A stretch of 34,300 nucleotides of DNA. Source: Bacteroidota bacterium. Its GTDB lineage: Bacteria; Bacteroidota; Bacteroidia; Flavobacteriales; Flavobacteriaceae. The position numbers and the translations under genes are program-made. The notes under the pieces were generated by a model, which was not told where the DNA came from, did not search any database, and saw only the letters and a list, made by a program, of their open reading frames with translations. Positions 1 through 34,300 of the stretch are shown here, piece by piece; the first letter of the stretch is position 1, and the number at the start of each line of letters is the position of its first letter. The stretch covers positions 1 through 34,300 of the forward strand of contig JAACDD010000108.1 in NCBI GenBank assembly GCA_009937085.1. Direction: 5' to 3'.

Positions 1-23
1 TCAAGGAGCAAACGCAAAAACCT

Positions 24-542
24 GTGCGCACGGGAGCTATTGTTATGGCACTTAAGCGTCTTTCTACCGATTTGGAGTTTCGCTATTCGCACAAAATCAT
101 TAAAACCTTAAAAAATATTGGTGATATCACGGTGCGTTCTGCACTTATCGACTACAATTTTAAAGTGTCCAATACACTTTTATCCGCGCAATCAAAATTA
201 TTATCCCAATTACAATTGTCAAGCGAGAATTTTTACACCTCTTCGCGAGGCGTACACGAGTGCAATATTGTGGTTAGCGAACACCTTGCTTCGTTGGTTG
301 ATACACATCTTGCTCAGGAAGAATGCTTACACAAAGAAGAAAATTTATCTTCCATTACACTAAAATTACCCACCGAAAATGTTGCTATTCCAGGTGTATA
401 TTATTTTGTTTTTCAACGTCTTTCATGGGAAGGGATCAACATTTATGAAGTAATTTCCACTTCAAATGAGTTTACCATTTTGGTCAATGACGATCAAGTG
501 GATAAGGCTTTTCGAGTTGTAAAAGACCTTAAGCAGTTATAG
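24..542 (+). CDS. Hypothetical protein with an ACT-like C-terminal domain; possibly 5'-partial
   Basis: The ORF starts at GTG 24 or ATG 45. Its frame stays open back to the left window edge, so the true start may lie outside the window. The C-terminal segment (GVYYFVFQRLSWEGINIYEVISTSNEFTILVNDDQVDKAF) resembles the ACT regulatory fold found at the end of aspartokinases. This is recognition by eye only. Confidence 0.4.
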   Translation: MRTGAIVMALKRLSTDLEFRYSHKIIKTLKNIGDITVRSALIDYNFKVSNTLLSAQSKLLSQLQLSSENFYTSSRGVHECNIVVSEHLASLVDTHLAQEECLHKEENLSSITLKLPTENVAIPGVYYFVFQRLSWEGINIYEVISTSNEFTILVNDDQVDKAFRVVKDLKQL

Positions 543-3500
543 GTTTTTGAAGTTTTTCGAGTAGGGAAATTGCCTTTTGAATAGTTAAAACTTCATCAAT
601 AACCACTACAAGCTTGCGCCCATCTTTGGTGGTTTTTTCTTTAAGTTGTGCTTTACTCAGCGTGCCTAATTTTCCTAACATAAACTGGAATGTCTCTTCT
701 TGATAAAAGGAACTTTCAGGGTCAGCTAAGAAGGTGCAAATACACTTCTGTTTTTTTAAGATGATTTTTTCAAACCCTAGTGAAGCACCCAGCCACTTTA
801 AACGAACGCTATCGAATAGTGCAAGTGTTTCCTCAGGAAGTGCGCCAAACCTATCGATTAGAGAAGTTCCAAAAGAAGTTAATTCCCCTTCTGTTTTTAG
901 CAAGGCTAGCTCTTGATATTGTGTTAATCGCTCGGTGACGTTATTGATATAATCTGTTGGGAAAAAGATTTCAAAATCGGTGTCTAAGACCAATTCTTTG
1001 GGTATGGGTTTTTGATCGGGATAAAGGGCTTTAAATTCGTTTTGCTGCAATTCTTCAATGGCATCTTTCAGTATTTTTTGATAGGTTTCAAAGCCAATAT
1101 CATTAATAAATCCACTTTGTTCACCACCCAATAAATCACCTGCGCCTCTTATTTCTAAATCCTTCATAGCAATCTGAAATCCAGAGCCTAAGGCAGTATA
1201 TTGATTAACAGCCTCCATGCGTTTGCGTGCATCTTCCGTTAGCACCGAAAAGGGTGGTGTTATAAAATAACAAAAGGCCTTTTTGTTACTGCGCCCCACA
1301 CGACCGCGCATTTGATGTAAATCGCTAAGTCCAAAATTATTGGCATTGTTTATAAAAATGGTGTTGGCATTGGGTACATCAAGTCCACTTTCAATAATGG
1401 TGGTTGCTACCAATACATCAAATGCTCCATCGATAAAACCAAGCATCAAGTCTTCTAATTTATTACCTGGAAGTTGGCCATGGGCGGTTGCAATCCGCGC
1501 ATCGGGAATTAGACGTTGCAACATTCCCGAAACTTCGCTAATGTTATCAATGCGATTATGTACAAAAAAAACCTGCCCACCACGTTGTAGCTCATAAATT
1601 ACCGCAGCTCGAATTTGGGTTTCGCTCCATGAAATGACTTGACTTTCAATTGGATGTCGATTTGGTGGAGGTGTATTAATCACGGATAAATCTCGAGCCG
1701 CCATTAGGCTAAACTGTAAGGTTCTCGGTATGGGAGTTGCGGTAAGCGTTAGCACATCAACGTGCTCTTTCATGGAGCGTAATTTTTCTTTTACACTTAC
1801 GCCAAATTTTTGTTCCTCATCCACAATAAGTAAGCCCAAATCTTTAAACAAAACAGATTTTCCAACCAGTTGATGCGTTCCTATTACAATATCAATAGCC
1901 CCGTTACCAATCCCTTCAAGCACCTCTTTTTTCTGTTTGGCTGATCTAAATCGATTCATATAATCAACAGTGACAGGAAATTCTTTTAGGCGCTTTACAA
2001 AAGTATTGTAGTGTTGAAACGCCAATATAGTGGTTGGTACCAAAACGGCCACTTGTTTGCCATTGTCCACTGCCTTAAAAGCCGCACGAATAGCCACTTC
2101 GGTTTTCCCAAATCCTACATCCCCACAAACTAATCTATCCATGGGTTTTTGGTCTTCCATATCTTGTTTTACAGCTTCGGTTGCGGTACGCTGGTCTGGA
2201 GTGTCCTCAAACAAAAAAGAGGCTTCCAACTCGTGTTGTAAATAGGTGTCTGGTCCACAAGAAAATCCTTTGTTTAAACGCCGTTTGGCATAAACGTTGA
2301 TGAGATTAAAAGCAATTTCCTTAACCTTCTTTTTGGTCTTTTGTTTGACTTTTTTCCATGCGCCAGAACCAAGTTTGTATACTTTTGGCGCAGCACCATC
2401 TTTGCCATTAAACTTCGAAATTTTGTGTAGCGAATGGATGCTCACGTACAAAATATCTCGGTCGCCATAAAACAACTTAATGGCTTCTTGTGTTTTGCCT
2501 TCCACATCTATACGTTGTAAGCCACCAAATGTGCCAATTCCATGGTCGATGTGTGTAACGTAATCGCCCACCTCAAGTTGTGCCAATGCTTTTAACGAAA
2601 TTGCTTGTTTTTTAGAGTAGCCATTTTTCAATCTGAATTTGTGATATCGCTCAAAAAGCTGATGATCGGTATAGCAAACTATATTTTCATCTTCATCTAC
2701 AAAACCTTGATACAGCGGTGCTACCCAGCAATGAAAAGGAGTTTCGGGAACAAGTTCTTCGATGATTTGCGTAAGCCGTTCTTTTTGGGTTTCGGAGGCG
2801 CAAAAAATATGATTGGTGCGTTGCTTCTCCGTATTTTCTGTAAGGTGCTCTGCAAACCAATCAAATTTGCGCTTAAAGTGTGGTTGTGGCTGACATGAAA
2901 AATGAAGCGTAGAAGTCTTTTTGGAAGTTGAAAAATGAACGTTTGGTAAGGCTTTCAATTCTTTTGCAAACAGTTCACCATTAATAAATAATTCCTTTGG
3001 TGGTTGCCTTTTGATTTCACCGGATAGCTTTTCAAAAGCGTTATGCGCAAACTTAAAAAGGGCATCAAGCTCAGCCGTCACTATGGATTCGTTTTGCGTA
3101 CAAACAAGCGTCTTTGCAGACACAAATGATAGCAAGGATTGCCGCACTTCTTTTTCTTCTTTTTGTTCAATGTTGGCAAGGATTTTAACCTGATCATGCG
3201 ATTGTATAGAGCGTTGACTTGTTACATCAAATGTACGAATGGTGTCTATTTCATCGCCAAAAAACTCGATACGAAAAGGCTCATCGTGGCTAAATGAGTG
3301 CACATCTAAAATACCTCCTCGAACTGCGAATTCTCCTGGCTCGGCAACAAAATCAACACGGCTAAAACCAAACTCAAAAAGTGTCTCGTTAACAAAGTCA
3401 ATGCTCAATTCATCCCCTTTGTTTATGGTCAACGTTTTGCGTTGCAATTCTTTGGGTGTAAGTACTTGTTCAAAAAGGGCCTCGGGATAAGTTATCACAA

Positions 3501-3885
3501 GCTGCTTTGGAAGTTCTTTTAATTTCTGGAGGGTTTCGGCGCGCAACAGTACATTGGCGTTATCGGTTTCCTCAATGTTGTAGGGTCTTCGGTAGCTTGA
3601 TGGAAAAAAGAGCGGCAGATTAGGTAACAACACCTCCAAATCATTTAAAAAATAAGCGGCTTCTTCTTTGTTATTGAGTATCCAAATGGTGGTTTCGTCG
3701 TGTTGTTCAAAAAGCGACTTTACCAAAAAGCTGTGCTTGGAGCCCATCAGGCCAGATGTAACTACGCTGCCATTGGCGCATACGTTTTCATAAACCGCAC
3801 GAAATTGCGGATTGTTTTGGTACAAAACGGGAAGCTTGGTCACACGCACTTTTTGGCAAAAATACAAAGACCAACGTCCACGCAA
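529..3885 (-). CDS. mfd: Transcription-repair coupling factor Mfd
   Basis: The 1118-aa ORF carries SF2 helicase motifs: CGDVGFGKTEVA (Walker A), IVDEEQKFG (DEEQ box) and LTLTATPIPRTL. It has a CarD-like middle region and a TRCF-type C-terminus. The start is uncertain: TTG 3885, or in-frame GTG at 3849 or 3843. Confidence 0.95.
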   Translation of the reverse strand: MRGRWSLYFCQKVRVTKLPVLYQNNPQFRAVYENVCANGSVVTSGLMGSKHSFLVKSLFEQHDETTIWILNNKEEAAYFLNDLEVLLPNLPLFFPSSYRRPYNIEETDNANVLLRAETLQKLKELPKQLVITYPEALFEQVLTPKELQRKTLTINKGDELSIDFVNETLFEFGFSRVDFVAEPGEFAVRGGILDVHSFSHDEPFRIEFFGDEIDTIRTFDVTSQRSIQSHDQVKILANIEQKEEKEVRQSLLSFVSAKTLVCTQNESIVTAELDALFKFAHNAFEKLSGEIKRQPPKELFINGELFAKELKALPNVHFSTSKKTSTLHFSCQPQPHFKRKFDWFAEHLTENTEKQRTNHIFCASETQKERLTQIIEELVPETPFHCWVAPLYQGFVDEDENIVCYTDHQLFERYHKFRLKNGYSKKQAISLKALAQLEVGDYVTHIDHGIGTFGGLQRIDVEGKTQEAIKLFYGDRDILYVSIHSLHKISKFNGKDGAAPKVYKLGSGAWKKVKQKTKKKVKEIAFNLINVYAKRRLNKGFSCGPDTYLQHELEASFLFEDTPDQRTATEAVKQDMEDQKPMDRLVCGDVGFGKTEVAIRAAFKAVDNGKQVAVLVPTTILAFQHYNTFVKRLKEFPVTVDYMNRFRSAKQKKEVLEGIGNGAIDIVIGTHQLVGKSVLFKDLGLLIVDEEQKFGVSVKEKLRSMKEHVDVLTLTATPIPRTLQFSLMAARDLSVINTPPPNRHPIESQVISWSETQIRAAVIYELQRGGQVFFVHNRIDNISEVSGMLQRLIPDARIATAHGQLPGNKLEDLMLGFIDGAFDVLVATTIIESGLDVPNANTIFINNANNFGLSDLHQMRGRVGRSNKKAFCYFITPPFSVLTEDARKRMEAVNQYTALGSGFQIAMKDLEIRGAGDLLGGEQSGFINDIGFETYQKILKDAIEELQQNEFKALYPDQKPIPKELVLDTDFEIFFPTDYINNVTERLTQYQELALLKTEGELTSFGTSLIDRFGALPEETLALFDSVRLKWLGASLGFEKIILKKQKCICTFLADPESSFYQEETFQFMLGKLGTLSKAQLKEKTTKDGRKLVVVIDEVLTIQKAISLLEKLQKPITA

Positions 3886-3974
3886 TGTATTTGCGTTAAT
3901 TTTTAAACAAAATTGGTTTTTGCTGTGAAGTTAAAATCGTGCTATTCACACAAGAGTTATTACATTTGCCCTCA

Positions 3975-4469
3975 ATGAAAAAAGTACACATTCGCGAAGC
4001 AATTGCAACTGATGCCGCAGCTATTCTTGCATTAATTCAGGAATTGGCTGATTTTGAACGTGAACCCGATGCGGTAGCCCTAACCGAAACGGAATTTGTT
4101 CAAGATGGTTTTGGCGATACCCCACTTTTTCAATGTTTTGTAGCAGAGATAAATCAAATAATTGTAGGTATTGCGCTATTTTATCGCTGTTATTCAACGT
4201 GGAAAGGCAAGTCGTGGCACTTAGAAGATTTAATTGTTACCAAAGCACAACGCGGCAAAGGAATTGGATTTGCGTTACTGCAAAAGTTTATTTCGTTTGC
4301 GCATGCTTCAGGCGTTCGTCGCATTCAGTGGGCAGTATTGGATTGGAATACACCCGCCATTGACTTTTATGAAAAACACGGTGCAACCGTATTTTCGGAT
4401 TGGAAAATTACCCAAATGACAAATGGGGCAATGCAAAAATTTATAGCAAAACATCATGCGAGTATTTAA
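3975..4469 (+). CDS. GNAT family N-acetyltransferase (SSAT/diamine acetyltransferase-like)
   Basis: An acetyl-CoA binding motif is present (LIVTKAQRGKGIGFALL), along with the SSAT-like signatures YSTWKGKSWHLEDL and WAVLDWNTPAIDFYEKHGA. I prefer ATG 3975 (MKKVHIREA) to the GTG at 3939, because a TAcaTTTG box lies at 3961-3968. Confidence 0.8.
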   Translation: MKKVHIREAIATDAAAILALIQELADFEREPDAVALTETEFVQDGFGDTPLFQCFVAEINQIIVGIALFYRCYSTWKGKSWHLEDLIVTKAQRGKGIGFALLQKFISFAHASGVRRIQWAVLDWNTPAIDFYEKHGATVFSDWKITQMTNGAMQKFIAKHHASI

Positions 4470-5706
4470 GTTTGGAGGCGCATCAGTTAAAGATGCAGAA
4501 GGCGTAAAAAATGTAGTAACTGTATTGTCGAAAACCGGCCATGAAAACACGGTGGTTGTTATTTCGGCGATGGGCAAAACCACAAATGCGCTTGAAGAAG
4601 TTGTGGGCGCTTATTTTAAGCAACCGGAGTCGTTTAAAAGCATTTTGGTTGAGGCTGAAGCCTTTCATCAAAACATTATTGAAGAACTTTTTGAAGTGCC
4701 AAATTCGCCTGTGAGTAAACGCGTTAAAGATCTTTTTGATCAATGCCGTACTTTTTTGGCAAACAACCGTTCGCCACATGAAGCTTTTGTGTATGATCAG
4801 GTTGTAAGTTTTGGCGAATTGATTTCAACATCAATCGTATGTGCTTACCTAAATCATGTTGGTATTGCAGCTGAATGGGTCGATGCTCGAGAGTGTATAA
4901 AAACTGATGATTTTTACCGTAGTGCTCACTTAGACTGGGAACGCACACAATTGGCAATTCAGAACCAAGTTCAGGGCAACGTGCTAAAAATCACACAAGG
5001 GTTTATCGGCTCTGACGACAATAACTTTACCACCACATTGGGCAGAGAGGGTTCGGATTATTCTGCTGCCATTTTCGCGTATTGCTTGGGTGCTACAGAC
5101 GTTACTATTTGGAAAGATGTTCCTGGCGTTTTAAATGCTGATCCCAGAGTTTTTGACAAAACGCAATTGCTGCATCACATTTCCTATCAAGAAGCCATTG
5201 AGTTGGCTTTTTACGGCGCATCTGTGATTCACCCAAAAACCTTACAGCCATTGCAACGCAAAGAAATTCCATTGTTTGTAAAGTCGTTTTTGAATCCAAC
5301 AGAAAGCGGTACTCAGGTTGGTAAAGGCGTTCGTATGCGTCCAGAAGTTCCGTGCTATATTGTTAAAAAAGGACTCTCGTTATTACGCCTGTCAACGCGT
5401 GATTTTTCTTTTGTTGTAGAAGACAATATTAGCGACATCTTTAAATTGTTACATAAACATAAAATGTCAGTTGATTTGATTCAAAACTCAGCGATTAGTT
5501 TTTCGGTTTGTGTCAACGATAAATATCACAACATGGAAACTTTGTTGCATAACCTTCGCGCTAGATTTGATGTGCAATATACCCCAGATGTAATGTTATA
5601 CACCATTCGCCATTTTGAAGAAAACGCTGCTGCAGCCATATTAAAAGCACACGAGTTAGTGCTCGAACAGCGCACTCAAACTACGCTTCAATTAGTGATG
5701 AAATAG
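4456..5706 (+). CDS. lysC: Aspartate kinase
   Basis: The N-terminus MRVFKFGGASV is the classic amino-acid-kinase start. It also has VVVISAMGKTTN, GREGSDYSA and a C-terminal ACT-type region. It overlaps the GNAT gene by 14 nt. Confidence 0.9.
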   Translation: MRVFKFGGASVKDAEGVKNVVTVLSKTGHENTVVVISAMGKTTNALEEVVGAYFKQPESFKSILVEAEAFHQNIIEELFEVPNSPVSKRVKDLFDQCRTFLANNRSPHEAFVYDQVVSFGELISTSIVCAYLNHVGIAAEWVDARECIKTDDFYRSAHLDWERTQLAIQNQVQGNVLKITQGFIGSDDNNFTTTLGREGSDYSAAIFAYCLGATDVTIWKDVPGVLNADPRVFDKTQLLHHISYQEAIELAFYGASVIHPKTLQPLQRKEIPLFVKSFLNPTESGTQVGKGVRMRPEVPCYIVKKGLSLLRLSTRDFSFVVEDNISDIFKLLHKHKMSVDLIQNSAISFSVCVNDKYHNMETLLHNLRARFDVQYTPDVMLYTIRHFEENAAAAILKAHELVLEQRTQTTLQLVMK

Positions 5707-5730
5707 CTATATTTACGTTAAATTTCCCAA

Positions 5731-7539
5731 ATGCCTCTTGTACATTCAACTGATGTAGCTGCTGTACTTGGTCTTGCCAAAACAGGTTTTTTTGGTCGTG
5801 TTGTTGGTCGTTTTATGCTGTGGCTTCTTCGCCTAAATCAAATAAATAAGATTTACGACAAAAGCCTCGTAAGTGGCGATGAATCTCAATTTTTGGAGGC
5901 GCTATTATATCACTTTAATATTAAATATCACCTCAATCTCGATGAGCTAAAACGCATCCCAAAAAAAGGTCCTGTGATATTGGTTTCGAATCATCCTTTA
6001 GGTGGTGTAGACGGTATCATTTTGATGCATTTTTTACAGCAATTTCGCCCAGACGTAAAACTGATGGCAAATTTTTTATTGGAACGTGCCACTCCTTTAA
6101 AAAAGTGGATTATACCCGTAAATCCATTTGACGAAAAACAATCTTCAAAGTCGAGTTTAGGAGGCTTTAGAACTGTTTTAAAACATCTAGAAAATGAAGG
6201 ACTCTTTGCTGTTTTTCCAGCGGGTGAAGTTGCGTCAAAACTAAAAAAACAAGTTCCCATAGACCCTGACTGGAACCAAGCCACCATGCGCCTTGTTCAA
6301 CGTGCAGATGTGCCTGTAGTTCCCATTTATTTCCATGCGCGCAATAGCCCACTTTTCTACCGCTTGGCTAACATTCATGGCTTATTACGCACGGCAAGAC
6401 TCCCTGCCGAATTGCTTACTCAAAGGAATCGCACTATTGACGTTCGTGTAGGGAAAGCCATTTCTGTAAACGATCAAAAGAATCACGAGCCCATTACAGA
6501 TTACACGGCGTTTTTGCGTCGTAAGCTTTATATGTTGTCCAATAGTTTTGAGCGCAAGCATCTGCTCAAACGCGTGCCACGACCGCTTCGCAGAAGAAGC
6601 CAAAAAGTTGAACCTATTGCGCCACCTGTTCCACTTTCTTCACTTGAAAATGAGATTGCATGGCTAAAACAGCACAATAAATCGCTTTTAGTGTCCAAAG
6701 ATTACGAGCTTTTTCTAACCCCCGCATTGGAAATTCCAAACATCCTAACCGAAATTGGAAGGCAACGAGAGATTGCATTTAGGGCAGTAGGAGAGGGTAC
6801 CAATAAATCACTTGATCTCGATCATTTTGATCAAGATTATTTACACCTTTTTTTGTGGGATCATAAGGCGAAAAGTTTGGTGGGCGCCTATCGTTTGGGT
6901 CTCGGTAAAGCGCTTATGAACAAGCGTGGAATTTCGGGTTTTTATCTTGCTGAACTCTTTAAGTTTGATACTGAAATCTATTTTATGCTCAACAACACCA
7001 TTGAACTTGGAAGGGCATTTGTAGCACAGCAATATCAGCAACGTCCTATGCCGCTTTTCTTACTTTGGAAAGGAATTATTCACGCTACGCTACGCTATCC
7101 GGAGTACACGTATCTTATGGGAAGTGTGAGTATCAGTAACCAATTTTCAAAGTTCACCAAGTCACTGATGATTGAGTTTATGCGCTCGCATTATTACGAC
7201 CCTTTTTTGGCACAATACATTACACCCAAAAAAGAATTTAAAGTCAAACTAAATGACGCTGACAAGGAGTTTGTTTTTGACGAAACCTCTGCCGATTTGA
7301 ATAAATTTGACAGGCTCATTGAAGAGGTAGAACCTGGCGCATTACGCTTACCTGTATTGATTAAAAAATACATTAAGCAAAACGCAAGCGTGGTATCTTT
7401 TAATGTTGATCCACTGTTTAACAATGCCATTGACGGACTTATGTACATTAAGGTAAAAGATATTCCTGCCAGTACTGTTCAACCTGTTTTAGAAGAATTT
7501 CAAGCTTCGTTGGAAGCAAAAACTCAGTCGAGTAAATAA
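5731..7539 (+). CDS. olsF: Bifunctional acyltransferase, OlsF-type (N-terminal PlsC-like O-acyltransferase fused to C-terminal OlsB-like N-acyltransferase); probable ornithine or other amino-lipid synthase
   Basis: The N-terminal half has the acyltransferase motifs VSNHPLGGVDG and FPAGEV. The C-terminal half is GNAT/hemolysin-like, as in OlsB (REIAFRAVGEGTNKSLDLDHFDQDYLHLFLWD, GRAFVAQQYQ). A fusion of about 600 aa is the architecture described for OlsF of Flavobacterium johnsoniae and Serratia proteamaculans. Confidence 0.65.
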   Translation: MPLVHSTDVAAVLGLAKTGFFGRVVGRFMLWLLRLNQINKIYDKSLVSGDESQFLEALLYHFNIKYHLNLDELKRIPKKGPVILVSNHPLGGVDGIILMHFLQQFRPDVKLMANFLLERATPLKKWIIPVNPFDEKQSSKSSLGGFRTVLKHLENEGLFAVFPAGEVASKLKKQVPIDPDWNQATMRLVQRADVPVVPIYFHARNSPLFYRLANIHGLLRTARLPAELLTQRNRTIDVRVGKAISVNDQKNHEPITDYTAFLRRKLYMLSNSFERKHLLKRVPRPLRRRSQKVEPIAPPVPLSSLENEIAWLKQHNKSLLVSKDYELFLTPALEIPNILTEIGRQREIAFRAVGEGTNKSLDLDHFDQDYLHLFLWDHKAKSLVGAYRLGLGKALMNKRGISGFYLAELFKFDTEIYFMLNNTIELGRAFVAQQYQQRPMPLFLLWKGIIHATLRYPEYTYLMGSVSISNQFSKFTKSLMIEFMRSHYYDPFLAQYITPKKEFKVKLNDADKEFVFDETSADLNKFDRLIEEVEPGALRLPVLIKKYIKQNASVVSFNVDPLFNNAIDGLMYIKVKDIPASTVQPVLEEFQASLEAKTQSSK

Positions 7540-7949
7540 GAGCTTATAAAGGTTTTGCAGTACGCCTTGATCTCATCTCTTGTCGCTGCAAAAGCATTGT
7601 GAATTTCACTTTCGTCTTCAGATTTTAGTTTTGAAGGATCACTGAAGTTTTTATGCCAACGCTGTGCTTTTTCGCTTGGGATATACGGGCAATTTTCTTG
7701 CGCGTGATCGCAAACTGTAATGATGTGATCGAACTGAATATCGCTGTATTCATCCACGTGATTTGAAGTGTGCTCGCTAATATCGATTCCAGCTTCTTGC
7801 ATGATGCTCACCGCACGTTTATTGAGTCCGTGAGTTTCTATACCAGCACTATAAACAGTAACATTGCTTCCGCCAAAAAAATTCATAAATCCATGTGCCA
7901 TTTGACTTCGGCACGAATTTCCAGTACAAAGAATTAAAATATTTTTCAT
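7524..7949 (-). CDS. arsC: Arsenate reductase / low-molecular-weight phosphotyrosine phosphatase family (thioredoxin-coupled ArsC type)
   Basis: It has the CX5R P-loop LILCTGNSCRSQMA near the N-terminus and a second cysteine pair in TVCDHAQENCPY, as in pI258-type ArsC. The 3' end overlaps the olsF-like gene convergently by 16 nt. Confidence 0.75.
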   Translation of the reverse strand: MKNILILCTGNSCRSQMAHGFMNFFGGSNVTVYSAGIETHGLNKRAVSIMQEAGIDISEHTSNHVDEYSDIQFDHIITVCDHAQENCPYIPSEKAQRWHKNFSDPSKLKSEDESEIHNAFAATRDEIKAYCKTFISSYLLD

Positions 7950-8001
7950 GATTACGAATAAAGAACTTAATTAAGTTAATTAGGTTTTTTTTGTGTTAAG
8001 A

Positions 8002-8949
8002 TTACTTAAAATAACCGTGGTCTAACAGGGTTTTAATTTTCTCTAGAATTACCTTGCTGAGCTTTGCATGGCTTTGAACCGTCCAACCAGCAACATGGGG
8101 CGATAAGATAATTTTTGGGTGTGTTGTCAAATACTTCCATGCATCTGATGGTGCTGCAGATACATCAAATGCAGCTGTTTCCATCTCATGTACGTCTAAG
8201 CAAGCTCCCCGAATCGACTCGTTTTTGAGTGCATCAATTAAATCGGTAGTAACCACTTGGTTTCCTCTTGCCGTATTGATAAGCCAAAAAGGCGCGTGCA
8301 TTTTTTCAATAAATTCACGGTTTACGTAGTGTAGGGTACTCTCGTCTAATGGCAAATGAAGGCTTATGATATCGGCACTTTGCTGTAATGTTTCAAGCGA
8401 GACTTGTGTGGCAAATGCGTCCCCAAGATTCGGAATAATATCATGGCACAGTACTTTTACATCAAATCCAGATAGCTTCTTTGCAAACTGTTTTCCCGTG
8501 TGACCATATCCAATAATTCCAATTGTTTTTCCGTCGAGTGCCTCACCACGGTTGGCCTCTCGCTCCCAAATACCATTACGTACTTCAGTAGTTGCTTTCG
8601 GTATATTATTAAATAAACTCAACAACATACCCAGTGCATGTTCGCCCACAGCAGGACTATTTCCTTCAGGGGCAGACAATACCGCAATGCCTAAATTTTG
8701 AGCAGTTTTAACATCAATATTTTCCAATCCGGAACCTACACGAGCAATAAATTTTAGGTTAATTGCCTTGCTTAAAAATGCGCCATCAATGGGAAATCTA
8801 CTGCGTATAACAACGCCATGAAAACTGCCAATATCTTTTTCAATTTCTTTTTTTGAAGCGGTCGTATTAAGGGTATTTTCAAACCCTAAATGTTGGAGTC
8901 CTTCCACAAGGCTTGGGTGGTTTGTGTCTACATGTAAAACCCGTATCAT
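8002..8949 (-). CDS. NAD-dependent D-isomer-specific 2-hydroxyacid dehydrogenase (phosphoglycerate dehydrogenase-like)
   Basis: A Rossmann motif is present (GIIGYGHTGKQFAKKL). The catalytic region matches the D-2-hydroxyacid dehydrogenase family (NTARG ... LDV ... SPHVAGWT). Confidence 0.8.
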   Translation of the reverse strand: MIRVLHVDTNHPSLVEGLQHLGFENTLNTTASKKEIEKDIGSFHGVVIRSRFPIDGAFLSKAINLKFIARVGSGLENIDVKTAQNLGIAVLSAPEGNSPAVGEHALGMLLSLFNNIPKATTEVRNGIWEREANRGEALDGKTIGIIGYGHTGKQFAKKLSGFDVKVLCHDIIPNLGDAFATQVSLETLQQSADIISLHLPLDESTLHYVNREFIEKMHAPFWLINTARGNQVVTTDLIDALKNESIRGACLDVHEMETAAFDVSAAPSDAWKYLTTHPKIILSPHVAGWTVQSHAKLSKVILEKIKTLLDHGYFK

Positions 8950-8950
8950 C

Positions 8951-10309
8951 CTAAAATCCTAAAATAATTTTAGCAATATAAAAGAAGAGGAAAATGCCAA
9001 AAATGTCGTTGCTGGTCGTAATAAAAGGCCCTGTTGCAATGGCGGGGTCGATGTTGTTTTTGTCTAAAATAATGGGTACAAAAGTGCCAACAAGCGCCGA
9101 AACTACAATGACACAAAGCATAGAAAGCGCAATGGTAAAACTCACCAGGGTATCGATTCCTAGAAAATATCCAAACACAACAAGCAATCCACCTAATGCA
9201 ACTCCGTTAATAAGACTCAGACCAACTTCTTTAAGTAAGCGACTAAACAAACTGCCTTTGACAATGTCATTTGCTAAACCTTGAACAATAATAGCCGAAG
9301 ACTGTACCCCAACATTTCCTGCCATTGCCGCAATCAGTGGAGTGAAAAAGAATAGTGTTTTATATGTGGGGTGGCGCATGACTTCTTCAAATCCTTCGAG
9401 AATATACACACTTCCGAGCCCACCAATAAGCCCTAAAATAAGCCACGGCAAGCGTGCTTTTGTTAAATCAACAATACTATCATCGGCCTCTACATCTGTG
9501 GCAATACCTGCCGCCAATTGATAATCTTTATCAGCTTCTTCTTTGATGAAATCTACAATATCGTCGATGGTAATTCTTCCCAATAACTTTTTTTCATCAT
9601 CAACTACCGGAACAGCTTCAAGGTCATATTTTGCCATTAGTTTTGACACTTCTTCCCCTTCTTCATTCACATTTACAAAATCAACTTTTGGGATGTAAAC
9701 CGATTTAATTTTAGCGCGGTTATTGGCAGTAAGTAAATCTTTTAGCGACAACCGACCTAATAAAATATCATTGTCATCCACAACATAAATGGAATGTACA
9801 CGCTTGACTTCTGCCGCTTGAACTCGCATTTCACGAACGCACTTGGTCACGGTCCAATTTTCGTTGACTTTCACAAGTTCTTTAGCCATAAGACCACCTG
9901 CAGAATTTTCGTCGTAGGTAAGCAGTTCTTGAATGTCCTGGGCGTGTTCTTCATCCGCTATTTGCGCAATTACTTCAGCCTGTCTTTCTTCAGGGAGTTC
10001 GGCAATCAAGTCCACCGCGTCATCAGTATCTAACTCTTCCACTTCTTCGGCAATTTCCTTAACTGAAAGCAGCTCTAAAATGGATTCTCTAATATCTTCG
10101 TCAACTTCAGTAAGTACGTCCGATGTTTTATCAGAATCGAGCAGTTTAATAAGGTAAACCCCTTCGCTAATGGAGAGTTCGTCAACGATTTCGGCAAGGT
10201 CAGCGTAGTGGTATTCGCTCGCGCGTTTTTTTAGCGCAGTGCTATTGTGTTGCTCAATGTCACTTTTTATTTGCGCTAATAATTCGTCATTGAGTTGAAA
10301 GGGTGTCAT
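8951..10309 (-). CDS. mgtE: Magnesium transporter MgtE
   Basis: It has an acidic MgtE N-domain, a tandem CBS pair ([23 protein letters not shown] and [21 protein letters not shown]) and a C-terminal five-helix membrane domain containing [12 protein letters not shown]. Confidence 0.92.
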
Positions 10310-11069
10310 CCGCTATTTTTTGTGTTAGCACTATAAACTCCGATACACCCAAGCGTTCTGGGCGCTCATCAAAGATACTATCTTCTTTTAAACTAGCCGA
10401 AAGTCCAAAAGATTTTAGGCTATTTCGCAGGGTTTTGCGTCGTTGTTGAAAGGCAGTTTTGACTACCCTAAAAAACAGCTTATCACTACACGGAAGGGTA
10501 AAATCTTGTTTTCGCTTGAGTCGAATTACACCAGAAGCCACTTTTGGCGGCGGGTCAAATACAAATCGCGATACATTAAAAAGGTATTCGACATCATAAA
10601 ATGCTTGTGCCAAAACAGACAAAATTCCATATGCTTTTGTTCCAGGTTTTTCACAAATGCGTTCCGCTACTTCTTTTTGAAACATGCCAGAAAACTCGGG
10701 TACAAGATGGCGTTGCGCAATAACGCTAAACAAAATCTGGCTCGAAATATTGTATGGGAAATTTCCAATGACAGCTACCTGATCTTTGAAATAATCAGAT
10801 AACGAAAGCTTTAAAAAATCGCCTTCAATGATGCGATTTTCAAGTTCAGTAAAATGTGTTTTTAAGTAATCTACTGACTCTGAATCGATTTCAATAACGC
10901 TTGTAGTAAACGGTTTTGGCAGCAGATATTGCGTCAACACACCCATACCAGGTCCAATTTCCAGTACGTCAGCGTAGCCATTTCCGGATAGGGAATCAGC
11001 AATATTTTGTGCAATATTTTGATTGGTCAAAAAGTGTTGCCCTAAATATTTTTTTGGACGAACACTCAT
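10287..11069 (-). CDS. rsmA: 16S rRNA (adenine1518-N6/adenine1519-N6)-dimethyltransferase
   Basis: Family motifs are KKYLGQHFL, the SAM-binding [12 protein letters not shown] and [10 protein letters not shown] prefer ATG 11069 (MSVRPKK), which forms an ATGA overlap with the upstream gene. The longer ORF to 11114 adds non-conserved residues. Confidence 0.92.
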
Positions 11070-11383
11070 GAGTAGGATTTCAAGAACTCCAATCGGCTGG
11101 CAAATGCTACCCAATCTTTAGGGAATACACGATATAATTTTTGTACCGCAAGCTGATGCCCAATTTCTTTTACCCAAGTCAAATGTTCGGGCTCAGCACA
11201 GTAAAACTGCATGCTAAACGTGGCTCCAGTTATAGGCTCAATTCCGTCTTCAAATTCCACACGTAAGAGGTCTATTTGCTGTACCGATTTTGCGAGTTCG
11301 GGCAGTAATTCTTTATCTACATAGGTTGCCCATTCCTGCTCAATAGTGGGTTCAACAATAAACGTGATGTTATATATTTTCAT
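11066..11383 (-). CDS. DUF4286 family protein
   Basis: [18 protein letters not shown]... is a small conserved Bacteroidota protein of about 105 aa, recognised as DUF4286-like. I prefer ATG 11383, 1 nt after the serS stop, to the upstream extension that overlaps serS. Confidence 0.6.
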
Positions 11384-11384
11384 G

Positions 11385-12656
11385 TTAATTGATATGATCA
11401 AAACCTGTGTATGGAACCAATGCTTTTGGAATGCGTATCCCATCGGCAGTTTGATGGTTTTCTAACAATCCTGCTACAATTCTAGGAAGCGCTAACGAGC
11501 TTCCGTTTAACGTATGCGCCAATTGTTTTTTACCTTCTTTTGTCTTGTAGCGAAGTTTTAGCCTGTTGGCTTGAAACGACTCAAAATTAGAAACAGAGCT
11601 TACCTCTAACCAACGGCTTTGTGCCGTTGAATATACCTCAAAATCAAAGGTTAGTGCAGAAGTGAAGCCTAAGTCACCACCGCATAATCGCAAAATCCGA
11701 TAGGGTAGTTCCAACGATTCCAAAAGTTTCCCAACATGCGCCACCATTTCATCCAATGCGTTGTATGAATTTTCGGGCTGTTCGATGCGCACCAATTCTA
11801 CTTTGTCAAACTGATGCAATCGATTTAGTCCACGAACATGTGCACCATAACTTCCCGCTTCCCGTCTAAAGCAAGGGGTGTATGCCGTGTGTTGAATCGG
11901 CAATTCACTTTCTTGTAATAAACTGTCACGATAGATGTTAGTTACAGGAACTTCGGCAGTTGGAATAAGATACAAATCGTCTTCGGTAACATGATACATT
12001 TGCCCTTCTTTATCCGGTAATTGCCCTGTGCCAAGCCCAGAGGCTTCGTTTACCATATGCGGCACTTGTACTTCGCCATAACCCGCAGCAGCGTTAAAAT
12101 CTAAAAAATAGTTGATAAGAGCACGCTGTAGTTTGGCACCTTTTCCAGTGTAAACGGGAAACCCTGCGCCTGTAATTTTTGCTCCCAATTCAAAATCGAT
12201 GAGCTTGTATTTTTTTGCCAATTCCCAATGCGGTAGCGCATCGTTTTCTAGTGTGGGAATGGTACCTTTTTGAAACACTTCCTCGTTGTCTTCGTCAGAA
12301 TTGCCCTTTGGCACGCTTTCGTGTGGGATATTTGGAAGTTGATAGAGCAATTCTTGCAAGTTGTCTGCTGTTTCTTGCAGTTTGGTTTGCAATGATTTTG
12401 CTGCAGCTTTCAATTCCGCTGAGGCGTTCTTTTTTTGATTGGCTTCATCTGTAGCACCTTGCTTAAAGAGTAATCCAATTTCTTTTGCGACACTATTGGC
12501 TTGGGCGAGAGTTTGGTCTAGCTCGGCTTGCGTCGCCCGACGTGTTTCGTCTAACGAAAGAAGACGCTCCAAAAGTGGCTTGGCGTCCAAATTGCGTTTT
12601 TCAAGTGCAGCAACCACCAAATCAAAATGTTGACGAACGTGCGAAGGGATCAGCAT
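11385..12656 (-). CDS. serS: Serine--tRNA ligase
   Basis: It has an N-terminal coiled-coil arm and class II aaRS motifs (TPCFRREAGSYG, GSSLALPRIVAGLLE). Length is 423 aa. Confidence 0.95.
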   Translation of the reverse strand: MLIPSHVRQHFDLVVAALEKRNLDAKPLLERLLSLDETRRATQAELDQTLAQANSVAKEIGLLFKQGATDEANQKKNASAELKAAAKSLQTKLQETADNLQELLYQLPNIPHESVPKGNSDEDNEEVFQKGTIPTLENDALPHWELAKKYKLIDFELGAKITGAGFPVYTGKGAKLQRALINYFLDFNAAAGYGEVQVPHMVNEASGLGTGQLPDKEGQMYHVTEDDLYLIPTAEVPVTNIYRDSLLQESELPIQHTAYTPCFRREAGSYGAHVRGLNRLHQFDKVELVRIEQPENSYNALDEMVAHVGKLLESLELPYRILRLCGGDLGFTSALTFDFEVYSTAQSRWLEVSSVSNFESFQANRLKLRYKTKEGKKQLAHTLNGSSLALPRIVAGLLENHQTADGIRIPKALVPYTGFDHIN

Positions 12657-12667
12657 AATCGTGTTTT

Positions 12668-13603
12668 TTACAAAGGTAAAGTATTGTAGGCAGTCAAAAT
12701 AACCTCTTTATCTTTTTCCAATTGTTTTTGGAGTGTTTCTAGCGAATCAAATTTGAGCTCATCTCGAATGCGTTCAATGAGTGATACCTGAATAGGTTGA
12801 TTGTAAATAGATGCTGACCAATCAAAAATATGCACTTCAATACTTCTGTTTTCACCATTAACGGTTGGGTTAGTGCCAATATTCATCATGCCCAAACGCT
12901 CTTTGTTTTGAAGGTGAACGCGTACGGCATAAACCCCATTTTTAGGCATAATTTTATCTGGATGATTTACGGCAATATTTGCTGTAGGAAACCCAATTGT
13001 ACGCCCGCGTTGCTCTCCTTTTACAACTGTTCCAGATAAGGTAAAGGGATGCCCTAAAAAAGTATGTGCTGTAACCACATCGCCTTCAGCGAGCGCCGCT
13101 CTTATTTTGGTTGAACTGATGGAAATAGTATCAATTTCCTCAGCACTAATTTGCATTACCTTAAAGTCATAAATTTCTCCAAAATGCTTGAGGTCTTCAA
13201 CACTTGCGGTACGGTTTTTACCAAACCGATGATTATATCCGATGATAATTTGATCAATGTTGAGCATGTCCACCAAAAATGTTTTGACGTAATCTGCTGC
13301 ATTAAGCTGTGAAAATGCTTTTGTAAATGGATGAACGACCATGTGTTTTAGTCCTAAATGGGCAAGTGTTTCAGCGCGCTCTTCTAGGGTTTGAATAAGG
13401 TCAACAGAAGAGTTTGGCTGCACTACTTTTCTAGGATGCGGATCAAAAGTGAGTAGCGTTGGCGCACTGCCATTTTTTTTGGCGGCTTCCACCAATTTTG
13501 CAATAATCTTTTGATGCCCAAGATGAACCCCATCAAAAGTCCCTACTGTGACAGTAGTTTTTGTTTTTGGCGAAAAAGAGGCGCTTTGTGCTAGAATACT
13601 CAT
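12668..13603 (-). CDS. ribF: Bifunctional riboflavin kinase / FMN adenylyltransferase
   Basis: It has the FAD synthetase motif VGTFDGVHLGHQ and the riboflavin kinase motifs GRTIGFPTANI and EVHIFDW. Confidence 0.93.
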   Translation of the reverse strand: MSILAQSASFSPKTKTTVTVGTFDGVHLGHQKIIAKLVEAAKKNGSAPTLLTFDPHPRKVVQPNSSVDLIQTLEERAETLAHLGLKHMVVHPFTKAFSQLNAADYVKTFLVDMLNIDQIIIGYNHRFGKNRTASVEDLKHFGEIYDFKVMQISAEEIDTISISSTKIRAALAEGDVVTAHTFLGHPFTLSGTVVKGEQRGRTIGFPTANIAVNHPDKIMPKNGVYAVRVHLQNKERLGMMNIGTNPTVNGENRSIEVHIFDWSASIYNQPIQVSLIERIRDELKFDSLETLQKQLEKDKEVILTAYNTLPL

Positions 13604-14181
13604 TACAGTTCAAGTGCGTTTCCGTTAAACTTATTCATAGCAGCAGGAATGCCTTCTGCCATAAAACACCAAGCGGCTTGTGCAGCTTTATCTATAACAA
13701 ATGGTAGTGCTTCTGCTTCTTTATTTTTCCATGGTTGCAATACAAAATCGACTTGTCTGCCTTTGCCAAAAGCAGCGCCAATACCAAATCGCAAACGTGC
13801 ATAGTCGGTTGTGTTTAGTTGTATACAAATGTCTTTTAATCCATTGTGTCCACCATCTGAACCTTTTTTGCGTGTGCGTAAAAACCCGAAATCTAAATGA
13901 ATATCATCTGTAACGACAAGAATATTTTGAAGCGGAATTTTCTTTTGTTGCATCCAATAACGCACCGCTTTTCCACTGCGATTCATAAATGTATTGGGTT
14001 TTAGTAAATAAGCAGTTTTGCCTTTGTTTGATACTTTGGCAAGATCGCCATAGCGTAGGGTTTCAAATGAACTTTCTTTCTCTTTAGCGAGTGCATCAAC
14101 CACATCAAATCCAACGTTATGACGTGTGCCGGCATACTCGGTTCCAATATTGCCTAATCCAACAATCAAAAAAGATTTCAT
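13603..14181 (-). CDS. pth: Peptidyl-tRNA hydrolase
   Basis: MKSFLIVGLGNIGTEYAGTRHNVGF is the canonical Pth N-terminus. GHNGLKDI is also present. I prefer ATG 14181. The ORF extension to 14232 runs up against the rplY terminator. Confidence 0.9.
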   Translation of the reverse strand: MKSFLIVGLGNIGTEYAGTRHNVGFDVVDALAKEKESSFETLRYGDLAKVSNKGKTAYLLKPNTFMNRSGKAVRYWMQQKKIPLQNILVVTDDIHLDFGFLRTRKKGSDGGHNGLKDICIQLNTTDYARLRFGIGAAFGKGRQVDFVLQPWKNKEAEALPFVIDKAAQAAWCFMAEGIPAAMNKFNGNALEL

Positions 14182-14240
14182 ATCGGGTTCATTTTTTTTG
14201 GCAGACGAAAAAAATGGAATGCGGAATTTCATCTGTGTAA

Positions 14241-14276
14241 AAATAAAAAAAGCATCTCATTGTGGGTGAGATGCTT
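14241..14276 (-). terminator. Intrinsic terminator downstream of rplY
   Basis: On the minus strand an 8-bp stem forms (gcatctca / tgagatgc, 14252-14259 and 14267-14274) around a 7-nt loop. A T-tract follows (the A-run at 14244-14251 on +). Confidence 0.7.
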
Positions 14277-14299
14277 TTATATAGTTATTAAAAGAATTT

Positions 14300-14923
14300 T
14301 TATTCTTCTGCAGCAGCTTCTTCAGCTCCATCTTCAGCACCTTCAACTTCTTCAACGGCCTCATCTTTTATAGATGTTCTAGAAGTACGTACTTGACATA
14401 CAACCGTATTGTCTGGGTGTAAAAATTTAAACGCTTCGTTTGCTAATTCTGTTACATAAAGCTTGTTTCCAAGTTCAAGACCTGAAATATCTGCTTCGAT
14501 AGTATCAGGAAGGTTAGCAGGAATAGCACGTACGCGAAGCTTACGCTTGTTACGGCTCAATACACCTCCCGAGTTAAGTACGCCAGGCGCAGCTCCTTTA
14601 AGTACTACAGGAATATTCATAGATACTTCTTTATCATCAAATAGTTGATAAAAGTCGACGTGAAGGATTTTATCCGACACGGGGTGAAATTGAATATCCT
14701 GCAAAATGGCATTAAAGCTTCCGTTATCGCCCAAGTCGACAACCACCGTATGCGCATTTGGTGTATATACAAGTTTTGCAAACGCTCTTTCGTCTGCAGC
14801 AAAGTGCACTGGCGTTTCCCCTCCGTATAATACGCAAGGAACCTCTCCAGCATTACGTAAGGCTTTGGTAGCTACCTTGCCTACGCTTTCTCTTTTAGAT
14901 CCGTTGATGGTAATTGATTTCAT
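14300..14923 (-). CDS. rplY: 50S ribosomal protein L25 / general stress protein Ctc form
   Basis: The L25 N-domain is present ([21 protein letters not shown]). The extended Ctc-type C-domain ends in an acidic tail ([17 protein letters not shown]). Confidence 0.9.
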
Positions 14924-14935
14924 ATTTAGTGTTTA

Positions 14936-15877
14936 TTACATGACAAATTTGCCTGAAATCGATTCGTTATGATGTACATTATACATGACTTCGGCAAACA
15001 ATTGAGCGCAGCTCAATACTTTAATTTTTTTACTTTCTTTTTTTAATGGAATAGAATTGGTTACAATAAGCTCTGTAAGCATAGAAGCTTCAACACGCTC
15101 ATAGGCTTCGCCCGAAAGTAGCGGGTGCGTACATACTGCACGAACGCTCTTTGCACCTCGTTCCATCATAAGGTCTGCAGCTTTGGTAAGGGTGCCAGCG
15201 GTATCGACCATGTCGTCTACAAGCACTACATTCTTTCCTTTGACATCCCCAATAAGTTCCATGTGCGAAATGATATTCGCTTTTTTGCGCTGCTTGTAAC
15301 AGATCACCACATCGCTTTCCAAATATTTTGAATAGGCATACGCACGCTTAGAACCTCCCATGTCAGGAGAAGCGATTGTAAGGTTATCGATATTAAGTGA
15401 TTTTAAATAAGGTAAAAACAATGAGGATGCAAACAAATGATCTACAGGTTTTTCAAAAAACCCTTGAATTTGATCAGCGTGTAAATCCATTGTAATGATA
15501 CGCGTAGCACCAGCGGCTTCAAGGAGTTTGGCAATAAGTTTTGCGCCAATTGGTACACGCGGTTTGTCTTTACGGTCTTGTCGCGCCCAGCCAAAATAAG
15601 GCATAACCGCCGTAATGTGTCGTGCGGAGGCACGCTTGGCAGCATCGAGCATAAGCAACATTTCCATCAAATTTTCAGAAGAAGGATTGGTAGAACCGAT
15701 AATAAAAATACGTGAACCACGAACAGATTCTTCAAATGAAGGTTGAAACTCACCATCGCTGTAGCGTGAGAATAGCACATTCCCAAGCGGTATTCCATAA
15801 TACTTGGCAATGTCTTTTGCCAGTACCATACTCTGTGTACAGGCAAATATCTTCGATTCTAAAGTTGCTTTTCCCAT
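14936..15877 (-). CDS. prs: Ribose-phosphate pyrophosphokinase
   Basis: Family motifs are DLHADQIQGFF and the PRPP-binding loop VVLVDDMVDTAGTL. Length is 313 aa. Confidence 0.95.
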   Translation of the reverse strand: MGKATLESKIFACTQSMVLAKDIAKYYGIPLGNVLFSRYSDGEFQPSFEESVRGSRIFIIGSTNPSSENLMEMLLMLDAAKRASARHITAVMPYFGWARQDRKDKPRVPIGAKLIAKLLEAAGATRIITMDLHADQIQGFFEKPVDHLFASSLFLPYLKSLNIDNLTIASPDMGGSKRAYAYSKYLESDVVICYKQRKKANIISHMELIGDVKGKNVVLVDDMVDTAGTLTKAADLMMERGAKSVRAVCTHPLLSGEAYERVEASMLTELIVTNSIPLKKESKKIKVLSCAQLFAEVMYNVHHNESISGKFVM

Positions 15878-15943
15878 AGTTTTTATGCGGGTTGCAAATG
15901 TAGGAATTTATTTGAGGTAGTGAAGTTGTCAGCAGCATTTTTC

Positions 15944-15975
15944 TTGTGCTACAATAAAATTATTGGCTACATTTG
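15944..15975 (+). promoter_or_regulatory. Candidate Bacteroidota sigma-A promoter (TTG-N21-TAcaTTTG) upstream of the tRNA-Leu relic
   Basis: A TTG lies at 15944-15946 and TACATTTG at 15968-15975, 10 nt before the relic tRNA 5' end at 15986. The pattern matches the published Bacteroides -33/-7 consensus. No experimental support. Confidence 0.4.
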
Positions 15976-15985
15976 CCGTCCAATT

Positions 15986-16035
15986 GCCTTGGTGGCGGAA
16001 TTGGTAGACCTGCCTGCCGGCAGGCAGGCGCGCTG
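15986..16035 (+). pseudogene. Relic 5' fragment of tRNA-Leu(CAA): tRNA nt 1-24 and 25-30 separated by a 20-nt palindrome
   Basis: Positions 15986-16009 are identical (24/24) to 16309-16332. Positions 16030-16035 (gcgctg) match 16333-16338. Similarity ends at 16036. Confidence 0.75.
16009..16028. repeat. Perfect 20-nt palindrome cctgcctgccGGCAGGCAGG
   Basis: The sequence equals its own reverse complement, read directly from the window. It sits inside the tRNA relic, at the D-arm position. Confidence 0.9.
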
Positions 16036-16058
16036 AGTTGAATTGAAATGTTGAAATT

Positions 16059-16307
16059 GTGTATTGGGTTTATGCTATATCGAGCCTAAAATGTAACTAC
16101 ATTTATGTTGGTATGACCAAAGATGTAGGTGCTAGAATTGCAAGACATAACGCAGGCAAAGAAAAAACAACCAAGCCTTATGTTCCTTTTCAACTGATTT
16201 ATTCCGAAGTTTGCACTGGCAGAGTAGCGGCTCGGCAAAAAGAAAAATATTGGAAATCTGGTATTGGCAAGCAAAAGCTTCGCCAAATTAGAGACCAACT
16301 GAAATGA
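16059..16307 (+). CDS. Small GIY-YIG (URI-domain, COG2827/YhbQ-like) nuclease family protein
   Basis: The 82-aa ORF has YWVYAI ... NYIYVGMTKDVGARIARHNAG ... RQKEKYWK, matching the GIY / YIG / R / E-x3-K layout of stand-alone URI-domain proteins. It starts at GTG. Its TGA stop ends 1 nt before tRNA nt 1. Confidence 0.8.
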   Translation: MYWVYAISSLKCNYIYVGMTKDVGARIARHNAGKEKTTKPYVPFQLIYSEVCTGRVAARQKEKYWKSGIGKQKLRQIRDQLK

Positions 16308-16308
16308 T

Positions 16309-16390
16309 GCCTTGGTGGCGGAATTGGTAGACGCGCTGGATTCAAAATCCAGTTCTTTCGAGAGTGTGGGTTCGATTCCCACCCAAGGTA
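16309..16390 (+). tRNA. tRNA-Leu (anticodon CAA), type II with long variable arm, no encoded CCA
   Basis: A manual fold gives acceptor GCCTTGG / CCAAGGT (G1-U72 wobble) and a D-arm gcg-gaattggtaga-cgc. The anticodon stem is ctgga / tccag with loop ttCAAaa. The variable arm is ttctttcgagagt, the T-arm is gtggg-ttcgatt-cccac, and the discriminator is A. Total 82 nt. Confidence 0.93.
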
Positions 16391-16395
16391 CAAGT

Positions 16396-16435
16396 TATCC
16401 CCAAGAATAATTTATTGTTTTGGGGATAAATTTTT
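16396..16435 (+). terminator. Intrinsic terminator after tRNA-Leu
   Basis: A stem tatccccaa / ttggggata (16396-16404 and 16420-16428) is followed by aaTTTTT. Confidence 0.7.
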
Positions 16436-16461
16436 GAACTTGACATTCAAATATTTAACCA

Positions 16462-16707
16462 ATGAAAAAACTACTCTTTACAATTTTATTAATATTCCCT
16501 CTAATTGGCATTGGGCAAGTGGCTAAATTTGCTGAAATGTCCTATATATCCTCAGTGGACAAAGTTCAAAGATTATGGATTACTGACACACCACTAACTC
16601 TGATTGGGGAAAGAGAGGTCAAAGCAATAGAGTTCCTATACCCTGAAAACGATGGTTTTATGATTGTAGATAAATTTTCTGAAAGTACGGATGGAAAAAA
16701 AATGTAA
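16462..16707 (+). CDS. Hypothetical secreted protein (signal peptide); probable N-terminal part of a frameshifted gene
   Basis: The N-terminus MKKLLFTILLIFPLIGIGQ looks like a signal peptide. The DNA is AT-rich. The ORF ends immediately after an A8 tract (16695-16702). Confidence 0.45.
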   Translation: MKKLLFTILLIFPLIGIGQVAKFAEMSYISSVDKVQRLWITDTPLTLIGEREVKAIEFLYPENDGFMIVDKFSESTDGKKM

Positions 16708-16721
16708 TAACATACCCAACA

Positions 16722-16934
16722 ATGGGAGATTACAAAATAATTGTAGAGAAAAACAAAGGAAAAACTAATGAAGAAGGCGTAATAATATTAACTACATCAT
16801 TTTCAGTAGGAGGGATTCCTGACGGAAAAAACTTCGTTCTAAATTATAGATTTATTAGTGAAACAGAAGTAATAATTACCATAGATAACAAGAAATCATT
16901 ATACTATATGATTCCATACAACCAAATAAAATAG
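16722..16934 (+). CDS. Hypothetical protein; probable C-terminal part of the same frameshifted gene
   Basis: This frame is open from 16683 and overlaps the A8 tract. One extra A would fuse it to 16462..16707. I recognise no family. Confidence 0.35.
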   Translation: MGDYKIIVEKNKGKTNEEGVIILTTSFSVGGIPDGKNFVLNYRFISETEVIITIDNKKSLYYMIPYNQIK

Positions 16935-17001
16935 TTACCCCTAATCTATAGGTTCATTAAAATACATTGATAAAATACTAACTGAAAGAAGTAGAAGGAA
17001 A

Positions 17002-17349
17002 ATGAAAAAACTATTAGATTTTAGAAAAAATAAATTGAATTATCTAAACAGATATGTTCTATTTTTCGTTTTGTACTTAATTAGTGATTTAATTGGTGGT
17101 AGTTATAAGACAGGTTCATTAGGTTTACCAATTGGTGGAATAGTATTGGCTCCATTAACTCTTTTAACTTCATATTTTTTTGCAGCAATAATTGGCTTTT
17201 GGTTCAATTTAACATTCATTAATATTGGTTTTAAAACTTGGATAAAAAAATGGCATAAATTTTCTTTAAATCTCTCACTTTGGTTCTATGACTTTTCATT
17301 AATATATCTGCTATATTCTTTATTTATTGGCGGATTAAAACCAATGTAA
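17002..17349 (+). CDS. Hypothetical small integral membrane protein
   Basis: The 115-aa product has about three hydrophobic segments (VLFFVLYLISDLIGG, IGGIVLAPLTLLTSYFFAAIIGFWF, LWFYDFSLIYLLYSLFIGG). One 60-nt line in this gene counted about 25% GC. No recognisable family. Confidence 0.5.
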   Translation: MKKLLDFRKNKLNYLNRYVLFFVLYLISDLIGGSYKTGSLGLPIGGIVLAPLTLLTSYFFAAIIGFWFNLTFINIGFKTWIKKWHKFSLNLSLWFYDFSLIYLLYSLFIGGLKPM

Positions 17350-17617
17350 ATTTTAAAATTTGATTAAAATTTAAACTAACCTAAATCCAACGGTTAATTA
17401 GTCGTATTCGATACGCTTTACTCTACTAATTGGGGAAGGCAAGTCAGTAGCTTCTACTTTGTAGCTTCCTTTGTCTGTTTTAAGTGTTTATTTGGGTGAT
17501 TTCCAAAAGTGATAAAACGAGTGAAAATATAAAGGGTTCTATAGTTATTGTGTTATGTCTTTAAAGGAAGCGTAAAGGGTTATAATACACTTAGTAATTT
17601 TTGTTTTTTATATGTTT

Positions 17618-17687
17618 CTGAAAACTCTCTAAGCTTTTCAAGGTCTTTCAAGAATAAGTTCGATAATTGGAGTACGTTGTGTACAAA
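17618..17687 (+). repeat. 70-nt repeat module, copy A (candidate small RNA 3' portion or att-like repeat)
   Basis: An ungapped alignment to 18657-18726 gives 59/70 identities. The 3' 35 nt (17653-17687, aataagttcgataattggagtacgttgtgtacaaa) are identical to 18692-18726. Confidence 0.8.
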
Positions 17688-17689
17688 TT

Positions 17690-17732
17690 ATCCCCAAGAA
17701 TAATAATTTATTCTTGGGGATATATTTTTTTT
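17690..17732 (+). terminator. Strong intrinsic terminator, + strand polarity
   Basis: A perfect 14-bp stem (atccccaagaataa / ttattcttggggat) encloses the 4-nt loop taat at 17690-17721. It is followed by ata and then T8 (17725-17732). The stem is a near-copy of the tRNA-Leu terminator. Confidence 0.75.
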
Positions 17733-17780
17733 ACTCGGCCGCTTACGCGGCACTAATTAAATTGATAAATAATTAAATAA

Positions 17781-18539
17781 CTAAAAAGCCCGAACAGCAC
17801 GCACATTGAAAGTGTAGTACTTATCGACGCCGTTCTGACCACCATTGTCGAAAAACTGAAACCACGCGAAAACGTTATCGATCTCCGTAGAACTCCAGTA
17901 GACATTAGAACCAAAATTACCAATATCCCCAAGGCCCAATTCATCTCCAGGTCCTATGTTTTCATACATTAAATTTAATTCATCGTATGAGGGTAAAAAC
18001 CAATCACTATATCCTCCCAATGTTAAATCTGCACAAATTCTTGCAGCTATTGCTGTTTCAGAACATCCACCAAGGATTGTTGTTGTATTAGCAGCTCCAG
18101 TTCCTACAGCTGAACTTGTACCGCCATTAGACTGTCCGTAACAACCCCACGCTGCGGAAGATTGATCTGAGGGAGCGGCAATTAAGCCTCCGCCATTTCC
18201 ATCCAAGTAAAAAACAGCGCCGCCTTGATAAGTATCTCCTATTGCTGGTGGTGGTGGATCATTTACATCATCACCTATTGTGTTTTTCCAACTGGATGTA
18301 AGTTTAATCTGAAGTTCGCCTTCACCAGATGCACAGTCACTACAAAAAATAATTAGACCCTGAGTTGCTGTAATAGCATCCCGCTGGGCTGCTGTCATAC
18401 GAGGTACAAGTAACCCTCCCGTAGTAGAAGTAATATCTAATGCCGCAGAAGCGTCTGGGTTTTCATTATTAACACCCACCTGGGCAAAGGTTGTTGCAGT
18501 TAGTAATACCGCTGCTAAAAGTGTGAAAAATTGTTTCAT
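17781..18539 (-). CDS. Secreted DUF1566 (Lcl C-terminal domain-like) protein
   Basis: It has a signal peptide MKQFFTLLAAVLLTATTFAQ and the Bacteroidota N-terminal motif VGVNNENPDASAALDITSTTGGLLVPRMTAAQRDAI. DUF1566-type signatures are GGYSDWFLPSYDELNLMY and YWSSTE...AWFQFFDNG...VRAVRAF. Confidence 0.75.
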   Translation of the reverse strand: MKQFFTLLAAVLLTATTFAQVGVNNENPDASAALDITSTTGGLLVPRMTAAQRDAITATQGLIIFCSDCASGEGELQIKLTSSWKNTIGDDVNDPPPPAIGDTYQGGAVFYLDGNGGGLIAAPSDQSSAAWGCYGQSNGGTSSAVGTGAANTTTILGGCSETAIAARICADLTLGGYSDWFLPSYDELNLMYENIGPGDELGLGDIGNFGSNVYWSSTEIDNVFAWFQFFDNGGQNGVDKYYTFNVRAVRAF

Positions 18540-18656
18540 TGGTTTTATTTAAAACAAATGTAATGAATGCTATTGATTGTGAAGAGAACCTATGGTATTT
18601 AAACAAATACAAGAGTGAAACTTAATTAGGCGCTTATTATATAGCTTTTAAGCGGG

Positions 18657-18726
18657 CTGTAAAATCTCTTAACTTATCTAAATCTTGCAGAAATAAGTTC
18701 GATAATTGGAGTACGTTGTGTACAAA
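18657..18726 (+). repeat. 70-nt repeat module, copy B
   Basis: See copy A: 59/70 identical overall, with the last 35 nt identical. It lies between two minus-strand genes. Confidence 0.8.
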
Positions 18727-18755
18727 AGCTCGCATTTGCGAGCTTTTTTGTTTTT
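18724..18755. terminator. Intrinsic terminator, potentially bidirectional (longer T-tract on the + strand)
   Basis: A stem agctcgc / gcgagct (18727-18733 and 18738-18744) encloses the loop attt. On + it is followed by TTTTTTgTTTTT. On - it is followed by only four T. It could terminate the nfu-like gene, the + strand repeat module, or both. Confidence 0.65.
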
Positions 18756-18765
18756 AGGCTGTTAT

Positions 18766-19653
18766 TTACCCATTTATCGCAACTACTTGCTCCACTTTGC
18801 CGGGTAGCATTTCGCGCATCATGGTTTCAATCCCATTTTTAAGGGTAAATGTTGAAGAAGGGCAACCGCTACAGGCACCTTGCAGTACCACATGCACCGC
18901 CTTTTCAGCTTCATTAAATGATTGAAACACAATATTTCCACCGTCAGAAGCTACGGCAGGCTTGATATACTCATCTAAGATGCGAACAATTTCCTGTTCT
19001 GTATCTGTGTAGTTTGGTTGTGCTTGTTCTGGCGTTTCATTGGCGGGCACAAATGCAGGCGTTAGTATAGGTTTTTCTTCAGCAATATACTCACGAATAA
19101 AAGTGCGTACTTGTTGCATCACTTCTTCCCAGGCAGTAATTTCATATTTGGTAACCGAAACAAAGTTTTCGTCCATATATACCTCTTTCACAAAAGGAAA
19201 ATGAAACAAGGCTTGCGCTAAAGGAGCGTCTTTGGTGGCTTCTATTGAAGTAAACTCCACACTTGCCGGCACTAATTTTTTGTTGGCTACAAATTTCATC
19301 ACAGCCGGATTTGGTGTACTTTCGGCATATACGCTCGCGGGTGCTGTCTTTTTTTCTTTAAGGATAGCTCCGCCTTCAGCGATGTATTTTTCCAATTGGT
19401 CGTGTACTTCGTCTTGCACCTCATCCCATTCTACAATAGTAAAACGCTCTAGCGTAAGTTGGGTACTACTCAACGTAACCGCCTTAACAAACGGCAAATA
19501 AAACAGTTGCTGCGCCAAAGGCACCTCGGCAGCTTCAGCAACATTATTAAAGGCATATGCACGATCTACCAAAGGCGTATCAGTAGCAAACACAAGCAAA
19601 TCGGGATTATCAGACGGAAGGATACGAAAACAACTCATAGGCTTTTTATGCAA
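18766..19653 (-). CDS. NifU/Nfu family Fe-S cluster assembly protein (two Nfu N-terminal-like domains plus a C-terminal Nfu domain)
   Basis: The C-terminal domain has the CXXC motif (VVLQGACSGCPSSTFTLKNGIE). A module is duplicated (LAQQLFYLPFVKAVTL and LAQALFHFPFVKEVYM). The start is either M1 (19653) or M6 (19638). Confidence 0.85.
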   Translation of the reverse strand: MHKKPMSCFRILPSDNPDLLVFATDTPLVDRAYAFNNVAEAAEVPLAQQLFYLPFVKAVTLSSTQLTLERFTIVEWDEVQDEVHDQLEKYIAEGGAILKEKKTAPASVYAESTPNPAVMKFVANKKLVPASVEFTSIEATKDAPLAQALFHFPFVKEVYMDENFVSVTKYEITAWEEVMQQVRTFIREYIAEEKPILTPAFVPANETPEQAQPNYTDTEQEIVRILDEYIKPAVASDGGNIVFQSFNEAEKAVHVVLQGACSGCPSSTFTLKNGIETMMREMLPGKVEQVVAING

Positions 19654-19713
19654 AAATACGCATTCCTATGTTCTGTTACTTAGCCATACCCTTAGATTTT
19701 TGTACTTTGCAGT

Positions 19714-20226
19714 ATGCTAATAAAATCTGTTTTAGGACATACCCCAGACTACGGAAAAGAATGTTTTTTTGCTGATAATGCCACGCTTATCGGAGATGTT
19801 ATCATGGGCGATTATTGCTCGGTTTGGTTTCAGGCGGTGGTGCGCGGCGATGTTCACAGCATTCGCATGGGCAATCGAGTAAACATACAAGATGGTGCCG
19901 TAATTCACGCCACCTATAAAGCTTCGCCTACCACTATTGGCAATAATGTTTCGGTCGGACATAATGCTATAGTGCATGGATGTACCATTCATGATAATGT
20001 TTTGGTGGGGATGGGCGCAATTATTATGGACGATGCCGTTATTGAATCGAACAGTATTATTGCAGCAGGTGCTGTAGTATCCAAAAACACGGTAGTACCG
20101 GCAGGTTCTGTTTTTGCAGGTGTGCCTGCCAAAAAAATCAAAGAGAGTTCGCCAGAGCTAATTTCAGGTGAAATTGAGCGTATTGCCAAAAACTACAGCC
20201 TATACGCCAGTTGGTTTAAAGACTAA
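19714..20226 (+). CDS. Gamma-carbonic-anhydrase-like / hexapeptide-repeat transferase family protein (YrdA/PaaY-like)
   Basis: It has left-handed beta-helix hexapeptide repeats and the family signature VWFQAVVRGDV...IGNNVSVGHNAIVHGCTI. Length is 170 aa. Confidence 0.85.
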   Translation: MLIKSVLGHTPDYGKECFFADNATLIGDVIMGDYCSVWFQAVVRGDVHSIRMGNRVNIQDGAVIHATYKASPTTIGNNVSVGHNAIVHGCTIHDNVLVGMGAIIMDDAVIESNSIIAAGAVVSKNTVVPAGSVFAGVPAKKIKESSPELISGEIERIAKNYSLYASWFKD

Positions 20227-20996
20227 ATCTGAATTTGTGTCACATCTGTAATGTCAAAAAGCTGCCAAAGGGTTTTGTTGGGAGTTGTTGTGCTGTAATA
20301 GGATGTGTTCCCAGTACTATTTTGAAGTAATAGATGTTGCTTTAAAAGGCGATGCGTTTGCTTGGCAACAGCGTCGCTACAATCCACAATGGTAACGTTT
20401 TTTGGAAGTATACGTTGAAGCGTTCCACGCAAAAACGGATAGTGCGTACAACCCAAAACCAAATGATCTATGGGTTTTTCTAACATGGGCGCAAGGTCGT
20501 TTTGGAGTTGCATTTCCGCTTCCAAACTCGTTGCGTTTCCGCTTTCTACCAACGCTACCAAACCATGTCCAATTTGGGAAACTACCTCAATGTCTTTCGC
20601 GTGGTCTTGTGCAGTAGTTTGAAACAGTTCACTTGACAAGGTTCCTTCTGTAGCCAATACGCCAACTACACCGGTTTTGCTCCCCAAAGCAGCGGGTTTT
20701 ATGGCAGGCTCGATGCCTACAAACGGTACCTGAAAAGATTCGCGCAACTGCGCTATGGCATTTGTTGTTGCCGTATTGCAGGCGACTACGATAAGCTTGC
20801 ATCCCTTTTCAATAAGCCATTCGCTAATGGCTGCTGAGCGTTTTTGAATTTCGGATTTTGAACGTTTGCCATAAGGCGTAAATGCCTGATCGGCTACATA
20901 GATAATGTCCTCGTTTGGAAGGAGTTCTCGCAGTGCGTGAAGTACAGAAAGTCCGCCAACACCTGAATCAAAAACACCAATAGGAGAATTCCGCAT
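20223..20996 (-). CDS. murI: Glutamate racemase
   Basis: Family motifs are IGVFDSGVGGLSV, the catalytic cysteines in VVACNTAT and LGCTHYPF. Confidence 0.93.
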   Translation of the reverse strand: MRNSPIGVFDSGVGGLSVLHALRELLPNEDIIYVADQAFTPYGKRSKSEIQKRSAAISEWLIEKGCKLIVVACNTATTNAIAQLRESFQVPFVGIEPAIKPAALGSKTGVVGVLATEGTLSSELFQTTAQDHAKDIEVVSQIGHGLVALVESGNATSLEAEMQLQNDLAPMLEKPIDHLVLGCTHYPFLRGTLQRILPKNVTIVDCSDAVAKQTHRLLKQHLLLQNSTGNTSYYSTTTPNKTLWQLFDITDVTQIQI

Positions 20997-21005
20997 GCTT
21001 AAAAA

Positions 21006-21038
21006 TAAAAAAACTGCTCCGAATAGAAGCAGTTTTTT
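21006..21038 (-). terminator. Intrinsic terminator after the bamA-ompH-ompH unit
   Basis: A 5-bp core stem ctgct / agcag (21014-21018 and 21028-21032) is extended by A/T pairs. On the minus strand it is followed by TTTTTTTaTTTTT. Confidence 0.55.
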
Positions 21039-21059
21039 GAAATTGTCTGAGAATTTAGA

Positions 21060-21563
21060 TTAAATACCCAATGCTTTCTTTACGTCTGGCGAAAGGTCTT
21101 TACCGTTTGCCATTAAAAGTGCACCGCCTAAACTTCCGTCAATTACGTAGTCAAAACCTTGTGCTTTTGCTACTTCTTGCACTTTAGCACGTGCATTTTC
21201 AATGATTGGGCGAAGCAAATCAGCTTGTTTTTTCTGAATGTCTTGAGATGCCGTTTGGCGGAACTGTTGGATATTTTGCTCCATACCTGCCAACTCTTGC
21301 TGACGCGCTTGGTTGGTTACATCTGTTTGACTTTCTGCTTCGGCAGAATAGTTTTGCAGTTTTGTTTGGTATTCCTTAATTGAAGCTTCAATTTCGGTTT
21401 GGTAGTCCTTCTCAAGTTTTTGAACTTCTTCTTGAGCAGCAATTACACTAGGCATTTCGCTGATAAGTTTTTGGAAGTCAATGTGTGCCACCTTGCTTTG
21501 TGCATAAGTTGCACTGCTTAGCATTAAAACGATGGTTAGAAGGAGAGTAGATAAATATTTCAT
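21060..21563 (-). CDS. OmpH/Skp family periplasmic chaperone
   Basis: It has a signal peptide (MKYLSTLLLTIVLMLSSATYAQ), a Q/E-rich coiled-coil body and C-terminal GFDYVIDGS. It lies directly downstream of bamA and the first ompH. Confidence 0.85.
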   Translation of the reverse strand: MKYLSTLLLTIVLMLSSATYAQSKVAHIDFQKLISEMPSVIAAQEEVQKLEKDYQTEIEASIKEYQTKLQNYSAEAESQTDVTNQARQQELAGMEQNIQQFRQTASQDIQKKQADLLRPIIENARAKVQEVAKAQGFDYVIDGSLGGALLMANGKDLSPDVKKALGI

Positions 21564-21584
21564 TTGATTAAGATTAAATTGAAT

Positions 21585-22514
21585 TTACTTTTTTTGTTGC
21601 GCTTGTTTGCGTTTTTCTTCGATTTCTTTTTTACGTCGCTCTAGTTCTTCAAGGCGTTCTTTTTTACGCTTTGCTAATGCTTCGGCTTGTTCTTTTTTTC
21701 GTTGTGCAAGTTCTGCTGCACGTTCTTTTCTTTTTTGTTCGATTTCAGCCTTACGTGCTGCTCTTTGCTCTTCTGCAGAGAGCTCATCAGCAGTATCGTC
21801 GGGTGCCTTTTCTCCCGATTTTTTTGCGTTTTTCTTGCGTTTACGCTCCGCTTTGCGTTCTTCCAACAGCTTTAGTCGTTCGGCTTTGCGCGCTTCTAGC
21901 AACTTGCGCTTCTCTTCTAATGCCGGATTGGAACGCTGACGACGCTCCTCCTTTTTGGTTTCACTCAAAAAAGCTTGCGCCTCCTTTTTGTCTTCAATTT
22001 CTATATATCGAATAACAAGGTCGCTAATATCGTATTTTTTTTCAGAATGCAACACCAAAATTTCTGCAGTACTATCAAAAACATAATCCAAATTGCGATC
22101 ATCGGCAACTTCTTTGATAGCTGTCAGGATTTCATCCTGTGCGGGTTGTGCCAACAATACTTTTTGTTTGATCCAATCGCCCTCAGTTCCAAATCGCTTT
22201 TCTATATATTGGTTTAATTTATCTTGTTCGAATCCAATATCTTCTGCACGCTCCTCATAAATTTCTTCGGTAAGTAGTGGACGTTCTAGTTCTAAGGACT
22301 CTCGCTCTTGGTCTAATTCTTTTTGTTTGGTTTCTATTTCATTACGCCAAGTTGCAATTTTTCCTTCAAGCTCTTGATTAGAGGTTGCATATTCTTTATG
22401 CATTTCCAATACTTTATCTAAATCTAAAAACCCGATACGAACATTTTTTTGCGCATATCCAGATGCGACAAAAAGCATCGATAATACAAAAAGAATTGGA
22501 CGTAAAGTAGTCAT
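21585..22514 (-). CDS. OmpH/Skp family protein with a long Lys/Glu/Arg/Ala-rich C-terminal tail
   Basis: It has a signal peptide after ATG 22514 (MTTLRPILFVLSMLFVASGYAQ) and a Skp-like body (IGFLDLDKVL ... NLDYVFDS). A highly charged tail of about 120 aa follows. The ORF extension to 22562 overlaps bamA and is not favoured. Confidence 0.8.
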   Translation of the reverse strand: MTTLRPILFVLSMLFVASGYAQKNVRIGFLDLDKVLEMHKEYATSNQELEGKIATWRNEIETKQKELDQERESLELERPLLTEEIYEERAEDIGFEQDKLNQYIEKRFGTEGDWIKQKVLLAQPAQDEILTAIKEVADDRNLDYVFDSTAEILVLHSEKKYDISDLVIRYIEIEDKKEAQAFLSETKKEERRQRSNPALEEKRKLLEARKAERLKLLEERKAERKRKKNAKKSGEKAPDDTADELSAEEQRAARKAEIEQKRKERAAELAQRKKEQAEALAKRKKERLEELERRKKEIEEKRKQAQQKK

Positions 22515-22525
22515 ACTAAATAACG

Positions 22526-25078
22526 TTAGAACTGTTGTCCGATTATAAAATGTGTTTCCCATCCGTGCGGATTTAAGTCATTTTCGAGCGGGCTATCAAA
22601 TCCATATCCAAAATCTATGCCCAACAGTCCAAACGCAGGCATAAAAATGCGAACTCCGAAGCCAGCAGAGCGTTTACTGTTAAACGGATTAAACTCTCGA
22701 AAATTGTTATACCCATTCCCCGCCTCTAAAAAAGATAACGCAAAAATAGATGCACTTGGTTTTAAAGTAATGGGATAGCGAAGTTCTAATGAAAATTTAT
22801 TGTACACTGTAGAGCCATCGGTACTTGAAAGCGATTGGTTTTCGTATCCACGTAAGGCAACCATTTCTCTACCGTCTAGTGCATACTGCGCCAAACCGTC
22901 TCCACCCAAATAATAACGCTCAAAAGGAATAATACCTCTTTCATTATTGTAAGCACCTAAAAACCCAAATTCTGCATGTGTTTTAAGGATAAGTTTTCCG
23001 ACAATTCGCGTGTACCAACTTCCTTCAAAATTAAGCTTATAATACTCTAGCCAACGGAATTTTTCTTGGTCAATTTTTTCTCTATTGGCCGTTCCATCTG
23101 CATTTTGATAGGCAGGTTGGTTTTCCAAATCGCCGTAATCAATGTTACCAACTAACGAATAGGGAAATGAAAATTTAGCACCAATGGTAAAGGATGAACC
23201 TCCAACGGGGAAAATCGGGTTGGTATAGGTATTGTTTCTTGAAAGTGCTATCGCATAGAACAAGTTGTTTGACACACCATCTCCGAAAGTAAAGAGCCCT
23301 GTGTAATAATTATTTAAATCAAAATACTGAAAACCTATAGTTTGTGAAAGCGTAAAATAATCATCGGGAACTTGCAAGCGTTTTGCTAAGCCTAAGTTTA
23401 TTCCTCTAATTTTAAAGTATTGACCCTTGTTGGCAAGCCCGGTCGTATAATCATAGCGGTATTGCGTGGTTTGTGAAATGGAAGTCGAAAAGCGAACAGG
23501 TTGCTCACCACCAAGCCACGGCTCAGCAAAAGAAAAACTGTACGTTTCAAAAAATCTACTTGCCTGCAAACGAAGCGCCAATTGCTGTCCGTCACCCATG
23601 GGTACAGGTTTGTATTCATCTTTGTTCCAAATGTTGCGCATAGAGAAGTTATTGAACGATAGACCAAGTGTTCCAATAAAACCACCACCGCCATAACCAC
23701 CTTGAAGTTCAATTTGACTTGCGCCTTTTTCTACCAATCCATATTCGATATCCACCGTACCTGCGTTTGGATCTACATCTTTAAAATCGGGTGAAATTTG
23801 TTCTGGATCAAAAAAGCCCAATTGTCCTAATTCACGAACCGAACGCACCACTTTATCCTTGCTGTAAAGTTCCCCTGGACGTGTTCTAATTTCTCTAAAA
23901 ATTACGTGGTCGTTTGTACGGTCGTTTCCACGTACCGAAATACGATTAAAATAAGCCGGCTTTCCTTCTGTTATCCGTACTTCAAAATTAATAGTATCAT
24001 TAGCCGCACTTACTTCCACAGGATTAATGCTTGAAAACAAGTAACCGTTGTTTTGGTATAAATTGGTTAAATCTTCACCGTCGGGTTTTGTTTGGTCCGC
24101 AATGCGTTGTCGAAGTAAAACGCCGTTGTAGGTATCGCCAGATTTTAAACCGAGTACGCGTGAAAGTTGCGCATCACTATAAACAGAGTTTCCAATAAAA
24201 TCAATTTTGCCAAAATAATACCTGTTACCTTCTTGTAAGGCAATATCAATGTCAATTTTATCGTCATCAATTTTTACGGTATCCGAAACAATCCGGGCAT
24301 CCCTGTAGCCTTTCTCTTTGTAGAAATCAAGTAAAGCCTTCATGTCTTCCTCATATTCAGCCTCAATATATTTGGAGCGTTTCCAGAAGCGACCAGGGAA
24401 TTCAACTTTGGTGTTTTTGAATTTTTTTAGCAATTTTTTTGTTTTGTAAATCGAATTACCATTCATATTTACTGAACGCACTTTTACACGATCTCCACGA
24501 TCCAACGAAATCAACATTTTTTGATTGTTAACTCCAGTGGTGTCTGGTTTTGTATCTATGGTAACTTTAGCATTCAAAAACCCATCTTTTCGGTATTTAT
24601 TTTGAATGTAGTTTTTGGTTGTAGATAAGAAGTTTTTGCTGAGCTTTTTCCCTTTTTTAATATCTGTGTCTTTGACAATAGACTCAATCTTTCCTTTTTT
24701 AATTCCTTTTATGGTGTAGTCAGAAAGCGTTGGAAGTTCTTGGATGTAAAGTTCTAAATCAGCAACATCACCATCAATTTTGGTAATAAAAAATTCGATA
24801 TCGCTAAAGAGTTCTAGCTTCCAAAGTTTATTAATGGTAGCACTGATTTCTTCACCTGGGATTTGAATGCGCTGTCCTTTGCGTAGTCCAGTATATGCAA
24901 CAACGGTTTGCGGGCTAAAAGTTTTAACTCCTGTTACGTTAATTTCACCAATCTCGTAAATCTTTCCTTTGTCAAAAGTGATTTCTTGCGCAGTTATAAG
25001 GTTTAAGCTTATAAGCGTTAGGCATAAAAAAATGGAATGGAGGAGGTGGTTACGTAAGTTGTTCGCTAGTTTTTCCAA
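22526..25078 (-). CDS. bamA: Outer membrane protein assembly factor BamA
   Basis: The 850-aa product has repeated POTRA-like modules, then a beta-barrel rich in alternating aromatic and Gly residues that ends ...HFIIGQQF (terminal Phe). The synteny uppS-bamA-ompH supports the call. Confidence 0.93.
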   Translation of the reverse strand: MEKLANNLRNHLLHSIFLCLTLISLNLITAQEITFDKGKIYEIGEINVTGVKTFSPQTVVAYTGLRKGQRIQIPGEEISATINKLWKLELFSDIEFFITKIDGDVADLELYIQELPTLSDYTIKGIKKGKIESIVKDTDIKKGKKLSKNFLSTTKNYIQNKYRKDGFLNAKVTIDTKPDTTGVNNQKMLISLDRGDRVKVRSVNMNGNSIYKTKKLLKKFKNTKVEFPGRFWKRSKYIEAEYEEDMKALLDFYKEKGYRDARIVSDTVKIDDDKIDIDIALQEGNRYYFGKIDFIGNSVYSDAQLSRVLGLKSGDTYNGVLLRQRIADQTKPDGEDLTNLYQNNGYLFSSINPVEVSAANDTINFEVRITEGKPAYFNRISVRGNDRTNDHVIFREIRTRPGELYSKDKVVRSVRELGQLGFFDPEQISPDFKDVDPNAGTVDIEYGLVEKGASQIELQGGYGGGGFIGTLGLSFNNFSMRNIWNKDEYKPVPMGDGQQLALRLQASRFFETYSFSFAEPWLGGEQPVRFSTSISQTTQYRYDYTTGLANKGQYFKIRGINLGLAKRLQVPDDYFTLSQTIGFQYFDLNNYYTGLFTFGDGVSNNLFYAIALSRNNTYTNPIFPVGGSSFTIGAKFSFPYSLVGNIDYGDLENQPAYQNADGTANREKIDQEKFRWLEYYKLNFEGSWYTRIVGKLILKTHAEFGFLGAYNNERGIIPFERYYLGGDGLAQYALDGREMVALRGYENQSLSSTDGSTVYNKFSLELRYPITLKPSASIFALSFLEAGNGYNNFREFNPFNSKRSAGFGVRIFMPAFGLLGIDFGYGFDSPLENDLNPHGWETHFIIGQQF

Positions 25079-25787
25079 ATCTACGTTCTCTTTTTTGATA
25101 ACTTAAAATTGCCTGATGTAAGGATTGTTCGTTAAATTCCGGCCACAATTCATCCGTAAAGTAAAGTTCTGCATAAGCAATTTGCCACAACAAAAAATTA
25201 CTGATACGCACTTCTCCGCTTGTGCGAATAAGTAAATCTACGTCAGGCAGATTTTGCGTGTAAAGATGCTCATTAATTATGGTTTCGTCAATACTTTCAA
25301 CAGGAATTATATTATTTTTAACTTTTTTGCTTATCTGTACTACCGCTTGTTTGATTTCTTCTCTGGCGCCATAGCTGAGCGCAAGGGTCAAATGTGTTCC
25401 CGTGTTTGCTGCAGTTTTTTGAACTACTTCATGCAATTCTTGCTGTACATTTTTCGGTAGTTTATCCAATGAGCCTATCGCACTAAGCTTGATGTTATTA
25501 GAAGCCATACGTTCTAATTCACGGCGTAAACTTCGCACCAACAATGCCATTAACGTACTTATTTCTGTTTTTGGACGACTCCAGTTTTCGGTGGAAAAAG
25601 CATAGAGTGTAAGGTGTTTGATTCCGAGATTTGCGGCTGCTTCTACCGTTTTACGAACGGCTTCAGCGCCGGCCTCATGACCGCGAACGCGTAGTTTTCC
25701 GCGTTGTTGCGCCCAACGTCCATTGCCATCCATAATGATAGCAATGTGTTGCGGTAAAGCTTCTTTGTTTAAATCCTCGAAATTCAT
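25050..25787 (-). CDS. uppS: Isoprenyl transferase (undecaprenyl diphosphate synthase)
   Basis: Family motifs are HIAIIMDGNGRWA, YAFSTENWSRP and LLIRTSGEVRISNFLLWQ. It overlaps the bamA start by 29 nt. Confidence 0.93.
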   Translation of the reverse strand: MNFEDLNKEALPQHIAIIMDGNGRWAQQRGKLRVRGHEAGAEAVRKTVEAAANLGIKHLTLYAFSTENWSRPKTEISTLMALLVRSLRRELERMASNNIKLSAIGSLDKLPKNVQQELHEVVQKTAANTGTHLTLALSYGAREEIKQAVVQISKKVKNNIIPVESIDETIINEHLYTQNLPDVDLLIRTSGEVRISNFLLWQIAYAELYFTDELWPEFNEQSLHQAILSYQKRERRFGKTSEQLT

Positions 25788-25793
25788 TTTTAT

Positions 25794-26495
25794 TTATTCC
25801 CTACAACATGGTAGTTTTCCAAAGGCGTAAGTTATAGAAATCCCCGTAAATACCAACCAATCACTACTCAAACTCGTAGAAAATTGTTTGGCAAGTGGTT
25901 GTTTGTCTGTATTTGGATAGCTCCCGTCTACATTATCGGTTAAGGTAAACTGCGGTTGCACTTCGGCTGCAATTACCCAATATTGACCTAAATTAACTTT
26001 TATTCCTGCACCAAAAGGTACACCCATCGTCATTTTTCTTCCATGTGAAGTAGCGGTGTTTTCATATTCTGGAAAATACAGCTCATCAACTACCAAACGT
26101 TGTACACCAACATGTAAGTAGGGTGTCCAGGAAATGCCAAATTCGCCAATGGGAAGTGCTACATAATTTGCTTCAACGCCAACGCCTAACGCGGAGTAGT
26201 TGTTAGAAAAAGATAACCCTCGCGTACGGCGATCTAGTGCTGTTGCATTTTGGTCGTTGGCACTAAATTTACCTGTGCTAAACTGGGCACGTAGCGCAAT
26301 GCGTTGTGTGATATTTCGTTTGTAAATGATACCATAACCCAAATGTTTTGGATTGAAATATTGCGTATCTCCTATTTCACCAATATAGTTAACACCCCCT
26401 ATAAGAATTCCCAATTCATGACGTTGCGCATGGACAGAAGTGGTTGCAATGCAAAGTAGAAAAAACCAAATTGATAAGTGATTCATGCGAAACAT
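25794..26495 (-). CDS. DUF6089-like outer-membrane beta-barrel protein
   Basis: It has a signal peptide (WFFLLCIATTSVHAQ) and alternating beta-strand patterning with a C-terminal aromatic-rich strand (ISITYAFG). Its conserved position between nadK and uppS in Flavobacteriia supports the call. The family assignment is by eye. Confidence 0.6.
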   Translation of the reverse strand: MFRMNHLSIWFFLLCIATTSVHAQRHELGILIGGVNYIGEIGDTQYFNPKHLGYGIIYKRNITQRIALRAQFSTGKFSANDQNATALDRRTRGLSFSNNYSALGVGVEANYVALPIGEFGISWTPYLHVGVQRLVVDELYFPEYENTATSHGRKMTMGVPFGAGIKVNLGQYWVIAAEVQPQFTLTDNVDGSYPNTDKQPLAKQFSTSLSSDWLVFTGISITYAFGKLPCCRE

Positions 26496-26531
26496 GTGTA
26501 TACTAAAAACTGAAAATCACGGAGTTTATTG

Positions 26532-27401
26532 TTAATTACGATTGTCTTGCCCCCACAAAAGTTTGTTGCGAAGCGTATCAAAAAAACTGTGGGTATTAGG
26601 ACGAATAAATACCATTGAATTTGCAGCTTTTTTTATACGGATGCTTGTTTGCATCGGAACTGAAACCAAGCGCGCGTCAAGTGACAGCAAGTGCGAATCG
26701 CCTCTTCCTTCAACGTGCATTTCTATTTCGACATCATCAGCCAAAACCAACGGGCGTGCATTCAGATTGTGAGGTGCAATTGGTGTAAGCACTAAACTCT
26801 TGCTATCGGGTGCAATAATAGGACCCCCACTACTCAACGAATATCCCGTTGAACCAGTTGGTGTAGCCAAAATCAAACCGTCAGCCCAGTAAACATTTAA
26901 ATATGCACCGTTTACTTTGGTGTGAATAGTAACCATAGAGGTGGTGTTTTCACGGGCAACAGAAACTTCATTTAAGGCTAATGGGAAAGCTTCTAATTCT
27001 GGATGTGGCGGATTGGTTTCTATCTCAAGAATACTGCGTTTTTCTGTGCTGTAATTATTTGTAATAATATCTAGCAAACACGCCTCTATTTCATCGGGTT
27101 GAACAGTGGCCAAAAACCCTAAACGCCCAGTATTGATTCCAATAAGTGGAATTTTTGATTCACGTACATAATTCAGTGCACGAAGTACAGTTCCATCGCC
27201 ACCAACAGCAAAAAAAACAGCTGTTTCTGCATCAATATCAAGATGCGATTCAAATGACGAGGACGTTATTTTTGGAAAGTGCGCAGATAGTGCTTTTTCG
27301 ATCTGAATGTCCACTTTTTTTTCTGAAAAAAAGTGGATAATTCTAGATACAATACGCAGTGTTGCATCGTCGTGAACTAAACTATATACCGCAATCTTCA
27401 T
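26532..27401 (-). CDS. nadK: NAD kinase
   Basis: Family motifs are the GGDGT motif (FFAVGGDGTVLRA), INTGRLGFL and TPTGSTGYSLSSGGPI. Confidence 0.92.
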   Translation of the reverse strand: MKIAVYSLVHDDATLRIVSRIIHFFSEKKVDIQIEKALSAHFPKITSSSFESHLDIDAETAVFFAVGGDGTVLRALNYVRESKIPLIGINTGRLGFLATVQPDEIEACLLDIITNNYSTEKRSILEIETNPPHPELEAFPLALNEVSVARENTTSMVTIHTKVNGAYLNVYWADGLILATPTGSTGYSLSSGGPIIAPDSKSLVLTPIAPHNLNARPLVLADDVEIEMHVEGRGDSHLLSLDARLVSVPMQTSIRIKKAANSMVFIRPNTHSFFDTLRNKLLWGQDNRN

Positions 27402-27475
27402 AGGGCAAAGTTAGACCAAAAAGAATAAAGATGTATAATGTTGTATTTTTGGACCCAAAACGTCTAAAAATTGCT

Positions 27476-28195
27476 ATGACAAAATTAAGTGTAAACATTA
27501 ATAAAATTGCCACATTGCGCAATGCACGTGGCGCAAATATGCCGAATGTGTTGCATGTTGCTCATGACATACAAGCGTTTGGAGCTCATGGGATTACAGT
27601 CCATCCAAGGCCCGATGAACGGCACATTACCTATAAAGATGTTCGTGAATTACCTGAAGTTATTACAACCGAATTTAACGTGGAGGGCAATCCAAATCCA
27701 AAATTTGTGGACTTAGTATGTGAGGTCAAGCCCGCACAGGTTACGCTTGTGCCGGATGCACCTGATGCCATTACTTCTAATGCAGGCTGGGATACGGTTG
27801 CAAATCGTTCGTTTTTGCAAGAAGTTATACAGGAATTTAAGCAACATGGTATCCGCACATCTATTTTCTTAGATCCAGATGTAGCGCAAGTCGAATCAGC
27901 AGTTGCTACTGGCGCAGACCGCATTGAACTCTACACGGAATCCTATGCTGAAAAATTCCCTAATAATCCAGAAAAAGCCATTGCACCTTTTGTAGCTGCT
28001 GCCCAAAAAGCCCAGGAAGTTGGACTAGGACTCAACGCTGGACACGATTTGAGTTTGGAGAACATTCAGTTTTTTGCACAAAAGATTCCAGGCCTATTGG
28101 AAGTTTCCATAGGTCATGCGTTGGTGTGTGAGTCGCTATACTACGGACTGGAAAATGTGATTAACCAATACATCGCAAAGCTATCGAGCCATTAG
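27476..28195 (+). CDS. pdxJ: Pyridoxine 5'-phosphate synthase
   Basis: MTKLSVNINKIATLRNARG is the canonical PdxJ N-terminus. HPRPDERHI and NAGHDL are also present. I prefer ATG 27476, which gives 239 aa. A TAttTTTG box at 27444-27451 lies inside the longer ORF that starts at 27431. Confidence 0.92.
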   Translation: MTKLSVNINKIATLRNARGANMPNVLHVAHDIQAFGAHGITVHPRPDERHITYKDVRELPEVITTEFNVEGNPNPKFVDLVCEVKPAQVTLVPDAPDAITSNAGWDTVANRSFLQEVIQEFKQHGIRTSIFLDPDVAQVESAVATGADRIELYTESYAEKFPNNPEKAIAPFVAAAQKAQEVGLGLNAGHDLSLENIQFFAQKIPGLLEVSIGHALVCESLYYGLENVINQYIAKLSSH

Positions 28196-28236
28196 TTCAC
28201 AGTACGATTACAGGGCAAGGCAAGCCATTACTGATT

Positions 28237-28953
28237 TTGCATGGATTTTTAGGAATGTCCGACAATTGGCGTACGCATGCCAAATACTGGTCTTCCCATT
28301 TTGAAGTCCACGCCATAGACCAACGAAATCACGGCAAAAGTTTTCACAGCAATTCATTTGACTACGAAATTCTGGCACAAGATATCGTTGCTTATATGGA
28401 ATCACACAAACTTGATAAAGCGATTGTTTTGGGGCACTCAATGGGCGGTAAAACGGCTATGACATTGGCATTGCAACACCCCGAACGTGTGCATAAACTC
28501 ATCGTCGCAGATATTGCACCAAAAGACTATAAAGTCCGTGAAAAGTTTTCCAATATTATCGCTGGGCTTTTACATTTAGATGCGCATACGTTTACTTCAA
28601 GAACGCTTGCTGATGATGCACTTTCCGCTTTTGTTCCCGAAGTTGGTGTGCGTCAGTTTTTACTCAAAAATTTAGCTTGGACAGAAGACCGGACGTTAAA
28701 ATTACGCTGCAATATTCAGGTGCTACAACACAAGTTGGGTGAAATCGGGGCCGCTCCTGTAGAGGCTATTTATGCAGGTGAAACGCTGTTTTTGGCAGGT
28801 GCAACTTCAGATTATATCCTAGAACAAGACTTTTCCAAAATCCAATTGTATTTTCCTAATGCAACGCTGAATTGGATACCAAATGCAGGACACTGGCTCC
28901 ATGCCGAAAACCCAAAAGCATTTACACTTGCATTACAGGATTTCTTAATCTAA
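28237..28953 (+). CDS. Alpha/beta hydrolase fold protein; annotated start is probably too short (see findings)
   Basis: It has the nucleophile elbow GHSMGG, the HG oxyanion motif (LHGFLGMSDNW) and a C-terminal NAGHWLHAENP histidine. The same frame is open from 28165 and encodes ...GQGKPLLILHG upstream of TTG 28237. Confidence 0.75.
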   Translation: MHGFLGMSDNWRTHAKYWSSHFEVHAIDQRNHGKSFHSNSFDYEILAQDIVAYMESHKLDKAIVLGHSMGGKTAMTLALQHPERVHKLIVADIAPKDYKVREKFSNIIAGLLHLDAHTFTSRTLADDALSAFVPEVGVRQFLLKNLAWTEDRTLKLRCNIQVLQHKLGEIGAAPVEAIYAGETLFLAGATSDYILEQDFSKIQLYFPNATLNWIPNAGHWLHAENPKAFTLALQDFLI

Positions 28954-28971
28954 AACCCTTGAAATCTTTGC

Positions 28972-29002
28972 TTTGACCTTGCTGTAAAATAGCCTACTTT
29001 TG
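28972..29002 (+). promoter_or_regulatory. Candidate Bacteroidota promoter (TTTG-N19-TActTTTG) for tig
   Basis: TTTG lies at 28972-28975 and TACTTTTG at 28995-29002, 17 nt upstream of the tig ATG. This is a consensus match only. Confidence 0.45.
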
Positions 29003-29019
29003 CCAGCTATTAAAATAAC

Positions 29020-30336
29020 ATGATGAACGTAACGCGAAAAGATGTAGATGCGCTAAATGCCGTCTTAACTGTCGAAGTAAAACAAGAAGAAGTTGCACCT
29101 CAGGTAGAAAAAGTGCTAAACGACTACCGTAAGCGCGCAAATATTCCAGGATTTAGAAAAGGGAATATTCCCATGAGTGTTGTAAAAAAGCAATACGGAC
29201 AGGCGGTTTTGGTAGATGAAGTTAACAAAGCATTGCAATCATCATTAAACGATTATTTAAACAAAGAAAAGCTAGATATTTTAGGGAATCCATTACCCGT
29301 CCCTGTAGACGAATTAGACTGGACTGCAGCGAGTTTTTCATTTGATTTTGAGTTGGGACTTACACCAAAAGTGGAGGTAAAACTCCCCAATAGAAAAGCC
29401 ATTACACGCTACGAAATTGAAGCCGATGACGCCTTTGTAAACGAGCAATTGGAACGCTTGCAAAAGCAATACGGCACAATTACACCAACCGAAGAAGTAT
29501 CGAAAGATACCGAATTCACAGTAAGTGTTGTGTTTGAAGGAGTAGAAGAAAACAAAAGCGCCACTTTTGCTGCCGATGAACTTAAAAGCAAAAAAGCTTT
29601 AACAGCATTCAAAAATGCGACTATTGGCGATGTTGTTTCGCTCAGCACAAAAGGATTATTTAAAGAGGACCATGTGTTGCAACGCGTTATGGGTAAATTG
29701 CCTGAGAAAGCACTAGAGCTTTCACTAACCTTGCAAGAACGCAACAACCGCGGATTGGCAGAGCTAGACCAAGAATTTTTCGATAAAGTATTTGGGAAAG
29801 ATGCCGTAAAAACAGCTACTGAATGCAAAGCCAAACTCAAAGAAGATGCTTCGGGGCACTTTGAAACACAAGCAAATCAGAAGTTTGTAAATGATATGAC
29901 AGAGAGTCTTATTGACAATACCAAGTTTTCATTACCAGATGCGTTTCTAAAAAAATGGATGCAAACTGCTGGTGAAAATCCCATTTCTGCAGAAGAAGCA
30001 GAGGCAGAGTATGAAAAGTCTGAGCGTGGCTTGCGTTACCAACTTATTGAGTCCAATTTGATTCAAGAAAACAGCCTTCAAATTACTAGAGAAGAAATAG
30101 AAACCTTTGCTAAGGATTTACTTCAAAAGCAAATGGTACAATTTGGTCGTACAGACGTTAAGGAAGAAGAACTCAATGATATTGCAGCTCGAATTTTGGG
30201 GAATCAAGAAGAAGTAAAACGCATTTCAGATCAGCTTATGAGTGAAAAAATGCGACAACTGTTTTTAGAAAAAGGTAATATCAAAGTTAAAAAAGTTAAC
30301 TACGACACCTTTATCAAAGAAGCGTACAAAAAATAA
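29020..30336 (+). CDS. tig: Trigger factor
   Basis: The 438-aa product has an N-terminal ribosome-binding domain with GFRKGNIPMSVVKKQYG (the GFRxGxxP signature). It lies immediately upstream of clpP-clpX, which is the classic synteny. Confidence 0.92.
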   Translation: MMNVTRKDVDALNAVLTVEVKQEEVAPQVEKVLNDYRKRANIPGFRKGNIPMSVVKKQYGQAVLVDEVNKALQSSLNDYLNKEKLDILGNPLPVPVDELDWTAASFSFDFELGLTPKVEVKLPNRKAITRYEIEADDAFVNEQLERLQKQYGTITPTEEVSKDTEFTVSVVFEGVEENKSATFAADELKSKKALTAFKNATIGDVVSLSTKGLFKEDHVLQRVMGKLPEKALELSLTLQERNNRGLAELDQEFFDKVFGKDAVKTATECKAKLKEDASGHFETQANQKFVNDMTESLIDNTKFSLPDAFLKKWMQTAGENPISAEEAEAEYEKSERGLRYQLIESNLIQENSLQITREEIETFAKDLLQKQMVQFGRTDVKEEELNDIAARILGNQEEVKRISDQLMSEKMRQLFLEKGNIKVKKVNYDTFIKEAYKK

Positions 30337-30365
30337 TCGCTATATTTAACATACAATTTTAAGCT

Positions 30366-31025
30366 ATGGATTTCGGAAAAGAATTTAAACAATACGCAAC
30401 CAAACATCACGGTATAAACTCGCTTTATTACAATGAACTTGTAAGCAGTTTAACCCCTTATATCATCGAGGAGCGTCAACTTAATGTGGCGCAAATGGAT
30501 GTGTTTTCTAGGTTGATGATGGATCGCATCATCTTTTTGGGAACTGCCATTAACGATAGTGTTGCGAATATTATTCAGGCGCAATTGCTCTTTTTGGAAA
30601 GCACAGACAAAAACAAAGACATTCAGATTTACATCAACTCGCCGGGCGGAAGCGTGTATGCCGGATTAGGTATTTACGATACCATGCAGTTTATCAATCC
30701 CGACGTAGCTACTATTTGTACCGGAATTGCGGCCTCAATGGGTGCTGTGTTGCTGTGTGCGGGTCAGGAAGGAAAGCGCTCTGGACTGCCACACTCGCGT
30801 GTGATGATTCACCAACCTCTAGGAGGCGCACAAGGACAAGCATCGGATATTGAAATTACGGCGCGTGAAATTCTAAAACTCAAAAAAGAATTGTACGAAA
30901 TCATTGCTAAACACAGTAATCAACCCTATGATAAGGTGTATGAAGATTCAGATCGTGATTATTGGATGAAAGCGCTAGAAGCCAAAGAATACGGCATGAT
31001 AGACGAGGTATTGACCAGAAGTTAA
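30366..31025 (+). CDS. clpP: ATP-dependent Clp protease proteolytic subunit
   Basis: Catalytic motifs are the Ser region TICTGIAASMGAVLL, the His in RVMIHQPLGG and the Asp in DSDRDYWM. Confidence 0.95.
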   Translation: MDFGKEFKQYATKHHGINSLYYNELVSSLTPYIIEERQLNVAQMDVFSRLMMDRIIFLGTAINDSVANIIQAQLLFLESTDKNKDIQIYINSPGGSVYAGLGIYDTMQFINPDVATICTGIAASMGAVLLCAGQEGKRSGLPHSRVMIHQPLGGAQGQASDIEITAREILKLKKELYEIIAKHSNQPYDKVYEDSDRDYWMKALEAKEYGMIDEVLTRS

Positions 31026-31026
31026 G

Positions 31027-32256
31027 ATGGAAGAAGAATTAAGTTGTTCGTTTTGTGGGCGTAAAAAAGCCGAAACCAAATTATTGGTGGCTGGACTCAA
31101 TGCGCATATTTGCGAGCGTTGTGTTGAACAAGCCGTTGGGATTATCCAAGAGGAAAAAACACACATTGACACAGCAACAACTTCTACTGATATTCTACTT
31201 AAAAAACCCAAACAGATTAAGGCGTTTTTGGACGAATATGTCATTGGACAAGAGCGCGCTAAAAAAGTACTTTCGGTTGCGGTGTATAACCACTACAAAC
31301 GGCTTACCCAATCCGATGACGACAACGACGTAGAAATCCAAAAAAGTAATATAATTATTGCCGGGCAAACAGGTACAGGGAAAACCCTTTTGGCAAAAAC
31401 CATTGCCAAAATGCTGCAAGTACCACTTGCCATCGTAGATGCCACCGTACTTACGGAAGCGGGTTATGTGGGCGAAGATGTAGAAAGCATTTTGACACGC
31501 TTACTACAAGCCGCCGACTACGACCAGCAAAAAGCCGAAAAGGGTATAGTATTTATTGATGAGATCGATAAAATTGCACGTAAAAGCGATAACCCTTCCA
31601 TTACCAGAGATGTTTCAGGTGAGGGTGTACAACAGGCATTGCTAAAACTCCTTGAAGGAACCGTAGTAAACGTCCCACCAAAAGGAGGACGCAAACACCC
31701 CGATCAGAAGTTTGTGGAAATCAACACGGAACATATTTTATTTATCGCTGGCGGTGCTTTTGACGGCATCGAACGTCATATTGCCAAACGCATGAACATG
31801 CAAGCGGTAGGCTATAGCACTTCGGCTAAGCGAGAGAGCGTTTCTGAAGAGGAATTGTTGGCACATATTACGCCATCTGATTTAAAAGATTTTGGATTGA
31901 TTCCGGAAATTATTGGGCGTTTGCCTGTATTGACGCACATGAACCAATTGAGCAAAAAAGCATTGCGCGCTATTTTGGTTGAGCCTAAAAATGCGTTGAT
32001 TAAGCAATACGAACATTTGTTTGCATTAGACGATATAACACTAACATTTGCTCCAGCTGCATTGGATTATATTGTGGAGCAAGCAATGCACTATGCCTTG
32101 GGCGCACGAGGGTTACGCTCCCTTTGTGAAGCCATACTTACAGACGCTATGTTTGAACTGCCAGGCACAAAAACCACCTCACTTAAAGTGACCAAACGCT
32201 ATGCCGAAAACAAACTTAGCGGTGTAGAGTTAAACCAGCTTAAAGCGGCTTCTTAG
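31027..32256 (+). CDS. clpX: ATP-dependent Clp protease ATP-binding subunit ClpX
   Basis: It has an N-terminal zinc finger (CSFCGR...CERC), Walker A GQTGTGKT, Walker [10 protein letters not shown] and the pore-loop GYVG. Confidence 0.96.
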
Positions 32257-32314
32257 TTTTTTTGTTATTTTAGCGTTGAACAAGCCCTAAATCTGTTCTT
32301 CAACTAAATATTTT

Positions 32315-32343
32315 CTACCGACTGGTAGACTTGCTTTTTTTTT
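32315..32343 (+). terminator. Weak candidate terminator after clpX
   Basis: A 5-bp stem ctacc / ggtag (32315-32319 and 32324-32328) is separated by a 6-nt spacer from a T9 run (32335-32343). The short stem and the spacer make this tentative. Confidence 0.3.
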
Positions 32344-32376
32344 AGGATTTTTTTGGGGTAACCTAAACCCAATAAA

Positions 32377-33270
32377 ATGAAATTATTTAAGGTTACAGTT
32401 GTACTAGTTACGTTATCAATTTTAATTAGCTGTGGAACTTCAAAAGGATATGTTGGTGATAAAATATCTACTAATGAATTGGCTATTTTAAATGGAAGCG
32501 TTAACTCCATAACTATAGATGGTAAAAAGCATAAAGAAAGAGTTTTTTTTGTTAAAGTAAATCAGAGGGAGGTTGGAAGTTACGGAAGAGGATGGCCTAA
32601 GAATTTAAAAGTTAAAGAAGGAAAAAATGAAATTGAAGTTAGGCATTTTAGGCCTTGGGAATATGATATAGGATACACTGGAGGAGGTGCAATTGGAGGT
32701 ATGCAAGCTGGACTTGATAATGAACGTACAATGAATCACCACCACTATATTTTGAAATTTGTTGCTAAACAAAATAACAATTATTTAATAAATATTAAAT
32801 CTGACCCTAGTGATTTTGAAAAGGTAAATATTTCGATTCTAAATGTAACAACCAATGAAGAAATTAATTTTGAGTCAGAAAAAAAGATAACCAATAGGGT
32901 TGTAAGTAGTATAAAATTCAATACAAACGCTAATATTGATGATTTGGGTAATGGTAATGTTTTAATATTTAATGGGGCTAATAGATCTTTAAATTTTTCA
33001 AATTCCAAGAGAGTAAGTGTATGGATTGATGATAAACTTGTTGGACATTTTGACCCTCAAGAATATTTAATACTAAGCCTTGAAAAACAGAACTATAATT
33101 TTAACCTTTTACATGTAGACTTTATGAACTTTGAAAGCGAACATAGCGTTGACATAGAAGACGAAACAAGAATAATTATGATAAAACCTACAGCTTTTTC
33201 AAATAAGCTACAGGTAACAAATGAACTCCCAAAGCATTTCGGAAAATTCAAAAAAGTCAAAGAAAAATAA
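32377..33270 (+). CDS. Hypothetical lipoprotein, two beta-rich modules (C-terminal one DUF2846-like)
   Basis: A lipobox-type signal peptide is present (MKLFKVTVVLVTLSILISCGTSKG). The DNA is very AT-rich (one 60-nt line counted about 22% GC). The C-terminal module VSVWIDDKLVGHFDPQEYLILSLEKQNYNFNLLH resembles DUF2846 by eye. Confidence 0.55.
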   Translation: MKLFKVTVVLVTLSILISCGTSKGYVGDKISTNELAILNGSVNSITIDGKKHKERVFFVKVNQREVGSYGRGWPKNLKVKEGKNEIEVRHFRPWEYDIGYTGGGAIGGMQAGLDNERTMNHHHYILKFVAKQNNNYLINIKSDPSDFEKVNISILNVTTNEEINFESEKKITNRVVSSIKFNTNANIDDLGNGNVLIFNGANRSLNFSNSKRVSVWIDDKLVGHFDPQEYLILSLEKQNYNFNLLHVDFMNFESEHSVDIEDETRIIMIKPTAFSNKLQVTNELPKHFGKFKKVKEK

Positions 33271-33349
33271 AACCCCCTTGATGAAAAGTTAAAAAGAGAA
33301 TATCAGAGCGAAAAAAACGAAATAAAATGAAACTGACAACACTAAGATT

Positions 33350-34132
33350 ATGGATTTAAAAATGTATCAAATAGATACTTTTACAGATACCCTTTTCAAA
33401 GGCAATGCTGCGGCTATTTGCCCTTTAGATAGTTGGATTAGTGATGACTTAATGATTAAAATTGCTGCCGAGAATAATTTATCAGAAACCGGATTTTTTG
33501 TTAAAGATAAAACCGAATATCAGATACGTTGGTTCACTCCTACTGTAGAAGTGGATTTATGTGGACACGCAACATTAGCGGCTGCCTTTGTACTATATAA
33601 TTATCTTGATTATGTTGGTGATACTATTATTTTTCAATCAAGAAGCGGTGAGTTACGTGTCCGTCAATCAGATGATTATTATGCATTGGATTTCCCAACA
33701 GATGATGTCAATCAAACAGACGTAACAAGCGAATTGACAACCCCATTTAATATAAAACCAATTGAGGCATTTAAAGGAAAGACGGATTATTTACTGCTTT
33801 TCGAGAATGAGGATATTATTAAAAACATGAATCCGGATTTGTTACAAATATCTAAAATCAAAGCACGAGGTATTATAGTGACAGCAAAAGGGTATAAATC
33901 TGATTTTGTAAGTCGCTTTTTTGCCCCACAATCAGGAATAGACGAAGACCCTGTTACGGGTTCGGCTCATACAACCTTAACCCCGTATTGGTCAAAAAAA
34001 CTGAATAAAAAAGAATTAACCGCAAGACAATTATCGAAAAGAGGAGGAGAATTAAAATGTGTATATAAAAATGAGCGCATTGAGATTTATGGAAAAGCAA
34101 TTACATATTTAATTGGAACTATAAGAATATAG
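33350..34132 (+). CDS. PhzF family isomerase-like protein
   Basis: Family features are [19 protein letters not shown], the ETGFF motif, the catalytic-region CGHATLAAA and [15 protein letters not shown]. The start is ATG 33350 or 33362. Confidence 0.85.
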
Positions 34133-34197
34133 CTAACGTGAATACACAACTCAAATGGGTTGATAATACGAACTCTCTTGCTTTTCGTTTGTGTGTG

Positions 34198-34300
34198 ATG
34201 TTAAAAGAAGCTCGAAAAGAAGCAAACTTGACTCAAGAAGAACTTGCCCAAAAAACAGGCACGAAAAAAAGTTATATTTCTAGAATTGAAAGAGGACTAA
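34198..34300 (+). CDS. XRE-family helix-turn-helix transcriptional regulator, 3'-truncated by the window edge
   Basis: My own translation reads [34 protein letters not shown]..., the typical HTH_3/XRE signature. An in-frame GTG at 34138 is an alternative start. Confidence 0.55.

Follow-up and report, generated by a model that had tools for sequence, protein, structure and literature searches.

A candidate selfish cassette of a domain-only GIY-YIG nuclease gene and a 20-nt hairpin in class II tRNA genes of Flavobacteriia

A tRNA-Leu(CAA) gene in a flavobacterial genome is occupied by a cassette that pairs a gene for a domain-only GIY-YIG nuclease with a conserved 20-nt GC-rich hairpin. The cassette lies in a stretch of 34,300 nucleotides (hereafter the window; Flavobacteriaceae, GenBank assembly GCA_009937085.1, contig JAACDD010000108.1, positions 1 to 34,300). 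Both this composition and its interpretation as one copy of a widespread, integrase-free selfish unit of Flavobacteriia that colonises class II tRNA genes are well supported by comparison with relatives. An earlier note, made from the letters of the window, had proposed a selfish nuclease gene that entered the tRNA gene, and the evidence below supports that interpretation while revising several of its details. The parts of the locus are as follows:

15944-15946, + strand: −33 TTG of the putative Bacteroidetes-type tRNA promoter (15944..15975)
15968-15975, + strand: −7 box of the tRNA promoter, TACATTTG, matching TAnnTTTG
15986..16009, + strand: relic of the displaced tRNA-Leu(CAA) 5′ end, nt 1-24, an exact copy of 16309-16332
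16009..16028, + strand: 20-nt GC-rich palindrome (hairpin), CCTGCCTGCCGGCAGGCAGG, interrupting the 3′ strand of the relic's D stem
16029..16058, + strand: remainder of the relic (tRNA nt 24/25-30, cgcgctg), then an A/T-rich leader that is a decayed anticodon-arm remnant
16059..16307, + strand: gene for the 82-aa domain-only GIY-YIG nuclease, with a GTG start and a TGA stop at 16305-16307
16309..16391, + strand: intact tRNA-Leu(CAA)
16392..16436, + strand: terminator-like hairpin (inverted repeat), then a T run, 3′ of the tRNA

The upstream copy of the tRNA 5′ end is real. Nucleotides 1-24 recur exactly, as had been described, and the match grows to 25 nt with the preceding T (15985-16009 and 16308-16332). 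The two copies lie 323 nt apart. BLAST against the whole window returned the repeat with an E-value of 8e-9 and no third copy. These 24 nt cover the acceptor 5′ strand and D loop together with most of the D arm. The palindrome that follows, also seen previously, is a perfect 20-nt inverted repeat with arms CCTGCCTGCC/GGCAGGCAGG, after which tRNA nt 25-30 (gcgctg) resume at 16030-16035; the letters can equally be parsed as 20 nt inserted cleanly between tRNA nt 23 and 24. Similarity had been thought to stop at nt 30. The six nucleotides stand, but a weak anticodon-arm remnant extends to about nt 37. A sharp insertion junction at nt 30/31 must therefore be abandoned, as the relic runs on in decayed form and its length varies among loci. 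The downstream tRNA was recognised as intact by ARAGORN and by Rfam (61 bits against a threshold of 29), and it starts 1 nt after the stop codon of the open reading frame (ORF). Its terminator arms (16392-16404 and 16420-16432) are 92% complementary and precede ATTTTT; the tRNA of an empty allele, L085, has the same terminator behind it.

The surroundings of the cassette are unremarkable. Neighbouring genes (serS, ribF, pth, rplY, prs and nfu) are housekeeping genes, and no integrase or transposase was found nearby (for integrases, within at least 5 kb), in agreement with the earlier reading. Rfam searches of the window region and seven other loci at permissive E-values returned tRNA only, and no intron, riboswitch or sRNA family. 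Folding of the leader RNA gave an MFE z-score of only −1.5, with no sign of special RNA structure apart from the hairpin.

The 82-aa ORF had been called a GIY-YIG protein, and Pfam PF01541 bears this out over all 82 residues (E 1.3e-15; 57.9 bits against a cut-off of 22.6). Gene callers chose an internal ATG that yields 64 aa (P0010). Because homologues are 81-83 aa long and align from residue 1, the GTG start is correct. Across 23 homologues, Y5, Y16, R26 and E62 never vary and H30 hardly does. The AF2 model (pLDDT 96) has the topology E-E-H-E-H-H, with the three-stranded sheet and flanking helices of the GIY-YIG superfamily. Foldseek placed the UPF0213 protein 1ZG2 at the top (TMq 0.56), alongside the Slx1 nuclease domain (TMq 0.59-0.67) and the I-TevI catalytic domain (TMq 0.54), and the nearest solved sequences are UPF0213 1ZG2 and 1YWL (E 3e-5 and 3e-4). 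Judged by sequence and predicted fold, the protein appears nearer to UPF0213 and the Slx1 nuclease domain than to I-TevI. Neither a second or DNA-binding domain nor a linker was found in its 82 residues, the chain ending about 15 residues past the catalytic Glu. TIGR01453 scored 15 bits (cut-off 56), and NCBIfam holds no family for the protein. In 13 ORF pairs with dS of at least 0.3, dN/dS is 0.05-0.2, a strong indication that diverged ORFs are under purifying selection and encode a putative working protein. The ratio is higher in the least diverged pairs (window versus L002, 0.68; L001 versus L002, 0.54), which differ by very few substitutions.

Relatives of the cassette keep the same company. 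Homologous ORFs were expected to be enriched beside tRNA genes, and at least 78 of the 80 GTDB loci that make up our homologue set abut a class II tRNA gene (Leu-CAA, Leu-UAA, Leu-GAG or Ser-GGA). As in the window, 65 loci have the partial tRNA copy upstream (5′-type); about 13 are mirror images with the partial copy downstream (3′-type), and here too the adjacent tRNA is Leu-CAA, Leu-UAA, Leu-GAG or Ser-GGA, the relic always being of that tRNA. Duplication of the 5′ end, as first described, is thus right for the window but is only one of two forms. The anticipated tRNA-fragment duplications of other homologues are also present: in 52 of the 65 5′-type loci, covering seven acceptor types, the relic follows the acceptor sequence of the local tRNA. 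In 43 of the 65, the stop codon and the tRNA are spaced by −1 to +6 nt. Relics end anywhere from nt 29 to nt 64, and the anticodon arm is intact in L046, L015, L036 and L021. The order rplY-prs-cassette-tRNA-Leu(CAA) is conserved in 69 of the 80 loci across many genera; tRNAs at other loci are likewise occupied, and both cassette types occur at the same orthologous tRNA. Proteins of the two types are mostly separate in the tree.

The compact unit recurs in hundreds of genomes, and cultured carriers include Galbibacter orientalis DSM 19592, Algibacter luteus, Robertkochia marina and Salegentibacter chungangensis. The family is widespread in marine Flavobacteria. No relatives were found on IMG/VR viral contigs, the plasmid search gave one weak match (36% identity, Subdoligranulum), and PHROGs and PADLOC gave insignificant matches only. 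With none on viral contigs and essentially none on plasmids, no vector was identified.

Promoter geometry suggests how the unit is expressed. The promoter at 15944..15975 was assigned from the Bacteroidetes-type consensus, and its TAnnTTTG box is the only one in 15800-16400. Of 52 5′-type loci, 41 have such a box in the 40 nt before relic nt 1, most often at a distance of 10-12 nt, and only 5 have one in the 40 nt before the intact tRNA. The tRNAs of empty sites have the same box geometry in 50 of 67 cases. Relic, ORF and tRNA would accordingly be driven as one transcript by the tRNA promoter. Having no promoter box of its own, the cassette would be read from the tRNA promoter into a single RNA of relic, hairpin, ORF and tRNA, and RNase P cleavage at tRNA nt 1, just 1 nt past the stop codon, would separate mRNA from tRNA.

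The hairpin had been noticed but given a minor role, and here the earlier note needs correction: it is a core component of the cassette, and no other part of the unit is as well conserved. Between loci the hairpin (family consensus CCTGTCTGCCGACAGGCAGG) has a mean pairwise identity of 96%, versus 67% for codon positions 1+2 and 48% for position 3 of the ORF. A pattern scan found the palindrome once in the window and in none of 100 shuffles. It occupies the same tRNA position in nearly all 5′-type loci, is directly followed on its 3′ side by CGCGCT in almost all loci, and every redundant tRNA copy bears it. Of about 100 matches to the hairpin motif, about 90 lie within 200 nt of the ORFs. The hairpin also recurs in intergenic DNA, and within tRNA sequence it takes up several stereotyped positions (9/10, the D loop, 24/25 and the T stem/loop), where its flanks are unrelated and no target is duplicated. 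In the window, the start codon lies 30 nt from the end of the palindrome, and in tandem arrays there is a hairpin on both sides of the ORF. On the sense strand, G.T outnumber A.C mismatches 24 to 9, a count over related sequences and not over independent events, which hints that sense-strand folding may be favoured. Two other roles were considered and rejected. An intrinsic terminator does not fit, since no T run lies behind the hairpin and an essential tRNA lies downstream, and hairpin-interrupted copies are not functional tRNAs with tiny introns, since the relics are truncated and are never the only tRNA of a locus.

Empty alleles, which the earlier note had asked for, are the common state. 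The sample comprised 70 metagenomic loci anchored on prs in which a tRNA-Leu(CAA) was detected: about 64 (about 92%) are free of ORF, relic and hairpin, three are occupied, and two have relics without an ORF. Nearest among the empty alleles are L081 and L082, at 91-92% Prs identity. They have 'ggctacatttgcc' in common with the promoter region of the window, and their tRNA, behind the same −7 box, starts exactly at the start of the window's relic, at +109/110 from the prs start. L072 and L128 have 100% identical Prs and differ in locus state. In L042, L031, L011 and L128, the relic is of the acceptor type found in the nearest Prs relatives of the host, and the working tRNA is foreign. These sequences document the replacement of tRNA alleles across genera. 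The proposal that a selfish gene entered the tRNA gene and regenerated its 5′ portion is therefore supported as to entry, but import is not confined to the 5′ portion, as the whole functional tRNA is foreign in several loci.

The loci also appear to turn over. Tandem ORF pairs share 85-99% DNA identity, and copy number is one versus two units among contigs that encode an identical protein in a single population. Solo relics without an ORF were found in L088, L128 and L094. Vertical descent was assessed by a pairwise Mantel test, as correlating identity-to-window with Prs identity is uninformative. The correlation between Prs and GIY-YIG was only r = 0.11, with discordant pairs in both directions. 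For example, ORFs differ by 25-35% between hosts whose Prs differs by 3%, and by 16% between hosts whose Prs differs by 25%. The closest ORFs do occur in the closest host pairs. Many losses from one ancient insertion could partly mimic the pattern of presence and absence.

Among known systems, the best functional analogue is probably the nuclease/hairpin pair of Ssn, a family in which site-specific ssDNA nucleases made of a single GIY-YIG domain go together with NTS/SRM hairpin repeats (Chenal et al., Nat Commun 2025, PMC11893778). The Ssn nuclease binds the hairpin repeat that flanks its own gene and cuts ssDNA upstream of the repeat, and its authors pointed out that repeat, gene and repeat are laid out as in an IS, and put forward the hypothesis that the pairs began as mobile elements (PMC11893778). 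Like Ssn (roughly 90 aa), the 82-aa cassette protein is solely a GIY-YIG domain, and it fits the published description of a single domain of about 90-100 aa without an accessory domain. A conserved, oriented hairpin repeat adjoins the nuclease gene in both, with more copies elsewhere in the genome; the flanking 20-50 nt hairpin-forming inverted repeat typical of Ssn lies beside the cassette ORF in nearly all loci. However, the SRM motif HGTCWY..YYVSBRH..WNVSBRG..RNCYNB had 0 matches on both strands of the window and 0 in the 80 loci, so the cassette falls outside the motif definition of Ssn. Its hairpin differs in sequence, and the two are set side by side by published description, the nearest solved sequences being UPF0213. 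The cassette repeat is also concentrated in tRNA relics, whereas the Ssn repeat is spread in hundreds of copies. The Ssn paper contains nothing on tRNA genes, duplication of tRNA parts, empty sites or Bacteroidota (PMC11893778). The mobility mode had been suspected to be undescribed, and full-text literature searches indeed found no tRNA-embedded GIY-YIG cassette, Ssn being the nearest case.

Other systems resemble the cassette in part. The Seg enzymes of T4-like phages, such as SegB in the T4 tRNA gene cluster (PMC2330249), are encoded by intron-free GIY-YIG genes among tRNA genes that are preferentially inherited by gene conversion, with co-conversion of flanking markers and presence or absence among relatives. 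Seg proteins, however, exceed 200 aa and have C-terminal DNA-binding domains. The cassette protein is a bare 82-aa core encoded on a bacterial chromosome, with no viral relatives found on IMG/VR contigs, and the cassette lies inside the tRNA gene, rebuilds the tRNA and has an obligatory conserved hairpin. Classical homing endonucleases in general (I-TevI, Seg) combine catalytic domain, linker and DNA-binding domain, which the cassette protein does not; presence/absence and co-conversion of flanks are common to both, with empty sites and a foreign tRNA beside a native relic in the case of the cassette. Islands and prophages with tyrosine integrases share the tRNA landing site, the direct repeat and a copy of the displaced part that keeps the gene functional. 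They differ in having an integrase, a length of kilobases and usually a tRNA 3′ end as target, whereas the cassette spans 323 nt, holds one 82-aa ORF and no tyrosine or serine recombinase gene, and duplicates the 5′ end (in the mirror form, the 3′ part) with a relic that is always broken by the hairpin. Group I introns have an RNA core in the anticodon loop; here the tRNA is uninterrupted, and Rfam found no intron in the window or the seven loci. UPF0213 or prokaryotic Slx1-like proteins (YhbQ group; PDB 1ZG2, 1YWL) are closest in sequence and fold and have the same minimal architecture, the ancestral form according to Dunin-Horkawicz et al. (2006). Nonetheless, they are regarded as ordinary uncharacterised housekeeping genes, with no reported tRNA embedding, hairpin partner or mobility.

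The explanation that we prefer, and consider reasonably probable as a whole, is a selfish cassette with an Ssn-like, hairpin-directed nuclease that moves by recombination. The cassette would insert within the tRNA gene and bring along a replacement tRNA part, sometimes a whole tRNA, so that the cell would not be left without a working tRNA-Leu(CAA). The original 5′ end, now displaced, would remain behind the tRNA promoter as a hairpin-interrupted relic, and the 5′ part of the intact tRNA, or possibly the whole gene, would have come with the cassette. We infer, with moderate confidence, that movement is by nuclease-stimulated homologous recombination in which conserved tRNA sequence provides the homology arms. 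By analogy with Ssn, the protein probably recognises its cognate hairpin in ssDNA and cuts adjacent to it, not at a long duplex site. The hairpin may limit homology between relic and tRNA to 24 nt or less and may prevent tRNA-like folding of the relic, and with both effects the cassette would be stabilised. Tandem arrays could stem from repeated insertion or unequal exchange, and solo relics from ORF decay. Nuclease activity is presumptive, as are co-transcription and the kind of substrate that would be cut (ssDNA, dsDNA or RNA).

Some difficulties accompany this explanation. A hairpin-dependent nuclease alone does not account for invasion of an empty tRNA gene that has no hairpin. Simple homing does not predict one 20-nt hairpin at several stereotyped tRNA positions. 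Finally, an intact tRNA persists in the occupied allele, and the model gives no account of immunity to self-cleavage.

A more ambitious extension, which we put forward tentatively, treats nuclease and hairpin as the autonomous/non-autonomous pair of a new bacterial mobile element. The bare GIY-YIG protein would see hairpins in ssDNA, those of tRNA genes included, giving an integrase-free, structure-targeted entry into class II tRNA genes. Replacement tRNA would be imported, and hairpin copies would be seeded at 9/10, the D loop, 24/25 and the T arm, reaching every redundant tRNA copy. If true, genomes would provide the proof that nuclease/hairpin pairs of the Ssn-like kind are mobile elements, and the way in which this one moves would overwrite tRNA alleles of hosts across genera.

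Classical homing is the strongest competitor, although we think it unlikely. Here the protein, perhaps as an oligomer, would break the duplex, uninterrupted tRNA-Leu(CAA) near nt 24-30, and repair from the occupied allele would copy hairpin, ORF and tRNA part, the hairpin merely destroying the target in the relic. GIY-YIG is the classic homing-endonuclease fold, with a match to the I-TevI catalytic domain (TMq 0.54), and presence/absence polymorphism with co-conversion of flanking tRNA sequence is what homing produces. The separation of 3′-type and 5′-type proteins also resembles lineages with different target positions, and T4 SegB sets a precedent, as a GIY-YIG homing enzyme that is free-standing and encoded within a cluster of tRNA genes (PMC2330249). 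However, the roughly 80-aa catalytic core, nearer to UPF0213 and Slx1 than to I-TevI, has no DNA-binding domain or linker. The intact tRNA in the occupied allele is a complete, identical target, so that allele would stay cleavable and have no immunity. Homing also gives no account of the 96% conservation of a fixed-sequence hairpin or of its occurrence at other tRNA positions and in intergenic DNA.

A domesticated, host-beneficial gene acting at the RNA level seems decidedly improbable. Nuclease and leader, the latter tRNA-like and hairpin-bearing, would then have a part in the metabolism or regulation of tRNA-Leu/Ser, such as processing, quality control or defence, with the duplication as a structural by-product and the patchiness as a sign of dispensability and not of mobility. 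Strong purifying selection in the more diverged pairs, exclusive use of class II tRNAs, the G.T over A.C bias (24 versus 9) towards sense-strand folding and a promoter geometry implying obligatory co-transcription with an essential tRNA all suit such a role, and an Slx1-like–TrmH fusion was earlier taken as a hint of a part in RNA metabolism (PMC1564403). Against this, about 92% of sampled close relatives have no cassette at the prs locus. The hallmarks of a selfish element are there as well, namely arrays in tandem, relics without an ORF, foreign tRNA alleles and discordance between host and ORF, and SsnA, the characterised single-domain relative, neither binds nor cuts RNA (PMC11893778).

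Even less credence is due to a single ancient tandem duplication of the tRNA 5′ region that trapped a host GIY-YIG gene and then descended vertically, with many independent precise deletions between direct repeats giving the present pattern. The 24-nt repeats could permit such precise loss, the prs-linked locus is the same in 69 of 80 genomes of many genera, and the closest ORFs sit in the closest hosts. But the Mantel correlation of only 0.11 and the discordant Prs and ORF distances do not fit descent with the host, nor do the presence of both cassette types at one orthologous tRNA, the occupation of other tRNAs and other loci, the difference between tRNA alleles and native relics, or the one or two units with identical proteins in a single population.

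Although tRNA genes are classic integration sites whose ends become duplicated, and group I introns occur in tRNA-Leu genes of some bacteria, the reading of the locus as the scar of an integrase-type island (an att remnant) or the leftover of a group I intron homing endonuclease is effectively refuted by the absence of an integrase within at least 5 kb, the duplicated 5′ end, the 323-nt insert, the uninterrupted tRNA with tRNA as the only Rfam match above threshold, and the recurrence of the same compact unit in hundreds of genomes.

If the selfish cassette is confirmed, it would be a very small, autonomous-looking selfish DNA unit of about 320 bp that colonises an essential tRNA gene without a recombinase by supplying the missing tRNA piece. 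The family offers hundreds of natural examples in empty, occupied, tandem and decayed states, which together with the cultured carriers make the mobile origin hypothesised for GIY-YIG/hairpin pairs (PMC11893778) directly testable. Replacement of tRNA alleles across genera is relevant to tRNA evolution. In addition, the compact nuclease with its defined 20-nt hairpin partner is a possible tool, as proposed for Ssn enzymes. Annotation of these loci is hazardous: the ORF may be cut to 64 aa or run through relics, and relics are mistakable for tRNA pseudogenes. In relatives, gene callers extended the ORF through tRNA relics; the resulting tRNA-derived N-terminal extensions were counted by regex, a heuristic that lends supporting colour only.

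The repeated tRNA 5′ end, the tRNA and the ORF described in the earlier note were confirmed in the window by ARAGORN, Rfam, BLAST and Pfam:

15986-16009: exact copy of tRNA nt 1-24 (25 nt with the preceding T)
16009-16028: perfect 20-nt palindrome CCTGCCTGCC/GGCAGGCAGG, detected as an inverted-repeat match
16059-16307: 82-aa GIY-YIG ORF, the whole protein being the GIY-YIG domain (Pfam, 1.3e-15)
16309-16391: intact tRNA-Leu(CAA) (ARAGORN; Rfam tRNA, 61 bits)

The repeat of the tRNA 5′ end gave a BLAST E of 8e-9 against the window, in which no third copy was found. The palindrome, or hairpin, occurs once in 34.3 kb and in none of 100 shuffles. It interrupts the partial tRNA copy (the relic): the gcgctg directly after it is tRNA nt 25-30, so the 20 nt of the hairpin are inserted cleanly into the D stem of the relic, in the 3′ strand. 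The ORF stop codon ends 1 nt ahead of tRNA nt 1. The gene order (serS, ribF, pth, rplY, prs, cassette, tRNA-Leu, small ORFs, nfu) places the cassette among housekeeping genes; no recombinase or integrase is found among its neighbours in the window, and Rfam detected no intron at the locus.

With its Pfam match and only 82 aa, the protein is domain-only, as previously proposed, and has no room for a second, DNA-binding domain. The AF2 model has a pLDDT of 96. Its top Foldseek match is the UPF0213 protein BH0048 (TMq 0.56), and the highest TM scores belong to the Slx1 nuclease domain (TMq 0.59-0.67); the I-TevI catalytic domain scores 0.54. Sequence relatives with solved structures are UPF0213 proteins only, and Y5, Y16, R26 and E62 are invariant. 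The GTG start is correct because homologues are 81-83 aa long and align from residue 1; gene callers chose an internal ATG in the window, giving a 64-aa protein (P0010). Gene calling errs systematically in the family, through such 64-aa truncations or through N-terminal extension across relics and hairpins. By a heuristic count, many called proteins begin with translated tRNA halves, T arms or hairpin (for example, P0126, MAELVDALDSKSS...GSIPARGT, and P0111), and P0173 has three peptide repeats that derive from the hairpin (DLSADRQA/MSADRQA/ISADRQA).

The cassette arrangement is a family trait. It recurs across relatives and is not a one-off, and the finding of homologous tRNA-borne loci and cassette-free sites supports in its essentials the earlier note's reading of a selfish nuclease gene that entered a tRNA gene. 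Scanning GTDB at one genome per species returned at least 540 relatives, the closest 80 of which were fetched for analysis (comparison loci, L numbers), and a profile search of 1.84 billion representatives gave 1,587 clusters at E ≤1e-10. In 65 of the 80 loci (5′-type, as in the window), tRNA-Leu(CAA) begins just past the ORF. Of these 65, 43 have a stop-to-tRNA distance of -1 to +6 nt and 52 repeat the first 8 nt of their local tRNA upstream of the ORF; seven acceptor types occur among the tRNAs. Some 13 of the 80 loci are mirror images (3′-type), with the order intact tRNA, terminator, ORF and 3′ relic of the same tRNA. Their host tRNAs are Leu-CAA, Leu-UAA, Leu-GAG or Ser-GGA, all class II, and the hairpin sits at the T stem/T loop boundary or within the T loop of the relic. 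At the weak resolution that an 82-aa protein affords, 3′-type proteins are mostly separate from 5′-type proteins in a neighbour-joining tree. L071 has a hairpin-riddled 5′ relic (~1340-1440) upstream of an intact tRNA and two 3′-type cassettes downstream; both insertion geometries have thus struck one gene in one genome.

Synteny of rplY-prs-tRNA-Leu(CAA) holds in 69/80 loci, which allowed an unbiased sample to be anchored on Prs, the prs product. Among 70 Prs-anchored metagenomic loci with a detected tRNA-Leu(CAA), three are occupied (L094, L153, L113), two carry ORF-less 5′ relics (L088, L128; L097 is a possible decayed third) and four have a small non-coding element of another kind behind the tRNA. 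The remaining loci are clean, so the expected cassette-free alleles exist and form most of the sample. L081 and L082 are the closest relatives, with Prs 91-92% identical; in both, the tRNA lies at +110 from prs, and the window's relic starts at exactly this tRNA start position, behind the same ggctacatttgcc. TAnnTTTG is the consensus of the Bacteroidetes -7 box. It occurs ≤40 nt upstream of the relic in 41/52 loci, most commonly at 10-12 nt, but ≤40 nt upstream of the intact tRNA in only 5/52 occupied loci; empty-site tRNAs have it within the same 40 nt in 50/67 cases, at the same modal distance as the relic. Empty-site position and promoter geometry together argue that the relic is the original, displaced 5′ end. 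Since the relic holds the promoter position, the working tRNA would be transcribed through the cassette.

Evidence on the direction of the event is strongest at four loci in which relic and working tRNA differ.

Acceptor type of relic and working tRNA at the four discordant loci, with the type found in the nearest Prs relatives
L042: relic GCTCAAG; working tRNA GCCTTGG; GCTCAAG in 8/11 nearest Prs relatives
L031: relic GCCGAAG; working tRNA GCTCGAG; GCCGAAG in nearest Prs relatives L068, L019, L038 and L027
L011: relic GCTCGAG; working tRNA GCCGAAG; GCTCGAG in 8/11 nearest Prs relatives
L128: relic GCTCGAG; working tRNA GCTGGTG; GCTCGAG in L072 (Prs 100% identical)

Judged by acceptor type, the relic is that of the host lineage in all four, and the functional tRNA is foreign. 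The comparison of L072 and L128 is particularly informative. L072 carries the native tRNA with a 3′-type cassette. In L128, a hairpin-bearing native 5′ relic is followed by the foreign tRNA, which native sequence flanks on both sides. The body of the foreign alleles in L128 and L011/L049 (2250-2400) resembles the local tRNA-Leu(UAA) (gtggtggaattggtagacacgcagg), which points to either an anticodon switch or a distant donor from which they were imported. The native tRNA copy of L011 and L049 ends abruptly at nt 43, without a hairpin.

The hairpin is the most uniform part of the cassette. At tRNA nt 24/25, CCTGTCTGCCGACAGGCAGG is identical in 38 loci, and mean pairwise hairpin identity, for hairpins extracted with a pattern that fixed ends and length only, is 96% versus 67% for ORF codon positions 1+2 and 48% for position 3. 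CGCGCT is constant after the hairpin, and the remainder of the relic reaches nt 29-64 depending on the locus. The sharp nt 30/31 junction proposed earlier is thus not borne out; the window's boundary at nt 30 reflects decay. One 20-nt hairpin sequence recurs at several tRNA positions defined by structure, with no duplication of the target, and none lies in a functional tRNA among the loci examined. Many relics have additional hairpins past nt 9 and in the D loop, and L042 has a second pseudo-tRNA with hairpins at nt 24/25 and in the T arm. Compensatory variants occur (cctacc/ggtagg, ccaacc/ggttgg). Across 39 distinct hairpins, which are not independent sequences, the sense strand has 24 G.T pairs against 9 A.C mismatches, hinting that this strand may fold.

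About 90 of ~100 hairpin half-site matches lie ≤200 nt from an ORF, and the rest are intergenic. Palindromes away from any tRNA or GIY-YIG ORF were seen in L031 (808-840, between rplY and prs), L019 (~796), L016 (~24), L065 (~37), L039 (~911) and L050 (~3320). At roughly one per 30-40 kb of fetched flanks, these indicate that, besides its place in relics, the hairpin behaves like a dispersed repeat of intergenic DNA. The D loop of some relics holds another hairpin type (tcccgatag..tcgggat / ttccgatagttatcggaa), unrelated to the main palindrome, which it replaces or accompanies in L003 (~1925-1945), the L088 relic and the L033 upstream region. In L023 (~1890-1975), a 17-nt unit (aggttgattctttaatt) is repeated four times in tandem between hairpin/CGCGCT and ORF start.

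Units also turn over. Six loci hold tandem ORF pairs with 85-99% DNA identity, and L034, L010 and L094 hold further arrays or half-decayed units. The number of ~405-nt units is either one or two on contigs that encode an identical 83-aa protein (P0081), so copy number is polymorphic within a population. ORF divergence is almost uncoupled from that of the hosts (Mantel r 0.11, n = 68): ORFs are 25-35% apart where Prs differs by 3%, and 16% apart where Prs differs by 25%. dN/dS is 0.05-0.2 in 13 pairs with dS ≥0.3, indicating purifying selection on the ORF, and 0.3-0.7, from few substitutions, in a few less diverged pairs that include the window and L002. Arrays, copy-number polymorphism, uncoupling and purifying selection are signs of what would be a selfish life cycle.

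Class II tRNA genes thus acquire and lose a compact unit made up of hairpin, leader, ORF and part of a tRNA. Where it has been acquired, a fragment of the host's own tRNA stays behind as a relic broken by the hairpin, and sometimes the whole tRNA allele is replaced. Insertion may proceed by nuclease-stimulated homologous recombination in conserved tRNA sequence; for expression, transcription from the tRNA promoter would read through the cassette, and RNase P would part mRNA from tRNA. The hairpin may shorten the homology between relic and tRNA and prevent tRNA-like folding of the relic, which would stabilise the cassette. By analogy with SsnA, the predicted nuclease may act on its own hairpin in single-stranded DNA. 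SsnA, a 94-aa single-domain GIY-YIG protein, binds a hairpin repeat flanking its own gene and cuts only ssDNA, upstream of that repeat, ignoring dsDNA and RNA (PMC11893778). This Ssn nuclease/hairpin pair is the closest system to the cassette's predicted working, although the published Ssn repeat motif (SRM) has no match in the window or the 80 loci, and tRNA and Bacteroidota both go unmentioned in the paper on Ssn (PMC11893778). The free-standing homing cassette T4 SegB is also comparable in its working; however, I-TevI and Seg enzymes have a DNA-binding domain, which the cassette protein lacks. Integrative islands likewise use tRNA genes, but the cassette is without their integrase. A full-text literature search found no description of tRNA-embedded GIY-YIG cassettes, in agreement with the claim that this mobility mode is undescribed. 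We regard the cassette as a selfish element of the GIY-YIG nuclease kind, with a nuclease/hairpin pairing like that of Ssn; its genomic niche and its geometry are new. Four findings extend the earlier account: the conservation of a partner hairpin, the mirror-image cassettes, the import of tRNA alleles and the large size of the family.

A different element of ~150 nt, which has no ORF, adjoins the 3′ side of tRNA-Leu(CAA) in L096, L101, L103 and L116 (reverse-complemented; ~85-330 nt past the tRNA start) and in L071 (2330-2440). It contains '...ttttcaaa(a/g)cga...gggaa...' and its last 14-15 nt directly repeat the tRNA 3′ end (tcccacc.gaggtac). The tRNA-Leu(CAA) gene thus seems to be a hotspot for several small insertions.
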